DNA from: Oscillospiraceae bacterium
Lineage (GTDB): Bacteria > Bacillota > Clostridia > Monoglobales > WRAG01
Reading direction: 5' to 3'
Assembly: GCA_009780345.1 (NCBI GenBank)
Contig: WRAG01000004.1
Location: 19,826-83,825, forward strand
Length of the DNA: 64,000 nt
The translations under genes were made by a program, and so were the position numbers. Positions within the stretch are counted from its first letter, which is position 1; each line of letters starts with the position of its first letter. Under the pieces are notes generated by a model. The model saw nothing but the letters and a program-made list of their open reading frames with translations. It was not told the origin of the DNA and ran no database searches. This document shows positions 1 to 64,000 of the stretch, in pieces.

Positions 1-31
1 TTTATCAGCGCATACCAAAGACGGAGAAGAA

Positions 32-418
32 ATGACAGGAACACAATTTGCGGCGGCAGTTGGTTTGTATAACGCTTACGATATGGGATTCAAAGAGGGC
101 GTTATCTGTATGGAATATATGCTTGAAAAACTTGCGCCGGGACTTCAAGAACTCGCAAACGGAAACAGGGAACTTTTGCAAGATATGTTGACTTATGCCG
201 TGGTTGTGTTTGGTACGGCTAATAAAGCATACGAAAAGGGCGAATCCGACAGGGAGAATGGCGCGGATAAATTAAGTTCCGATGAATTTATTGACGTAAA
301 TCCGAACTTGAAAGATGAATGTTGCGCGGATATGGTTGATATTTTGTTCAGCGCGTACATAAAAGGTTATCGAGGTGTTAAGCCCATAAACAATAGCGAG
401 GGGGATTCGCATGAATGA
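32..418 (+). CDS. Hypothetical MGE protein (paralog of 759..1231)
   Basis: 128-aa ORF with GGAG-like RBS. Shares blocks with the downstream ORF (LAPGLQELANGNRELL.. vs VEPQFAELAGGNKEHY..; ..AYEKGE vs ..FYRKGE). Confidence 0.5.
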   Translation: MTGTQFAAAVGLYNAYDMGFKEGVICMEYMLEKLAPGLQELANGNRELLQDMLTYAVVVFGTANKAYEKGESDRENGADKLSSDEFIDVNPNLKDECCADMVDILFSAYIKGYRGVKPINNSEGDSHE

Positions 419-656
419 TGGGAAAAGGTTAATAGAGCAGTCATATACAATTACATTTGAATCATCAATATTGGCGAACGCTTGCGAGTTCGTGCAAAAT
501 GCGGCTGCCGAAGATATAAACAACCGAAACAAGAATCAAATATGCGACCTGTTGTATGTCGTTCAAAAATTCGCGCATAAATTGTCCGGGGATTTGCGCG
601 AGCTTGATTCTGGTATAACTTGTTTTGTAAAAGCCAGTAAGCCGGAAACGGATTAA
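411..656 (+). CDS. Hypothetical protein
   Basis: 81-aa ORF overlapping the upstream stop by 8 nt (coupled arrangement). No recognisable motif. Confidence 0.4.
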   Translation: MNDGKRLIEQSYTITFESSILANACEFVQNAAAEDINNRNKNQICDLLYVVQKFAHKLSGDLRELDSGITCFVKASKPETD

Positions 657-758
657 CTTTATATTGTGTAGTGTTTTCATTTTGGGAACGGTTGAGGCAC
701 ACCCCTTGACCGCTCCGCTTTTTTCAAAAATACTAATTACGAAAGGATTGATTATTGT

Positions 759-1231
759 ATGAAAAATTTACAGAAATACCTTGCGGAAGTTGAACCGCAA
801 TTTGCGGAACTTGCCGGAGGTAACAAGGAACATTATGAGGCGATGATGACCCTCGCGCGCGATGTACACGGTGATATGACTAACTTCTACAGGAAGGGTG
901 AATTTTGCCGCAAGATTGGTAGGAAGCTCCCGACCCGAAGAAAGATAGGCTGCCGACGATTAAGGAAGTCGCAAAAATGCTCAAAGAAATCGGAGCAGAA
1001 CCAACCAACACAAGCGCGAACAAAGCCGCCAAAGTCATTGTCGGTGTGCTTGAACAATACGCAGGCAAAGGCAAGCAACACAAAGCCGAAGGACGAGCCA
1101 AACAGACAGTCGGACAGTTGACATATTTTTCGGAACTCGACAACCTTGACTTCCCAAAGGATATGAAAATACACTTTATTGAAATGGTTGTCTATCCAGC
1201 TTATGAGTTCGGTTACGAAAAGGCAAGCTAA
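759..1231 (+). pseudogene. Frameshifted paralog of 32..418 (two frames joined near 915-925)
   Basis: The N-terminal part reads sensibly in the 759 frame up to ..FYRKGEFCRKIGRK. The paralog-like C-terminal part (..MVVYPAYEFGYEKAS) is in the -1 frame, open from 923. The rest of the 759 frame is R/K/S-rich nonsense. Confidence 0.4.
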
Positions 1232-1242
1232 TTTGATTATAT

Positions 1243-1278
1243 CGAGAGTCGGTTTGAATTGTTAGATGCCGACTCTCG
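1243..1278 (+). terminator. Hairpin after 759..1231 (weak intrinsic terminator)
   Basis: CGAGAGTCGG..16 nt..CCGACTCTCG perfect 10-bp stem, followed by a poor T tract (ctcctttc). Confidence 0.4.
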
Positions 1279-1342
1279 CTCCTTTCAATAGTGTTTGCGA
1301 AGGTACACCCTAACGGACACGGAGTTTTGAGAGGTTTTTGCA

Positions 1343-1435
1343 TTTGTAAAGGTTGGGAAACGACTTTACGGATGTTTGTAAATGATTGATAGGTTTACAA
1401 ATAAATTACCGATAGCGCCGATTTGGCGCTATCGG
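1343..1435. promoter_or_regulatory. Candidate recombinase binding/res-like region
   Basis: TTTGTAAA at 1343 and 1375 and inverted TTTACAAA at 1394. Perfect 11-bp inverted repeat CCGATAGCGCC-gattt-GGCGCTATCGG (1409-1435) just upstream of the likely TTG start of the resolvase. Confidence 0.35.
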
Positions 1436-2074
1436 GGAAGGGGGTGTTGCAAATTGAAAAACAAAGTATTTGCTTATGCGAGAGTAAGCACGAAGGAACA
1501 AAACCTTGACCGACAGTTGAAAGCGTTTATTGATTTAGGAATTGACGAGCGCGATATAATCGTTGACAAGGAAAGCGGCAAAGACTTCAATCGTCAAAAT
1601 TATTTGGCATTACGAAATAATATGTTGCGAATGGATGACATTCTTTATATTAAATCCCTTGACCGTCTATCTCGCAACAAAGCCGACATAAAGGAAGAAT
1701 TGGAATACTTTAAGGCGCATAATATCCGCTTGAAAGTGCTTGACCTACCGACCACCCTAATGGAACTACCCGAAGGACAAGAGTGGATTTTTGAGATGGT
1801 AAATAATATCTTGATTGAAGTTTTGGGAACAATTGCGGAACAAGAGCGGGTGACTATCAAGCAACGACAAGCTGAGGGGATAGCCGCCGCGAAGTCCAAA
1901 GGTAAACATCTTGGCAGACCTCCCATAGAATACCCAGCAAACTGGCGCGAGGTTTATTTTTATTGGAAAAGCGGAACGATTACAGCAACGGCAGCAATGT
2001 CGATGATGAACTTAACTCGCTCCACATTTTACAAAATGTTAAATCAATATGAAAATGGAAAGGTGAAATTATGA
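1382..2074 (+). CDS. Small serine recombinase (resolvase/invertase family)
   Basis: N-terminal catalytic block VFAYARVSTKEQNLDRQ, then SLDRLSRN and a C-terminal HTH (TATAAMSMMNLTRSTFYK). The likely true start is TTG at 1454, after GGGGG. Confidence 0.9.
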   Translation: MIDRFTNKLPIAPIWRYRGRGCCKLKNKVFAYARVSTKEQNLDRQLKAFIDLGIDERDIIVDKESGKDFNRQNYLALRNNMLRMDDILYIKSLDRLSRNKADIKEELEYFKAHNIRLKVLDLPTTLMELPEGQEWIFEMVNNILIEVLGTIAEQERVTIKQRQAEGIAAAKSKGKHLGRPPIEYPANWREVYFYWKSGTITATAAMSMMNLTRSTFYKMLNQYENGKVKL

Positions 2075-3234
2075 CTGATTTTAGAACTGAAAAATTGAAT
2101 AGCACTCTCAAAACTTTCGGCATTCGTGGTGAAATCGAATCCGTTTCCTATGGTGCGAGGATTAGTAAATATGTGGTTAAAATTGACCCGCAACAAAAGA
2201 TTGAGCCACTGATTAGGCTTGCGGCAAATATAGGTTGTGCATTTGGTTGTCCTAACTCTGTGAGGATTTCAGGGATTGAAGGGGTGGAACACGCAGTAGG
2301 AATCGAAATCCCTAATCCGACAAGTCGGACGATTTATTTGCGAGAATCACTCAAGTCAAAAGAGTTTAAGGAGTCGGAATCTCCGACATCGTTTGTCGTT
2401 GGCGAGAATGTGGAGGGTAAACCTGTTGTTGCAGACGTTGCCAAAATGCCACACTTACTTATTGGCGGCACAGTTGGCGCGGGAAAATCCGTATTTTTGA
2501 ACGGACTGGTAACAAGCATACTATACAAAGCAACGCCGGAGGAAGTTAAATTTTTGATGATTGACCCGAAGCGAATCGAGATGGCGCAATATCGAAATGT
2601 TCCTCATTTACTTGCACCGATTATCACCGATTGCAAAGCGGCAATGTTGGCGTTGTCTTGGATTGCTGACGAGATGGATTTTCGGTATGAATTGTGTGAA
2701 GTTTACGGCGTTCGGGACTTTGGGCGTTACAATGCGAAGATGAAAAAGGAAGGGCTTGACCCGCTCCCGCGAATCGTTGTTGTGATTGACGAATTATCGG
2801 AGCTTATGATGTCATCGGAGAGTCGTTTCAACGGGAATTTGCAAATACGCAACGAACTTGAAATGCTGATTGCTCGAATTGCTCAAAAATCACGCGCCGC
2901 GGGAATCCACCTGATAATCGCAACGCAAAGACCGTCAAAGCAAGTCGCAACAGGCTTGATAAAAGACAATCTGCCGAGCCGAGTTGCGTTCACTGTTGCG
3001 GACGGCGTGGCTTCACGAATAATTCTTGATGAGTTGGGCGCGGAACGCTTGCTTGGACAAGGCGATATGCTATTTAAACCAGTCGGTAGCAGGGTTGAGC
3101 GGCTTCAAGGGGCGTACATTGACGATGACGAGATTGAATATTTGGTTGACCGTATCAGCGAGGGCGTGAAAAGAAACTACAACGCCGACTTGATGGCGAA
3201 ACTTTTCCCAGAGCGCGTAAAAGTGTCGGCATAA
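2071..3234 (+). CDS. FtsK/SpoIIIE-family DNA translocase (MGE transfer/segregation ATPase)
   Basis: Walker A GGTVGAGKS, then MIDPKRIEMAQYRNVPHLL, Walker B VVVIDELSELM and IHLIIATQRPS..LPSRVAF. ATGA overlap with the resolvase gene. Confidence 0.85.
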   Translation: MTDFRTEKLNSTLKTFGIRGEIESVSYGARISKYVVKIDPQQKIEPLIRLAANIGCAFGCPNSVRISGIEGVEHAVGIEIPNPTSRTIYLRESLKSKEFKESESPTSFVVGENVEGKPVVADVAKMPHLLIGGTVGAGKSVFLNGLVTSILYKATPEEVKFLMIDPKRIEMAQYRNVPHLLAPIITDCKAAMLALSWIADEMDFRYELCEVYGVRDFGRYNAKMKKEGLDPLPRIVVVIDELSELMMSSESRFNGNLQIRNELEMLIARIAQKSRAAGIHLIIATQRPSKQVATGLIKDNLPSRVAFTVADGVASRIILDELGAERLLGQGDMLFKPVGSRVERLQGAYIDDDEIEYLVDRISEGVKRNYNADLMAKLFPERVKVSA

Positions 3235-3289
3235 GGTTTGACATTATATAGGAAGTTATGATAAAATTCGCGTTAAAGGAGATGAGTTT

Positions 3290-3430
3290 GTGGCTTTATT
3301 TAACTGTTTAGAATGTGGACAGGAAATGTATGACGATGAAGTTTGTCCAAATTGTGGCGCGTTGTTTGGTGACGATGATTGCGTTGACGAAGTTTTGGAA
3401 TTTTTCGACGATGATGACGATTGGGATTAA
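3290..3430 (+). CDS. Small zinc-ribbon protein (46 aa, below ORF-track cutoff)
   Basis: GTG start 8 nt after AAGGAG. Reads VALFNCLECGQEMYDDEVCPNCG.. (CxxC..CxxC) with an acidic tail DDDDDWD. Preferred over the antisense 64-aa ORF. Confidence 0.45.
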   Translation: MALFNCLECGQEMYDDEVCPNCGALFGDDDCVDEVLEFFDDDDDWD

Positions 3431-3594
3431 CGCTTAGGTTGAATCGTTGCGAAATTCCCGCTCCGTTTGATTGTTTTATCAACCTAATATTCAAAAAGTA
3501 TTGACAAAACGATTATCTTTGATTTTCGTATGTACATAAATAAAATTACAGAACTATAAAGTGTGAACGAATTGTTACAAACTTCAAAAAAAGG

Positions 3595-3623
3595 TTGACA
3601 AAATAAGTCTTTTGTGTTATAAT
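3595..3623 (+). promoter_or_regulatory. Sigma-70-type promoter for the XRE/HExxH/polymerase block
   Basis: TTGACA (3595-3600), 17-nt spacer ending in TGT (extended -10), TATAAT (3618-3623). Confidence 0.55.
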
Positions 3624-3667
3624 AATAGGGTAATGTGGAAAAATATATTTGAGAGGAGTTTTGGGGG

Positions 3668-3970
3668 TTGCACGGCTTACAGTTTATACGAAATCAGTTC
3701 GGCATTTCCTTGAAGGATTTGGCTGAACAATTAGGCATTTCTGCACAGTCAATTAACGCTTGGGAAGCGGAAATAAAACCTATCCCTGCCGCAAGGTTGG
3801 AAAAACTGACGGAAATTTTCGGGCTTGACGGAAAATACTTTGTGCCGGACATCAGCGCAGAGTTGCAGATTTTGGTTCGGATTGACTTGTTGTTTCAGTC
3901 GTTGCCGGACGAATGGCGGGACGAGGCGTTAACGATGATTAGGAAGCGAATGACGGAGGGCGAAAAATGA
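3668..3970 (+). CDS. XRE-family helix-turn-helix regulator
   Basis: ISLKDLAEQLGISAQSINAWEAEIKPIPAARLEKLTEIFG is a typical Cro/C1 HTH. TTG start after GAGAGGAG. Confidence 0.8.
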   Translation: MHGLQFIRNQFGISLKDLAEQLGISAQSINAWEAEIKPIPAARLEKLTEIFGLDGKYFVPDISAELQILVRIDLLFQSLPDEWRDEALTMIRKRMTEGEK

Positions 3971-4677
3971 ACATTGAAAAAAACAAAGCTGATTGGTTGG
4001 AATGCTTTGAAACGAAGAACGCAGAAGTAGCATATAAAATTATTGAAAACTGTCTTATGCCTAATTATAATGAATTATATGGCGAATGGTTTACGAATCG
4101 CAGTCGAGACGACATAGAGTTGTTAGGTAAAGTATTTGAATATGAGGACATTTATTTTACTGATATGACATTCAAGGACGAGGAGTTTCAAAGAGCTTTG
4201 TTGATATGTCAAGACGAGAACAGGAACGATGTTAATTATTCTGACGAGTTGTTTGATTCGTTAAGTGTATCATATGGGGACTGGCGGTTCTATGTTGCAG
4301 ATTTAGATGGTATAGGTGGTTCTGTAAATTATTTCAAGCGAGAAATGCGCGTCAACACGGAGAGTAAAGACGATATTTCATTAATTTTACACGAAATGAT
4401 ACATATTTACGAATTGACATTACAGAACCGCTATCCTATATTTGCGGAGTATTTGATAATCCAATTATACAACAAATTGAAACCGCTGATTGAAAATTTA
4501 GATGAAAAAATAACTCTAAACTCACACCCTTTATTGTCGGGCGATATGTTTAGGGCGGGAAATAATCACGGCACATTGTTCTTATTAAAGAGTCTTGACT
4601 TGGATTTAAGATTGAAGTTGTCGCTGGGAACGGTGTTTGGTTATGACCGAGAAGGATATATGAAAGACGAAGCGTAA
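3967..4677 (+). CDS. HExxH zinc-metallopeptidase-like protein (SprT/ImmA-type candidate)
   Basis: LILHEMIHIYE (HEMIH at nt 4390-4404) resembles the SprT/Spartan LLHEMIHAY motif. 4-nt overlap with the upstream XRE gene, as in regulator/protease pairs. Confidence 0.5.
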   Translation: MNIEKNKADWLECFETKNAEVAYKIIENCLMPNYNELYGEWFTNRSRDDIELLGKVFEYEDIYFTDMTFKDEEFQRALLICQDENRNDVNYSDELFDSLSVSYGDWRFYVADLDGIGGSVNYFKREMRVNTESKDDISLILHEMIHIYELTLQNRYPIFAEYLIIQLYNKLKPLIENLDEKITLNSHPLLSGDMFRAGNNHGTLFLLKSLDLDLRLKLSLGTVFGYDREGYMKDEA

Positions 4678-4690
4678 GGAGGACGAGATT

Positions 4691-5971
4691 TTGGCGAACA
4701 CTGGTGTGACGAATGCGGGAGCGGCGAATTTGGAAAACAAAGAATCGGTTTACATTGTGTCGGTTCAAGCGAAAGATTTATGGATTGCAAATAATTTGCT
4801 TGCCGATGAAGGAAAGTCGAAAATAAAAGGATATATAACAAGGGATAAAAAGGGGACGTTTTACAACAAATATATCGCAACTCTTGACTATTCTTTGGAT
4901 AGGATTCAATTGGAAAGAATATGCAATCAAGACGGTGTTCAATTTTCGTTCCCGAATCAAAAAAGCGAAAAACACAAACTGAAGCATTATTGCGACAAGG
5001 TAATTAGTGTTGATTTTGATTTAACCGTAAAAGATTATAATAAAAGCGGAGATGTTTTTGTCAAATATGGCTACTGTTACAACAAGGCGGATTACAAAAA
5101 AATAGACAAAAACGATTGTATTCATATAGAAAAAGACGAAAACGGAAACGATGCCTTGATAGGAATTAAGTTGAATACCAAAGTTAAAAATCCTCTATCC
5201 CTTGAAGAACTGAAAAGACTTGGTGAATATTTCACGCTCAAAGAAATTCAACCGAAAGAAAAAGAGGGTAAGAAAAAGGAAAAGCCGTATTTCGTATATA
5301 CCACAACGAACAAAGACTCGAAACGCTTGTATAATATCAAAGCCATCAGAGACGGACTTTATACAAAAGGGTTTGTTTGTAACGGAAGGACATATGTTAG
5401 GTGGAAAAGAAGTGCGGGGAAATCCCGTGTAGGAAAATGTCTTTTTATAGACAAGACGCTTTACAAAAAAATTCGCAAATGGGAACTGTGTGGATTAAAA
5501 GTCAAGGAAAATGACAAAATTGATTTAGCAGCTTTTGAGTCATATATTGCATTATCTAATTCCAGTATAATAGATACTTTGCACATTAAAAAGGAAAACA
5601 TTTTAATCATTCCCGAATATGAGAGCATCTTCAAAGAAAAGGTTATTGCCGTAGGCAAGGACAATAAAAAAAGACTTGTTGCGGAAGAAAAAACATTGGA
5701 AATAAAGAATAATATTTGGGATGGACAGAGTTTGATTGACCCATTGTTGATGAAACAATATAAGAAATACGGGAGTGTTTTGTTGAGAAACCGATTTTAT
5801 AAAAGTTGCGCCTTCACTTGTGATATTCAAAAATTCTTCAAGGATAAAGGCATTGCAGATGTCTCGCAACTTAACGGGTTCACATTGGCAACTGAAATCA
5901 AGGATATTAAATACATAACGACTGAAAGCAGTATAAAATATTCAAAGTTTGGAAGTAAAAAAAGTGGTTGA
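4691..5971 (+). CDS. YonO/RdRP-like two-barrel RNA polymerase, N-terminal part (first DPBB)
   Basis: TTG start after AAGGAGGA. Motifs KSRVGKCLF, IWDGQSLI and LLRNRFYKSCAF match my recollection of RdRP-family blocks (aRhGQcFS, sDGhGkIS, QIRxGGxKG). Very AT-rich. Confidence 0.6.
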   Translation: MANTGVTNAGAANLENKESVYIVSVQAKDLWIANNLLADEGKSKIKGYITRDKKGTFYNKYIATLDYSLDRIQLERICNQDGVQFSFPNQKSEKHKLKHYCDKVISVDFDLTVKDYNKSGDVFVKYGYCYNKADYKKIDKNDCIHIEKDENGNDALIGIKLNTKVKNPLSLEELKRLGEYFTLKEIQPKEKEGKKKEKPYFVYTTTNKDSKRLYNIKAIRDGLYTKGFVCNGRTYVRWKRSAGKSRVGKCLFIDKTLYKKIRKWELCGLKVKENDKIDLAAFESYIALSNSSIIDTLHIKKENILIIPEYESIFKEKVIAVGKDNKKRLVAEEKTLEIKNNIWDGQSLIDPLLMKQYKKYGSVLLRNRFYKSCAFTCDIQKFFKDKGIADVSQLNGFTLATEIKDIKYITTESSIKYSKFGSKKSG

Positions 5972-7827
5972 ATAATTTGGACAATAAGTTCGGAATCGTC
6001 AAGCACGATAAACCCGCAAAATACTTCGATGGGCGGTTTGTAAAATTAAATTATCAAATGTTAAATTCACTACAATCATATTACGACTTCAAGAAACCGA
6101 CTGAACAATTAGTGAGAAATGACGGAGATTTGGGCGAGCTTATGTTTCCTACTTGGGAATATTCGTTTGGATTATATCACGACCCAAAAGCTATAAAATA
6201 CCACGTCAATTTGAAAAACGAAATCGAGTATGATGATGTCGATTATGACACCGAAACCAAAAACGATTTGATATTCAAATTACTAAATATAAACGAAAAT
6301 TTCCCATTAAGTAACCTATATCACGAATTAAAGGTTGAGATTGTACGCGCATTTATAAACAGTATTAGAAAAGAAGGTAGGGTGATTGTCGAGGGAACAC
6401 ATGCCACCGTTTGTGCGAATCCTGTTGAAATGCTTTATCACTCTATAATGAAGAAAAACGGAAAAGGTAGTCAGTTTGATGGCACAAGCAAAATCGGCGT
6501 TGGTAATGTTTATTCCGAGCGGTTCAAGTTCGATAAAGTTATATTTGCCGGAAGAAGCCCGTTTATCACAATGGGAAATATATGGTTGCCGACCAATAAG
6601 GATAATTCCGAAATCAAGGAATACATGAACCCGACAGACCAAATATTATATTACAATGCCATAAACGAGAACAGTCAGCAACTAAATAATGGTATGGATA
6701 ATGACGGTGATGCCTGTTTAATTACAAACGACAGAGCGATGTTGGCGTTAGCCGGAAAACATTATGGTAAATTTTTAGTTCCGACAATGGACGAAAAAAG
6801 TATGGCGGCGGAAAACGAAATCTACCACTACACCGATTTAGACAAATCAAAATTGGATTCAAAAACCAAGGATAATTATATCGGCGAAATTGTAAATTTG
6901 AGCCAAGAGCTTAATAGTTGGTTGTGGCACAACCTCAACGAAAATCCCGAATACGACTACACACAACTTTACCTCGATATTTCACGCCTTGCGGTGTTGT
7001 CGGGGGCGGCTATTGATTCAGCCAAGAAAAATTTTGACATTAGTTTTGCGGCGGAAATAAAACGCATACGCAAGAGGAATGACGATTTAATCAAGGAAAC
7101 TAAACCCAAATTCTTCAAACACATTAAAATGCAAAGGAAGAAAAAGGCAGAGTTTTCACCCGATGAAATTGAAAAGTTCGAGGAACTTATTGAAGAATCG
7201 GAAGCTGACATCAAGAGTGGAAAAATATGTGTTCTTGATTATTTTGCCGAAAGCGACGAGGATATAGGCTTGATTAAACGTTTGGATAAATATATAAAGT
7301 TCTGCAACAAGAAAAATCCGTTTGAATATGTAAACACAACTATGGATTATATTGTAAGCATTACAAACAAGTTGAATTATGGATTGTCAAGAAACAACAA
7401 CGAAAATGTGTTACAAGTTAGGGATTTGATTGTTGACGTTGATTCACACAGCGTTGACAATGACGAAAAGAAAATCATTGAAAAAATATGCGAAGAAATT
7501 GAGAACGTTCGCAATGACATTGGGAAATTGTGGGGTATTAAGAAAAACAAGGAACGAGACCGGGCAGAACGGAAATTGCAAATCGAAAACAAGAAGGAAG
7601 AATTGATAACCTTCTGTAATACCCAAAAACTCAACCGCGATATATTGATTGGCTTGCTTGCAAAAATGGACGATAAACAAATATGTAGCAAGGGTAAGAA
7701 ATTGGGATTTTATTTTCAAATTTTACTCAACATTGAAGTCGATGGCATTGATGGCATAAATAAAATGATAGATTTTTTTGATTCACGACTTGCAAAAATG
7801 CCCGATTTTGCCCAAAACAACGCCTAA
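5968..7827 (+). CDS. YonO/RdRP-like two-barrel RNA polymerase, C-terminal part (catalytic DPBB, DNDGD)
   Basis: FVKLNYQMLNSL, GRSPFITMGNI and, ~45 aa later, MDNDGDACLITND (nt 6697-6711), matching RNPxxHPGD...DxDGD..hxWD of RdRP/YonO polymerases. The frame is -1 relative to the upstream ORF and open from 5959. Confidence 0.65.
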   Translation: MNNLDNKFGIVKHDKPAKYFDGRFVKLNYQMLNSLQSYYDFKKPTEQLVRNDGDLGELMFPTWEYSFGLYHDPKAIKYHVNLKNEIEYDDVDYDTETKNDLIFKLLNINENFPLSNLYHELKVEIVRAFINSIRKEGRVIVEGTHATVCANPVEMLYHSIMKKNGKGSQFDGTSKIGVGNVYSERFKFDKVIFAGRSPFITMGNIWLPTNKDNSEIKEYMNPTDQILYYNAINENSQQLNNGMDNDGDACLITNDRAMLALAGKHYGKFLVPTMDEKSMAAENEIYHYTDLDKSKLDSKTKDNYIGEIVNLSQELNSWLWHNLNENPEYDYTQLYLDISRLAVLSGAAIDSAKKNFDISFAAEIKRIRKRNDDLIKETKPKFFKHIKMQRKKKAEFSPDEIEKFEELIEESEADIKSGKICVLDYFAESDEDIGLIKRLDKYIKFCNKKNPFEYVNTTMDYIVSITNKLNYGLSRNNNENVLQVRDLIVDVDSHSVDNDEKKIIEKICEEIENVRNDIGKLWGIKKNKERDRAERKLQIENKKEELITFCNTQKLNRDILIGLLAKMDDKQICSKGKKLGFYFQILLNIEVDGIDGINKMIDFFDSRLAKMPDFAQNNA

Positions 7828-7984
7828 AATTTAAGATTTACACCCCTCAAACGCCATGTTTAAGGCAAAAAAGATTTTCGGTAGTATGGGGAAGAATAAC
7901 ATAAACCGTGTCGTTCGTTCGGCGCGGTTTTTGCGTATGCAGTAAACGCAGTATGCAATTTATTATTACGAAAGGAGACACGAA

Positions 7985-8173
7985 ATGACCCAAGAATCTG
8001 TACGGAATAGGTTATGTAAGTACATTGAAGAAAAAGGCGTGAAGTTAGTTTTTATTTCTCGCAAAGTCGGAGTCCCCGATTACCTTATGGCGAAGTTCAA
8101 GACCGCAAAGCGGGAACTATGGAACGAATCACTCTTGGAGCTGGATAAATTTCTTAGTGCCGAAAATTACTAA
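7985..8173 (+). CDS. Small putative DNA-binding (HTH-like) protein
   Basis: 62 aa with RBS AAGGAGA. The segment KLVFISRKVGVPDYLMAKFKT is HTH-like. Confidence 0.45.
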   Translation: MTQESVRNRLCKYIEEKGVKLVFISRKVGVPDYLMAKFKTAKRELWNESLLELDKFLSAENY

Positions 8174-8275
8174 TTCAACCACAAAAAAAGGGGGGTGCGC
8201 CGCGCGCAGCACCTAAAACGATAGCAGCACAGACCGCCAAGAGCCGAGAGGTTCTATTTTTTTGTACAAATTGGG

Positions 8276-8872
8276 GTGAACAAAATGAAAAACGATATAT
8301 TTGAACGGATAAAAGAAGAAATCACGATTGAGGATATTTTTAATTATTATGGAATCGAGATAAACCGAAATCGCAAAGCGTTGTGTTGTTGGCACGATGA
8401 TAATTCACCGAGTATGTCCGTGAACTTGGTTGCTGGTTTATGGTATTGCCACGTCTGCTGCGAGGGCGGGGACATTTTCTCATTTGTCGCGCTGAAAGAG
8501 AGTTGCACACCGTATCAGGCGGCGCAAATCCTTGACGAGCGGCACGGGTTGGATTTGATAGCCACGACCACAAGACCGACTCGAAAACAAGTTAGCGACC
8601 ACCAAGCGAAAAAGGAAGCGTTGGCGCGATTCAAGGAAGATTTGCGGAGCGTTGAGAACAAGTTGAGCGACTACTTCCTCTTATTCCACCGAGCAACCAT
8701 TGACCCGCCGGACAACTTTGACGAAATGCCGCCGTTATATGAAATAGCATTGAAAGAGAGAAGTTATACCGAATATTTGCTTGACTTTTTAGCGTTTGGC
8801 AATTTCGAGGACCGGGCGCACGGCTACAAGATGGCGAAACAATATTTACAAAGATTGGAGGCGGCAATTTGA
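8276..8872 (+). CDS. CHC2 (DnaG-type) zinc-finger protein, replication initiation partner
   Basis: CCWHDDNSPSMSV..LWYCHVCCEGGDIFSF is the CHC2 primase zinc-finger pattern. The likely start is ATG at 8285. Confidence 0.7.
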   Translation: MNKMKNDIFERIKEEITIEDIFNYYGIEINRNRKALCCWHDDNSPSMSVNLVAGLWYCHVCCEGGDIFSFVALKESCTPYQAAQILDERHGLDLIATTTRPTRKQVSDHQAKKEALARFKEDLRSVENKLSDYFLLFHRATIDPPDNFDEMPPLYEIALKERSYTEYLLDFLAFGNFEDRAHGYKMAKQYLQRLEAAI

Positions 8873-10425
8873 CCCAAGCGGAACAATATGAAAAATTAGT
8901 GGAAATTGACGAAGAATATAAAATTGAAGATGTCGCCGACAAAATGAACGACATTCTTGAAAATGCAACAGCAGATTCAATATTGGAAGAAATTGTTTTT
9001 AAAAGTTTGTATTTATTGGACGGATTCGAGCGTGAGAAGTTCAAAGTTAAATTGCTCAAAAAGGCGGCGGACTTGCGCGTTAAGAAATTGTTTGAACAGC
9101 TTTTGCAGGCATATTGCAAGCAAGAATTTTCTAACGAAACAGACCCCGACTGGTATGAGGACGGAGACATTGATGAGGTTGCTTTTTGCGGAGCGTTTGC
9201 GGAACGGCACAATATCAAATGTATCAATAATCAGTTTTACGATATTAACGGTAGCATTACTGACGGTGATATTGAAAGCAAAATTTACAAAGACATCACG
9301 CCATATGTTAAGCAGGGCGTAAGTAGACAAGTGCGGGCGTTGCTCTTTGCGCTGAAAAATGCGACCTTCGCAGAACAACCAAGAGTTCGTGAGGACGAAA
9401 TCTATTTGGAAAACGGCATACTTCGCACGGACGGGAAATTCGAGAACGACAAAGAATTTTGTTTGAATAGGTTGAATGTGGAATACAACCCGAATGTTGC
9501 GGAGCCTGAAAAGTGGTTGAAGTTCCTTGATGATTTGTTAAGCGCGGACGATATTTTGACACTTCAAGAGTTTTTCGGATATTGTCTTGTGCCGACCACA
9601 AGGGCGCAAAAGGGATTATTCTTGACCGGAAATGGCGGTGAGGGTAAGAGCGTTGTCGGCTCTGTGTTCAAGTCGATTTTCGGAAATGCTATGATTAGTG
9701 GTTCGTTGCAAGATTTAGAAAACAATCGGTTCGCAATGGCAAGTTTAGAAAACAAGTTGTTATTCGTTGACGATGATTTAAGTGTCGAAGCTCTGAAAGA
9801 TACGCGTAACATCAAGAAGATTGTTACGGCGCAGACAACACAGCAGATTGAGCGGAAAGGTGTTCAACAATACGATGCGATGATTTACAGTCGCATACTC
9901 TGTTTTGGAAACGGAATCTTACGGAGCTTGTACGACAATTCGGACGGATTTTTCCGCAGGCAAATTATAATCAAAGTTAAAGATAAGCCCGAAAGAGTTG
10001 ACAATAAATCTATGGTTGATGAGTTGGTTGCCCAGAAAGACGGAATATTCCTGTGGGCGTTCGAGGGTTTGCAACGGCTCATAGACAACAAGTATGAGTT
10101 TACTATTTCCGAGGAAGCGGAACGCAATCTCAAAGAGTCCCGCGAGGAAGCCATAAATATTATTTCATTTATGGACGAAAGTGGTTGTGTTGAACTTGAT
10201 AAAGAGTCCGAAATATCGTCAAAGATTTTATGTCAGCTATACCGTGAATGGTGCGGGGACAATGAGGAAATCGCCTTGAAATCGAAAACGGTTATAGGTC
10301 ACTTGAAAAATTGTGAGGGCAAATATAACATTGAGTACAGCAAGAACATCAGCGGAGGCGTTCGCGGATTCAAGGGTATTCGACAAGTGAAACAAGTTAG
10401 AGATGTGTTTTGTTCGATTGGTTAG
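8869..10425 (+). CDS. P4/D5-family primase-helicase (SF3 NTPase)
   Basis: Walker A LTGNGGEGKS, Walker B LLFVDDD and a downstream QQIERKG..block typical of phage/plasmid primase P4-type C-terminal NTPase. 4-nt overlap with the CHC2 gene. Confidence 0.8.
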   Translation: MTQAEQYEKLVEIDEEYKIEDVADKMNDILENATADSILEEIVFKSLYLLDGFEREKFKVKLLKKAADLRVKKLFEQLLQAYCKQEFSNETDPDWYEDGDIDEVAFCGAFAERHNIKCINNQFYDINGSITDGDIESKIYKDITPYVKQGVSRQVRALLFALKNATFAEQPRVREDEIYLENGILRTDGKFENDKEFCLNRLNVEYNPNVAEPEKWLKFLDDLLSADDILTLQEFFGYCLVPTTRAQKGLFLTGNGGEGKSVVGSVFKSIFGNAMISGSLQDLENNRFAMASLENKLLFVDDDLSVEALKDTRNIKKIVTAQTTQQIERKGVQQYDAMIYSRILCFGNGILRSLYDNSDGFFRRQIIIKVKDKPERVDNKSMVDELVAQKDGIFLWAFEGLQRLIDNKYEFTISEEAERNLKESREEAINIISFMDESGCVELDKESEISSKILCQLYREWCGDNEEIALKSKTVIGHLKNCEGKYNIEYSKNISGGVRGFKGIRQVKQVRDVFCSIG

Positions 10426-10667
10426 GCACTTCACAGGCACATTGTTAGGCACATAAAACCCCATAATATCAAGGGTTAGGCACGAAAGGCACAACTTTTG
10501 TGAAATCCATTCCTATATATAGAACATATATACATTGGCGAAGTTCTTATATATATGATTCCCCATATAGGCGAATTAGAGAATTAAGTGCCTATGTGCC
10601 TAAACGCAGTTATATCAACATTTGTCGTGCCTAACGAAACGCCTAAATAGGCACTTGAAGTGCCTAA
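10422..10667. repeat. Putative origin of replication: TTAGGCAC iterons flanking an AT-rich unwinding region
   Basis: TTAGGCAC or (A)AGGCAC at 10422, 10435, 10445, 10476 and 10487. (TA)-rich block at 10510-10570. Inverted GTGCCTA(A) at 10588, 10596, 10627 and 10660, plus palindrome GCCTAAATAGGC at 10641. Confidence 0.6.
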
Positions 10668-10767
10668 ATCATCATTTTACTTGTTATCGGCGGCGGAAGC
10701 CGTCTTTTATTTTGCGTAATTGCGGATGTGGCGGTTTCGCCACCACCGACAAGAGGAGGAATTAAAA

Positions 10768-11013
10768 TTGAGTAGTCAATATTTCGTGAAAAGTTTTTAT
10801 GCGGCAAGCTACCTGAAGAGTCTTGGATATGAGCCGCAGATTGAAGTTTCACCACAGGGGCAAAGTGTATTTTGGTATGAGAGAACGCCGGGACTGGAAA
10901 ACTTGGTAAAGGAATTTTTCGATAACGAGGAATTGCAAGCGTTTGTTCGCGGGCAACTTGGATTGAAAAAGTTGATGTTTGAGGGCAACAAAACGCCCAC
11001 CGAGGAAACATAG
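10768..11013 (+). CDS. Small protein, member of a 3-copy paralog set (DUF5659-like by recollection)
   Basis: TTG start after AGGAGGA. SFYAASYLKSLGY...VFWYERT parallels LAGFLMLCGF...LVFYFTD (12276) and LAKFLVALDY...VVYSFHD (13283). Confidence 0.5.
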   Translation: MSSQYFVKSFYAASYLKSLGYEPQIEVSPQGQSVFWYERTPGLENLVKEFFDNEELQAFVRGQLGLKKLMFEGNKTPTEET

Positions 11014-11180
11014 GCACATCAAGGATTTGCGGACTTATATAAAATGGTATATTTTGCCGAAGAAAGCCTTGTGTATCAGGAGTTATCGGCAACTTTTCGA
11101 GCATTTCAACGATTTTCAAAAAATAAGGCGGGTGTGGAGCGAAAAGACATTATTTTCCGTTATTATCGGACAAAAAGGAC

Positions 11181-11449
11181 GTGGTTATTATGAAGCCACC
11201 TATAAATGTAACATTACGACAGCATCAATTAGAAGCATATTCGCAAGCATTACAAAATCGCAGGTTTGGGTTACTGCACGAAATGGGAACAGGGAAAACT
11301 CTAACGGCTATTGCCACGGCAGGGACACTACATCAGCAAGGGAAAGTAAACCGAGTGTTGGTTGTATGCCCGCCGCAAGCGGCACTATTGACGAAACAAT
11401 TATAAAAGCCCTGAAACGCAAGCACAATATGGCTGAAAGCGTTTTGTAG
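11181..11449 (+). pseudogene. SNF2-family helicase remnant (N- and C-termini only, internal deletion plus frameshift)
   Basis: LRQHQLEAY..LLHEMGTGKTLTAIA..RVLVVCP (SNF2 motifs I/Ia) stops at 11405. A second frame ends ..SGTIDETIIKALKRKHNMAESVL (SNF2 C-terminal tail). About 350-400 aa of core are missing. Confidence 0.65.
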
Positions 11450-11466
11450 TATTTGAAAGGAGGCAA

Positions 11467-12258
11467 ATGATGTTACATAAAAATGTACTTGCGCTCATAT
11501 TTGAGCAACCACAAATCAAGGGCCGGGGATATTATCTTGACGGCGACGAGTTGCGGCAACGAGCCAAAGACGGCGAGGAAAAAATTATAGCCAATCTCGA
11601 CAAAATGGAAATAATCAATATTTATGTAGACGAGGACGACCCGAATGTTTGCGTAGTTGCTACACAAAGCGAGTCGCACAAGTTATATATTGAAGCCAGC
11701 GGAAAAATCAAAGCTACAGAAATTCCGCCGCCCGCTATATTGAAATGTGCAATATGCAAACAAAAAAAGAAGTATTTTTACTTTTGCGACCACGACTTAA
11801 TTAGTTTTCACGTTCCTGTATGCTATGATTGCCGCCGAGAAATGGCGTTGGAATTTATATCAGGATTCACAAATCCTCGTATGGCTATTCACGCATTTTG
11901 TTGGATTGAGGATATTTCATATATCGGAAGCGTTGTTGCGAACATAACCGCAAAAGAGAAAGACATTAGAACCGTGGCAATGACTTACACGAAAAAAATG
12001 AACCTGAAACAATATGCCAAAAAATGTAATTTCCGCAATAGTGGACTAAAAAGCCAAAGTTGGGAACACGATTGTACGCCGGGAGAGTTTTTCAAACATT
12101 TTGCCGAGAGTGCTATTGATACTTCCGGCAGTCTTGCGGGAGCGTTCGACACTCTCACTTGGGAAGATTTTGACAATGAGGTAACTATCAAACACGATGA
12201 ACAATTCCGCGAATGGGCTTATAATTTTATTGAAAATGCGAAGTTGAATAACGATTAA
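11467..12258 (+). CDS. Hypothetical protein with Cys cluster
   Basis: 263 aa with RBS AAGGAGG. CAICKQKKKYFYFCDHD..VPVCYDC is a possible zinc-binding segment. Confidence 0.5.
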   Translation: MMLHKNVLALIFEQPQIKGRGYYLDGDELRQRAKDGEEKIIANLDKMEIINIYVDEDDPNVCVVATQSESHKLYIEASGKIKATEIPPPAILKCAICKQKKKYFYFCDHDLISFHVPVCYDCRREMALEFISGFTNPRMAIHAFCWIEDISYIGSVVANITAKEKDIRTVAMTYTKKMNLKQYAKKCNFRNSGLKSQSWEHDCTPGEFFKHFAESAIDTSGSLAGAFDTLTWEDFDNEVTIKHDEQFREWAYNFIENAKLNND

Positions 12259-12275
12259 AACGGAGGAAATATATT

Positions 12276-12554
12276 ATGAACGAGAAAAAGACTTGTGTAA
12301 CAGTTTTTAGTCAAAAATTAGCAGGATTTTTAATGTTATGCGGATTTGGGGTTGTTGAAACCAAAGCCCACCGTTTTCAAGAAGGAAAATTGGTATTTTA
12401 TTTTACGGACAGCAACGAGATTCGCCATATTATCGAATGTCATTGTAAGCACAAAGACCATTATGAAATCGGTTACGCTTTTCCAAAAGAAGATATAAAC
12501 GAAACTAAAACAATTTTAGAATTAGATTTGGAGGACATTATTGATGAACAATAA
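12276..12554 (+). CDS. Small protein, paralog set member (DUF5659-like)
   Basis: RBS GGAGGAAA. FSQKLAGFLMLCGF..KLVFYFTDSNEI. Confidence 0.5.
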   Translation: MNEKKTCVTVFSQKLAGFLMLCGFGVVETKAHRFQEGKLVFYFTDSNEIRHIIECHCKHKDHYEIGYAFPKEDINETKTILELDLEDIIDEQ

Positions 12555-13293
12555 CAACATTACATTTAACGTTACGCCCACGCTAAAAAAAGATGTCGCG
12601 GGGTTTGTTGACAAAATCATTAAATCCACGGACGAAAAATTTACTTACGCCGTGGATGTTTCTTTTAGAAAAACTGGAATTAACAGCGAAAACGAAAATA
12701 TTTTTACAATCCACTATGGGATGCTTGGGAAGGATGAATATATAGTGCGGTGCTTGCGGGACGACTTCGGAATTGACTATATAGATACTCTCAATAACGA
12801 TAAAATATATATCAACGACAAAGCGTTCCAAGATGCTTATGAATTGTTGTCGAACTCTCGCAGTCCCGAATTTTCCGATGTTGTGATAGTTGAGGACAAG
12901 ACCATCGTTACAGAAGAAAGCGTTGCGAAAAGTCTTGAAGCAACGGGAATCACAGACCCAGAAATTCTTGAAGAGCTGCGGAAGAAAATGTTGTCCGTCA
13001 ATAATGGTAAAATAAGTGTGATGGTTACTACCAACCCCTACTTTTTAGGTTGGATTTTCAACAATAAGCATAGATTCGATATTGAATTTGTAGTCGAATT
13101 GAGAGACGGCGAAAAAATCCACACAATAGAAGCCGAAGTCAAAACTTTGGAAGAAGCGTTTGAGGAATGGAAATACAGCAAAGATGAGCGCAGCAAATTT
13201 GGATATTTCGGTATTAAACCCAAAGTCGAAGTTTATGAGGACGATGACGATGACGAATACGAAGATGAGGAGGACAATGATTATGACGAATAA
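12541..13293 (+). CDS. Hypothetical protein with poly-acidic C-terminal tail
   Basis: 250 aa ending YEDDDDDEYEDEEDNDYDE. Overlaps its neighbours at both ends. Confidence 0.5.
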   Translation: MMNNNNITFNVTPTLKKDVAGFVDKIIKSTDEKFTYAVDVSFRKTGINSENENIFTIHYGMLGKDEYIVRCLRDDFGIDYIDTLNNDKIYINDKAFQDAYELLSNSRSPEFSDVVIVEDKTIVTEESVAKSLEATGITDPEILEELRKKMLSVNNGKISVMVTTNPYFLGWIFNNKHRFDIEFVVELRDGEKIHTIEAEVKTLEEAFEEWKYSKDERSKFGYFGIKPKVEVYEDDDDDEYEDEEDNDYDE

Positions 13294-13546
13294 TCAAAAT
13301 TACACGACGGGTAATCAGCACTTGGCAAAGTTCTTGGTTGCTCTTGATTATGTTGCCGAAATTCACGAAAACGATGATAAGAGAGTTGTGTATTCTTTTC
13401 ACGATTCGGACGTTTTGCAGCGCGATATTGGAGCTTATAAAAATGCAGTTAAAAAAGTAGACAAAATGTTCCGCGAGTTGCGACCAAAGAAAAATGATGA
13501 AGTTTGGCAATCTTGCCCGCCAAACACGAACGATGACAGCGAATAA
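13283..13546 (+). CDS. Small protein, paralog set member (DUF5659-like)
   Basis: ATG at 13283 after GAGGAGGA, in frame with the track ORF 13160..13546. NQHLAKFLVALDY..RVVYSFHDSD. Confidence 0.45.
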   Translation: MTNNQNYTTGNQHLAKFLVALDYVAEIHENDDKRVVYSFHDSDVLQRDIGAYKNAVKKVDKMFRELRPKKNDEVWQSCPPNTNDDSE

Positions 13547-13586
13547 AAAATTATAGGGTGGCGAACCAACGCCGGAGGAAATAATT

Positions 13587-14030
13587 ATGTTAAGTCAAGA
13601 TTTTTTACAACGGAAAATCATTATCAAAAACACCACACCGTATGAGGTGCATTACGATTCCGCAACGACTGGTAAAGGTGTAATGTTGAAACCTAACGGA
13701 GAAAAGACTATCAAGGTTGAAGAATTTATTAACGAAGTGGATGCAGAAAATTCTTTGTTTTGTGGGGTTGGAGAAGGACATCACGCATACATCGCTACTA
13801 CTGATATGGAAGTGTTGGAAGCGGTGGGATTTGAAAACCAACAAATATTGACCGATGATGTCTTGATTAAGTTGTTCGAGGGGAAAGCGAACACGCTGAA
13901 AGAAAGATTATCTAAAAATATATTAACATATACAGACAAAGCGTTACTTAGAGATTTCATCAAATCTGGCGGAACGAACGAATATGACAAAATTGTGATT
14001 GCCAACGAGTTTGTTGGAGTTAAATTCTAA
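13587..14030 (+). CDS. Hypothetical protein
   Basis: 147 aa. Preceded by the conserved GGTGGCGA..CGCCGGAGG hairpin/RBS motif shared with the next gene. Confidence 0.5.
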   Translation: MLSQDFLQRKIIIKNTTPYEVHYDSATTGKGVMLKPNGEKTIKVEEFINEVDAENSLFCGVGEGHHAYIATTDMEVLEAVGFENQQILTDDVLIKLFEGKANTLKERLSKNILTYTDKALLRDFIKSGGTNEYDKIVIANEFVGVKF

Positions 14031-14080
14031 AAATTAAGATTATATTTTAGGTGGCGACTTAAACGCCGGAGGTATTTATT

Positions 14081-14425
14081 ATGGAACAATATAAGATGAG
14101 CAAGCGCGACACAAGACAAATCGCTAAAATGTTGGAATCGATTATTGGTGAAGTTGAGAACCTTTGTGAAAAATCCTATACATCAAAAGAAGAAGTTGAA
14201 AGCGTGAAAAGTGAAATTTGTTCTGTTTTTCGAGGGGTGCGAGGAATTAGAGACGCCGACTACTATGCGGTGGAGCAAAACAGTAAAAAAGATGAGGGTT
14301 GTTTGTATTGCAGTCCGAGTACAACTGATTGTTCCGCTTGCGGTGCGAAAGTTGAAACAAATTCATTCGACCACTCGCTTGGCGGAATTTTTGGCGAATT
14401 GAAATCGCCCGAAGGAATTTACTAA
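14081..14425 (+). CDS. Hypothetical protein (Cys-containing C-terminus)
   Basis: 114 aa with the same 5' hairpin/RBS motif. Contains CLYCSPSTTDCSAC. Confidence 0.5.
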   Translation: MEQYKMSKRDTRQIAKMLESIIGEVENLCEKSYTSKEEVESVKSEICSVFRGVRGIRDADYYAVEQNSKKDEGCLYCSPSTTDCSACGAKVETNSFDHSLGGIFGELKSPEGIY

Positions 14426-14462
14426 ACATATAGAGTGATTACACGATTAATAGTGTTTTTTG

Positions 14463-14500
14463 GGGATTCGGAGTAAAATCCGAGTCCCTATTTTATTTTT
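14463..14500 (+). terminator. Intrinsic terminator
   Basis: GGGGATTCGG-agtaaaa-TCCGAGTCCC followed by tattttattttt. Confidence 0.6.
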
Positions 14501-14521
14501 GGTAAATTATAGGAGGAAATT

Positions 14522-15274
14522 TTGAAAATACAAGAAAATATCTTAAACATTTTAGCGGAATGTAAAATCGAAGGTAACATTTTATTTTTGCCACCGGAAC
14601 AACTTGACAGGAATACATACGTTGCCGTTAACAAGTGCCTTGAAAATATCGGCGGTAAGTGGAATCAAAAAGAAAAGGGACATATTTTTGATTATGACCC
14701 GACAGAGGCGTTTGACAACCTTTTGTTGACTGGTGAAACGGAAGATATGAAAAAGACGTTTCAATTCTTCCCAACACCAAGGAAGGTTGCGGAAATAGTT
14801 TGCGATATGGCAGAATTATCAACTGCCCAAAACATATTAGAGCCGAGTTGTGGCAAAGGTGATTTGGCTGATGTGATTTACGAGCGCAATCAATCATTGA
14901 TATGCGTTGAAATCAATGAAGATATGAAAAAACTTCTTGACGAAAAAGCTTACGGCGATGTGGTTGTTTATACTGACTTCTTAAAGTTTGAGTCTGACGA
15001 GGCGAAGTCGTTTAACCGCATTGTGATGAACCCGCCGTTTAGCAAACAACAGGACATAGACCATATTTTACACGCTTATAACATATTGCAAGTTGGCGGT
15101 GTTTTAGTTTCAGTTATGAGTGTATCACCGTTTTTCAGAACTAACAAAAAATCCGTTGAGTTTCGTCAATGGTTGGAGCAGAATAATGCCGAAATAGTTG
15201 ATGTCAAAGCCGGGGAGTTTAAGGAGAGCGGGACACTCATACCTACTAAAATTATAAAGGTTGTAAAATCATAA
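14522..15274 (+). CDS. Orphan N6-adenine DNA methyltransferase
   Basis: SAM-binding motif I ILEPSCGKGDL and catalytic motif IV IVMNPPFS. No adjacent restriction gene. Confidence 0.8.
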   Translation: MKIQENILNILAECKIEGNILFLPPEQLDRNTYVAVNKCLENIGGKWNQKEKGHIFDYDPTEAFDNLLLTGETEDMKKTFQFFPTPRKVAEIVCDMAELSTAQNILEPSCGKGDLADVIYERNQSLICVEINEDMKKLLDEKAYGDVVVYTDFLKFESDEAKSFNRIVMNPPFSKQQDIDHILHAYNILQVGGVLVSVMSVSPFFRTNKKSVEFRQWLEQNNAEIVDVKAGEFKESGTLIPTKIIKVVKS

Positions 15275-15342
15275 AAATAAGCACGAATTTGTTTCAAGGG
15301 GTGGGGCGTTGTCCTCACCCTATTTTTATTTTTTGACAGGAG

Positions 15343-16581
15343 ATGAAGAAAATTAGTTTATTCTCATTTTATTTCACAAAAGACTATGCGGCAATCAGCG
15401 CGGACAGCCGACAAAGTGTTTTTGAAAACGGACAATATTTTAAAGTTCACGATAACGCGCAGAAATTATATAAAATTAACGATTTGATTATTGCCGGAGC
15501 AGGACGGTACTATATTATAGACAAGGTGATTGAAGAATTTTCAGCCTTGAACCCAACCGAGCAAACCCCCGAAATTTTGAGGCAGACCGCTCTTTCGATA
15601 TGCGATAGGAAAGCGGAAATTTTGAAGGCTCTCAATATGGACGAATCCATTATTGAACAAGAACTTGAAAGTAACGAAAAATCTTGTGAATTTTGCGTAT
15701 TTACATACGATATGGAGCGGCAGGCGAATGTATATTACAATTTTCATTCAGGCTACGATTTTGAGGTAACGGAGCAAGTTGGAGATGATAGAATTGCGCT
15801 TGCGTGTGCAGGGTACAACAATGTGGAGGCTAACAGGCTTTTCAAGGAATTGCACGACAAACATTCTTCTTATTTGCCGTTACTTTTCAAGAAGGTTTAT
15901 GAAGGTGTGTCCGATGGGACCGTTGGCGGCAAATTAATCTTTATTGAAATGAATAATGGGATTATCACAAATGAGCAAGAAATCAAGTTGACCGACAATA
16001 AGCCAATACGAAGTTTGAACTTGATAAATGAACTTGGCGGCGACAATGTTATTACTTGGATAAATAACAGATTTGAAAATCGTTCCAAAGTTGCGGGCAT
16101 AGATGTTCACGGCAACGGAATTGTATCTTACGACCAAAGCGAAAATGTCCGTTTTAGGGTTCGTCCCGATGATGGCGTGGTTGAAATGTTTGATATGTTC
16201 CTTATTATGCGTTCGGGCAATAACACGATAATTATGAACCCAAATGACGGTATGGCATTTCAGACCAACAACGCTGATCGCTTGCGATTTGATATTACTA
16301 ATGGAATATTAACACTTACAGACGGAACTATTAACAGTTGCAATATTAACGGCGGCAATATCAATGTTGACACCGATATGACAATTGGAAATAACCTCCG
16401 CATATCTGCAAGTACATTTGGACAAGGCATACATTTTGATAATGCTGGTGGCGCAAGAATCGACGTACAAGACCCGTTCACAGGGTGGTTAAACATCTCT
16501 AACGGATTGACCGTGAATGGTCAAACAGTGGCGACTCAACAATGGGTGACACAGCAAATACAAGCCGCATTAGGCGCATAA
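15343..16581 (+). CDS. Proteasome-beta/HslV-like (Ntn-hydrolase) domain fused to fibre-like C-terminal region, paralog 1
   Basis: AISADSR..HDNAQKLYKI..AGAGRY..VSDGTVGGKLIFIEMNNG align with proteasome-beta blocks. The C-terminus has repetitive N/G/T/I-rich segments and ends NGQTVATQQWVTQQIQAAL (tail-fibre-like). Confidence 0.55.
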   Translation: MKKISLFSFYFTKDYAAISADSRQSVFENGQYFKVHDNAQKLYKINDLIIAGAGRYYIIDKVIEEFSALNPTEQTPEILRQTALSICDRKAEILKALNMDESIIEQELESNEKSCEFCVFTYDMERQANVYYNFHSGYDFEVTEQVGDDRIALACAGYNNVEANRLFKELHDKHSSYLPLLFKKVYEGVSDGTVGGKLIFIEMNNGIITNEQEIKLTDNKPIRSLNLINELGGDNVITWINNRFENRSKVAGIDVHGNGIVSYDQSENVRFRVRPDDGVVEMFDMFLIMRSGNNTIIMNPNDGMAFQTNNADRLRFDITNGILTLTDGTINSCNINGGNINVDTDMTIGNNLRISASTFGQGIHFDNAGGARIDVQDPFTGWLNISNGLTVNGQTVATQQWVTQQIQAALGA

Positions 16582-16610
16582 ATATTTTTAGAAATGAGAG
16601 GAAATTTATT

Positions 16611-16868
16611 ATGGAAAATATAAAAGTTAATATTCACGAAGCACAAGCAGGCATAAAAGATGCTAAGTTGACATTGCTGTTTAAAGATAATTTAACCGCA
16701 GGCATTGAATGTGTTTCTGGCGGCGTACCTCTTGAAGAAATAGCGAAGCCTATAAAAGAGTGTTATCCCGGTGGGTGGATTGATATAGACACAGATGATG
16801 GCACAAAAAAATATGAGTTGCTCCGATTTGGAAAGCATTATAATTACTCGCGGAGACGAAATATATAG
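16611..16868 (+). CDS. Hypothetical small protein between the two paralogs
   Basis: ATG at 16611 after GAGAGGAAA, 85 aa, in frame with the track ORF 16542..16868. Confidence 0.4.
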   Translation: MENIKVNIHEAQAGIKDAKLTLLFKDNLTAGIECVSGGVPLEEIAKPIKECYPGGWIDIDTDDGTKKYELLRFGKHYNYSRRRNI

Positions 16869-16892
16869 TTATGATTTTGGAGGTGAAGCCTA

Positions 16893-18200
16893 ATGTCAAC
16901 TTTATTGGGTGAAATTTCCAAAGACAAAATTATTATGGCAAGCGACTCCCGGTTAGCCGTTGAAGAAAATGGTGTTGTTTATGCGGTACACGATGATGCA
17001 AAAAAACTATTTATCATTGATGACAGTTTTGTCTTTTGGGGTTCGGGTAAAATTATGATTATTGATGAGTTAGTCAAAAAAATCAAGCAAAGCGGTTTTC
17101 GGGATGTAAGAAAGATTGCGGCGTTAGCTCAAGATATTATTGATGCTTACAAGAAACTGGGCGGTAAGGCAAGTGACGAAAATGGATTCCTTCAATTCAC
17201 AATCGGTCAGTTCAAAAATGGCGAACCGTATGTGTATCTTAGTGGGGATAAGTATGGTTGGCAAATTATTGAGCAAAAGGGCGAAGATGAGCATATTGGA
17301 TTTGGTGGTGGTTGGGGTGGACACATAACGATTGCCGAGTATTACAAAGATGCCGAGTATTCAAGGAACAATTTTGACGAAGTGGCACAGACCGCTTTTG
17401 ATTTAGCAAGTGATGTTCACAGTGGAGGCACTCTAACTATTGTCACTATGACCAAAGGCGGCATAACCGAAAAACGATTTGATATTGACGATAGCGGAAA
17501 AGATGTCAAGTGGTTGCCTCAAAATGATATTACAAACGGACATTGTCGGGCAAGGGATTTGTTTTTGGGTCCCGACCAAGCAAGTGTTCTGTCAGTCATA
17601 AACGGTATAAGTCAAATTGGCGGAGATGGGTTGAATTTGCGAGGTATAAGGATATTCAGCGAAACAACCAATGCGCTTGTAAATAATTGGACTGGCAACG
17701 GAACTCATTATATGAGTGTCGGTGCGGGAACACCAACTATGCCGAGCGGGATATTTTATAGGCTTGGCACAATCATTAATGGTGTTGCGGCTATGGAGAT
17801 GGCTACAGACGGAACGCTTAGAATACGTGGGGATTTAATCGCTGGTAGGGTATACGCTTCACAACCAACCGCCGACCAGCTCGCAAACGACCCCGCAGGC
17901 ACAATTAGGGGCGTTAATATTATTGGCGGAAGCATTACATCCGATTCTACTGTAAATGTTACTACCAACGCAACAATCGGAAATAGATTGAACATGACAT
18001 CAACAGGATTAGCTGACGGCATTCACTTTACCTCAACAAATGCTTCAATCAGTCTAAACGATGAAAACACAGTAAGAATTGCGCCTTTTTTGAGTACGCA
18101 AAATTTATTTACAGAAGGCTTAGCGGGTTTAGGGTATTCCGGCTTGACAGCGGCGATTACGGATTTGAGAAACAGGATTATTGCGTTAGAGAACGCATAA
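16893..18200 (+). CDS. Proteasome-beta/HslV-like (Ntn-hydrolase) domain fused to fibre-like C-terminal region, paralog 2
   Basis: MS|TLLGEISKDKIIMASDSR (Thr3 as candidate N-terminal nucleophile, Asp17-like), DDAKKLF (Lys33-like), GFGGGWGG and DVHSGGTLTIVTMTKGG. The C-terminal repeats are paralogous to 15343..16581. Confidence 0.6.
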   Translation: MSTLLGEISKDKIIMASDSRLAVEENGVVYAVHDDAKKLFIIDDSFVFWGSGKIMIIDELVKKIKQSGFRDVRKIAALAQDIIDAYKKLGGKASDENGFLQFTIGQFKNGEPYVYLSGDKYGWQIIEQKGEDEHIGFGGGWGGHITIAEYYKDAEYSRNNFDEVAQTAFDLASDVHSGGTLTIVTMTKGGITEKRFDIDDSGKDVKWLPQNDITNGHCRARDLFLGPDQASVLSVINGISQIGGDGLNLRGIRIFSETTNALVNNWTGNGTHYMSVGAGTPTMPSGIFYRLGTIINGVAAMEMATDGTLRIRGDLIAGRVYASQPTADQLANDPAGTIRGVNIIGGSITSDSTVNVTTNATIGNRLNMTSTGLADGIHFTSTNASISLNDENTVRIAPFLSTQNLFTEGLAGLGYSGLTAAITDLRNRIIALENA

Positions 18201-18217
18201 AATATTATTCGACAGTT

Positions 18218-18243
18218 AAGCCCCGATTTTTCGGGGCTTTTTG
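18218..18243 (+). terminator. Intrinsic terminator
   Basis: AAGCCCCGA-tttt-TCGGGGCTT followed by TTTT. Confidence 0.8.
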
Positions 18244-18262
18244 TTGTGAAAGGAATTGAATT

Positions 18263-18466
18263 ATGAGTAAATCAAAGTGGAAAAAAGTCATTGTTTGCGT
18301 TATTATAGCGTTGTTTTTCACGTTTCCGTTACCGTTTTTGTTTGACACTTCTGCAAACTTGATTGATATTTTGGGCGCAATCGTTATGTGGCAAGCTGTA
18401 ATTTTTGTTCCGATAATTGCAATAGGAGCAATAATTCTTTTGATTAAATTGATAACCGAGAATTAA
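18263..18466 (+). CDS. Small membrane protein (2 predicted TM helices)
   Basis: 67 aa with KSKWKK then two hydrophobic stretches. RBS AAAGGAA. Confidence 0.5.
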   Translation: MSKSKWKKVIVCVIIALFFTFPLPFLFDTSANLIDILGAIVMWQAVIFVPIIAIGAIILLIKLITEN

Positions 18467-18468
18467 GT

Positions 18469-18819
18469 TCAACACGGCGGAAGCATAATGTAAACCGTTC
18501 TATTGAACACCATAGCGGCAAGAGAGATTAAAACCGCAAGAACAGCGACACCGAGCGACAACCAAGCCATTTTTCTATGGAATTTTTCATCTTTATCAAC
18601 GGCTTCCTTGTACTCAATATATGCGTTGCCGAGTTCGGTTATTTGATACTTTGATGTATTTCCACCAGTTTCACCGTATGTTACATACCCTATGTTACGA
18701 AGATGCATGAATGGTTTTGCGGTTGTGGGTGAAAATGTGTCAACAAGTTCTTCGTGTCTGGGAGTGTTGTCCCTAATATAACACAACCACTCAAACTCAT
18801 TACAACTTATTTTTTCCAT
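18469..18819 (-). CDS. Hypothetical protein, winged-helix-like N-terminus plus C-terminal TM anchor
   Basis: 116 aa, the only minus-strand gene in the element. C-terminal MAWLSLGVAVLAVLISLAAMVF is hydrophobic. Confidence 0.5.
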   Translation of the reverse strand: MEKISCNEFEWLCYIRDNTPRHEELVDTFSPTTAKPFMHLRNIGYVTYGETGGNTSKYQITELGNAYIEYKEAVDKDEKFHRKMAWLSLGVAVLAVLISLAAMVFNRTVYIMLPPC

Positions 18820-18943
18820 TACGAAACCACTCTCCCTTGAGAGTAATTATACCACACAATCCAACAAATTACAAGAAAAATTTATCCACACGCTCCCGCT
18901 TGGGAGCTTTTTTAATACCTAAATATCGAAAGGAAATGAACAA

Positions 18944-19177
18944 ATGCAAGAAACAAAAATTTTATCATTAGAAGATTATCGCACAGGTGAAACCGCCTTG
19001 TCTGAATACCGAGATTTATTAAACATAGACGATTTATCAAAAATATTTCAAGTACATAAAAACACCATATACAAGCATATCAAAAACGGAGATTTCGGCA
19101 AGCCTATCCAAATTGGACGCGCTTATAAAATTCCAAAAAATTTTATTATCAAGAAAATATTTTGTTCTCCCGCTTGA
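18944..19177 (+). CDS. xis: Excisionase-type HTH (MerR-like/HTH_17) protein
   Basis: LNIDDLSKIFQVHKNTIYKHIKNGDFGKPIQIGRAYKIPK, directly upstream of the integrase. Confidence 0.7.
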   Translation: MQETKILSLEDYRTGETALSEYRDLLNIDDLSKIFQVHKNTIYKHIKNGDFGKPIQIGRAYKIPKNFIIKKIFCSPA

Positions 19178-19256
19178 CAAAAAAATTCACTATGTTACAA
19201 TTTAGTTAAGCTAAATGTGGCATAGGTAATCTATTTTACGAAGGAGTTGATTACTT

Positions 19257-20414
19257 ATGACAGAAGTTAAAGGAATCGTACAGGCTAAGAAGGGCAGACC
19301 CAACTATTACATCGTTTTGTATTACATTGACGAGACCACAGGGCAACCGAAAAGACCGTGGATTCCAACAGATATTCCGGTTGCCGGAAACAACAAGCGT
19401 AAAGCAAACGAAAAATTGAAGGAGGTTTTGGAAGAACACAACCGAAACAAGGTTGATTTGAGTAAAAATGTATTGTTTACGGTATTTATCAAGGAATGGT
19501 TGGAGTTTATGAAGCCGTCAATTGATATAGTCACATATGACGATTATAAACTGAAAATCTATAATCAAATCGTTCCGTTCTTCGAGCCGAAACAATTAAG
19601 AGTCCGGGACATAACGCCGTTACATATTCAACAATACATCAATCACAAACTCAAGTCCGTTTCGCCAAACACGGTGCGTAAGCATTTGTGGAATATATCA
19701 AAATGTCTTGATTCCGCCGTTAAGCAAAATTTGATTGCATTTAACCCCGTAAAAGCCATCGAAATGCCAAAACCCATTAAGTCCAACCGAGCGCAGTTTT
19801 ACAACGAACGGCAAATTGACGAACTTTTGTCCGTTATCAAGGGTGATTCAATCGAGGGAATTGTGTTGTTTGCGACCTTTTACGGTATGCGGAGAAGTGA
19901 GATATGTGGCTTGAAGTGGAACGCTATTGACTTTGAAAACAAGTCGTTTCAAATCAAGCACACAGTTGTTCAAATGGGAACGGCAATGCACAAGAAAGAC
20001 TCCACAAAAAATGACAGTTCTAATTCGTCAATGCCTATGCCCGACATTATCATTGATATGTTGAAGAAGTTGAAATCACGGCAAGCGCAAAATCGGTTGT
20101 TGCAACCCAACGACTATATTGACGAAGGTTATGTGTTTGTGCGAGATACGGGACAACTAATCCCGCCAAACTACATCACAAAGCACTTCAAAAAAGTCTT
20201 GGCGAGAAACAATATGCCTGTTATCAACTTTCACGATTTACGACACAGTTCGGCAAGCTACCTTCACTATTTGGGATTCTCTATGAAGGATATTCAAACT
20301 TGGTTAAGACACGGAGACATCGGGACAACTATGAATATCTACACGCACATAGATATGTCCGCGAAACGGAACATTGCAGACACTCTAAACGAGAGATTCC
20401 GAAAATTCAGTTAG
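19257..20414 (+). CDS. int: Tyrosine site-specific integrase
   Basis: N-terminal SAM-like core-binding region. Catalytic blocks YGMRRSEICGLKW and HDLRHSSASYL..LRHGDIGTTMNIYTH (R..HxxR..Y). Confidence 0.9.
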   Translation: MTEVKGIVQAKKGRPNYYIVLYYIDETTGQPKRPWIPTDIPVAGNNKRKANEKLKEVLEEHNRNKVDLSKNVLFTVFIKEWLEFMKPSIDIVTYDDYKLKIYNQIVPFFEPKQLRVRDITPLHIQQYINHKLKSVSPNTVRKHLWNISKCLDSAVKQNLIAFNPVKAIEMPKPIKSNRAQFYNERQIDELLSVIKGDSIEGIVLFATFYGMRRSEICGLKWNAIDFENKSFQIKHTVVQMGTAMHKKDSTKNDSSNSSMPMPDIIIDMLKKLKSRQAQNRLLQPNDYIDEGYVFVRDTGQLIPPNYITKHFKKVLARNNMPVINFHDLRHSSASYLHYLGFSMKDIQTWLRHGDIGTTMNIYTHIDMSAKRNIADTLNERFRKFS

Positions 20415-20526
20415 TCGATGTTTTTGTAGACGAAATTGTAGACATTACCAGTTATTAGGCGATTTTGAGGACTGCAACAAAAATGCTGACACACCGCAAA
20501 CGCAGATGTATCAGCACTTTCATTCT

Positions 20527-20600
20527 TGGAGGCACCACCCGGATTTGAACCGGGGATAAAGGAGTTGCAGTCCTCTGCCTTACCACTTGGCTATGGCGCC
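20527..20600 (-). tRNA. tRNA-Cys (GCA)
   Basis: Reverse complement is GGCGCCATAGCCAAGTGGTAAGGCAGAGGACTGCAACTCCTTTATCCCCGGTTCAAATCCGGGTGGTGCCTCCA. Cloverleaf with CTGCAAC anticodon loop, U73 discriminator and encoded CCA. Confidence 0.9.
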
Positions 20601-20880
20601 ATTCCTCGCCACTCGTCCTCCTCGTTCGTTTTCGACGGAAAATGCGCCGCCAAAAAGCTCACACCACAGACGGTGGCTCGTCTTTCCCAAAAAATCAGAC
20701 CTTAGAGTCAGACTTCTTGGGAGTCTTACGCGCACGCGCACGTCATTGCTCTTACTCATAGTATGTAGCAATCCCATTCATTGTGCAACATTTTATATTT
20801 TAACAAATAATAATTTAATTGTCAAGAGAAAATTTTTCATTTTTTATTTTTCGGATTTTCCGAATTTCAAGGAGACATAC

Positions 20881-21741
20881 ATGGAATTATGGTTTTTATA
20901 CGCCGCCGGAGCGGCGGTGTTCGCAGCATTAACAACAATTTTAGCAAAAATCGGATTAAAAGACGTAGATTCCCACCTCGCCACCGCAGTTCGAACGGTT
21001 GTAGTGCTTATTTTCGGGTGGTTGATGGTGTTTATCGTCGGCTCGCAGGGCGAAATTTGGCACACAAGCGGAAGAACATGGATTTTTCTTACTTTATCAG
21101 GTTTCGCCGCGGGCGGATCGTGGCTGTGCTATTTTCGCGCGCTTCAGCTTGGAAACGTAAACCAAATTGTTCCCATTAAGAAAAGCAGCACAATTTTAAC
21201 CATGATTTTCGCGTTTATATTTCTTAACGAACCGGCGGGCTGGCTTACGGTTGCCGGCATGGCGCTAATCGGAATCGGAACCTGGCTGATGCTGGATTTG
21301 AAAAAAAGCGATACAAAAGCGACAAGCCTCACTTGGCTTCCGTTCGCAATCCTCGCTGCGGTGTTCGCCGCAATAACCGCAATCTTAGGCAATATCGGAA
21401 TCGCCGAAATAGAGGCGAATTTGGGCACGGCGATACGAACCATGGCTGTTCTGCCTATGAGTTTGCTAATGTTCGGAATCGCGGGAGATAAAAAATCGAA
21501 AATAAGCCGCAAAAATTGGGTATTTTTAATATTATCCGGCATCGCAACCGGCGCGAGCTGGCTGTTTTTCTACCGCGCCCTTCAAATCGGAAACGCAATC
21601 CACGTCGTGCCTGTCGATAAATTAAGCATTATAATTACCATGCTGTTCGCGCGTTTGTTCTTAGGCGAACGTTTTTCGGCGCGAAGCCTTATAGGGCTTG
21701 CGCTTTTGACGGCGGGAACTTTGATTCCAATATTTTTATAA
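20881..21741 (+). CDS. EamA/DMT-family transporter
   Basis: ATG at 20881 after AAGGAGA. About 10 TM segments in two EamA-like halves (..FYRALQLGNV.., ..FYRALQIGNA..). The track ORF's upstream extension runs over the tRNA and is rejected. Confidence 0.8.
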   Translation: MELWFLYAAGAAVFAALTTILAKIGLKDVDSHLATAVRTVVVLIFGWLMVFIVGSQGEIWHTSGRTWIFLTLSGFAAGGSWLCYFRALQLGNVNQIVPIKKSSTILTMIFAFIFLNEPAGWLTVAGMALIGIGTWLMLDLKKSDTKATSLTWLPFAILAAVFAAITAILGNIGIAEIEANLGTAIRTMAVLPMSLLMFGIAGDKKSKISRKNWVFLILSGIATGASWLFFYRALQIGNAIHVVPVDKLSIIITMLFARLFLGERFSARSLIGLALLTAGTLIPIFL

Positions 21742-23172
21742 AGCATTATCCCGCCCGAACATTTTACTTAGCTCCGCGTAAAATCCGCTGTCAATCTGCG
21801 AAAGTGAACCGTCAAGTATACGAAACCGCCAATTGTTGACGATTGTGCCCGGCGTATTGGTGCGCGTGTCCCCGCCGTAACCCAGTAAATCTTGAATCGG
21901 AACGATAACAAGCGACGCGCGGCTCATGTACAACGCACGAATCCACGCACGATTTATCGCCGAATTCGGTCCGCCAACCGTCCAATCATCGTTGAAACCG
22001 AGATAAAACAACGCTTTTTCACGATCATGCGCTTCAAGTTCCAACATCCACGCAAGCAACGTCGTATTATCATGAGTTCCGGTGTAAGCGATGATATTTT
22101 CGTCAAAATTGTGCGGCAAATGCCGACCGTCGCCGTGAAATCCGAATTGCAAAACGCGCATACCGCGAAATCCCGTTTGTTGCAGCAGCTTTTCCACATC
22201 TTCGGTAATATCGCCCAAATCTTCAGCAATGATAGGCAAATTCTCGCCTAAATTTTTCTCAAACGCGTTAAAAATCTCAATTCCCGGACCTTTTACCCAC
22301 TTGCCTAATCGCGCGTCGGCGGACTCGAACGGAATCCGCCAATAGCTTTCGAATCCGCGAAAATGATCAAGCCGAACGACGTCATATCTCTCAAGCGCCG
22401 CCCTCATGCGGTCTGTCCACCATTTATAGCCGTCTTTCTTCATAAGCTCCCAATTATAAACCGGGTTCCCCCACCGCTGTCCAAGCGGATTAAAATAGTC
22501 GGGCGGCGCGCCGCCAACGGCGGAGAATGAAGCGGGCTTGCCCGCGCCGACGGCGTCCATATCAAACAATTCAGGATTGCTCCAAACTTCAACCGAATCT
22601 TCCGACACGTAAATCGGCATATCGCCTATCATTGAAATCCCAAGCTTGTTGGCGTAACTTTTCAATCCGCGCCACTGCAAATCAAACAACCATTGTACAA
22701 ACTTGTAAAAATCAGCGTCTTCACAGAATTTATCCGCCATATATTGCGCGTAATCATCCAACCAAAACGGACGAAACTCCAAATACGGCTGGTCCTCCAG
22801 CCGCTCGTAAGCTTTCCGAAGAAGTTTCCACTGTTTTTCATAAACAAGCTCGTAATTCACGTAATAATCAACCATTCCGTCCATACGCGCAAGCAAGTCG
22901 TCATCGGTGATAAGCCCCATCTCGAAAAGTCCGCGCGGATCAATCAGCATTGGCTCCCCCGCGAACGCCGATATACACTTGTACGGCGAGAAGCATTCGC
23001 CCGTATGCTCCACAGGCAATATTTGCCACGCGGAAAACCCGGATTTCTTTAGAAAACCCACAAATTCCATCGCCTCTTTACCAAGTGTCCCGATACCAAA
23101 AGGGCCGTGCAGCATGGTTACAGGCAACAGAACGCCTGCCGAACGTATATCTCTCAAACTTATCACCTCCAT
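21736..23172 (-). CDS. malQ: 4-alpha-glucanotransferase (amylomaltase, GH77)
   Basis: GVLLPVTMLHGPFGIGTLG..WQILPV.., ..IGDMPIYV.. and RLDHFRGF are typical MalQ blocks. Confidence 0.9.
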   Translation of the reverse strand: MEVISLRDIRSAGVLLPVTMLHGPFGIGTLGKEAMEFVGFLKKSGFSAWQILPVEHTGECFSPYKCISAFAGEPMLIDPRGLFEMGLITDDDLLARMDGMVDYYVNYELVYEKQWKLLRKAYERLEDQPYLEFRPFWLDDYAQYMADKFCEDADFYKFVQWLFDLQWRGLKSYANKLGISMIGDMPIYVSEDSVEVWSNPELFDMDAVGAGKPASFSAVGGAPPDYFNPLGQRWGNPVYNWELMKKDGYKWWTDRMRAALERYDVVRLDHFRGFESYWRIPFESADARLGKWVKGPGIEIFNAFEKNLGENLPIIAEDLGDITEDVEKLLQQTGFRGMRVLQFGFHGDGRHLPHNFDENIIAYTGTHDNTTLLAWMLELEAHDREKALFYLGFNDDWTVGGPNSAINRAWIRALYMSRASLVIVPIQDLLGYGGDTRTNTPGTIVNNWRFRILDGSLSQIDSGFYAELSKMFGRDNAL

Positions 23173-23311
23173 GTAATTCTATTCGTAAATAATAACATTA
23201 TTTATGCTATTTCGCAAGATTTTTCTTGACTTTTCTTGTCCGTTGTGATACGATTATCGGAAATGATATAAAAGTTGATGTTAAATTAATATGTGAAGAG
23301 GAGAAGTTTTT

Positions 23312-24295
23312 ATGAAAAAGACTATTTCTATTATTGCGATTATTGCGATCTTGTCACTTGCGCTGACCGGCTGCGGCGGTGGCGGAAGCAACGCCGGCGA
23401 CGATTATCTTATTGGTTTGGTGCAAATCAGCGCGCACCCCGCGTTAGACGCCGCGCGTGAAGGTTTTGTAAACCAATTGGCTGAACTTGGCTTCGTTGAA
23501 GGCGAAAATGTTCGCTTCAGAGAATTCAACGCGCAAGGCGATATGGGAACTTTGGCGTCAATCGCGACTCAAATCGTCGGCGAAAATCCCAATTTGATTT
23601 TGAGTATCGCAACGCCGACAACTCAAGCTCTTGCAAACGCGACCGAAACAATCCCGATTGTTATCACCGCTGTTACAGACCCGCTTTTGGCAGGCGTTAT
23701 CGATTCTTTCGAAAGACCGGGAACTAACGTAACAGGTACATCTGACTTAACTCCTGTTAAAAATCAATTCGAGTTGCTTGTACAGCTTCTTCCCGAAGCT
23801 CAAACGGTTGGAATCATGTATAACGCCGGCGAGGTTAATTCGGTAATTCAAGCAGACATGGCGGCGGAAGCCGCGCGCGCGCTTGGCTTGACTTATATAA
23901 GACAAACGGTTACCGGAACGGCTGACGTTGCCCAGGTTGCGGAAGCGCTTGTTGGCAGAGTTGACGTTATCTACACTCCTACTTGTAACACTATGGCGCA
24001 AACATACGCAACCGTTGTTATGGCCGCTGACGCTGCCGGAATCCCTGTAATCGTTGGCGAAAGCAGCGGCGTTGACGAAGGCGCGCTTGCAACCACAGGT
24101 ATCGACTATTATCAACTAGGAAGACAAACGGCAGTTATGGCGGCTCAAATTTTAAGAGGCGAAGTAAGCCCTGAAACAATGCCGATTCAATGGCAGGAGA
24201 GAAACGAAGTTACTATTAATATTTCAGCCGCCGAGCGGCTTGGAATCACAATTCCGGAAGATATTTTAGCCGGCGCAACAGTAGTTACAGACTAA
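23312..24295 (+). CDS. ABC transporter substrate-binding lipoprotein (COG2984-type)
   Basis: Lipobox LALTGC. The architecture resembles the uncharacterised ABC_sub_bind family. First gene of a 3-gene importer. Confidence 0.75.
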   Translation: MKKTISIIAIIAILSLALTGCGGGGSNAGDDYLIGLVQISAHPALDAAREGFVNQLAELGFVEGENVRFREFNAQGDMGTLASIATQIVGENPNLILSIATPTTQALANATETIPIVITAVTDPLLAGVIDSFERPGTNVTGTSDLTPVKNQFELLVQLLPEAQTVGIMYNAGEVNSVIQADMAAEAARALGLTYIRQTVTGTADVAQVAEALVGRVDVIYTPTCNTMAQTYATVVMAADAAGIPVIVGESSGVDEGALATTGIDYYQLGRQTAVMAAQILRGEVSPETMPIQWQERNEVTINISAAERLGITIPEDILAGATVVTD

Positions 24296-24370
24296 TTTTA
24301 GTAAATAATAACACATAAGCAAGAGCCTGCCTCCTTCACGGACGCAGGCTCTAAAAAAGGATGAAGTATT

Positions 24371-25357
24371 ATGAATTTAGGCGCAATTCTGCAAGCGATA
24401 AATTTGGGCTTGCTTTGGAGCATAATGGCTATCGGAGTTTTTATAACTTTCCGTATCTTAAACTTTGCCGATCTTACGGTTGAGGGCAGTTTTGTTTTAG
24501 GCGCGGCGGTTGTCGCGCGGCTTATCACGCTGAACCTTGACCCGGCACTGGCGGCGTGGATTCCATTAATCGCAACTTTGGCGGCGGTTTTAATCGGCGT
24601 ACTTGCCGGACTTATAACAGGATTTTTACATACGGTTCTGAAAATTCCGCCGCTTCTTTCGGGAATTTTGACCATGACCGGTCTGTTTTCCATCAATCTG
24701 CGCATAATGGGCATGGCGAACATCAACCTTGGAAGAGGGATTACAACGCTTATGGACCAAGCCGCCGGCGGCTTGAGCAATGTTACAACCGGAATCACCG
24801 GATTGTTCGGCGGCTCAGCCGTCGATGTCGTCTCACGCGACGCTTCAATTGCCGTAGGGCTGGTTTTCGTAATCATCGTTATCATGGCATTGAAATTGTT
24901 TTTTAACACCGAAATCGGCTATGTTATCCGCGCGACGGGTGACAACGAAGCCATGGTTAAAGCGCAAGGCGTCAGCACAAACCGCACAAAAATGCTCGGC
25001 TTGGCGCTCGGAAACGGTTGCGTCGCTCTATCCGGCGCGTTGGTGGCGCAAACACAAGGATTCGCCGACGTTAACATGGGAATGGGAACGATCGTCACCG
25101 GTCTTGCCGCAGTCATAATCGGCGAAGTTATTTTCAGAGACAAAAACAGTCACCGCGTGTTTATCGCAGTAGTGTTCGGCGCGATATTATTCTTTATTAT
25201 CCGAGCGTTTGTGCTTAGTATTCCATGGATGAACGCGAACGATTTCCGCGGAATTACAGCGATAGTAATCGCGATTGCTCTTGCGATTCCGATGTTTAGA
25301 GAGAAGTTTAATTTTCGCCTCAAGAAAGCCGCCTTCGGCAGTAAGGAGGTCGAATAA
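24371..25357 (+). CDS. ABC transporter permease (COG4120-type)
   Basis: 328 aa, polytopic membrane protein, between the binding protein and the ATPase. Confidence 0.8.
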   Translation: MNLGAILQAINLGLLWSIMAIGVFITFRILNFADLTVEGSFVLGAAVVARLITLNLDPALAAWIPLIATLAAVLIGVLAGLITGFLHTVLKIPPLLSGILTMTGLFSINLRIMGMANINLGRGITTLMDQAAGGLSNVTTGITGLFGGSAVDVVSRDASIAVGLVFVIIVIMALKLFFNTEIGYVIRATGDNEAMVKAQGVSTNRTKMLGLALGNGCVALSGALVAQTQGFADVNMGMGTIVTGLAAVIIGEVIFRDKNSHRVFIAVVFGAILFFIIRAFVLSIPWMNANDFRGITAIVIAIALAIPMFREKFNFRLKKAAFGSKEVE

Positions 25358-25358
25358 T

Positions 25359-26153
25359 ATGTTGGTTTGCAAAGATATTCAAAAAACATTTGACGCCGGT
25401 TCGGCAACCGAGAAGAAAGCGTTACAAGGCGTTAGTTTCGAGATGAAAGAGAACGATTTCGTAACCATAATCGGCGGAAACGGCGCAGGAAAATCGACCA
25501 TTCTAAACGCCATCGCCGGCGTATTTCCGGTGGAATCCGGAAATATCCTAATAGACGATAACGACGTAACCCGAATGCCGGAATTTAGCCGCGCGAAATA
25601 TATCGGACGCGTATTTCAAGACCCTCGAATGGGTACCGTTCCGAACATGACGATTGAAGAAAACCTCGCAATCGCGGTTCGCCGCGGGAAAAGGCGAACT
25701 CTGCGTTGGGGAATTACCAAAAACGAGCGCGAAGTATTCTGCGAGTATTTGCAGACTCTCGGACTCGGGCTTGAAAATCGACTAAAAGCGAAAGTCAGCA
25801 CCCTCTCCGGCGGGCAAAGGCAGGCTCTCACACTTTTGATGGCAACAATTCAGAAGCCGCTTATCCTACTACTGGACGAGCACACCGCCGCGCTTGACCC
25901 GAAAACCGCAAAATCCGTGCTAGAGCTTACCGACCGGATTGTAAGCGAAAACAAACTGACTACAATGATGGTAACCCACAATATGCGCGACGCACTAAAG
26001 TGCGGCAACCGTTTGATGATGATGCACGAAGGAAATATTATTTTAGACGTGCAAGGCGACGAAAAAGCAGGATTAACGGTTCCCGACTTGCTGAAAATGT
26101 TTGAACAAGCAAGCGGCGAGGCAATCGCAAACGATAGAATGTTGTTAAGTTAG
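25359..26153 (+). CDS. ABC transporter ATP-binding protein
   Basis: True start MLVCKDIQK at 25359. Walker A GGNGAGKST, signature LSGGQRQ, Walker B LLLLDEHTAALD. Confidence 0.85.
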   Translation: MLVCKDIQKTFDAGSATEKKALQGVSFEMKENDFVTIIGGNGAGKSTILNAIAGVFPVESGNILIDDNDVTRMPEFSRAKYIGRVFQDPRMGTVPNMTIEENLAIAVRRGKRRTLRWGITKNEREVFCEYLQTLGLGLENRLKAKVSTLSGGQRQALTLLMATIQKPLILLLDEHTAALDPKTAKSVLELTDRIVSENKLTTMMVTHNMRDALKCGNRLMMMHEGNIILDVQGDEKAGLTVPDLLKMFEQASGEAIANDRMLLS

Positions 26154-26180
26154 AAAAAACCGCCGAAAGGCGGTTTTTTA
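26154..26180 (+). terminator. Intrinsic terminator
   Basis: AAAAAACCGCC-gaaa-GGCGGTTTTTT. Confidence 0.85.
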
Positions 26181-26186
26181 GTTTTT

Positions 26187-26440
26187 GCGCTGACAAGCGC
26201 ATATGCGCGGCTGTTTCCGCATAGGTTTGCGCCCTACGGGCGCGGGGGTTAAGGCGCCACTCGCCTTAGACCAATATGTCGTCTGCGACGGAGGGCTTTT
26301 TTCTTCAGAGACCGTCTCTAAGGGCGTTTGCGCTTGTCAGCGCAGGACGACAAGGACCTGGTCCTTGCCGCGCCTGCGCGCCCATGCGCAAAATGGTCTA
26401 ATGCGCAACGCACCTTAAGCGCCGCGCCCACAGGGCGCAA
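26187..26440. repeat. R1 GC-rich hairpin-array repeat, mosaic copy A
   Basis: Bounded by GCGCTGACAAGCGC (26187) and its inverse GCGCTTGTCAGCGC (26330). Also contains GCGCCctacGGGCGC, GCAAGGACcaGGTCCTTG-type and GCGCCcacaGGGCGC hairpins shared with the other R1 loci. Confidence 0.7.
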
Positions 26441-26470
26441 AAAAAGCCGCTCTCTCGAGCGGCTTTTTCT
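26439..26470. terminator. Bidirectional intrinsic terminator (serves adhE)
   Basis: AAAAAAAGCCGCTC-tctc-GAGCGGCTTTTTC. Confidence 0.8.
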
Positions 26471-26481
26471 TATTTTCCTAC

Positions 26482-29079
26482 TTATTTCCCGTGATACGCT
26501 TTCAAATACATCTCACGCATCTCTTCCATCAACGGATACCTCGGATTCGCGCCCGTACATTGATCGTCAAACGCCTGCTCAACCATAGAATCAAGCTGCT
26601 TCATAAAATCTTTTTCCGAAATTCCGTAATCCTTAATCGATTTCTTGATTCCAACTTTCGCTTTCAAGTCGTCAATCTTCGCGATAAGTTTCGCAACCTT
26701 ATCTTCGTCCGTTCGTCCGCCGATTCCGATAAACGACGCAACTTCAGCATATCTCTCAATCGCTTTCGGATATTTATACTGCGAAAATGTTCCCATTTTC
26801 TTCGGATTCTCGGTCGCGTTAAATTTGATAACTTCATTAATCAGCAAAGCATTCGCAACACCGTGCGGCAACTCGAACGCAGCGCCAAGTTTGTGCGCCA
26901 TAGAGTGACAAATTCCCAAAAACGCGTTCGCGAACGCCATTCCGGCAATCGTTGACGCATTCGCCATTTTCTCGCGCGCTTCCTCATTTTTGCCATCCTT
27001 GTAGGCAACCGGCAGATATTTGAAAACACTCTTAATCGCCGTTAACGCAAGTCCGTCAGTGTAATCAGTCGCAAGCATTGACGCGTAAGCCTCCAACGCG
27101 TGCGTAAGCGCGTCAACACCCGACGCGGCAGTCAACCCTTGCGGCATATCCATCATAAAATCAGTATCCACAATCGCAATCGTCGGCAACAATTCATAAT
27201 CCGCAAGCGGATATTTTATACCGGTTTTCTCGTCGGTGATAACCGCAAACGGCGTAACCTCCGAGCCCGTTCCGGCAGTCGTCGGAATCGCGACAAACTT
27301 CGCTTTCGTTCCCATTTTCGGGAACGGCGAAATCCGCTTGCGAATATCCATAAACCGCATCGCCAAATCGAAGAAATCAGCCTCCGGATGCTCGTAAAGC
27401 GTCCACATAATTTTCGCCGCGTCCATCGGGCTTCCGCCGCCAAACGCGATTACGCAATCCGGCTCAAAGTCGCGCATAGCTTTCGCGCCCTCTTTCGCCG
27501 TTGCCAAAGTCGGGTCGGGAAGCACGTTAAAGAACGTCGTATGCTGAATCCCCATCTCGTCAAGCTTATCGGTCAGCGGTTTAACGTAATTGTTCTTATA
27601 CAAAAATTCGTCGGTAACGACAAATACTTTTTTCGTCTTGTAAACATCTTTCAACTCAGCAATCGCAATAGGAAGAGAGCCTTTTTTGAAGTAAACTTTC
27701 TCCGGCGTTCTGAACCACAACATATTCTCTCTCCTCTCAGCAACAGTTTTTATATTCAACAAGTGGCAAATTCCAACGTTTTCCGAAACCGAGTTTCCGC
27801 CCCACGTTCCGCAGCCAAGCGTCAACGACGGCGCAAGTTTAAAGTTATACAAATCGCCGATTCCGCCGTGCGACGACGGAGTGTTGATAACGATTCGGCA
27901 AGCTTTCATCATCTCTTCGAATCTTGTCAAGTCCTCTTTCTCGTTCATGTTGATATGAATTGCCGCCGTATGTCCGTAACCGCCGTCTTTTATAAGCTTG
28001 TCAGCTTTCGCAAGCGCGTCGTCGTAAGTTTCGTACTTATACATCGCCAAAATCGGAGACAATTTCTCATGCGCGAATTCTTCTTTCACATCAACGCTTT
28101 CAACCTCGCCGATCAAGATTTTTGTATCCTTGTCAACTTTTATCTTCGCCATTTCCGCGATTTGCGCCGCGGTTTGCCCAACTATGTTCGCGTTCAACTT
28201 ACCATCAATCATCATAGTTTTGCGAACTTTGTCAGTTTCAGCCGCAGTTAAAATATGACATCCGCGTAAAGCGAATTCCGCCTTCACCGCGTCATATATT
28301 TTCGCGTCAACAATCACCGACTGCTCAGACGCGCAAATCATACCATTGTCAAAAGTTTTCGAAACAATCACCGAGTTAACCGCGGTTTGAATATCCGCAG
28401 ATTTGTGAATCAACGCCGGAACATTCCCCGCGCTAACGCCGATTGCCGGCTTCCCTGACGAATAAGCGGCGCGAACCATCGCGTGCCCGCCGGTTGCAAG
28501 AATCAAATCAGCTTGCTTCATAACTTCGTTTGTAAGTTCCAATGACGGAATATCAATCCAACCGATAATCCCCTCCGGCGCGCCTGCGGCAACCGCCGCT
28601 TCAAGCACAACCCTCGCCGCCTCGGCGGTACATTTCTTCGCCCGCGGATGCGGCGCGAGAATGATACCGTTTCGCGTTTTTAGAGCCATCAAAGTTTTGA
28701 AAATCGCGGTTGAAGTCGGATTCGTGGTCGGAATAACCGCCGCGATAACTCCAACAGGCTCAGCATATCTGCGAACACCGAAAGCCGAATCTTCCTCGAT
28801 AACTCCGCAAGTTTTAGCGTCTTTATACTTGTTATAAATATACTCGGACGCATAATGATTTTTGATAACCTTATCTTCGGTAACGCCCATTCCCGTTTCC
28901 TCTCGCGCCATTTTGGCAAGCGGAATTCGATTGTGGTTCGCCGCCAACGCAGCGGATTTAAAGATTTCGTCAACTTTTTCTTGTGAAAATTTCGAAAACA
29001 CCTCTTGCGCCGAACGGATTTCCTCCATCTTCGCAAGCAATTGCTTCACATTTTCAACTTTTTTAACTGTCTTCTTCAT
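26482..29079 (-). CDS. adhE: Bifunctional acetaldehyde-CoA/alcohol dehydrogenase
   Basis: 865 aa with an N-terminal aldehyde dehydrogenase half and a C-terminal iron-type ADH half (..GGGSPMDAAK.., ..HSMAHKLG..). Confidence 0.95.
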   Translation of the reverse strand: MKKTVKKVENVKQLLAKMEEIRSAQEVFSKFSQEKVDEIFKSAALAANHNRIPLAKMAREETGMGVTEDKVIKNHYASEYIYNKYKDAKTCGVIEEDSAFGVRRYAEPVGVIAAVIPTTNPTSTAIFKTLMALKTRNGIILAPHPRAKKCTAEAARVVLEAAVAAGAPEGIIGWIDIPSLELTNEVMKQADLILATGGHAMVRAAYSSGKPAIGVSAGNVPALIHKSADIQTAVNSVIVSKTFDNGMICASEQSVIVDAKIYDAVKAEFALRGCHILTAAETDKVRKTMMIDGKLNANIVGQTAAQIAEMAKIKVDKDTKILIGEVESVDVKEEFAHEKLSPILAMYKYETYDDALAKADKLIKDGGYGHTAAIHINMNEKEDLTRFEEMMKACRIVINTPSSHGGIGDLYNFKLAPSLTLGCGTWGGNSVSENVGICHLLNIKTVAERRENMLWFRTPEKVYFKKGSLPIAIAELKDVYKTKKVFVVTDEFLYKNNYVKPLTDKLDEMGIQHTTFFNVLPDPTLATAKEGAKAMRDFEPDCVIAFGGGSPMDAAKIMWTLYEHPEADFFDLAMRFMDIRKRISPFPKMGTKAKFVAIPTTAGTGSEVTPFAVITDEKTGIKYPLADYELLPTIAIVDTDFMMDMPQGLTAASGVDALTHALEAYASMLATDYTDGLALTAIKSVFKYLPVAYKDGKNEEAREKMANASTIAGMAFANAFLGICHSMAHKLGAAFELPHGVANALLINEVIKFNATENPKKMGTFSQYKYPKAIERYAEVASFIGIGGRTDEDKVAKLIAKIDDLKAKVGIKKSIKDYGISEKDFMKQLDSMVEQAFDDQCTGANPRYPLMEEMREMYLKAYHGK

Positions 29080-29302
29080 ACATTCCTCCTAAATCTATCG
29101 CAAATTTAGCGCATTTAATCATATTGGTTACATTTTACCACTTTTTTCGATTTTTTGCAAACAATTTTATCAAAAATGTTTACCAAAAATTTACCGTTTT
29201 AATAATTTACACTTTGTTAAACATTTTATACTTGTAATTATCTCACTAATTTAGTATAATATTATTATATGCTCGTTTGCAAGTTAAGGGAGGTTTTAAA
29301 CT

Positions 29303-30004
29303 ATGCTGCCATTCTTTTTTTACGGACCTGTTGAAATTATGATTTGGGTTGTCGCTCTTGTAATCGCACTTGCCGCACAAGCCGGAGTTTCCGGCGCATA
29401 TAAGAAATATAAACAAGTTTCGTCGTCCCGTGGTTTAACCGGCGCCGAAGTTGCGCGCAAAATGGTGCAAGGTCTCGGCGTCGAAGTGGTTATGAACAAC
29501 GGCGGCGAACTTTCCGACCATTTCGACCCGCGCAAGAAAACGATCAGACTTTCACCCGACGTTTATAACGGAACAAACGTTGCCGCGATCGGAATCGCCG
29601 CGCACGAAGCGGGGCACGCGCTGCAATACGACCAAGGCTATGCGCCGATAAAGCTTCGCAACGGAATACTGCCAATCGCGCAAATCGGCTCAATGGCGGC
29701 GATTCCGCTTGTTTTCCTCGGATTATTTCTCGGCGGCGATTATGGCAATGTTACGTGGCTGATTGATTTGGGAATCGCCCTTTTCATCGGTGTTTTGGCG
29801 TTTCAGCTTATCACATTGCCGGTGGAATTCAATGCTTCCCGCCGCGCAATCGCCGCGCTTGATCATAACGTATATCTAACGCCCGAAGAATCGGCGGGCG
29901 CGAAAAAAGTTCTTCGCACGGCGGCAATGACGTATGTCGCGGCGGTTGCCGTGTCGGCGTTGCAGCTTTTGCGGCTGATATTGATTTCCCGACGAAGAAG
30001 GTAA
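29303..30004 (+). CDS. Membrane zinc metallopeptidase (YugP-like)
   Basis: HEAGHALQ motif with flanking TM helices, about 230 aa. Confidence 0.8.
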   Translation: MLPFFFYGPVEIMIWVVALVIALAAQAGVSGAYKKYKQVSSSRGLTGAEVARKMVQGLGVEVVMNNGGELSDHFDPRKKTIRLSPDVYNGTNVAAIGIAAHEAGHALQYDQGYAPIKLRNGILPIAQIGSMAAIPLVFLGLFLGGDYGNVTWLIDLGIALFIGVLAFQLITLPVEFNASRRAIAALDHNVYLTPEESAGAKKVLRTAAMTYVAAVAVSALQLLRLILISRRRR

Positions 30005-30022
30005 CGGGCAAAAAAGGCTTAC

Positions 30023-30053
30023 AAAAAAGCCCGAACATAAGTTCGGGCTTTTT
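30023..30053 (+). terminator. Intrinsic terminator
   Basis: AAAAAAGCCCGAAC-ataa-GTTCGGGCTTTTT. Confidence 0.85.
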
Positions 30054-30058
30054 ATAGG

Positions 30059-30135
30059 TGGTAGCGGCGACCGGGATCGAACCAGTGACAACTCGGGTAT
30101 GAACCGAGTGCTCTAGCCAACTGAGCTACGCCGCC
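30059..30135 (-). tRNA. tRNA-Met (CAT), elongator type
   Basis: Reverse complement is GGCGGCGTAGCTCAGTTGGCTAGAGCACTCGGTTCATACCCGAGTTGTCACTGGTTCGATCCCGGTCGCCGCTACCA. Lacks the initiator features (1:72 mismatch, GGG/CCC anticodon stem). Confidence 0.85.
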
Positions 30136-30229
30136 TTACAAAAGAACAAATGCAATTTTACCATAGTTTTCGCAACTTGTCAATCAATTTCATGAAAATA
30201 TTTTAAGTTTTTTTAACGGCGGTGAAATA

Positions 30230-30592
30230 ATGAAATTTACAAGTCTAGATTTAGATTTTTCTATATGCAAAATTAAAGACACTTCCGACGTCGACTTTTC
30301 TCTACCTTTCGTTTTCCTATCCAAAACGGACGATGAAATTTCGTTAGTATGCGAATCGGCGCACGTTCCCACAAACGCAATCGCGATTGAGCCTAACTGG
30401 AAAGGGTTTCGCATAGACGGAAGTTTAGATTTCACCTTAGTCGGAGTAATCGCTAACATAACCAAAGTGTTGGCAGACGCCGAAATCAGCGTGTTTGTCG
30501 TTTCGACTTACAACACCGACTATATATTCCTAAAATCCAACGATTTCGACAGAGGTTTGGATTTAGTAACGAAAACCACAAAAAATGGTTGA
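30230..30592 (+). CDS. ACT-domain protein
   Basis: 120 aa. GFRIDGSLDFTLVGVIANITKVLADAEISVFVVSTYNTDYIF is a typical ACT_7-like C-terminal half. Confidence 0.7.
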   Translation: MKFTSLDLDFSICKIKDTSDVDFSLPFVFLSKTDDEISLVCESAHVPTNAIAIEPNWKGFRIDGSLDFTLVGVIANITKVLADAEISVFVVSTYNTDYIFLKSNDFDRGLDLVTKTTKNG

Positions 30593-30619
30593 TTGCGACG
30601 CAATCAACCATTTTTTTGC

Positions 30620-30829
30620 CTAATCAAAGAAAAATAAATCCTCAAACCTTTTATCCAAAGCGATACATAGGATAAGCGCCAACTTCGCCGTCGGGCAAAA
30701 TTGCCCCGTTTCGATAGAACTGATCGTGTTTCGCGACACGCCGACCATGTCCGCCAAAGCCGCTTGCGAGAGGTCTTTTTCCGCCCTCGCAACTTTCAGC
30801 TTGTTTTTTAATACGATTTCGTCTTTCAT
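30620..30829 (-). CDS. XRE-family HTH transcriptional regulator
   Basis: LKVARAEKDLSQAALADMVGVSRNTISSIETGQFCPT. Confidence 0.85.
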   Translation of the reverse strand: MKDEIVLKNKLKVARAEKDLSQAALADMVGVSRNTISSIETGQFCPTAKLALILCIALDKRFEDLFFFD

Positions 30830-30830
30830 A

Positions 30831-31193
30831 TCAGCTCCACCACCCTTGAATAGTTCCTATATCTCTCACAAATAGAACGACGAAGACAGCTCCCGAAACG
30901 CCGAAAAATATAGCGGCAATCAAGTACCTCTTCTGATTCAAAACGCGATATTTAGCAAGAAATTCCCCAAACCAAGAAGCGAGAATTACCGCCGACAAAG
31001 CGTATACAGCAAGCATTTGCCCGGAAATTAAAGACAGGAGAAGTAAAGCGAAGCCCACTACTTCGACACCGAAATAGTTACCTTTCTTTGTCCCTTGGGT
31101 TATTGCGTATTCAACGCCCTCGTCCTGCCGCGCCTGCCTGCTTTTTTCCAAGATTTCCTCTTTGCGGTTGCCATTTTCGATTGAATTATTCAT
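30831..31193 (-). CDS. Small membrane protein (paralog pair upstream of the XRE gene)
   Basis: EEILEKSRQARQDEGVEYA then 3 TM helices. Paralog of 31194..31520. Confidence 0.55.
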   Translation of the reverse strand: MNNSIENGNRKEEILEKSRQARQDEGVEYAITQGTKKGNYFGVEVVGFALLLLSLISGQMLAVYALSAVILASWFGEFLAKYRVLNQKRYLIAAIFFGVSGAVFVVLFVRDIGTIQGWWS

Positions 31194-31520
31194 TTATGTC
31201 CTCCCTCCCCACGTAAGAGAAACAACTTCATATACCGCGTATACAGCAAACGCTGCCATGCCAACCGCCAACAATATAAACCATTTGCTTTTTGTGAAAC
31301 GATATTGTTCGATAGACACGCCTACCCCAAACATCATCATTACCGCGCCTTGACTAAACATCAAAGCCATATCGCCGATATAGACCGCGTAAGTTGCGAT
31401 TAGGTTGGTCATTATAAGGAACAGTATGTACCCAAGCTTCGTACCTTTGGTTTGCGCGTGCTCTGCGCCTTCGTCTTTCTTTGCTTTCCTGCTTTTTTCC
31501 AAAATTTCATTTTTTTTCAT
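31194..31520 (-). CDS. Small membrane protein (paralog)
   Basis: Start MKKNEILEKSRKAKKDEGAEHA at 31520, 8 nt after GGAGG. 3 TM helices. Confidence 0.55.
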   Translation of the reverse strand: MKKNEILEKSRKAKKDEGAEHAQTKGTKLGYILFLIMTNLIATYAVYIGDMALMFSQGAVMMMFGVGVSIEQYRFTKSKWFILLAVGMAAFAVYAVYEVVSLTWGGRT

Positions 31521-31662
31521 AATAAATACCTCCAAGTATTGTTGTTTATTTGACAAGTTTTATTGTCAAACAAATTATAACACACGCCAAGTGAACTTGT
31601 CAAGTATTTTATTGAAAAAATTTATAAAAAAATGCTTGTGGTTATAACCACAAGCATTTTCA

Positions 31663-34600
31663 CTAAATATTTTTGACCTTCAACGTCACAATTTCAAATC
31701 CGTGCGTATCAATGGTTACGCTGTTATCCTTAACTTTCAACTGCTTCACTTCATTCTCCATCATATCGCACAAAGCCGCTTCCTTCACGTCAAAACCAAA
31801 TTTTATCGTCGCTTTCGTCTTCCTATTTCTTGTTTCGTATAGGCGAATAACAACATCATCACTATCCTCCGCTTTTTTCACCGTTTCGGCGATAATATTA
31901 TCGCAATCCACCGACAAAAACGAATACTCGCTCGGCAGTGTTCCGTTCTGCTTATTAACCGGAATCGCCGTCATCGCTTGATTCAAATCATACGAAAGTT
32001 TGATCGTGTCCGCTTGCGCAAAATCGCCGTCGTGCGGATAAAGCGAGTATGTAAAGCTATGCGACCCTTGATCCGCTTCCGGATCGGGCCATGTCGGCGC
32101 ACGGAGCAATGATAGGCGCATAACATTCCCCTTGATATCATATCCGTATTTGCAATCGTTCATCAAACTCACGCCATACCCGCCGTCCGAGAGATCGGCG
32201 AACTTGTGCGCGCACACTTCAAACTGCGCAACATCCCAGCTTGTATTGTTGTGCGTCGTACGCTCGACAGTCCCAAACTGGATATCATACGTCGCCTTGT
32301 CCGAGTTAATATCAACCGGAAACGCCGCTTTCAACAACATATGCCGCTCCCGCCAGTCAACATCCGTGTCGAAGTCGATTTTCGGAATATCGTTATACAG
32401 ATATATCTTCTGCTCGATAATTGATTTATTAAACTTGCGTTTAATCGCGAATCCCGCGCGCGCGCCCTCGTCGATAGGTGAAACATCAACCACATCGTTC
32501 GCTTCCCACATTTTTTCGGGGAAATAATCGCTGATATCCCACGCGTCCCACTGGTTCCGCGGATAATCCTCGAAGCATTGCAACACATTCGCCCTCTGAC
32601 CGCTCGCCACAACCTCGCGCTTATTCTTCTTGTCGTAAATGCTTGCAATATTGAAGTTTTTGTCAAACTTCACCTTGAAAAATTTGTTCTCCAACGTATG
32701 ATCGCCGATTTTCACGCTTGATTCCAAAACATCGCCGGAAACAACCTTATATCCCTTCGCCGGCACGTTTTCAACGTAAACTTTCTTGCCGTTAACGTCC
32801 ACAACACTGCTGTTCACAAACGAGTGCGGATTAAACACCGCAACGCCTTCGTCTGTTTTGATATTCTTCGCAATATTTTTATACTTTTCGCCGCAAATCT
32901 TATCCGCCGTTTGTTGAATCGCGGCGTATTCGACATCACTAACGTCGTAAACTTCCTTAATCGACGAGCCGGGAATTATATCATGAAACTGGTTAAGCAA
33001 AATTATCTCCCAACCATCGTTGATTTGCTCCTGTGGATATTTTGTATTATTCAAAACCATATCCATCGCACATAACCACTCGATTCCCTGATACAAAAAC
33101 TCACACTTACGGTTGTTTCGCTTGTTTTTCGCAAGGGTCGTATACGTTCCCCGGTGTAACTCAAGATAAAGCTCGCCAACCCACTTCGGAAGCCGCGGAT
33201 TGTTTTTAAGTTTCTTATACAATCGGTTCAAAAAGTTCGTCGCGCTGTCAATCTTCGCCGCGGGATAGCCGGCAATGCCATTCTCCTGTCGGCGTATAGA
33301 TTCAACCATTTCAACTGTCGGCCCGCCGCCGCCGTCGCCGTAACCGTAGGTATTAATTACCTCATTCGTCAAATCCTTATTTTGAAATCTATCCCACGTT
33401 CCCGCCGTATAACCCGGCGTCGAATCGCCAACATACGTTGAAAAAGTGAAAGGTTTTTCGTCCAAAAATTTATCCTGCCCCGTTATAAAGTATGTGAAAA
33501 TCTCGGTTCCGTCAATCCCGCGCCACATAAACACGTCATTCGGCATTTGATTCATCTCGTTCCACGATATCTTAGACGTCACGAACTTGTCAACGCCGGA
33601 TTTCTGCAATATCTGCGGCAAAGCCGCGGCATATCCAAAAACGTCAGGCAGCCACAGAACTTTGCAATCCACGCCGAACTCTTGTTGAAAAAATCGCTTG
33701 CCGAATAAAATCTGACGCACCAAACTTTCGCCGCTCGACAGGTTGCAGTCCGCCTCAACCCACATCGCGCCCTCAACTTCCCAACGCCCCGCGCGAATCA
33801 TCTCTTTTATCTGCTCGTAAAGCTCGGGCGCATCCTCCTTGACCATTTTATACAAAAGCGCCTGCGACGACATAAACTTAAATTCGGGAAACCGCTTCAT
33901 CAAGCTGATTATCGTCGAAAACGAACGCAAAACTTTCTCTCTTGTCTGACGCACCGTCCACTGCCACGCAATATCTATATGAGTATGTCCGATACATATC
34001 GTCGCAACGTCCGAACCACCGCAATGCTTCGGATAAAACTCTTTTTCGAGATATTTTATGGTGTCGCGAACCGATTTTTTATACTCCTCCGACCCCGGAT
34101 TCCTAAAATCAAGAAAATTAATCGCATCATTAAGACACGCAACCATTCGCATATGCTGCTTCTCATGCGGATCCATAAATTTCATCGCCTCAGACGGCAC
34201 CTTCAAGTGATAATACAGTTTCTCGGTCTCAGTATCAACATGTATAAGTTTCGCCTTAAAATCCAGCTTATCCGAGTGCATACCAACATACGCGTACAGA
34301 TGAACTTTGCAATCTCCGTCCACCACCAAAGTTGTATGGTTCGTATCTAACCCCTGCGTAATTTTGCCGTCAATATACGCGATAAATTGAGGGTTTGTTC
34401 CGTCCCACTCCCCCTCTTTCCCTGTAATGATAGACAACTCAACCCTGCCGCCCTTCCAGCTTTTCGGCACGCTAACTTCGCCGTAAAACCACGCGTGCGT
34501 GTCCGGCGTTCCGCCCCACCTATCTGTCTCCGAAATAAACGCCCGCCAAGTTTTATCAACAGTCGGAACCTTGTTATCGGTTTTGTATCCGCACTCTTGG

Positions 34601-34761
34601 AATTTAAACGCAACCTCAAGCGAGTCGGTCACTATATTTTCCTTTAACACGGTAATAATTTTCCCCACTCGCTCGTCAAGGAAATTGCGTCTTACATCAA
34701 AAAAATTATTTTTCGTCGTTAACTTTCTAAATTCATTCGCCATAAAGTCAAGCTCCTCCAT
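31663..34761 (-). CDS. Alpha-mannosidase (GH38)
   Basis: CIGHTHIDIAWQWTVRQTREK, WLPDVFGY and HRGTYTT are GH38 blocks. The true start is probably MANEF at 34743 (GGAGGAG upstream). Confidence 0.85.
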   Translation of the reverse strand: MEELDFMANEFRKLTTKNNFFDVRRNFLDERVGKIITVLKENIVTDSLEVAFKFQECGYKTDNKVPTVDKTWRAFISETDRWGGTPDTHAWFYGEVSVPKSWKGGRVELSIITGKEGEWDGTNPQFIAYIDGKITQGLDTNHTTLVVDGDCKVHLYAYVGMHSDKLDFKAKLIHVDTETEKLYYHLKVPSEAMKFMDPHEKQHMRMVACLNDAINFLDFRNPGSEEYKKSVRDTIKYLEKEFYPKHCGGSDVATICIGHTHIDIAWQWTVRQTREKVLRSFSTIISLMKRFPEFKFMSSQALLYKMVKEDAPELYEQIKEMIRAGRWEVEGAMWVEADCNLSSGESLVRQILFGKRFFQQEFGVDCKVLWLPDVFGYAAALPQILQKSGVDKFVTSKISWNEMNQMPNDVFMWRGIDGTEIFTYFITGQDKFLDEKPFTFSTYVGDSTPGYTAGTWDRFQNKDLTNEVINTYGYGDGGGGPTVEMVESIRRQENGIAGYPAAKIDSATNFLNRLYKKLKNNPRLPKWVGELYLELHRGTYTTLAKNKRNNRKCEFLYQGIEWLCAMDMVLNNTKYPQEQINDGWEIILLNQFHDIIPGSSIKEVYDVSDVEYAAIQQTADKICGEKYKNIAKNIKTDEGVAVFNPHSFVNSSVVDVNGKKVYVENVPAKGYKVVSGDVLESSVKIGDHTLENKFFKVKFDKNFNIASIYDKKNKREVVASGQRANVLQCFEDYPRNQWDAWDISDYFPEKMWEANDVVDVSPIDEGARAGFAIKRKFNKSIIEQKIYLYNDIPKIDFDTDVDWRERHMLLKAAFPVDINSDKATYDIQFGTVERTTHNNTSWDVAQFEVCAHKFADLSDGGYGVSLMNDCKYGYDIKGNVMRLSLLRAPTWPDPEADQGSHSFTYSLYPHDGDFAQADTIKLSYDLNQAMTAIPVNKQNGTLPSEYSFLSVDCDNIIAETVKKAEDSDDVVIRLYETRNRKTKATIKFGFDVKEAALCDMMENEVKQLKVKDNSVTIDTHGFEIVTLKVKNI

Positions 34762-34800
34762 TTTGTCGGTTTAAATACCGTATAATACCGCTCCGCCTGC

Positions 34801-35955
34801 CTACCAAATCAAGAAATCCGAGCCTTTCAACTTCAGAATCGCCTCAACAAAGTAAAAATCGCCGTAAATCAAATTAAGGTGGTGATTTTGCCCGCTATAC
34901 GCGCTCGTTCCCATTTGAAGAATACTATCATAATCCTCGTCCCAGTTGCAGAATTTCTCCTCCAACGCTTTCAGTATATTAACCGCCGCGTCCATGTAAA
35001 TACTTCGCTCAAATTCAGGAACCGCTTTCGCAATTTCAATCAATCCGCAAGCGGCAATCGCGCCGGCGGTAGAATCGTATATAATCGGCTCTTTCGGCGA
35101 ACGAAAATCGCATTTCGGCAAATAATCGTCGCAAACGCAGCTTATAAAATAGTGCGCCACTCGCTTCGCCGCATTCAAATACGCCTCTTTCCCGGTATGA
35201 ATGTAGCTCAACACAAATCCATACAAAGCCCACGATTGCCCGCGGCTCCACGACGAGCCGGTCGCGTAACCCTGACCGTACAACTCGTCAATCATACCGC
35301 CGTTTACTTCGTCATGCACCACGATATGCCGAACCGAGCCATCCGGTCTGATATGCGTATCCATTGTCGTATCCGCGTGCGCCTCGGCGATGTAGGTAAA
35401 CCGCGGGTCACCAATCTCTTTCGACGCCCAATATAATAAAGGAAGGTTCATCATACAGTCGATAATCGACCAACCGATATTGCTGTCATATTTCCCTTCG
35501 CCGTGAACGCCGCCTCCGCCGTTCCATGCCCGTATATAATTCCCGCGCAAGTTAAACCGCGAAAACAATATGCTCGCCGCCGTAAGATTTCTAACTTTCG
35601 ACATCTCATCGCCGGTCAACCGATAGTTCGCGCCGCTCGCGATATGCCACATAAACCCAACGTCATGGATTAGATTCTCATATTGCGCAAACGCCTCGTC
35701 CAAAGACGCCTCGGCGATTTCGGCAACTTCCTTATATATAGGATTCTTCGTCCCCTCATACATCAACCACATCAAACCGGGCCAAAACCCGTTTGTCCAC
35801 ATTGTGATTTTTTCCTCGCTGCTCCAATCGTCATGAACGCCGTCAAATGTGCTGTTTGGAATCTTATTTTTCGACCGCGGCGCAACCGCCGCCATCTTTT
35901 TCTCAATCTTTTGCCATATCGAATTCGCCCATTCTGTATAATTTTGCATACTCAT
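34801..35955 (-). CDS. GH88-type unsaturated glucuronyl hydrolase
   Basis: WTNGFWPGLMWLMYEGT and SWSRGQSWALYGF resemble UGL/GH88 signature blocks. Confidence 0.75.
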   Translation of the reverse strand: MSMQNYTEWANSIWQKIEKKMAAVAPRSKNKIPNSTFDGVHDDWSSEEKITMWTNGFWPGLMWLMYEGTKNPIYKEVAEIAEASLDEAFAQYENLIHDVGFMWHIASGANYRLTGDEMSKVRNLTAASILFSRFNLRGNYIRAWNGGGGVHGEGKYDSNIGWSIIDCMMNLPLLYWASKEIGDPRFTYIAEAHADTTMDTHIRPDGSVRHIVVHDEVNGGMIDELYGQGYATGSSWSRGQSWALYGFVLSYIHTGKEAYLNAAKRVAHYFISCVCDDYLPKCDFRSPKEPIIYDSTAGAIAACGLIEIAKAVPEFERSIYMDAAVNILKALEEKFCNWDEDYDSILQMGTSAYSGQNHHLNLIYGDFYFVEAILKLKGSDFLIW

Positions 35956-36018
35956 CCACCTTACGTATTATTTTACAAGCATTGTATCATAAATATTTCG
36001 CCGTTGTCAAATATAATT

Positions 36019-36522
36019 CTACATTATATATGTAACTTTCGCTTCCTCGAAAAATCCCCTCGCCTCCGGCTCCTCGTCGGGATAGCCAATCGCGATAATG
36101 CAAAACGGAATTTTCTCCTCCGCGATACTGAGCAACTCGCAAAAATGCGCCTTTCTATCCTCAATCGGATAAATTCCGCACCAGCACGTTCCAAGCCCCA
36201 TCGCGGCGGCTTCCAACAAAATATTCTGCGTCGCCGCGCCGCAATCCTGCGGAAAAAATTCCGCCGAAAACTCATCCTTCGGCGTCGCAACCACAACGAT
36301 TGCCGCCGTCGCGGTCTCGCACATCTTCGCATACGGATGAATTCGCGCGATTTCGTCAAGAACGGAACGCTTAGTGACGGCGACAAACTCCCACGGACGC
36401 GCGTTGCACGCCGACGGCGCAAGCATCGCCGCTTCCAGCATCTGATTAAGCTGTTCTTTCGTCACAAGCTTATCAACTTTGAATTTCCGAATACTTCGGC
36501 GGTTTTTGATGGCTTCCTGCAT
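36019..36522 (-). CDS. Nitroreductase-family protein
   Basis: IKNRRSIRKF..MLEAAMLAPSACNARPWEFV. Confidence 0.85.
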   Translation of the reverse strand: MQEAIKNRRSIRKFKVDKLVTKEQLNQMLEAAMLAPSACNARPWEFVAVTKRSVLDEIARIHPYAKMCETATAAIVVVATPKDEFSAEFFPQDCGAATQNILLEAAAMGLGTCWCGIYPIEDRKAHFCELLSIAEEKIPFCIIAIGYPDEEPEARGFFEEAKVTYIM

Positions 36523-36541
36523 TGCGATTCCTCCTTTTTTT

Positions 36542-37112
36542 TGCGCCTGCGGCGCATGGTTTTAGGGCGTTGCCCTAAAAACCCTCTTCGCCGTTGTAGC
36601 GGCAGGCGTTGCGCGGGCGCGCGCGGCGCGGCAAGGACCAGTCCTTGCCAATCCAGCAAACTTTTGCGCGCCAAAAGTTTGAACAAAAGCGCCGCCCTCC
36701 CCGTCGCGACCCTCCCCGACAAAAAGCGTCGGGCGGGTGCCCCGCTGACGGAACCGCGGGCGAAAATTAGTGCAATCAACGCACCCTAATCAAAAAACAT
36801 CTCGCGCTTTTAGGCGCGGCACGAATTTTCATTCAAGACTGCGGCTTTTGCCGCCGTAGGCACTTGGCTGACACGTAGATGTTCGCACATCTCATATAGC
36901 GGCGCGCTTTTAATAGCGCCATAGCGCGTTTGCGCCGCAAGTTTGATAAAACTTTTTAAAGTTTTTCGGGGATTGATAAGGGTGTTCGACAACACCCTTA
37001 TCGCTCTGCGGCAGCTGCCGCACCGCCCGCGCCCGCAGGCGCAAAAATAGGTTTTTAGGGCAAAGCCCTAAAAACCATGCGGCCACAGCCGCACATATGC
37101 GCTTGTCAGCGC
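36542..37112. repeat. R1 GC-rich hairpin-array repeat, copy B (inverted partial unit plus full unit)
   Basis: Core 36841-37112 aligns with 55463-55714 and with the reverse complement of 58097-58330. Modules include GCGGCttttGCCGC, GATAAGGGTGTTcgacAACACCCTTATC, TTAGGGcaaaGCCCTAA, GCGGCcacaGCCGC and GCGCTtgtcAGCGC. Confidence 0.8.
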
Positions 37113-38206
37113 AAGACAGCCCGCTCCCACTCCTCCGCGTGAGAAATCAAATCATTCCTCGCCGCGCTATGCCCGTTCTTAATATAAAATCCCGAAACCG
37201 CGTTCGCAATAACAAGCGAATCCCGCAAACTCAAACCATAATACACCGCCAAAGTAAATCCGGCGTTAAAATTATCTCCGCCACCGGTCGAAATCTTCGG
37301 ATTTTTAATAAAATACGTCTCCACCGTCGCCGCGCCGGACTTGTCAAACGCCGTGCTTCCATTATGAAAATGCACGCATACGACATCCAACCCCGTTACG
37401 CTAAGCATATCGCTTTCCTCAATTTTCTCCGGCGCGTCCGAGTCTGTAAGCGCGTTAAAAACCTGCCGATACTCGTTATAATTCAAATTAAGAATAACTT
37501 TACAATGTTTCGAAACATCACGCAAAACGTCTATAACCTCACAAATATCTTCGCTCTTTCGACGCGCGGTATCGCACAAATCAACCGACACAACCGCATC
37601 CGAAATCCCACGAACATTCGGCAAAACCTCATTCGCAAGCCCGCGCCAAATATCGGTCGAATTTATCATATCACTCCAATTAAACATGCCGATAATCCCC
37701 GCGTCCGAATACATTTCCATAAGTTTATCAACGCCAATTAGCTCCTTAACCCGCTCCCACGTGATCTCATTGAGCGAATTCGCGTTAACAAGCATAATCT
37801 TGCCGTCATTAAACTCCAACGCCGTCGTCTCACCCGGATTCGCTATACTGTGAAGCGTAACATTCTCCATATCCGCAAACAATTTATCAGGAACCGGATA
37901 CCCAACCGCGCCGATTAAATCAACATTCGCGCCCAGTTTCGCTAAGGTCGATGAAAATATCGGCGCGTTGCCGCCCAACTTTCGAACTGTCGTATCAATT
38001 CCGACAGAGCAGCTTTTTCCCGCCCGCGCTTTTATATGCTCGGAAAACACTTCCATATCATTAAAATATTCAGCCCCGTCATCTAATTTCTTTTGAATAG
38101 GACGCACAAGTGTGTCAACAAATCCGTCAAACCCCGCAACAACTTTAGGCGAACAGCCCTCGCTGCGTGTCAAAAATTCATTAACCGCATCTTTTATGTA
38201 AGACAT
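37106..38206 (-). CDS. PfkB/ribokinase-family carbohydrate kinase
   Basis: 366 aa with C-terminal STGGGDNFNAGF (GxGDxF-type motif). The last 2 codons and the stop lie inside the terminal R1 hairpin. Confidence 0.7.
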   Translation of the reverse strand: MSYIKDAVNEFLTRSEGCSPKVVAGFDGFVDTLVRPIQKKLDDGAEYFNDMEVFSEHIKARAGKSCSVGIDTTVRKLGGNAPIFSSTLAKLGANVDLIGAVGYPVPDKLFADMENVTLHSIANPGETTALEFNDGKIMLVNANSLNEITWERVKELIGVDKLMEMYSDAGIIGMFNWSDMINSTDIWRGLANEVLPNVRGISDAVVSVDLCDTARRKSEDICEVIDVLRDVSKHCKVILNLNYNEYRQVFNALTDSDAPEKIEESDMLSVTGLDVVCVHFHNGSTAFDKSGAATVETYFIKNPKISTGGGDNFNAGFTLAVYYGLSLRDSLVIANAVSGFYIKNGHSAARNDLISHAEEWERAVLR

Positions 38207-38297
38207 AGCAAAATATCCCCTCTCTTTTCTCTTTACTACACTTTAGTATATTACCAAATTTCCCATCCGGATGTCAAGTAAAACATATCGCAAAAAT

Positions 38298-38326
38298 ATT
38301 GACTTTTTCCAAGTCACATGGTATGA
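38298..38326 (+). promoter_or_regulatory. Promoter of rnpB
   Basis: TTGACT (38298-38303), 17 nt ending TGG, TATGAT (38321-38326), about 10 nt before the RNA 5' end. Confidence 0.55.
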
Positions 38327-38336
38327 TGTCATAACA

Positions 38337-38811
38337 TTCAGTAAGCCGGACGGTCGCGTGCATATGCGGCAACGCTTTGCATGAGGAAAGTCCGAGCTCC
38401 ATAGGGCAGGGTGCCGGATAACACCCGGCGGAGGCGACTCCAGAGACAGTGCAACAGAAATAAACCGCCCTAGGAGTGTTCAGTTATGAGTAACCGGAGA
38501 CCGGTCGGCGCACAAAAACCATGCGAAAACCAACAATCGAGCCGCCAGGCGAGCAAACTGGTCCCTGAATACTAATAACTGAACACTCCTAGGGTAAGGA
38601 TGGAAAGGCGAGGTAAGAGCTCACCTACCCTTCGGCGACGAAGGGTGACATGTAAACCTCACTCGGAGCAACATCCGAACGTGGAAATACGCCTGCCCGG
38701 CGTTCCACAAAGTCGATGGCATGAGGCGTGTAGTAATATACGCCCTTAGATAGATGACCGTTAATTGCTCTTCGGGACAATGATACAGAACTCGGCTTAC
38801 GGCTTACTGAA
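38337..38811 (+). ncRNA. rnpB: RNase P RNA, type A, with greatly expanded P12
   Basis: GAGGAAAGTCCGAGCTCC (P4 5' strand), CAGTGCAACAGAAATAAACCGCC..GTAAGGATGGAAAGGCGAGGTAAGAGCTCACC, ACAGAACTCGGCTTAC (P4 3' strand), and P1 pairing TTCAGTAAGCCG/CGGCTTACTGAA. Confidence 0.85.
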
Positions 38812-38923
38812 ATTTAAATTAAAAATTTTTACAAAAATCAAGGAATAAAGATTTTGAGAAACACAAAATCTTCATGAGAGTTGTTAACAAAATTAAAATT
38901 TTGACAACTCTCGAAAAAAGTTC

Positions 38924-38952
38924 TTGACAAATTTTTCACATTATGCTATATT
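38924..38952 (+). promoter_or_regulatory. Promoter of rpmG-secE-nusG
   Basis: TTGACA (38924-38929), 17 nt ending TGC (extended -10), TATATT (38947-38952). Confidence 0.6.
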
Positions 38953-39138
38953 AATGTGTACCCTCGTTTTGAGGGATTTATTCGCGGCGCAAAAATACTT
39001 GCTTGCAAGGTAATTTTTGCAACGACAGCCGAGTGTATACTCCGCGATTTGTCGCGGAATGTGCCTAAAAGGCACAAGCGCAGAATTTGTTCTGCGGTAT
39101 GGCACTCGTCATTTGTAAATTGGATAGGAGTTGAAAAT

Positions 39139-39288
39139 ATGAGAACAAAAATTACTTTAGCGTGCGGCGAGTGCAAGCAACGCAACTATGACACAATGAA
39201 AAACAAGAAAAATTCACCGGACAGGCTTGAAATGAACAAGTATTGCAGGTTCTGTCAAAAGCACACCGCTCACAAAGAAACGAAGTAG
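39139..39288 (+). CDS. rpmG: 50S ribosomal protein L33
   Basis: [49 protein letters not shown], with RBS GGAG. Confidence 0.9.
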
Positions 39289-39419
39289 GTCAAAAGTGTC
39301 CGAATGGACATGAGGGTCCGGGAAACATCCCGGCCGCCGGCTCGGCGGACTCTAATGACGGACTTCATGTTTTTATAGTGGTTCTGTCAAAAGCACACCG
39401 CTCACAAAGAAACGAAGTA
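39248..39419 (+). repeat. Perfect 40-bp direct duplication of the rpmG 3' end flanking an R2 element
   Basis: GGTTCTGTCAAAAGCACACCGCTCACAAAGAAACGAAGTA occurs at 39248-39287 and at 39380-39419. The first copy is followed by G (TAG stop) and the second by A (TAA). Confidence 0.9.
39293..39367 (+). repeat. R2 structured element, copy 1
   Basis: AAAGTGTCCGAATGGACATGAGGGTCCGGGAAACATCCCGGCCGCCGGCTCGGCGGACTCTAATGACGGACTTCA. Confidence 0.8.
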
Positions 39420-39470
39420 AGCGGTATATCTGTATACATTTGCGCATTAATGTAAAGGAGATTCATTAAT

Positions 39471-39680
39471 ATGGAAAAGGTAAAACGTAATCCGATAACA
39501 GGAATCGGGCGATGGTTTCGCTCAACTATGAGCGAGCTTAAAAAGGTTGTTTGGCCAAGTTTTTCTAAAGTGCGGCAAAACACGCTTATAGTTTTAGTCT
39601 ACATCCTTATCGTAGGCGCTATTATTTGGGCGCTTGATTATGCGTTCGGCTGGATAATGAGACTTGTGCTCGGTAATTAG
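39471..39680 (+). CDS. secE: Preprotein translocase subunit SecE
   Basis: 69 aa. ..ELKKVVWPS..TLIVLVYILIVGAIIWALD with a single TM helix. Canonical position before nusG. Confidence 0.85.
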   Translation: MEKVKRNPITGIGRWFRSTMSELKKVVWPSFSKVRQNTLIVLVYILIVGAIIWALDYAFGWIMRLVLGN

Positions 39681-39722
39681 CTCTCGTTTAGTACGGAATG
39701 AAGTAGTTTTAAGGAGACATAT

Positions 39723-40244
39723 ATGGCTGATAAGGCAAAATGGTATGTTGTGCATACCTATTCGGGATACGAAGACAAGGTTAAAGCTAATCTTGAGAAA
39801 ATTATAGAAAACCGCAATATGCAAGATGTTATTGTGGATATTCGCGTACCTAAAGAAGAGGTCACCGAGAAAAAAGACGACAAAGTGCGCACGGTTATGC
39901 GTAAAACTTTTCCGGGTTATGTAGTTATTAAGATGGAAATGACCGACGTAAGTTGGTTTGTCGTTCGAAATTGCCGCGGCGTTACCGGATTTGTCGGTCC
40001 CGGCGCGAAACCGGTCCCTCTTACCTCCGCCGAAATTGATAATATGGGAATCGAGAGGAAAGTTGTCGTTCTCGATTACGAAGTCGGCGATAACATTCGG
40101 GTCAGATATGGCGCGTTTGAAGGTTTCTTCGGAGTAATCGAAGAAATCAACACTGAAAAGAACAAGGTTTCAACCAAAATTTCAATGTTTGGTCGAGATA
40201 CAACTATCGACCTAGAGTGTGACCAAGTCGAAGTAGTGAAATAA
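39723..40244 (+). CDS. nusG: Transcription termination/antitermination factor NusG
   Basis: KWYVVHTYSGYEDKVKANLE.., ..FPGYVVIKM.. and a C-terminal KOW domain. Confidence 0.95.
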   Translation: MADKAKWYVVHTYSGYEDKVKANLEKIIENRNMQDVIVDIRVPKEEVTEKKDDKVRTVMRKTFPGYVVIKMEMTDVSWFVVRNCRGVTGFVGPGAKPVPLTSAEIDNMGIERKVVVLDYEVGDNIRVRYGAFEGFFGVIEEINTEKNKVSTKISMFGRDTTIDLECDQVEVVK

Positions 40245-40347
40245 ATTTGTGTGAAATTACGCGCCTAGCGTCCGAACGAACTTCTAGAGTATATTGATAC
40301 ACGTCGGCGTCCGCTCGAACACTATGCACGCAATTTGACACAAATTT
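40243..40347. repeat. R3 hairpin element, copy a
   Basis: Ends are AAATTTGTGTGAAATTACGCG ... CACGCAATTTGACACAAATTT (inverted). Starts inside the nusG stop codon. Confidence 0.7.
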
Positions 40348-40385
40348 CAATAATTATTAAGCAATTTATGACTGCAAATTTTTAT

Positions 40386-40499
40386 ATTTGCGTCAAATTG
40401 CGTGAGATTTCGCCTAAAACGCTCAGAAGTGTATATAAAGATATCCGACTGGGCGTTTTAGGTGAAATGTCGCGTGATTTCACGCAAATCCTAAACTGG
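40386..40499. repeat. R3 hairpin element, copy b
   Basis: ATTTGCGTCAAATTGCGTGAGATTTCGCCTAAAACGC ... GCGTTTTAGGTGAAATGTCGCGTGATTTCACGCAAAT. Ends 12 nt before the rplK start. Confidence 0.7.
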
Positions 40500-40511
40500 G
40501 AGGTGAAACTA

Positions 40512-40937
40512 ATGGCGCAAAAAGTTATGGGTTATATAAAGCTACAAATTGACGCGGGCAAAGCATCGCCGGCACCGCCGGTTGGTCCTGCATTGGGTCA
40601 GCATGGTGTTAATATCATGGATTTTTGTAAGCAATTTAACGAGAAAACGCAAAAAGACAGCGGGCTTGTAATTCCTGTTGTTATCACTGTTTATCAAGAC
40701 AGATCGTTCTCATTTATAACAAAAACTCCACCCGCCGCTGTTCTTTTGAAGAAAGCATGCAAAATTGACAAAGGAAGCGGAGTTCCGCAAAAAGACAAAG
40801 TGGCACAAGTAACGCAAGATGATCTACGAGCAATCGCAGAGCAAAAAATGGTTGATTTGAACGCGGCAAGCGTTGAAGCGGCAATGAGAATGGTTGCCGG
40901 AACTGCCAGAAGTATGGGAATTACTGTGGCTGAATAA
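40512..40937 (+). CDS. rplK: 50S ribosomal protein L11
   Basis: [46 protein letters not shown] at 40512 after GGGAGGTG. The upstream part of the track ORF is repeat DNA. Confidence 0.95.
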
Positions 40938-41011
40938 TTACTTGGGAGGGGACGCACGCGTCTTTTATCGCGCACAAAATCCCCGCTTGCACCAATCGGA
41001 GGTATTTAAAA

Positions 41012-41698
41012 ATGGGTAAAAAATATGTAGACAGTTTAAAACTTATCGACAGAGATAAGCAATACGATCCGGCGGAAGCGCTTAACTTAGCTTGCAAAAC
41101 CGCCAAAGCGAAGTTTGACGAAACAATCGAACTTCACGTTAAATTGGGAGTTGACTCTCGTCACGCTGACCAGCAGGTCCGCGGCGCGGTTGTTCTTCCC
41201 AACGGAACCGGTAAAGTTGCGCGTGTGTTAGTGTTCGCGAAAGACGCGAAAGCTGACGAAGCAACTGCGGCGGGCGCTGATTTTGTTGGCGCGGAAGACT
41301 TGGTTCAAAAAATTCAAACCGAGAATTGGTTCGACTTTGACGTGGTTGTCGCAACTCCCGACATGATGGGACTTGTCGGACGAATCGGTAAAACGCTTGG
41401 TCCGAAAGGCTTAATGCCTAACCCGAAAGCGGGAACGGTTACACCTGACGTTACCAAAGCGATTTCTGAAATCAAATCAGGTAAAATCGAATACCGTTTG
41501 GATAAAAGCAACATCATCCACTGTCCAATCGGCAAAGCGTCGTTCGGCGCTGACAAGCTTGCGGAAAACTTTAACGCGCTTATGGGCGCGATCATTAAAG
41601 CGAAACCGTCGGCGGCGAAAGGAACTTACCTTAAAAGCGTTTCGGTTGCAAGCACCATGGGCCCCGGCGTTAAGGTGAACTCGTCCAAGCTTGTATAA
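41012..41698 (+). CDS. rplA: 50S ribosomal protein L1
   Basis: 228 aa. ..[31 protein letters not shown]... Confidence 0.95.
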
Positions 41699-41771
41699 AG
41701 TGCCCGAATGGGCATGAGGGTCCGGGAAACGTCCCGGTCGCCGGCACGGCGGACCCTAATGACGGACCTCA
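41697..41771 (+). repeat. R2 structured element, copy 2
   Basis: AAAGTGCCCGAATGGGCATGAGGGTCCGGGAAACGTCCCGGTCGCCGGCACGGCGGACCCTAATGACGGACCTCA. Begins within the rplA stop codon. Confidence 0.8.
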
Positions 41772-41798
41772 AATTTGATAGAAATTAATTTAAATATT

Positions 41799-41923
41799 CC
41801 ATAGACAGCAGGTTTTGAGGAAATATCCTCAAGTAATCCCCGCCGAGGAGAAACAATATCGAATATTACGCTCTTTTTTGCGTTTATATACGAATGTCCT
41901 CCTGTCTATGGAGGACATTTTTG
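41799..41923 (+). promoter_or_regulatory. rplJ leader: terminator/antiterminator attenuator (L10-leader-like)
   Basis: Terminator ATGTCCTCC-tgtctat-GGAGGACAT followed by TTTTT (41894-41922). The alternative pairing CCATAGACAGCAGG (41799) with CCTCCTGTCTATGG (41898) overlaps the terminator's 5' arm. Confidence 0.5.
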
Positions 41924-41924
41924 T

Positions 41925-42086
41925 AGGGTTATTGGCACTAATAAGAAGCATTAGATTTTTGAGTGAATTTTTCGTTAGGTAAGGCAAAAATTCGCAGACT
42001 GTAATTTGTTTACCGCAAGAATTTTTAACGAAACCTGGCGGAAAATTCGCCAAAAAAATGATATTTCGTTTAGTGCCAATAACCCT
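41925..42086. repeat. 162-bp insertion bounded by a perfect 17-bp inverted repeat in the rplJ leader
   Basis: AGGGTTATTGGCACTAA (41925-41941) and TTAGTGCCAATAACCCT (42070-42086). Confidence 0.7.
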
Positions 42087-42109
42087 GTAATGAAAGGAGG
42101 AAATTAGAT

Positions 42110-42883
42110 ATGCCAAGTAATAAGGTTTTGGATCAAAAAAAGGAAGTTGTATCTTCCATAGTTGAAACTTTCAAATCATCTGCGGCGGGCGTATTGATTG
42201 ACTATCGCGGGCTTAACGTTGCCGAAGATACCGAGCTTCGTAACAAATTCCGTGAAGCGGGCGTTACTTACACCGTTATCAAAAATACCCTAACTCGTTT
42301 CGCGGCGAAAGAAGTCGGTTTCGACGAACTTGACGGGATCCTGCACGGTCCGACATCGCTTGCGACAAGCGAATCTGACGTAATCGCGCCGGCGAAAATT
42401 ATCGCTGAATTCGCGAAAGACCACCCTGTGGTTGAAATCAAAGCCGGATTTGTTGAAGGAAAAATCGTAAGCATCGACGAAGTTAAGGCGCTTGCGGCAA
42501 TCCCGGGCAAAGAAGTGTTGCTTGCGAAAATGTTGGGAAGTCTTATGGGACCGCTTACAGGTCTTGCTGTTGCGCTTAATGCCGTTGTTGAAAAAGACGG
42601 TAAACCTAGCGCAGAGGAACCCCCTGCGGCAGAAGTTGCAGCAGAAGCTCCCGCTGAGGCAGTTGTAGAAGAAGCGGCAGCGCCTGAGGCTGTAACCGAA
42701 GAAGCTCCTGCGGAAGCAGTAGCAGAAGAAGCGGCACCTGTTGAAGAGGTTGCTGCTGAACCGGCGGCTGAGGAAGCTCCCGCTGAAGCGGCAGCAGAAG
42801 AGCCTGCGGCTGAAGCTGACGTTGACGAAGTGAACGAAGAAAAATCGGACGCGCCTGCGGAAGATGTAGACGCAACTGAATAA
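42110..42883 (+). CDS. rplJ: 50S ribosomal protein L10 with ~90-aa Ala/Glu/Pro-rich C-terminal extension
   Basis: The N-terminal ~165 aa are typical L10 (..VLIDYRGLNVAEDTELR..). The tail from ~42605 is EEPPAAEVAAEAPAEAVVEEAAAPEA... Confidence 0.9.
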   Translation: MPSNKVLDQKKEVVSSIVETFKSSAAGVLIDYRGLNVAEDTELRNKFREAGVTYTVIKNTLTRFAAKEVGFDELDGILHGPTSLATSESDVIAPAKIIAEFAKDHPVVEIKAGFVEGKIVSIDEVKALAAIPGKEVLLAKMLGSLMGPLTGLAVALNAVVEKDGKPSAEEPPAAEVAAEAPAEAVVEEAAAPEAVTEEAPAEAVAEEAAPVEEVAAEPAAEEAPAEAAAEEPAAEADVDEVNEEKSDAPAEDVDATE

Positions 42884-42924
42884 TTAAAATTTAAAATTAA
42901 TGAAAATTAGGAGGATTAAAAACA

Positions 42925-43296
42925 ATGGCTGATATTCAAAAATTGTTAGACGACGTTAAAGCGTTGACTATAATGGAACTTGCTGAGTTTGTTAAGTTAG
43001 TAGAGGAAGAGTTTGGCGTATCCGCGGCACCTATGGCGGTTGCGGTTGCAGGTGCTCCTGCGGCAGGCGGCGCAGCTGAGGAAAAGAGCGAATTCGACGT
43101 AATTCTTGCATCTCCGGGCGCGGAAAAAATTAAAGTTATCAAAGTTGTTAGAGAAATCACAGGTTTGGGACTTGCTGAAGCTAAGGCGTTGGTTGACGGC
43201 GCGCCGAAACCGCTTAAAGAGGGAATCGGTAAAGAAGACGCTGAGGGCTACAAAGCTAAACTTGAAGAAGTTGGCGCTACTGTTGAATTGAAGTAA
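42925..43296 (+). CDS. rplL: 50S ribosomal protein L7/L12
   Basis: ..[44 protein letters not shown]... Confidence 0.95.
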
Positions 43297-43329
43297 TAAG
43301 TGCCCACTAATACGAAAGGGTGAACTAAC

Positions 43330-43518
43330 ATGGCAAAATGTGAAATTTGCGGAAAAGGCGTTATGTTCGGAAATAACGTCAGTCACTCTCACCGCAGGAG
43401 TAACAGACCTTTTAAACCTAACATCAAACGGGTTCGCGCGGTTGTCAAAGGCACACCAAAGCGCGTATACGCTTGCACTCGTTGCTTGCGTTCAAATAAG
43501 GTCGAAAGAAGCGTGTAA
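43330..43518 (+). CDS. rpmB: 50S ribosomal protein L28
   Basis: MAKCEICGKGVMFGNNVSHSHRRSNRPFKPNIKRVRAV... Confidence 0.9.
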   Translation: MAKCEICGKGVMFGNNVSHSHRRSNRPFKPNIKRVRAVVKGTPKRVYACTRCLRSNKVERSV

Positions 43519-43521
43519 AAC

Positions 43522-43550
43522 AAAAAAGAGCCAATTGGCTCTTTTTTTTT
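43522..43550 (+). terminator. Intrinsic terminator
   Basis: AAAAAAGAGCCAATTGGCTCTTTTTTTTT. Confidence 0.85.
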
Positions 43551-43575
43551 GAAAAATTTTGCCGAAAAATAAATC

Positions 43576-43606
43576 TTGACATATATATATATATATATAG
43601 TATAAT
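43576..43606 (+). promoter_or_regulatory. Promoter with an (AT)n tract as spacer
   Basis: TTGACA (43576-43581), 19-nt spacer made of (AT)9.5 (43581-43599), TATAAT (43601-43606). Confidence 0.5.
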
Positions 43607-43661
43607 GGGCTTTGTAGCAGGTTTTAACCAAAATTAATAGGAGAGAGAGTGGTTTATTAAA

Positions 43662-44576
43662 ATGAAAATGAGAATCCTGGCAAGTCTACTGGCAATGTTG
43701 ATGGTGTTTGCGTTATTACCAAGTACGGCAATAACAACGAGCCCAATTCGGGTTATGCTTGATCTGGCCTATTTAGAATTTGATGTTCCGCCGATGATTG
43801 TAAACGATCGAACTATGGTTCCATTTCGCGCGATATTCGAAGCGTTGGGGATGGAAGTTTATTGGGATGATGAAAACAGAGTTGCAAGCGGAGAAATCCC
43901 CGGCGCAAACATTCACGATGGACCTCTTTTGAGGATAGATATTCCTCTTGGCTATGGCCACGCTTTCGTAAATCACGGAGTAGTCATGCTTGACGCTCCC
44001 GCGATTGTTTATAACGGCAGAACAATGGTTCCTGTAAGGTTTATCGCCGAAGCGACAGGAGCAAACGTTGAATGGGGCGAAGTCACAAGAACTGTTTATA
44101 TCAGTTCGTCTTCCGATACCGTTCAAAATGTTAGTACAAATGAAACCTCCGTAGGAGGAAGTGTTTTAGGGCGTTGGGTTGGAACTGATATACGTATGGG
44201 GCAACGCTATTATGATATCGATGTAACAATTCACAGTATTACAAGTACTATTATTCATTTTAGCGGAATAATATCAACAATTGAGGGGAGCAATACAGTC
44301 CCTGCTACTCATCCGGGATTTATCCGACACGATTGGCATTTTAATTTTAACAACGTACACCGCGATTTGTTGTTTAGAAGCAGCGGCGAGAATTTCGGCT
44401 TGAATCAGGACAACCGAACTCAAACAATAATAGTTCCGGGGGCGGTATTTGGAACCGGTATCGTAAATCTTCCGCGTCAAGTCTTTTTGACGGTAAATCT
44501 TAACAATGATACGGTAGGCGTTTCATGGCAGCAAGGAAATTTTATAATGGGACCTGAGCCACTACAAAGACCATAA
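43662..44576 (+). CDS. Secreted protein with copper-amine-oxidase-N-terminal-like (stalk) repeats
   Basis: Signal peptide. Two repeats: VNDRTMVPFRAIFEALGMEVYWD and YNGRTMVPVRFIAEATGANVEWG. Confidence 0.7.
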   Translation: MKMRILASLLAMLMVFALLPSTAITTSPIRVMLDLAYLEFDVPPMIVNDRTMVPFRAIFEALGMEVYWDDENRVASGEIPGANIHDGPLLRIDIPLGYGHAFVNHGVVMLDAPAIVYNGRTMVPVRFIAEATGANVEWGEVTRTVYISSSSDTVQNVSTNETSVGGSVLGRWVGTDIRMGQRYYDIDVTIHSITSTIIHFSGIISTIEGSNTVPATHPGFIRHDWHFNFNNVHRDLLFRSSGENFGLNQDNRTQTIIVPGAVFGTGIVNLPRQVFLTVNLNNDTVGVSWQQGNFIMGPEPLQRP

Positions 44577-44608
44577 AACGATGGTTTTGTAATACTGAAT
44601 CAAAATAC

Positions 44609-44645
44609 AAAAACCCCGTAAAACTTACGTTTTACGGGATTTTTA
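44609..44645 (+). terminator. Intrinsic terminator
   Basis: AAAAACCCCGTAAAAC-ttac-GTTTTACGGGATTTTT. Confidence 0.85.
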
Positions 44646-44764
44646 TATGTATCCGCGTCATGCTTCACTACTCTTTATTTTGAAAACCGCTCTTAAAATG
44701 TTGCCAACAAACTTCGGAACCCTTAAAACGACAACTTTCATAGTCCTTCCTCCTTATTAAATTT

Positions 44765-44953
44765 TCAACGCCGTCTACCGCATCTGCATACCAAAAATAT
44801 TCCGCCCACGATCAATGAAAGCCCCACCATTACAAACATCGCGAATATCGGTATAATATACGCAAGCAGCATACCCAACCCCACCGCGGCAATCACGTAT
44901 CCCGGGTTAAGTCTTTCCCTGCATCCTCTTCTTCTCCCAAACACATCTACCAC
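44765..44953 (-). CDS. Possible small membrane protein
   Basis: 62 aa with two hydrophobic helices flanked by Arg clusters. No clear RBS seen. Confidence 0.3.
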   Translation of the reverse strand: MVDVFGRRRGCRERLNPGYVIAAVGLGMLLAYIIPIFAMFVMVGLSLIVGGIFLVCRCGRRR

Positions 44954-45038
44954 CCTTTATTTATACTTTGTATAACTAATATATTCCGACGAATGAAATT
45001 TGTTCCGTTTGCGCATAATATTTACATAAATTATCATA

Positions 45039-45198
45039 GGGAGTGCCTTTAAAATGTTAACCATCATCTTTCCGGCTCATTTTCCGCCCAATTGCGTTAA
45101 AAATTTTTGCAATACACAAAGTATTACTGCAAATTTTTGCCTTGTTGAGCAAAAAATGCGCTCGAAAATCTGATGATTTCCATTTTAAAGACACCCCC
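45039..45198. repeat. Inverted-repeat-bounded ~160-bp element upstream of the oxidoreductase gene
   Basis: GGGAGTGCCTTTAAAATG..CATCATC (left) versus GATGAT..CATTTTAAAGACACCCCC (right). GTGCCTTTAAAAT recurs at ~63580. Confidence 0.5.
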
Positions 45199-45261
45199 TG
45201 TTGTTAACATAATATATTCGGCAAGTTAACATAATTTTCGAAATATTTCAAGGAGGTTTTT

Positions 45262-46275
45262 ATGTCAACTGAAAAGTTAAAATTGGCGGTGATCGGAACG
45301 GGGTTTGCGTGGGACAGGCTTCACTATCCCGCGCTTCGTGAACTTTCGGACAAATACGAAATCACGGCGGTGTGCAATAAAACCATCGACAAGGCACAAT
45401 CCTTCGCGCAAGGTATCAACCTGCCGCCCGACAGGGTTTACAGCAATTACAGCGAGATGTTGCGGCGAGACGATATTGACGTGGTGGATGTTTTGGTTCC
45501 CATTTCGGAAAATTTCGAGGTCGCGCGGGACGTTCTGCTCGCCGGCAAGAACCTAATCGCCGAAAAACCGTTCGCAGCAACGCTTGATGGCGCGAACGAA
45601 CTGCTCGAAATCAAGAATCGCAACAACCTAAAGGTGATGGTTGCCGAAAACTATCGTTACGACGATGGAAACCGGATCATCAAGGACATCATTTCAAGCG
45701 GCAAAATCGGCGAGGTGACTCACTTTACGCTTGATAAAAGCACCGATTTCCCAACCGAGATGTTAGGCGACACATTTTCAGCAAAAGAATGGCGGCAGCA
45801 TCCGAATTTCAATGGCGGAATCTTCTTGGATAGCGGCGTTCACGACGTCGCGCTTATGCGGTTCCTCTTCGGCGACGTTGCGTGCGTTTACGCCGTCGGG
45901 CGCCCGCAAGACGAGGATTTCTGCCCGTACAGCGTAATAAGCACACTTCTGACTTTCAAAAATAGCGTTACGGGAAGCTATACCTTCCGTTCAACCGCAA
46001 AGGCGTTGGTTGAACCGCCCATCGGACTTCGGATTTTCGGAACGCTTGGCGAAATTTACTTGGAAAGCAAGGAGTGCGGCGTTGTAAACGTGCGCTATAA
46101 AGACGGACGGAGCGAAGACTTGAATTACACGCCGGAGCGAGGGTATTATAACGAATTGCTGAACTTTTACGATGGCAATATCGTTTCGACGCCGGAGAAG
46201 GAGATTGGGGATATTGCGTTGGTGTTTGATATTTTGAAATCTATGGAGAGTAGCGAGGTGATACATCATGGCTAA
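45262..46275 (+). CDS. Gfo/Idh/MocA-family oxidoreductase
   Basis: N-terminal Rossmann fold LKLAVIGTGFAW.. and ..AEKPFA.. motif. 337 aa. Confidence 0.85.
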   Translation: MSTEKLKLAVIGTGFAWDRLHYPALRELSDKYEITAVCNKTIDKAQSFAQGINLPPDRVYSNYSEMLRRDDIDVVDVLVPISENFEVARDVLLAGKNLIAEKPFAATLDGANELLEIKNRNNLKVMVAENYRYDDGNRIIKDIISSGKIGEVTHFTLDKSTDFPTEMLGDTFSAKEWRQHPNFNGGIFLDSGVHDVALMRFLFGDVACVYAVGRPQDEDFCPYSVISTLLTFKNSVTGSYTFRSTAKALVEPPIGLRIFGTLGEIYLESKECGVVNVRYKDGRSEDLNYTPERGYYNELLNFYDGNIVSTPEKEIGDIALVFDILKSMESSEVIHHG

Positions 46276-46423
46276 GGCGGGAATGAGGCGGCCTGATCCA
46301 AAAGAGCCGCACGGCACGGAAAGTAACAAAAAGATGAACGTTCCGAAGAACGATGTCTGCCCTGTTGCCGAATTGCAAGGTAAGGCAAAGTCGGGGAAGA
46401 GTAAAGCAAAATCGCGCCCATAA
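46268..46423 (+). CDS. Possible small basic protein (51 aa, below track cutoff)
   Basis: ATG overlaps the upstream stop (catcATGgcTAA). Reads MAKAGMRRPDPKEPHGTESNKK... and ends in the terminator stem. Confidence 0.3.
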   Translation: MAKAGMRRPDPKEPHGTESNKKMNVPKNDVCPVAELQGKAKSGKSKAKSRP

Positions 46424-46436
46424 GGGCGCGATTTTT
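46407..46436 (+). terminator. Intrinsic terminator
   Basis: AAAATCGCGCCC-ataa-GGGCGCGATTTTTT. Confidence 0.85.
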
Positions 46437-46565
46437 TCGTTGAAACAACGCGTTTTACAGAATTTCTTTACACGTTTTTTACAAAACCAAAAAAAAGTTT
46501 GACATTTTAGGGAAATAAAGGTATAATATCCAAAGAAATATACGAAACAATGGATAAAACTACAA

Positions 46566-47324
46566 TTGGAGTTGTATCTTATTATGACTGAATGGTTTGC
46601 AAATTTGTCACATCATTTTTATCGAAATTTTATATATGACAACCGTTGGGAATGGTTGTTAGATGGTTTATGGGTTACGGTGCGGGTTTCAATTGCCGGT
46701 ATCATTTTGGGAATTATTTTAGGTTGCATTGTCGCGGCGATGAGATTGTCGAAAGTAAATATTTTCGGCAAGTATTTCGGTCTCGGGGGTATAGATAAAG
46801 TTATTAATAAAATTTTACGGATAATTTCTTATTTATACCTTGATATTGTCCGCGGAACGCCGTCGGTAACACAGATTTTCATTTGGTATTTTGTGTTTTT
46901 TGCGCCCACCAATGTTCCTCGAATCATCGTTGCCATTATTGCCATCGGTTTTAATAGCGGAGCGTATGTTGCCGAAATTATGCGGGCAGGCGTTTTGTCC
47001 ATTGATAAGGGACAAACAGAGGCAGGGCGGTCATTGGGACTAACTTCGTTTAGCACAATGGGGTTTATCGTAATGCCACAAGCGGTAAAAAATGTTTTAC
47101 CCGCATTGGTAAACGAGTTTATCGTACTTATAAAAGAAACTGCGATTATCAGTTTTATTGCCGTTCAAGATTTAAACAGAGCTGCTGTTGTTATAAGAGG
47201 GCGAACTTTTCACGCATGGATGCCGATAATAGCGGCGGCGGTTATATACTATATCATCATTAAAATACTTACAATATTTTTAAGAAGGTTAGAGAAAAAA
47301 ATCAGACAATCGGACGCGAGGTGA
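46566..47324 (+). CDS. Amino-acid ABC transporter permease (His/Glu/Gln/Arg family)
   Basis: [42 protein letters not shown] (EAA loop region). Confidence 0.85.
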
Positions 47325-47331
47325 GGCACCC

Positions 47332-48069
47332 ATGATTAAAGTAAAAAACTTACATAAACGGTTTGGGAAACTTGAGGTGCTTTGCGGTATCGATGTGCAT
47401 ATCGAACAAGGCGAAAAGGTCGTTGTCGTCGGGCCGTCGGGTTCGGGGAAGAGCACATTTTTGCGATGTTTGAACCTGCTTGAAACGCCCACCGCCGGCG
47501 AAATATGGATTGAGGACGACTGCATTTTTTCGGATGAAATCAAGCATAACAAGACCAACGTAAACTTGATTCGTCAGAATATGGGAATGGTTTTTCAGCA
47601 GTTTAATCTGTTTCCACACTTGACGGTAATGCAAAATATCACGCTTGCGCCGATTAAGCTTAAAAAACGCTCGAAAAGCGAAGCGTATCAGCTTGGTTTG
47701 TCATTGCTTGAGCGGGTTGGACTGCTTGATAAGGAAAACTCCTATCCCGCGCAACTCTCGGGCGGACAGAAGCAAAGAATCGCTATCGCTCGCGCGCTTG
47801 CCATGGAACCGTCGATAATGTTGTTTGACGAGCCGACGTCGGCGCTTGACCCGGAGATGGTCGGGGAAGTTTTGGAGGTTATGAAAGGTTTGGCGAACGA
47901 TGGAATGACCATGGTTGTCGTAACGCACGAGATGGGATTCGCGAAAGAAGTCGGGTCGCGGGTTTTGTTTATGGATCAAGGGATCATCGTTGAGCAAAAC
48001 ACGCCGGAAGAGCTGTTTTCTAATCCGCAGAACGAGCGAACGCAAGCATTTTTGAGTAAAATTTTGTAG
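47332..48069 (+). CDS. Amino-acid ABC transporter ATP-binding protein
   Basis: Walker [10 protein letters not shown], signature LSGGQKQR, Walker [12 protein letters not shown]. GlnQ-like length. Confidence 0.9.
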
Positions 48070-48075
48070 CGGACA

Positions 48076-48126
48076 AATCGCCCGAATGGGCACCGCCGGC
48101 TCGGCGGACTCTAATGACGGACATCA
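48076..48126 (+). repeat. R2 structured element, copy 3 (internally deleted)
   Basis: AATCGCCCGAATGGGCACCGCCGGCTCGGCGGACTCTAATGACGGACATCA, 7 nt after the ATPase stop. Lacks the CCGGGAaacaTCCCGG hairpin. Confidence 0.7.
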
Positions 48127-48257
48127 CAGCGAACGAAGTGCACTATTTAAAATGTCATATTCTGCACAAAGTTGGACTATACTGTAATGCGATGTATAAT
48201 GCGATGAGTTGAAAAAATTAAAATTAATATATTTTCTTAGGAAAGGAAATGGTAGCA

Positions 48258-48520
48258 TGAACAAAGCGGTAAAATGGATTATTTGGTTAATAGTAATTGC
48301 GTTGGTAGTGTGGGGATTATGGGCTTGGCTCGGCGGCAACGGCGAAGAACCTTATGATCCTGACGAAAACGGTGAAACAACTACGGTAGTTACTCCGGGT
48401 GAAAATGGCGATAACGATGATAACGGAGATGACGACGGCGAGACTAACGACGAAGATGATGACGACAATGGTGATGATGACAACGGCGAAGATGACGACG
48501 ATAACGGAGACGACGATTAA
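48258..48520 (+). CDS. Membrane-anchored protein with poly-acidic D/N/G/E tail
   Basis: ATG at 48258 after AGGAAAGGAAA. One TM helix (WIIWLIVIALVVWGLWAWL), then ..GDNDDNGDDDGETNDEDDDDNGDDDNGEDDDDNGDDD. Confidence 0.45.
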
Positions 48521-48549
48521 TTTTTGATTTGAAAGGATATGGTTAACAT

Positions 48550-49428
48550 ATGAAAAAGGCTATTATTTGGATATTGGTAATTGCAATTATTGCGGTTGGT
48601 GTATGGGCAATATTTTTCCGCAACGGAGATGACAACGGTTACGAAAATGGCGAAGAAAACGGCACGGTTACAGGAATGCATACGAACGACCCGCTTTATG
48701 GCTTAGTTTTCAACATTACTCCTGTAGATTTTGACGGCGAAACGGCTAATGACGGATTTTTGACTATGGGAACTAACGCGGACTTCGCTCCGTTTGAGTT
48801 TGCGTCAAATTCTCCGTGGTCTGTTGACAGAGTTGACGGCATCGACGTAAGAATCGCGGGTTTAATCGCTGAAGCGTTAGGATTAGAGCTTAGAGTTTCT
48901 GACATGGATTTCGGCGCGATTATACCGGCTGTTCAGGCCGGAACTGTTGACATCGGTATCGCGGGAATGACTATAACTGCAGAACGCGCGGAAAACGTAA
49001 ACTTTACTACGGCTTACTACACCGCTTCTCAAGTTATCATCGCGCGCGAAGACAATGAAATCGAAAGCGCGGCGGATTTAGTAGGTTTGAGAGTTGGCGT
49101 TGTTGTAAATTACACCGGTGATATTATTGTTTCTGATATGGACGGCGTAACTGAAATTATTCGTTCTAATTCAGGCGTTGAATCTGTGCTAGAGCTTGTT
49201 AACGGTAGAGTTGACGCTGTTGTAATCGACAGAGCGCCTGCGGAAGCAATGATTGCGCAACATCAAGGTCTTGTGACCATCGAAGATTCTAGCGCTTTTG
49301 AAAGCGAGAATTATGGAATGGCTATCAGACTTGATAATCTTGAGCTTCTTAACGCTGTTAACGCTGTTCTAAGACAAATGATTGACAACGGATATATTGA
49401 CGCGATTTCTGCGGCGTATATGATGTAA
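48550..49428 (+). CDS. Amino-acid ABC transporter substrate-binding protein (family 3), TM-anchored
   Basis: N-terminal TM anchor then an SBP_bac_3-like domain (..GTNADFAPFEF.., ..DIGIAGMTITAERAENVNFT..). Confidence 0.8.
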   Translation: MKKAIIWILVIAIIAVGVWAIFFRNGDDNGYENGEENGTVTGMHTNDPLYGLVFNITPVDFDGETANDGFLTMGTNADFAPFEFASNSPWSVDRVDGIDVRIAGLIAEALGLELRVSDMDFGAIIPAVQAGTVDIGIAGMTITAERAENVNFTTAYYTASQVIIAREDNEIESAADLVGLRVGVVVNYTGDIIVSDMDGVTEIIRSNSGVESVLELVNGRVDAVVIDRAPAEAMIAQHQGLVTIEDSSAFESENYGMAIRLDNLELLNAVNAVLRQMIDNGYIDAISAAYMM

Positions 49429-49445
49429 AACAAAAAATAATAACT

Positions 49446-49486
49446 ATAAAAAAGTAAACTCCGGCTAAACCGGGGTTTACTTTTTT
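49446..49486. terminator. Bidirectional intrinsic terminator
   Basis: AACTATAAAAAAGTAAACTCCGG-ctaa-ACCGGGGTTTACTTTTTTATAGTT. Confidence 0.85.
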
Positions 49487-49626
49487 ATAGTTATTTTGCT
49501 ACCGCGTTACACTATAAATTTTTACATAAATTTTACAAAACTATGATGTTTAACTTTACATTAATCTGTTAAATTAAACTTATACTTATTAAAAGCAAAT
49601 ATTTAGGCAGATGGAGGATGATTTAA

Positions 49627-50478
49627 TTGAAAAAGTTACTAAGCTTAGGGATAATAATGGCGATTTTGGCAATAGTTGTATTTGCAGGTTGTGGCGGAAA
49701 TGGAAACGACTCAGACGAAACAGGCGCGATGAGAGGTTTAATCAACGTTGTTACTCGTGAGGACGGAAGCGGAACACGTACCGCATTCGTAGATATGCTG
49801 GGCATTGACGACATTTGGAGTGAGGCAAATGTGCAAAATGGAACATCGGCGGTTATCAATACTGTTGCGAGTTCAAATATTTCTATCGGTTATTCGTCGT
49901 TAGGCTCTATTGAAGGAAATAGTGCTGTTCGCACAATAACTATTGACGGAGTTGCTCCGACGGCCGCAACAATCAGAAGCGGCGCTTATCCGATTTCTCG
50001 TGATTTCAGAATAGTTACAACCGACGTAAACGATGTCACTCAAGATTTTATTGATTTTATTTTTTCTGCAAATGGTCAGGCAATCGTTGACGATTCTTAT
50101 ATAGCTGTTGACGAAAACGCTCCTACATTTGACGGCGGAAATGTTTCGGGAACCATCGTTGTCGGCGGCTCAACTTCCGTCGCTCCGCTTTTAATGAATC
50201 TTGCGAGAGCTTATATGGAGCTTAACGAAAACGTTAGAATTGAAGTTCAGCCACTTGGTTCAACCGCCGGCATTAACGGCGCGATTGAAGGCACTTTCGA
50301 TATCGGTTTAACCAGCCGCCCTATGACGGCGACAGAGTTGGCAAAAGCAACCGAAACAATAATTGCCGTTGATGGTATTGCGGTTATCGTGCCTGGCTCT
50401 AACCCTATTACAGGGTTGACGAAAGCGCAGGTTGCCGACATATTCACAGGCGTAGTTGAACGTTGGGAAGAATTATAA
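49627..50478 (+). CDS. pstS: Phosphate ABC transporter substrate-binding lipoprotein
   Basis: Lipobox VFAGC. REDGSGTRTAF and VGGSTSVAPL blocks. TTG start. Confidence 0.8.
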   Translation: MKKLLSLGIIMAILAIVVFAGCGGNGNDSDETGAMRGLINVVTREDGSGTRTAFVDMLGIDDIWSEANVQNGTSAVINTVASSNISIGYSSLGSIEGNSAVRTITIDGVAPTAATIRSGAYPISRDFRIVTTDVNDVTQDFIDFIFSANGQAIVDDSYIAVDENAPTFDGGNVSGTIVVGGSTSVAPLLMNLARAYMELNENVRIEVQPLGSTAGINGAIEGTFDIGLTSRPMTATELAKATETIIAVDGIAVIVPGSNPITGLTKAQVADIFTGVVERWEEL

Positions 50479-50481
50479 ACA

Positions 50482-51339
50482 ATGAAAAATTTTAAAGAAA
50501 ACTTAATGCGTATAGTGTTTTTCATATCAGCGTTAGCGTCGGTTGCGGCGGTGGCGTTGATATGTTTGTTTTTATTTGCGAACGGATTTCCGGCAATGCG
50601 TGAAATTGGGTTTGTCAACTTTTTGTTAGGACAAGTTTGGGCGCCGGGAAGGGGATATTACGGCATATTGCCGTTTATTCTCGGAAGCATTTATGTAACG
50701 GCAGGCGCAATAGTTGTCGGCGTTCCGATTGGAATTATTTCCGCTGTATTTATGTCGCGATTTTGTCCGAAAAGGACGTATAAGCTTATTAAGCCCGCAA
50801 TTAATCTTTTGGCGGGAATTCCGTCGGTTGTTTATGGATTTTTCGGACTTGTTGTGCTTGTTCCGCTGATAATGGGGCTTCCGTTTGAAATGCGGTCGGG
50901 GCAAACGATGTTAGCCGCATCGCTTTTACTCGGAATTATGATTCTTCCGACGGTTATTGCGGTTTCGGAGTCCGCGCTTCGCTCTGTACCTGAATCGTAT
51001 TACGAGGGTGCATTAGCATTAGGCGCGTCGCACGAGCGAAGCGTATACTTTTGCGTTCTTCCGGCGGCCAGAAGCGGAATTTTCGCCGCCGTGATTTTAG
51101 GAATCGGACGCGCAATCGGCGAAACGATGGCGGTTATTATGGTCGCGGGAAACCAACCGAGAATGCCCGCCGGACTTCTTTCGGGAGTCAGAACAATGAC
51201 AGCGAATATTGGATTAGAAATGAGTTACGCGGGAGGATTGCACCGCGACGCGTTGATTGCGACCGGCGTTGTGTTGTTCGTATTCATATTAATTATAAAT
51301 TGGTCTTTTTCAATGCTTAAAAGGAGTATGGAACAATGA
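50482..51339 (+). CDS. pstC: Phosphate ABC transporter permease PstC
   Basis: ..ESYYEGALALGASHERSVYFCVLPAARSGI.. (EAA loop). 6 TM helices. Confidence 0.85.
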   Translation: MKNFKENLMRIVFFISALASVAAVALICLFLFANGFPAMREIGFVNFLLGQVWAPGRGYYGILPFILGSIYVTAGAIVVGVPIGIISAVFMSRFCPKRTYKLIKPAINLLAGIPSVVYGFFGLVVLVPLIMGLPFEMRSGQTMLAASLLLGIMILPTVIAVSESALRSVPESYYEGALALGASHERSVYFCVLPAARSGIFAAVILGIGRAIGETMAVIMVAGNQPRMPAGLLSGVRTMTANIGLEMSYAGGLHRDALIATGVVLFVFILIINWSFSMLKRSMEQ

Positions 51340-52196
51340 GAAACAAAACTACAAGAAAACCTATCGATATCGTGTTTCGCTGCATCACTTACTTTGCTAT
51401 ATCCATGACATTATTCGCGCTGATTTATATTATCGGATATATTTTGTTCAGCGGACTTCCGCATTTGCGTCCAAGTTTGTTTTCATTCAACCCGCCGCTT
51501 GATTCTATTTCCATTACACCGCCGATAATATCAACGATAATTTTGATTTTCTCTGCTTTGATTATTGCGGTTCCGCTTGGGATATTCGCGGCGATTTATC
51601 TTGTAGAATACGCGAAAAGAGATAATAAAGTTGTGAAAATAATTCGACTGACAACCGAAACTTTGGCGGGAATTCCGTCGATTGTATATGGATTGTTCGG
51701 TTGGCTGTTTTTAGTAATCTTTTTAGGGTGGTCGCAATCGCTCCTCGCAGGCGCGATAACCGTTTCAATTATGGTTCTTCCGCTTATTATACGAACGACC
51801 GAGGAAGCGTTGAAATCGGTTTCGGACAGTTTTCGCGAAGGTTCGTTCGGGCTTGGCGCGGGACGGCTTAGAACGGTGTTTCGCATTGTTTTGCCGAGCG
51901 CGATTCCCGGCATACTTGCGGGAGTTATTCTTGCGATCGGCAGAATCGCGGGCGAAACTGCGGCGTTGCTTCTTACCGCCGGTGGTTCGCCGGCGTCAAC
52001 AATTTTTCCTACAAGTATTTTCGATTCGGTTCGCCCGTTATCGGTTCATATGTACTTGTTGGTTATGGAGCCTGCGCCGGGCTATTTTGACGAATCGCGT
52101 AACGCGGCTTACGCGACGGCGGTTGTGTTGCTTATTACGGTTGTTGGTATAAACGCGCTGTCTGCATTCGTTGCGAAACGATTAGCGAAAGGGTAA
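51336..52196 (+). CDS. pstA: Phosphate ABC transporter permease PstA
   Basis: ..DSFREGSFGLGAGRLRTVFRIVLPSAIPGI... 4-nt overlap with pstC. Confidence 0.85.
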   Translation: MRNKTTRKPIDIVFRCITYFAISMTLFALIYIIGYILFSGLPHLRPSLFSFNPPLDSISITPPIISTIILIFSALIIAVPLGIFAAIYLVEYAKRDNKVVKIIRLTTETLAGIPSIVYGLFGWLFLVIFLGWSQSLLAGAITVSIMVLPLIIRTTEEALKSVSDSFREGSFGLGAGRLRTVFRIVLPSAIPGILAGVILAIGRIAGETAALLLTAGGSPASTIFPTSIFDSVRPLSVHMYLLVMEPAPGYFDESRNAAYATAVVLLITVVGINALSAFVAKRLAKG

Positions 52197-52214
52197 CTTT
52201 AATTTTTGCATATT

Positions 52215-52252
52215 AAAAACCGAGAATGGCAGTTGCCGATTCTCGGTTTTTT
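52215..52252. terminator. Bidirectional intrinsic terminator
   Basis: AAAAACCGAGAATGGCAgtTGCCGATTCTCGGTTTTTT. Confidence 0.85.
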
Positions 52253-52275
52253 AATTAATATTTCAAATTCATATT

Positions 52276-53493
52276 TTATTTTTGTCCTGCCAGGTAGGCA
52301 GTTGAGAATGCGATTTGCAGGTTAAAGCCGCCGGTGTAGGCATCGACGTCTATCACTTCGCCGCAGAAGTAGAGTCCTTCGATAAGTTTTGACTGCATTG
52401 TGGACGGGTCGATTTCCTTTGTCGAAACACCGCCGGAGGTTATAATTGCCTCGTCAATCGGGCGGAAGCCTTTGATTGTAACGGTTAGTGATTTTAGGAG
52501 GCTAGCTAGCGTGCCGCGTTGCTCTCTCGTCACCGAATGGGTTTTCAGCTCGGGCGGAATGTTTGACAGTTTGATAATTACGTCGATTAGGCGTTGCGGC
52601 AGTAGGTCGACGAGGCAATTTTTGAAATCCTTGTTTTGATATTTCAAAAAATCGCGCTGGATTCGTAAGTCCAGTTGTTCGTGCGTTAATGCGGGTTTTA
52701 GGTCAATGTGGAGTTTGAATCCGTCGATATTGCCACGCGCGTGAGCGCTTGCGGACAGAACAACCGGCCCAGACACTCCGAAGTGAGTGAAAATCATCTC
52801 GCCAAAGTCGGTGTATGCCGTTTTTCCGGCTTTATCAGTGAGTGTGATCGCGATGTTTTTCAGTGATAATCCCATCAGTTCCGGCACCCATTTTTCGGTC
52901 GTTTCGAGCGGCACAAGCGACGGTTTCGGCGGCACGATTGTGTGTCCGACTGCGCGGGCGAACCTGTATCCATCGCCGGTGGAGCCGGTTTGCGGGTATG
53001 ATAATCCTCCGGTGGCGATTATCACTTTGTCGGCGTTGAATATTTCACCGTTTGCGAGTTTCGCGCCGGAGATTTTGCCGGTTTGCGTTAGAATGTCGCT
53101 GACTACGGCGGTTTTGAACTCTACATTTCCGTTTGCGCAGAATTTTCGCAGCGCGTTTACGATGTCGGCGGATTTATCGGATGTCGGGAAAACTCGCTCG
53201 CCGCGTTCGACTTTCAGCGGAACTCTTAATTCTTCGAAAAACCGTATGGTGGCGGCGTTTGTAAAGGTATAGAACGCGCTGTACAAAAACGTGCCATTTT
53301 GCGGCACGTTTCGAATCAGGGTTTCGACATCGTCGCAAGCGTTGGTGACGTTGCACCGACCCTTGCCTGTGATTGCCAACTTTTTCCCCAATGTTTTATT
53401 TTTCTCGATTAGGATAACTTTGTTTCCGTTGCTTGCGGCAACTCCGGCGGCCATCATGCCCGCCGCGCCGCCGCCGATTATGATTGTTTTCAT
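52276..53493 (-). CDS. HI0933/BaiN-like NAD(P)/FAD-dependent flavoprotein
   Basis: Start MKTIIIGGGAAGMMAAG at 53493 (GGAGA RBS). ..ITGKGRCNVTN.. and C-terminal ..YFCGEVIDVDAYTGGFNLQ... Confidence 0.8.
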   Translation of the reverse strand: MKTIIIGGGAAGMMAAGVAASNGNKVILIEKNKTLGKKLAITGKGRCNVTNACDDVETLIRNVPQNGTFLYSAFYTFTNAATIRFFEELRVPLKVERGERVFPTSDKSADIVNALRKFCANGNVEFKTAVVSDILTQTGKISGAKLANGEIFNADKVIIATGGLSYPQTGSTGDGYRFARAVGHTIVPPKPSLVPLETTEKWVPELMGLSLKNIAITLTDKAGKTAYTDFGEMIFTHFGVSGPVVLSASAHARGNIDGFKLHIDLKPALTHEQLDLRIQRDFLKYQNKDFKNCLVDLLPQRLIDVIIKLSNIPPELKTHSVTREQRGTLASLLKSLTVTIKGFRPIDEAIITSGGVSTKEIDPSTMQSKLIEGLYFCGEVIDVDAYTGGFNLQIAFSTAYLAGQK

Positions 53494-53787
53494 GAAAATT
53501 TCTCCGAAATGCTTGACAAGGTTGGGGGGAATGGTGTATAATAAAGACATAAGAAGGCAGGACCGAAATCGGTTAGTCCAAGATATAGCTAAATAGCCGC
53601 TACAACCGGGATGTTGGGGGCGGCTATTTTCTTATGATTAAAACGAGTATTAAAAGTATCGTTAAGTAAAATATGTACTCTCCCATAAGAACCACCTCCT
53701 TCCTAAGAAGTTCAAACGGTGGACTAACCTATCCCTACCCTGCCTTAAACTCTATTCTACATTATTCTCCTTGGTTCGTCAATGATT

Positions 53788-55185
53788 TTACACGTAATGT
53801 GTCCCATTCTCCATATCCACTAAATCTTGGTCGATTTTATATTTTTGCGCGCGGCGATATTCGAAAAACTTCACCGCAACTTGATCGAACAGCGCGTATG
53901 ATAAAACATCCTCGTCCTGCTCGATATATTCTTTGATTTGCTCGCGCATTGCGTCAAGTTCGGGCGCGATTAAGTCCGCAGGGCGGCAGGTTATAACTTC
54001 CTCGTCGCCGATTATTTTCTTGCGCAACTCGTCTGAAATTTGCACCGGCGTTTTGCCGTATTCGCCTTTTACCAGTCCTTTCGTCTCTTTCGAACACATT
54101 TTGTAGCGCTCGCCCATTACGACGTTGAGCATCGCTTGCGTTCCTACGATTTGGCTTGTCGGCGTGACAAGCGGCGGGAAGCCGAGATCTTCTTTCACGC
54201 GCGGCACTTCTTTGAGCACTTCTTCGTACTTATCTTCGCAGTTTTGCTGCTTCAACTGTGAAATTAGGTTGGACAACATTCCGCCGGGGACTTGGTAGAG
54301 TAACGTGTTGATATCCACCGCAAGAGATTTTGTGTCCAAAACGCCACTCGCTAAATATTTATCCCTAATCGGGCGGAAGTAGTCGGCGCACTCGTTTAAC
54401 GCCGCCAAGTCGAGTCCTGTGTCGTACTCGGTTCCTTGCAACGTCGCAACGATGGTTTCGGTCGGCGGTTGCGAGGTTCCCATTGAAAACGGAGACAGCG
54501 CGCAGTCAACGATGTCAACGCCCGCCTCGATTGCTTTCAAGTAGGTCATTGACGCGAGCCCGCTTGTGTAATGCGTATGCAAATCTATCGGGATTTTTAC
54601 GTTTTCTTTGATTCCTTTCACCAAATCGTAGGCGATGTAAGGCGTCAAAAGCCCTGCCATATCTTTGATACAGATGGAATCAGCGCCCATGTCTTCGAGC
54701 TGTTTCGCGAGCGTTACGAACGATTCGATGTCGTGAGCCGGGCTGATGGTATAGCAGACTGTGCCTTGGACGTGTCCGCGTTCCTTTTTCGCCGCGTTGA
54801 TGGCGGTTTGGAGGTTGCGAACGTCGTTTAGCGCGTCGAAAATTCGGATTATATCGATTCCGTTGGCGATGGATTTTTGCACGAAATATTCCACCACATC
54901 ATCGGCGTAATTTTTGTATCCCAATATATTTTGCCCGCGGAAAAGCATCTGAAGCTTGGTGTTTTTCGCCTCCGCGCGGATTTTGCGTAATCGCTCCCAC
55001 GGATCTTCGTTTAGGAATCGCAAACAAGCGTCAAAAGTCGCGCCACCCCACGCTTCAAGCGCGTGATAGCCGATTTTATCGAGTTTTGAAACGATGGGAA
55101 GCATTTCTTCGGTTGTCATGCGCGTCGCGATTAGACATTGGTGCGCGTCGCGTAAGATGGTTTCCATAATTTTAACTTTTGCCAT
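53788..55185 (-). CDS. Pyruvate/oxaloacetate carboxyltransferase (transcarboxylase 5S / OadA-like, no biotinyl domain)
   Basis: Start MAKVKIMETILRDAHQCLIATRM at 55185 after AGGAGGAA. LRDAHQS-type motif and TIM-barrel blocks. The track N-terminal extension runs into repeat DNA. Confidence 0.85.
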   Translation of the reverse strand: MAKVKIMETILRDAHQCLIATRMTTEEMLPIVSKLDKIGYHALEAWGGATFDACLRFLNEDPWERLRKIRAEAKNTKLQMLFRGQNILGYKNYADDVVEYFVQKSIANGIDIIRIFDALNDVRNLQTAINAAKKERGHVQGTVCYTISPAHDIESFVTLAKQLEDMGADSICIKDMAGLLTPYIAYDLVKGIKENVKIPIDLHTHYTSGLASMTYLKAIEAGVDIVDCALSPFSMGTSQPPTETIVATLQGTEYDTGLDLAALNECADYFRPIRDKYLASGVLDTKSLAVDINTLLYQVPGGMLSNLISQLKQQNCEDKYEEVLKEVPRVKEDLGFPPLVTPTSQIVGTQAMLNVVMGERYKMCSKETKGLVKGEYGKTPVQISDELRKKIIGDEEVITCRPADLIAPELDAMREQIKEYIEQDEDVLSYALFDQVAVKFFEYRRAQKYKIDQDLVDMENGTHYV

Positions 55186-55199
55186 AATTTCCTCCTTTT

Positions 55200-55714
55200 G
55201 CGCCCTGCAGCGAGGGGGCTTTTGCCGCTGCGGCGGCAGGCATTGCGCGAGCGAGCGCAGGCTTTTTCGGGTCCGTCCCGAAGGCTTATGACCTGCCGGT
55301 CGGGCATTAAGGACTCTGCCCTTAATAATCCCGGTCACCTATGGACGCAAACGCAAACTACGCGATTTGCGCCAAAGCCGGCGACGATAAAAGCATTAGT
55401 TAGCTAACCGCTTACGCGGAAAAAGTGCTGAGATATAACGCCGTTTCAGTCAAGCATGCGGCTTTTGCCGCTGTAGGTATTAAACTGAGAGGATATTGTT
55501 CGCAGTCCTTATATAGCGGCACGCTTTTAATAGCGCCATAGCGCGTTTGCGCCGCAAGTTTTTGATAAAACTTTTTCTAAAAAGTTTTTCGGGGCTTGAC
55601 AAGGGCTACGACTAGTCCTTGTCGCTATGCGGCAGTAACCGCAAAAGGTTTTTAGGGCAAAGTCCTAAATAAAAACCATGCGCCCGAAGGGCGCAAATAT
55701 GCGCTTGTAAGCGC
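55200..55714. repeat. R1 GC-rich hairpin-array repeat, copy C (inside the carboxyltransferase operon)
   Basis: 55440-55714 aligns nearly base-for-base with 36820-37112. The terminal hairpin GCGCTTGTAAGCGC is 5 nt from the BCCP stop. Confidence 0.8.
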
Positions 55715-55718
55715 GCAA

Positions 55719-56090
55719 CTATCCTATCGATACCAATATATCGCCGTTGTTTACTGCACTACCGGCGGAAACGTTGATGCTTGCGACGGTTCCCGCGCTT
55801 GGCGCCATAATTTCGTTTTCCATTTTCATCGCTTCTAGTATGCAAAGCACGTCGCCCGCCGCGACAGTATCGCCAACGTTGACGTTTACCGATATGATAT
55901 TGCCCGGCATTGGCGCGGTAACGCTTGCTGCGCCTGCGGGCGGCGCGGCAGTTTGCGCGGCAGCGGGTTTCGGAGCCGCCGATGGCGCGGGCGCGGGTGG
56001 AGCGGCACTTGCCGCAGGCGCCGTTGTGCCTACCTCTTCTACTTCTACCTCGTATGTGTTGCCGTTTACGGTTATTTTATATTTCTTCAT
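55719..56090 (-). CDS. Biotin carboxyl carrier protein (1.3S-type)
   Basis: Ala/Pro linker and biotinylation motif CILEAMKMENEI. Confidence 0.85.
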   Translation of the reverse strand: MKKYKITVNGNTYEVEVEEVGTTAPAASAAPPAPAPSAAPKPAAAQTAAPPAGAASVTAPMPGNIISVNVNVGDTVAAGDVLCILEAMKMENEIMAPSAGTVASINVSAGSAVNNGDILVSIG

Positions 56091-56102
56091 TATGTAAACC
56101 TC

Positions 56103-56285
56103 CTAGAATCGTGAATTCATTATATCCGCGCGACCTGCTTTGCTCCATGCGGGGGTGGTATCATGGATTCGCTTGTATGAGTTGATTTTCAAGTTATATG
56201 CCGACGTGTTCATATTTGCCGCAATTGCAGCGGTAAGAACGGCGATTAGTTCGGTGTCGTTCGGTTTTTTCGCGTCTGTTTTCAT
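56103..56285 (-). CDS. Small OadG-like subunit (tentative)
   Basis: 60 aa with ..ELIAVLTAAIAANM..; position between the 12S and BCCP genes. Confidence 0.45.
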   Translation of the reverse strand: MKTDAKKPNDTELIAVLTAAIAANMNTSAYNLKINSYKRIHDTTPAWSKAGRADIMNSRF

Positions 56286-56305
56286 GTTATATACGCCTCC
56301 TTATG

Positions 56306-56516
56306 AATTTGTGTCAAATTGCGTAATATTTCGTAGAAAGCGTGATGGAGCGTGTATAACAGATACCCGACATCGCGTTTTCGGTGGGCGGTCAACTGCA
56401 TCAAATCACACTTCGTCCAAATACGACTCGTGTTCTTTGGCAGTTTTCACAGGGGAGTTATTAGCGAAATCAAGATTTCAATAACTCTCCCAAGATTGCG
56501 TGATTTCACGCAAATT
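56306..56516. repeat. R3 hairpin element, copy c
   Basis: AATTTGTGTCAAATTGCGTAATATTTCG ... AGATTGCGTGATTTCACGCAAATT. The right end overlaps the stop codon of the 12S gene by 2 nt. Confidence 0.7.
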
Positions 56517-58056
56517 ATAGGGGAATGTTGCCGTGTTTTTTGCTCGGTCGGGTTTCGCGCTTGCTTGCAAGCATTTCAAGGACGGAGATGATTCTTGGGC
56601 GAGTTTCGGATGGCTCAATTACATCGTCAACGTAGCCGCGCGCCGCGGCGACGTAAGGATTTGCGAACTTTTCACGATATTCCTTGATTTTTTCGTTTCG
56701 CGCCGCGATTGGATCATCACTTGCGGCGATGTCCTTGCGGAATATGATATTTGCCGCGCCGTCGGGACCCATAACCGCGATCTCAGCCGTCGGCCACGCG
56801 AACACCATGTCGGCGCCGAGATGCTTGCTGTTCATCGCGATATACGCGCCGCCGTAAGCTTTGCGGACGATTACGTTGATTTTCGGCACGCTTGCCTCGG
56901 AGAACGCGAAAAGCAGTTTCGCGCCGTGGCGGATGATTCCGCTGTGCTCCTGCGCGACGCCGGGGAGGTAGCCCGGAACGTCGGTGAGGGTTACAATCGG
57001 GATGTTGAAGCAGTCGCAGAAACGCACGAACCGCGCGGCTTTGTCGCTTGAGTCCACATCCAACGAACCCGCGACGAACTTCGGTTGATTAGCGATAATT
57101 CCGATCGTCGCGCCGTTCATTCGCGCGAAGCCGACGACGATGTTTTGCGCGAAGTGTTTATGCACTTCGAAAAACTCTCCGCCGTCAACGATTTCGGTGA
57201 TGATGTCAACTGTATTGTACGGCTTGTTCGCACCTTCCGGGATGACTTCTTCAAGTTTCGTCGATGTACGGTTCAAATCGTCGGCACACTCGTAATATGG
57301 CGCGCTTTCGAGATTGTTTGACGGCAGGTAGGCGATCAACTGCTTTACCTGCGCGAAGCAGTCGTCCTCGCTTTGGCATCTGAAATGCGCAACGCCGGAC
57401 TTGCCGCTGTGCGGCTCCGCGCCGCCAAGTTCGTTAAATCCAACGTCCTCGCCTGTTACCGCCTTGATAACCGACGGGCCGGTGATAAACATTTGGCTGG
57501 TGTTGTCCACCATAAACACGAAGTCGCAAATTGCGGGCGAGTAAACCGCGCCGCCCGCGCAGGGGCCGAGGATTACCGAGATTTGCGGGATTACGCCGGA
57601 CGATTGTGTGTTACGGCGGAAGATTTCGCCGAAGCCTTTGAGGGCGTCGAGCCCTTCTTGAATCCGCGCGCCGCCCGAATCGTTGATTCCCACAATCGGT
57701 GCGCCCATTTTAAGCGCCATATCCATAACTTTGCAGATTTTCGCCGCGTGCATTTCGCCTAAGCTTCCGCCGATTACTGTGAAATCTTGCGCGTAAACGT
57801 AAATAAGCCGTCCGTCGACGGTTCCGTAGCCTGTGACGACGCCCTCGCCGGGGATTTTCGACTTTTCCATGCCGAACTCGCTGCAACGATGCGTTACATA
57901 CGCGTCAATTTCGATGAAACTTCCCTCGTCAAGCAGCATTTCGATTCGTTCGCGGGCGGTTTTCTTGCCCGAGTCGTGCTGTTTCTTTATTTTATCTTCG
58001 CCGCCACCAAGTTCGATCGCGCGGCGTTTTTCGCGTAGTTCCGTGATTTTGTTCAT
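56515..58056 (-). CDS. Methylmalonyl-CoA carboxyltransferase 12S / MmdA-type acyl-CoA carboxylase beta subunit
   Basis: Start MNKITELREKRRAIELGGGEDKI at 58056 after AAGGAGG. ..GRLIYVYAQDFTVIGGSLGE.. and ..IGIIANQP... Confidence 0.9.
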   Translation of the reverse strand: MNKITELREKRRAIELGGGEDKIKKQHDSGKKTARERIEMLLDEGSFIEIDAYVTHRCSEFGMEKSKIPGEGVVTGYGTVDGRLIYVYAQDFTVIGGSLGEMHAAKICKVMDMALKMGAPIVGINDSGGARIQEGLDALKGFGEIFRRNTQSSGVIPQISVILGPCAGGAVYSPAICDFVFMVDNTSQMFITGPSVIKAVTGEDVGFNELGGAEPHSGKSGVAHFRCQSEDDCFAQVKQLIAYLPSNNLESAPYYECADDLNRTSTKLEEVIPEGANKPYNTVDIITEIVDGGEFFEVHKHFAQNIVVGFARMNGATIGIIANQPKFVAGSLDVDSSDKAARFVRFCDCFNIPIVTLTDVPGYLPGVAQEHSGIIRHGAKLLFAFSEASVPKINVIVRKAYGGAYIAMNSKHLGADMVFAWPTAEIAVMGPDGAANIIFRKDIAASDDPIAARNEKIKEYREKFANPYVAAARGYVDDVIEPSETRPRIISVLEMLASKRETRPSKKHGNIPL

Positions 58057-58075
58057 GTGGTTTACCTCCTTTTGC

Positions 58076-58554
58076 CGCGGTGCGGCGGGGTGTCTTGCGC
58101 TGACAAGCGCATATGTGCGGCGGCTGCCGCATAGCGACAAGGGCTAATCGTAGCCCTTGTCAAGCCCCGAAAATTTTTTCACAAAAAATTTAGTAAAACT
58201 TGCGGCGCAAACGCGCTATTGCGCTATCAAAAACGCGCCGCGAAAATAGTGCATACAATTTGCCTCTCAGTTTAATGCCTACGGCGGCAAAAGCCGCATG
58301 CTCGACTGAAAACAGTGCTATATCTCGCTAGTCTTTCCGCGTATGCGGTTCGCAAACTTTGGTCGCCCTCATGCCAGACGAGCACACACGCGCCTTTTGC
58401 GTGGGTCGGCGGCATAGTGGCGACGGTTTGATAAAACTTTGCCGTCAAAGTTTTTTGGGGATTGACAAGGGTTTCAATAAACCCTTGTCGTCCTGCCCTG
58501 ACAAGGGCAAATGCTACAGAGCCTCGCTCTGATAAAGCCTGCCGCCTTAGCGGC
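58076..58554. repeat. R1 GC-rich hairpin-array repeat, copy D (inverted unit plus short forward unit)
   Basis: 58097-58330 is the reverse complement of the B/C core. 58420-58500 is a forward partial unit with GACAAGGGTTTcaatAAACCCTTGTC. Confidence 0.8.
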
Positions 58555-58555
58555 A

Positions 58556-58960
58556 CTAATAACAATTCGGTTCAAAATAATCAATCAGATCCAACACAAA
58601 CTTGTCCGATTTTACATCATATTCAAACTTCAACATTTCTAGAATCTCTTTATTTTCGGTGTCACTTGAGTATACCAAATGAATGCCGCGTCTGTCAATA
58701 AAATTTAGGATTCCGTTTCCGATAACGAAGTTGAACTCCTTATCGTTTAAGGCTTTCGTACTATCTTTCCATACTATTTTTTCGATTTCGGCGGTTTTGT
58801 CGGGGTGGAATTTTAATACCACGATAGCGGATAGTTCGTCATCGTCGTAACCCTTGAGCAGCAGCGAGTACGGCTCAAGAACGACGTCGCTTTGCCACTG
58901 TTTTAGGCTTTGCTTTAGCCCAGCCCGCTCGTTTGGTTCGGCTGGTGTTAGTTTTATCAC
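58556..58960 (-). CDS. Hypothetical protein
   Basis: 134-aa ORF with no motif recognised. The annotated start overlaps the upstream gene by 86 nt, so the true start may be further in. Confidence 0.4.
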   Translation of the reverse strand: MIKLTPAEPNERAGLKQSLKQWQSDVVLEPYSLLLKGYDDDELSAIVVLKFHPDKTAEIEKIVWKDSTKALNDKEFNFVIGNGILNFIDRRGIHLVYSSDTENKEILEMLKFEYDVKSDKFVLDLIDYFEPNCY

Positions 58961-59675
58961 GTTTTATTCCGCCTTTTTTGAGAAGATTTACTTCCGATTC
59001 GCTTAACTGCCGCCATTTTCCCAGCGCGATTTTGCCGACGGCAACGCCGCCCTCCTGCGTTCGGCGCAGCTTGTTGACGCTTAGCCCGACAGCCTCGAAC
59101 ATGTTACGAACCTGCCGATTTTTGCCTTCGTGAATGGTGATTTCGATTTTAGTTCCGTATTGCGTCGCGCCTTTGATTTCAACCTTTGCGGGGCTTGTAC
59201 GTTGTCCCTCCAACTCAATTCCGTTTCGCAAACTTTCGATGATTTCCATCGTTACGTTGCCCGAAACGTGGGCGATATAGGTTTTTTCAACGTTATGCTT
59301 CGGGTGGGTGAGTGTATAGGTGAAATCGCCGTCGTTGGTCATGAAAAGTAGGCCCTCGGTATCATAATCAAGCCGACCGACGGGATAAATCCTGTGCGGA
59401 ATGTCGGAAACGAGATCCATCACCGTTTTGCGGCCGCGATCGTCGGACACTGTGGTGATGTAGCCGACAGGCTTGTTTAGGACGATATAAATTTTCTTAT
59501 TCGTCGAATACACCGGCTTGCCGTCAACTTCGACTTCGGGAGCGTCAGGGTTGATTTGCACGCCCATTTCTGTGACGACTTCGCCGTTGACTCTGACTCT
59601 TCCACGTTTTATCATTTCTTCAGCATGTCGGCGTGAAGCGACGCCGGCGTGGGCTAAGTATTTTTGCAATCTCAT
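58875..59675 (-). CDS. Pseudouridine synthase (RsuA/RluB family) with S4 domain
   Basis: MRLQKYLAHAGVASRRHAEEMIKRGRVRVNG (S4) and ..VGRLDYDTEGLL.. (catalytic Asp). Basic tail. Confidence 0.85.
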   Translation of the reverse strand: MRLQKYLAHAGVASRRHAEEMIKRGRVRVNGEVVTEMGVQINPDAPEVEVDGKPVYSTNKKIYIVLNKPVGYITTVSDDRGRKTVMDLVSDIPHRIYPVGRLDYDTEGLLFMTNDGDFTYTLTHPKHNVEKTYIAHVSGNVTMEIIESLRNGIELEGQRTSPAKVEIKGATQYGTKIEITIHEGKNRQVRNMFEAVGLSVNKLRRTQEGGVAVGKIALGKWRQLSESEVNLLKKGGIKRDKTNTSRTKRAGWAKAKPKTVAKRRRS

Positions 59676-59686
59676 AAGTTATACCA

Positions 59687-59799
59687 CTTTCCATATGCTT
59701 GAATCAATTTACGCACACTTCCGACTTTTCCCTCCCTTGCGTGTACACGACACGCGGCGGTCAGTCCAAAATCGAAATTGCACGCAAATTGATTCAAGC
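59687..59799. repeat. R3-related hairpin element, copy d (divergent ends)
   Basis: GCTTGAATCAATTTACGCACACTTCCG ... CGAAATTGCACGCAAATTGATTCAAGC, just upstream of the pseudouridine synthase RBS. Confidence 0.6.
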
Positions 59800-59925
59800 T
59801 AAAAATTTTATATAAAGATATTTTACCACAAACTTCCTGCTTGGTCAATTAAATTCTTGACATTTAGGCTGTTTTATGGCAAAATTTAAGTGTCGTAAGT
59901 TTGACAAGTTAGCTGTTTTTTCGTT

Positions 59926-60219
59926 GTGGATATTTTTGTATGCTTTATTTTCCGCTTTTATCGCATATTATTACGCAGTTTTCGGAAATTCGCACCGATA
60001 CATGGTGCTTATGCTTATATCAATGGTTTAGTGTTGCTAACTTCTGTGCTTTTTTCCGCGCCGTATAATATCTTGCTTGGGGTTGTTGCTTTCAATCCGC
60101 TGCAATTGCTGATAAGCGCGATCGGGTTTGCTTTGATTAACTTTTTTGTGTCTACGTTTGGGTACGTTGTTACCGTTAGTGTTTATCGGAGATTAGCGAA
60201 GAATCAAATTCATATGTGA
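59926..60219 (+). CDS. Possible small membrane protein
   Basis: 97 aa with a GTG start and 3 hydrophobic segments. 4-nt overlap with the next gene. Confidence 0.3.
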   Translation: MDIFVCFIFRFYRILLRSFRKFAPIHGAYAYINGLVLLTSVLFSAPYNILLGVVAFNPLQLLISAIGFALINFFVSTFGYVVTVSVYRRLAKNQIHM

Positions 60220-61454
60220 GGAGGATTGCTATGCACACTTGGGAAAGAGAGATAATTCGTGAGTTGGCGAAGGAGAGGTTGGAAATCAGCCGGCTTCCTA
60301 TAATGGAGGAGCGCGCTAAGCTTTGGACGAAGCACAATGACTTGCAGGGCGAGCGTCCTATGATATTTTTCGAGCCGTGGACGATTGCGGACGTGGGATT
60401 TTTCTATAACCATATCAAATGCGAAACGCCTATGGCTGCAAGGCTTGAACGGTTGCTCGGCGGAGGTTTGGTGAACCATAAAATGATTGACGACGACCGC
60501 GTGGTGACTTCCGATTTCGTGTGTAAGTTCGACGTGTCGCTGTTGCCGTTTAATATGCCGATTAAGAAGGAGCAATCGACTGACGGGCTTGGGTTTCATA
60601 TTGTCGAGCAGATAAAAAGTTTGGAAGATACGAGCATTATCGCGCCGTCGAACATAAAAATTGATTTGGAGAGTTCGAAAGAATGGTTTGACTTCGTTCA
60701 AGACGCGATTGGCGATATTTTGCAGGTTCGGCACGGTATGGACGCGCTATACGCGCCGCTTACGAACGAGATTGTTCATCGTATGGGAATGGAAAATATG
60801 TATATGGAAATGTATGATAACCCTGACGGGTTTCATTATATGATGGATAGTTTGTCGAACGATTATGTTGCGTATTTTAGGCGGTTAGAGGCGGCGGGGG
60901 CGATTGTCGCGAACAACAAAAACGACTATCTCGCGCAGGGGAGTTGGGGGTTTTGCAGCGACTTGCCGAATGTTGCGAATACTGCTTCCGAGTGTTGGGG
61001 ATATATGGATTCGCAGGAGACTGTGTCCATTTCGCCGGATATGTTTCATGAGTTTTTCTTTCCTTATTATAAAAAGGTGGCTGACAATTTCGGATTGCTC
61101 TCTTACGGCTGCTGCGAGGCGGTTCACTCATTTTGGGATAAATCTTTGTCTAAGTTTGAGAACCTACGCAAGATTTCGATTTCGCCGTGGTGCGACGAGC
61201 GATTTATGGGCGAGAAGCTTGCGGGAAGTAATGTTATTTATCAGCGGAAGCCGAGCCCGAACTTTATCGGCGTTGACGTTGAGTTGAACGAGGACGGATT
61301 CAGAGAGCATATTCGCGCGACACTTAACGCGGCGAAGGGTTGTAAGTTGGAGATATCTTTTCGTGATGTTTATAATTTGAGCGGTAGGCTTAATAAGCCG
61401 CGGCGCGCGGTGGAGATTACGCGTGAGGAGATAGAGAATAACTGGCAGGTGTAA
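60216..61454 (+). CDS. Hypothetical protein (family not recognised)
   Basis: 412-aa ORF with normal composition and followed by a strong terminator. The start may be the internal MHTWERE. Confidence 0.5.
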   Translation: MRRIAMHTWEREIIRELAKERLEISRLPIMEERAKLWTKHNDLQGERPMIFFEPWTIADVGFFYNHIKCETPMAARLERLLGGGLVNHKMIDDDRVVTSDFVCKFDVSLLPFNMPIKKEQSTDGLGFHIVEQIKSLEDTSIIAPSNIKIDLESSKEWFDFVQDAIGDILQVRHGMDALYAPLTNEIVHRMGMENMYMEMYDNPDGFHYMMDSLSNDYVAYFRRLEAAGAIVANNKNDYLAQGSWGFCSDLPNVANTASECWGYMDSQETVSISPDMFHEFFFPYYKKVADNFGLLSYGCCEAVHSFWDKSLSKFENLRKISISPWCDERFMGEKLAGSNVIYQRKPSPNFIGVDVELNEDGFREHIRATLNAAKGCKLEISFRDVYNLSGRLNKPRRAVEITREEIENNWQV

Positions 61455-61465
61455 AAAATTAAAAT

Positions 61466-61497
61466 AAAAAAATGCCGCTCGAACGAGCGGCATTTTT
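61466..61497 (+). terminator. Intrinsic terminator
   Basis: AAAAAAATGCCGCTCG-aac-GAGCGGCATTTTT. Confidence 0.85.
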
Positions 61498-61510
61498 AGT
61501 ATGTATTTTG

Positions 61511-61639
61511 AAATTTGCGTCAAATTGCGTAAGATTTCGTCGAAACAAGAGGTGAAAAACCGCAGGCGTACATCAAGTACGTTGAGGATTTTTTGTCCTC
61601 GCAGTTTCGGCGAAAGATTGCGTGATTTGACGCAAATTT
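61511..61639. repeat. R3 hairpin element, copy e
   Basis: AAATTTGCGTCAAATTGCGTAAGATTTCGTCGAAAC ... GTTTCGGCGAAAGATTGCGTGATTTGACGCAAATTT. Ends 1 nt from the permease stop codon. Confidence 0.75.
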
Positions 61640-61640
61640 T

Positions 61641-62531
61641 TTAGCCTTTTACTGAGCCGATCATTACGCCTTTTGCGAAATATTTCTGCAAGAACGGATA
61701 TAGGCACAGGATTGGCACCGTTGCGATTATTATCATCGCGTATTGTATGGTCATTTGGATTTCCATAACATTAGCACCGTGTATATCTCCCGCCATCATA
61801 TCATCTGTCATTTGATTCAAAATAAGAATATTGCGTAATACAAGTTGCAACGGGAATAGGTTTTCATTTCTTATAAACAAGGCAGCGTGCAACCACGAAT
61901 TCCAATGAAATACGCCGTAGAACAGAACCATTACCGCAATTACCGCTTTTGAAAGCGGCAGTACAATTTTAAATAATATGGTCATGTGACCGGCTCCGTC
62001 TAACTCCGCCGATTCGGACAAACTTTCCGGAATTGCGGCGAATGACGTTCTCATTATTATAAGATTAAATGTACTTATCGCAGTCGGCAAGATAAGCGCC
62101 CAAAGTGAATCCAAAAGCCCGATTGCGTTAACAACAAGGAATAACGGAATAAATCCGCCTTGGAATATCATAGTTACAACGATTAACTTGCTAAAAGTCT
62201 TGTTCCAAAACACATCTTTGCGAGATAAAACATACGCGCCCACAGAAGTGAGCAAAATGTTTAAAGTAACACCGCCAACCAATATAATAAGAGTGTTTCT
62301 GTAACCTACCATTAATTGAGGATCACTAAAAACCCGCCCATAAGCAGCTAGATTAATGTTTCCAACGGGCCATAACAAGATACCTCTATGCCGAGCCAAA
62401 TCTCCGGCGCTTGAAAGCGACGACGCAAGCACATAAATAAGCGGATAAAGTGTCACCACTATCAAAAAAAGCATGAAAAGTATGTTAAAACCGTCAAAAA
62501 TCCGTTCACCGAAAGTCTTTCTCTGTATCAA
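61641..62531 (-). CDS. CUT1-family sugar ABC transporter permease (LplC-like)
   Basis: 296 aa with 6 TM helices. ..ESAELDGAGHMTILFKIVLPLSKAV.. (EAA loop). Confidence 0.85.
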   Translation of the reverse strand: MIQRKTFGERIFDGFNILFMLFLIVVTLYPLIYVLASSLSSAGDLARHRGILLWPVGNINLAAYGRVFSDPQLMVGYRNTLIILVGGVTLNILLTSVGAYVLSRKDVFWNKTFSKLIVVTMIFQGGFIPLFLVVNAIGLLDSLWALILPTAISTFNLIIMRTSFAAIPESLSESAELDGAGHMTILFKIVLPLSKAVIAVMVLFYGVFHWNSWLHAALFIRNENLFPLQLVLRNILILNQMTDDMMAGDIHGANVMEIQMTIQYAMIIIATVPILCLYPFLQKYFAKGVMIGSVKG

Positions 62532-62551
62532 GTCTTTTTCCCCCTATCGAT

Positions 62552-63532
62552 TTACCACAAGCTCGTCTCGCCAACTTTTCTACATATAAAGTTTGCTACT
62601 ATTATAATTGCAAAGTTAATAACGGAGTTAAACATAGCTATTGCACTTGTATAACCGGTGTGTTCTCTCGTAATACCCCAGTCAGTATTACCAAAATTCC
62701 TGTTAAACATATGAGTCGGGATAACTTCCGAAACGTGGAAGTTAAGCTGATTCTGCAACAGCAGGATTTCTTCAAATCCAACCGTCATTACTTGTCCGAC
62801 TCTTAAAATCAACATAATCGTGATGGTCGGTAATATTCCAGGCAATGTTACATGCCATAATTTTCTCATTCTTGACGCTCCGTCGATTTCCGCCGCCTCG
62901 TAAAGAGTCGGGTCAATTCCGGTAAGCGCAGCCAAATATACAATCGAACCCCAACCTATTGTTCTCCATATATTTGTTGTCACAAATATCGGAAGGAACA
63001 TACTAGGATTGTTTAACATATATTGTGGTTCAGTTCGGGTTATAAACGCCCACGCTTGGCTTATAATACCTCCGCTACCAGCGCTTACAAAAGTTATTAC
63101 CATTCCCGCCACAACAACAAGAGATATAAAGTGAGGCAAATATGTAATCGTTTGCGTAACGCGTGAGAATTTTTTGGATTTTAGCTCGTTTATCAGTAGC
63201 GCGAGAATAATTGGAGCCGGGAACCCTGCGATTATTGTCCACAAACTTATCCGTATGGTGTTTCCAAGAATCATCCCAAACCAAGGATGATTGAAAAACG
63301 CTCGAAAATTAGCGAACCCTACCCACGGAGCAGTCCACATATCGGTAATAATTCGCGTATCTCTGAACGCGGTTTGAAGTCCAACCATAGGACCATAATG
63401 AAATATAATATAATACACCAAAACAGGAAGCATCATTAAATATAGGGTATAATTCTTTGTCGCGTCCCGTTTTATCCTATATCCAAGGCTCAATTTTTTA
63501 TATTGAATTCCTAAATTTTTCTTGTTTGCCAT
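62552..63532 (-). CDS. CUT1-family sugar ABC transporter permease (LplB-like)
   Basis: ..YEAAEIDGASRMRKLWHVTLPGILPT... The N-terminus is typical of LplB-type permeases. Confidence 0.85.
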   Translation of the reverse strand: MANKKNLGIQYKKLSLGYRIKRDATKNYTLYLMMLPVLVYYIIFHYGPMVGLQTAFRDTRIITDMWTAPWVGFANFRAFFNHPWFGMILGNTIRISLWTIIAGFPAPIILALLINELKSKKFSRVTQTITYLPHFISLVVVAGMVITFVSAGSGGIISQAWAFITRTEPQYMLNNPSMFLPIFVTTNIWRTIGWGSIVYLAALTGIDPTLYEAAEIDGASRMRKLWHVTLPGILPTITIMLILRVGQVMTVGFEEILLLQNQLNFHVSEVIPTHMFNRNFGNTDWGITREHTGYTSAIAMFNSVINFAIIIVANFICRKVGETSLW

Positions 63533-63746
63533 TATTCAATCAGTCCTGTTCAATTTGTTGTTAGTTATACCTGAGATGTGCCTTTAAAATTTACATTCTG
63601 ACCGGGCGGAAGAATGATATCTCCCGCCCGGCAAATTAAATTACAATTTTAAAAATTTGTTCTAAACTATTAAAACACAAATTGCGTGTTGAAATGGACA
63701 TCGGTAAGAAAAAATCTTTACAGTCAAGATTTTTCTGCGTATCCCA

Positions 63747-64000
63747 TTACTGCGCCATGTATCTGTTGAACGCCGCTTGTTGGATTTCAACCATTTCGTT
63801 AGCACCTAGGTTTATAAGCATTTCAACGAAATCTTCAAACTCGCTAAGCGGTCTGTGACCTGCAATAAATCTCATTACTTCGATGCTTGCGTGCTCGTTT
63901 ACAAGGTTACGAATAGTGATGAAACGTGCTTCTTCTTCAGCAGTTCTCATAAGGTGAGGAAGAAGGTGATCTGCGCTTCCTGATTGAGACCAAACTCTTC
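63747..64000 (-). CDS. Extracellular solute-binding protein, C-terminal part (gene continues beyond window)
   Basis: The frame is open from the window edge to the stop at 63747. The position upstream of the two permeases fits an LplA-type binding protein. Confidence 0.5.
   Translation of the reverse strand, partial: RVWSQSGSADHLLPHLMRTAEEEARFITIRNLVNEHASIEVMRFIAGHRPLSEFEDFVEMLINLGANEMVEIQQAAFNRYMAQ

Follow-up and report, generated by a model that had tools for sequence, protein, structure and literature searches.

The rpmG-secE locus

The window, which is the whole 64-kb stretch of DNA analysed here, contains the rpmG gene (39139..39288) on the forward strand. Its translation is the ribosomal protein L33 of 49 aa, and the identical protein on two contigs of a relative (L040 and L041) is a PF00471 member. 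A 40-nt direct repeat, GGTTCTGTCAAAAGCACACCGCTCACAAAGAAACGAAGTA, is found at the end of this gene. The preliminary description placed its two copies at 39248-39287 (A1) and 39380-39419 (A2), both on the forward strand, and this was base-exact, with 100 % identity between the copies. The chance expectation of such an exact repeat in 64 kb is ~1e-15 (~2e9 position pairs / 4^40). A1 covers the last 13 codons of rpmG and the TA of its stop codon, and forms the functional 3' end of the gene; A2 is a non-coding relic of the same gene end. The starts of the two copies are 132 nt (44 codons) apart, and A2 is therefore in frame with A1.

The remaining layout was also described correctly. The L33 ORF that ends in A1 is closed by TAG (39286-39288), the A that follows A2 gives TAA (39418-39420), and the 92 nt between the two copies (39288-39379) contain the first copy of a small repeat, named R2. 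The TAG stop codon of rpmG is a hybrid: the gene supplies its TA and the insert its G. The left junction is thus located inside the stop codon, between bases 2 and 3 of the native TAA, while the right junction lies, in target coordinates, 40 nt upstream of the left one. A2 retains the native junction (TA/A GCGGTA...) to the secE leader. The segment that follows (39420..39680, forward strand) consists of the native rpmG-secE spacer with its ribosome-binding site and then secE (39471-39680), and is unchanged compared with the relative that has the empty site. No promoter was detected within the duplicated 40-mer, where it might have been a reason for retention through secE expression, and no tRNA or tmRNA target is present at the rpmG insertion locus. 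The filled allele also defeats gene callers; rpmG remains uncalled on the filled contigs.

The 92-nt insert (B) is composed of a 9-nt junction filler, the 71-nt R2, and a 12-nt AT-rich tail. The filler (39288..39296, forward strand) is G followed by GTCAAAAG, and comparison of the R2 5' ends places it outside the R2 consensus. The 8-mer GTCAAAAG (39289-39296) matches positions 7-14 of the 40-mer at every base. In the 128 kb of both strands it has only 8 occurrences, three of them in the rpmG locus. The probability that the filler matches the 40-mer by chance is estimated at roughly 0.01, for a sequence that is A-rich. A filler apparently derived from the target is suggestive evidence on the mechanism, not decisive. 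The GGT that opens the insert also opens the 40-mer.

R2 copy 1 is of the long type (71 nt, 39297..39367, forward strand). Its predicted fold starts with the P1 hairpin (TGTCC-GAAU-GGACA), which is followed by a three-way junction, where an AGGGU/ACUCU stem encloses the hairpins H2 and H3; the conserved UAAUGACGGACUUCA comes next. The AT-rich tail TGTTTTTATAGT (39368..39379, forward strand) is missing from the empty site and, judged by this comparison, arrived with the element. The tail of R2 copy 2, AATTTGATAGAA, resembles it. A donor copy with the flanks GGTCAAAAG...TGTTTTTATAGT was found neither in the window nor in any other locus examined. The insert carries no ORF and no recombinase, and its neighbours are rpmG and secE. 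Its 92 nt are no multiple of three, and A plus B together amount to 132 nt. Joining of R2 at 39247/39248 without a duplication would cut L33 inside the second CxxC zinc knuckle and shift the reading frame.

Assembly of the A1-B-A2 structure

Judged from the available assemblies, the A1-B-A2 structure is most likely real. An ENA contig (L001) has the same sequence as the window, and was assembled at k=141, which is longer than the 40-nt repeat. In an independent JGI assembly (L002) the A1-B-A2 structure is identical, and four sites in rplK differ from the window; because of these four differences, L002 represents a distinguishable haplotype. A Logan contig assembled at k=31 (L003) begins exactly 10 nt into A2. 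This break fits a real repeat, since the k=31 de Bruijn graph must fork at this point if a 40-nt repeat is followed by G in one copy and by A in the other. The other end of L003 lies inside R2 copy 2, where another Logan contig begins. R2 repeats fragment assemblies with short k.

The empty site and the polarity of the event

The preliminary description interpreted the layout as an insertion with a target duplication that spared L33, and proposed a search for the empty site in relatives. The empty site was found, in two contigs of one relative that were identified through the exact L33 protein (L040, JGI 3300009826; L041, ENA ERZ27257300). It contains one 40-mer and exactly 132 nt fewer than the window, which supports this interpretation. 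L33 of the relative is identical to that of the window, and the flanks are 93-98 % identical. In the alignment, the single 40-mer is closed by TAA, and the clean 132-nt gap corresponds to B plus one A. From the end of rpmG to the start of secE, the distance is 51 nt in L040/L041 versus 183 nt in the window.

More distant relatives were also compared, namely L048/L049 (92 % L1 identity), L051, and the NCBI MAG contigs L053 and L054 (86-87 %). A single rpmG end closed by TAA is present in six relatives and outgroups (L040, L041, L048, L051, L053, and L054). The single copy in the relatives implies that the state of the window is a derived insertion with a target duplication. Both 40-mers of the window have CAC at a codon where all relatives read CAT. 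Because both copies share the derived CAC, the duplication was made within the lineage of the window, after the CAT to CAC substitution. On this comparison of sequences, the insertion and the duplication are recent and specific to the window lineage. A duplication without R2, which had been named as a finding that would refute this interpretation, was looked for in the relatives, and none of them has it.

Distribution and modular structure of the R2 family

The 20-nt core of R2 was found in 32 contigs of a JGI metagenome series. A profile search identified 38 R2 copies, and some contigs contain two or three. When 185,579 species-representative genomes were scanned for the core, only two matches were obtained, both due to chance and inside unrelated sequence; the viral contigs scanned gave no match. 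In Rfam 15, nothing covers R2 at gathering score, and at E values up to 10 only unrelated eukaryotic families at chance level were obtained. Resemblances to hammerhead, HDV, and twister ribozymes were sought by eye and are unsupported. An HMMER search with the R2-encoded peptide against 1.8 billion representatives returned unrelated repeat proteins only, with no donor, which indicates that the R2 family is narrow. The literature was searched for the R2 sequence and for similar elements, and no earlier description was found. By these searches, R2 is an undescribed, lineage-specific, structured miniature repeat family. It is confined to one uncultured gut Oscillospiraceae lineage, and its copies come from one metagenome sample series. 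The L1, SecE, and NusG proteins of the window are assigned by NCBI to an Oscillospiraceae MAG.

The R2 elements are about 50-100 nt in size and modular, with hairpins that are swapped or missing between subtypes. The first module, the P1 hairpin, is either TGCCC-GAAT-GGGCA or any of eight or more hairpins that are unrelated. The next modules are an optional AATGAGGG-H2 hairpin and the H3 hairpin. At the 3' side there is a conserved ACYCTAATGACGGAC-WTCA, and then either the AT-rich tail or a fourth hairpin. The long form is predicted to fold into P1 and a three-way junction, with 97.9 % of the cells paired across 17 copies. The polymorphisms in the stems are mostly G-C to G-U, with one compensatory flip. 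The statistics of the fold are modest, as 17 of 500 shuffles score as high. R2 is more conserved between orthologous loci than the flanking coding sequence. An origin of the P1 hairpin from host sequence was ruled out, since two loci (L010 and L024) have the same P1 in different genes.

At least 25 of the 38 copies are located inside long ORFs, and all of these are in sense orientation; the remaining copies are next to stop codons. The intragenic copies are read in 22 cases in one frame (...AGSADPNDGLH...), in a few cases in a second frame, and never in the third, which contains TAA-TGA. The first frame gives a loop-like peptide rich in Gly, Pro, Asp, and Asn; the second gives an Arg-rich peptide; the third has stops. 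The host genes encode ValRS (with two copies in L020), TruB, a HisF-type protein, FtsY, YbeY, TrmK, PRAI, saccharopine dehydrogenase, carboxynorspermidine-decarboxylase-like proteins, PSP1, and a large serine recombinase. Pfam confirmed the hosts as genuine housekeeping proteins, including YbeY, TruB, the HisF-type protein, FtsY, TrmK, PRAI, and others. The bias to the stop-free frames is consistent with translation of the intragenic R2 within the host protein.

R2 copies at gene ends

In the window, three matches to the R2 core were found, against 0.02 expected. R2 copy 2 (41701-41771; with its tail 41701..41783, forward strand) precedes the L10 leader, and its flanks show no duplication. It begins 2 nt past the rplA stop codon (TAA, 41696-41698), and is missing in three relatives. 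R2 copy 3 (~48070..48155, forward strand) is of the short type, which has no H2 and carries an H4 hairpin at the 3' side. It is directly 3' of the TAG stop codon (48067-48069) of an ABC-transporter ATPase gene, and the orthologous locus L030 also has a copy. The window also holds a classical MITE-like element (41925-42086), with perfect 17-nt terminal inverted repeats.

Across six independent loci, the gene-end copies of R2 start 0-11 nt past the stop codon. In L048, a different R2 subtype is present behind rpmG, in the arrangement TAA-GCGG-[R2]-RBS-secE, and its position differs from that of the copy in the window. The rpmG/secE junction was thus struck twice independently, in the window and in L048. 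At the rplA stop codon there were likewise two strikes, one by the R2 of the window and the other, in L051, by an unrelated single hairpin. TAG closes four of the six genes that are abutted by R2, versus 15 % of the long ORFs in the window. In both cases that could be resolved with outgroups, rpmG in the window and rplA with the hairpin module in L051, the native TAA became TAG upon insertion.

Occurrence of long duplications at other R2 copies

It had been suggested to look for similar long duplications at other R2 copies. These are absent from all of the other 37 copies, for which no flanking repeat of at least 12 nt was found. When the flanks were compared with exact words and Smith-Waterman alignment, the rpmG copy gave z = 26, and all of the other copies were below 5. 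In the ValRS (valS) pair, L020 has a second R2 that L034 does not have; the net gain is 78 nt (26 codons), and the ends show no direct repeat. The filled/empty comparison at rplA (R2 copy 2) and the R2 behind rpmG in L048 also revealed no duplication. Among the three recent R2 copies, one has the duplication, and the junctions of the other two filled/empty pairs are blurred by strain divergence. At most of the other R2 copies, which are old, short duplications could have decayed. The 40-bp repeat is not a signature of R2, and since only one event has it, no general mechanism can be derived from it. Among bacterial insertion sequences, the IS1202 group has the longest target duplications on record, with 16-28 bp (PMC10132070). 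The remark of the preliminary description that 40 bp is longer than the known transposon duplications was therefore correct.

Proposed mechanism and alternative explanations

The final sequence is the same whether it arose in one step, in two steps, by import, by a target duplication, or as an artefact. On balance, we tend to regard the 40-bp repeat as a one-off by-product of the resolution of the second junction, which persisted because L33 stayed intact. R2 would be a non-autonomous mobile element that usually inserts in frame and in sense orientation within genes, or abutting a stop codon, and leaves the target unduplicated. Because the usual R2 insertions leave no target duplication, the repeat is probably not the fixed signature of a transposase. 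Two routes could lead to the observed structure. Opposite-strand nicks about 40 nt apart might have been made, with the overhangs filled in before they were joined to the element. Or a polymerase might have copied R2 and then, by a template switch, returned to the target 40 nt before the place where it had left. The copying and template-switch route may be favoured because of the target-derived filler GTCAAAAG at the left junction. The duplication would have persisted as the configuration that leaves both L33 and the region upstream of secE intact. No enzyme, donor copy, or intermediate was found in the loci and viral contigs examined.

The best of the alternatives, unlikely as it is, assumes two steps: a 40-nt tandem duplication came first and created the TAG (TA from copy 1 and G from copy 2), and R2 inserted later after this stop codon. 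R2 and related hairpin modules are repeatedly found at or within stop codons, and the left junction is canonical for the family. The GGT of the insert is also the first three nucleotides of the 40-mer, as if R2 had inserted just inside copy 2. However, two rare events would be needed at one site. An allele with two adjacent 40-mers was not seen; the relatives are either empty or have R2 without a duplication, and the contigs of the other close NusG variants end short of the rpmG junction. The flanks of the 40-mer have no microhomology that might promote a duplication by slippage, and the filler GTCAAAAG would remain unexplained unless an extra deletion of 5 nt is assumed.

It is doubtful that a fragment containing the rpmG end and R2, from a circle or from the DNA of a relative, was integrated through the 40-nt homology. 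This could happen in a Campbell-type manner, or with homology anchoring one side and illegitimate joining on the other, and would be formally like attL/attR at the 3' ends of tRNA genes. An A-B-A structure with native outer junctions is the product expected of a single crossover of an A+B circle. Relatives with R2 right behind rpmG also exist (L048), and the junction was struck at least twice independently. However, there is no recombinase in the 92-nt insert, and no att-like repeats are found at the other R2 copies. Both 40-mers are identical, including the CAC allele, which would demand a donor of virtually the same strain. The R2 of L048 belongs to a different subtype and is at a different position. 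From established DNA mechanics, a double-stranded circle of 132 bp would be sterically implausible.

A proposal of comparable doubtfulness is that R2 and its sister hairpin modules are 'ORF-aware' mobile elements, whose insertion would be coupled to transcription or translation, or would proceed through an RNA intermediate, for instance in a target-primed, SINE-like manner. The TAA to TAG left junctions, the strict sense orientation, and the frame bias point in this direction. If this were true, the 40-bp duplication would be no accident but the trace left by a second nick with a variable stagger. The regularities in stop codon, orientation, and frame could also come from selection alone, given the different peptides that the three frames encode.

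A genuine target-site duplication is improbable. It would be produced by a machinery with a wide and variable stagger, either target-primed and SINE-like or an unusual transposase. The geometry fits a nick of the bottom strand at 39247/39248 combined with one of the top strand at the stop codon. The constant 3' part with the AT-rich tail, the variable 5' parts, and the extra nucleotides at the 5' junction look like those of non-LTR elements, although this is a resemblance only. Most of the other copies are also old enough for duplications to have decayed. However, the other two filled/empty pairs have no duplication, and neither a reverse transcriptase nor a transposase is linked to R2 in the loci examined. 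The 5' variation of R2 is modular, with whole hairpins swapped or missing, and is not a simple truncation. R2 has no terminal inverted repeats, and 40 bp is longer than all duplications reported for bacterial insertion sequences.

It is very improbable that an assembler merged two haplotypes into a false duplication: the DNA comes from a metagenome, internally duplicated L1 proteins that resemble strain-mixing chimeras occur in the same databases, and the ENA, JGI, and Logan assemblies may share related or identical read sets, but the same structure is present in the second assembly with its distinguishable haplotype (4 SNPs), the break of the Logan k=31 contig is at the very position expected for a real repeat, the assembly k of 141 far exceeds the 40-nt repeat, no other known allele holds the R2-to-A2 junction from which a chimera could be built, and the 132-nt spacing, the hybrid stop codon, and the intact outer junctions are biologically coherent. 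The over-long L1 homologues were also considered as related in-frame duplications; they are singletons without R2, and are probably assembly chimeras.

Significance

The locus offers a dated before-and-after snapshot of the insertion of a small repeat in a core translation and secretion operon. The snapshot includes the empty site, the filled site, and an independent second strike in a relative. It also illustrates one way to neutralise an insertion, in which the end of the gene is duplicated and a hybrid stop codon is created. The mobility of such elements and their respect for the reading frame are a long-standing question, and polymorphic copies in co-occurring strains make the junctions analysable. 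An in-frame hairpin family like the Rickettsia palindromic elements (RPEs) is here found in a free-living gut Firmicute, while the phenomenon is best known from the obligate intracellular Rickettsia.

Comparison with known systems

The MITEs and other small repeats (Correia, ERIC / RU-1, BOX, and RUP) are multi-copy, non-autonomous, structured, and sometimes intragenic and translated, as is R2 (PMC10969869; PMC2759123). R2 lacks the terminal inverted repeats of MITEs and also their short, fixed-length target duplications. R2 was rejected as a classical MITE, since it contains only internal hairpins, its ends are not joined by an inverted repeat, and 37 of the 38 copies have no duplication. No parent autonomous insertion sequence with matching ends was found in the loci examined. 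A TA-dinucleotide target with TA duplication, in the style of IS630 / mariner, was also considered and rejected; the R2 junctions fit it inconsistently.

The IS1202 group resembles the rpmG event in that the insertion is flanked by an atypically long direct target repeat. These elements are autonomous and 1.5 kb in size, with a Tn7-like DDE transposase and terminal inverted repeats, and the duplication of 16-28 bp is found at every copy (PMC10132070). The rpmG event has a duplication of 40 bp that occurred once only, at a 71-nt element without inverted-repeat ends.

The integrative elements at the 3' ends of tRNA, tmRNA, or protein genes are also bracketed by direct repeats, as is the insert at rpmG. 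In them, as at rpmG, the upstream copy makes the gene complete and functional, and what remains downstream is a relic. The differences are that the rpmG cargo is 92 nt without an integrase, that the repeat is unused at the other R2 copies, and that there is no shared att-like core. A diversity-generating retroelement was ruled out: the two repeats do not differ at any base (100 % identity), and next to them are secE, nusG, and rplK, with no reverse transcriptase.

In MMBIR / FoSTeS and in the repair of paired nicks, the target may be duplicated around an insert, and a junction may contain a short filler copied from neighbouring sequence. Events of the MMBIR / FoSTeS type have been described mainly in eukaryotes and experimental systems. 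By analogy, the rpmG event resembles the products of such template switching, or of a staggered break that was filled in. We know of no bacterial small-repeat family that spreads by template switching or by staggered-break repair.

The RPEs are small, hairpin-forming, lineage-restricted repeats that are located in frame in housekeeping genes (PMC10969869). Both RPEs and R2 are multi-copy, have no coding capacity of their own, do not destroy the host genes, leave no recognisable target duplication, and have no known mobilising enzyme. The host of R2 is a gut Oscillospiraceae lineage, whereas that of the RPEs is Rickettsia, and R2 is about 50-100 nt compared with about 150 bp for the RPEs. R2 is also modular and located precisely at stop codons, and one copy has a 40-bp duplication, which has not been reported for RPEs. 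R2 has no sequence kinship to any described family (Rfam 15 and the literature), and its likeness to the RPEs is behavioural. As a lineage-restricted, multi-copy repeat with hairpin structure, found in frame in unrelated, conserved, open ORFs, R2 is RPE-like, a term that denotes a functional class defined by behaviour and not a homology family.

R2 copies at gene ends and within genes

A relative of the window with 92 % identity in L1 (L048) carries a diverged, V-type R2 with the core GTCGAACCCTAATGACGAAC at 2579-2676 of its contig. This copy occupies the rpmG-secE spacer and adjoins the ribosome-binding site of secE. The rpmG end stands there in a single copy.

R2 was also found inside genes of metagenome loci. 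At about 225-420 of L033, R2 lies in the minority reading frame of a large serine recombinase, a few residues past the catalytic-serine motif (YCRLSEED...). In this protein, the match to Pfam Resolvase starts only downstream of the insert. One valS gene, in L020, contains two R2 copies, one of which is absent from the orthologue in L034. The local density of R2 can be high, since three copies lie on one 6.3-kb contig (L014).

Other hairpin modules and small elements

The stop region of rplA in another relative, L051, contains an unrelated single-hairpin module (GGGCGAACAGTGTTCG..., L051 2096-2140) directly 3' of the gene. The rplA stop codon is TAG in L051, whereas it is TAA in the window, L050, and L048. 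This is a second case of a TAA to TAG change at a hairpin insertion.

A classical MITE-like element of 162 nt (41925-42086) lies between the L10 leader (RF00557) and rplJ in the window. Its terminal inverted repeats (AGGGTTATTGGCACTAA / TTAGTGCCAATAACCCT) are 17 nt long and perfect, and the element is missing in three relatives (L050, L048, and L051). The adjacent rplJ (42110-42883) encodes an L10 of 257 aa, a length due to an Ala/Glu/Pro-rich tandem-repeat extension (repeat at 42613-42828). The L10 proteins of close relatives have 233-258 aa; those of the distant relatives L053 and L054 have the usual 168 aa. A further family of small repeats, rich in inverted repeats (ATTTGCGTCAAATTGCGTGAGATTTCGCC...), occurs at three sites of the window (40243-40489, 56307-56516, and 61513-61638), one between nusG and rplK and two elsewhere.

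The RNase P RNA gene (38338-38814; RF00010, 273 bits) contains a long hairpin of 127 nt at 38468-38594, with arms of 38 nt that are 84 % complementary; in the empty-site relative L040, the corresponding hairpin measures only 24 nt. The long hairpin is either an expansion of a variable ribozyme arm or another small element inserted in it.

Over-long L1 homologues

Several L1 homologues (P0004-P0011 and P0014-P0018) have 290-391 aa, with internal duplications, some of which join two diverged allele copies. All are singletons, each from a single metagenome contig. These proteins are probably strain-mixing assembly chimeras, and database users should treat them with caution.

The rpmG region and its annotation

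The gene-calling pipeline called rpmG on the empty-site contigs (L040 and L041) but left it uncalled on the insertion contigs (L001, L002, L038, and L039). Automatic annotation of this 49-codon gene appears to be disturbed by the insertion and duplication.

Downstream of the rpmG promoter (TTGACA-17-TATATT, 38924-38952) and upstream of the ribosome-binding site of this gene, four small hairpins form a block of 128 nt (38983-39110), which is missing in L040 and L041. The junctions of this block show a repeat of about 3 nt (ATT). Its hairpins have loops of the GAATTTG type, as do some R2 modules.
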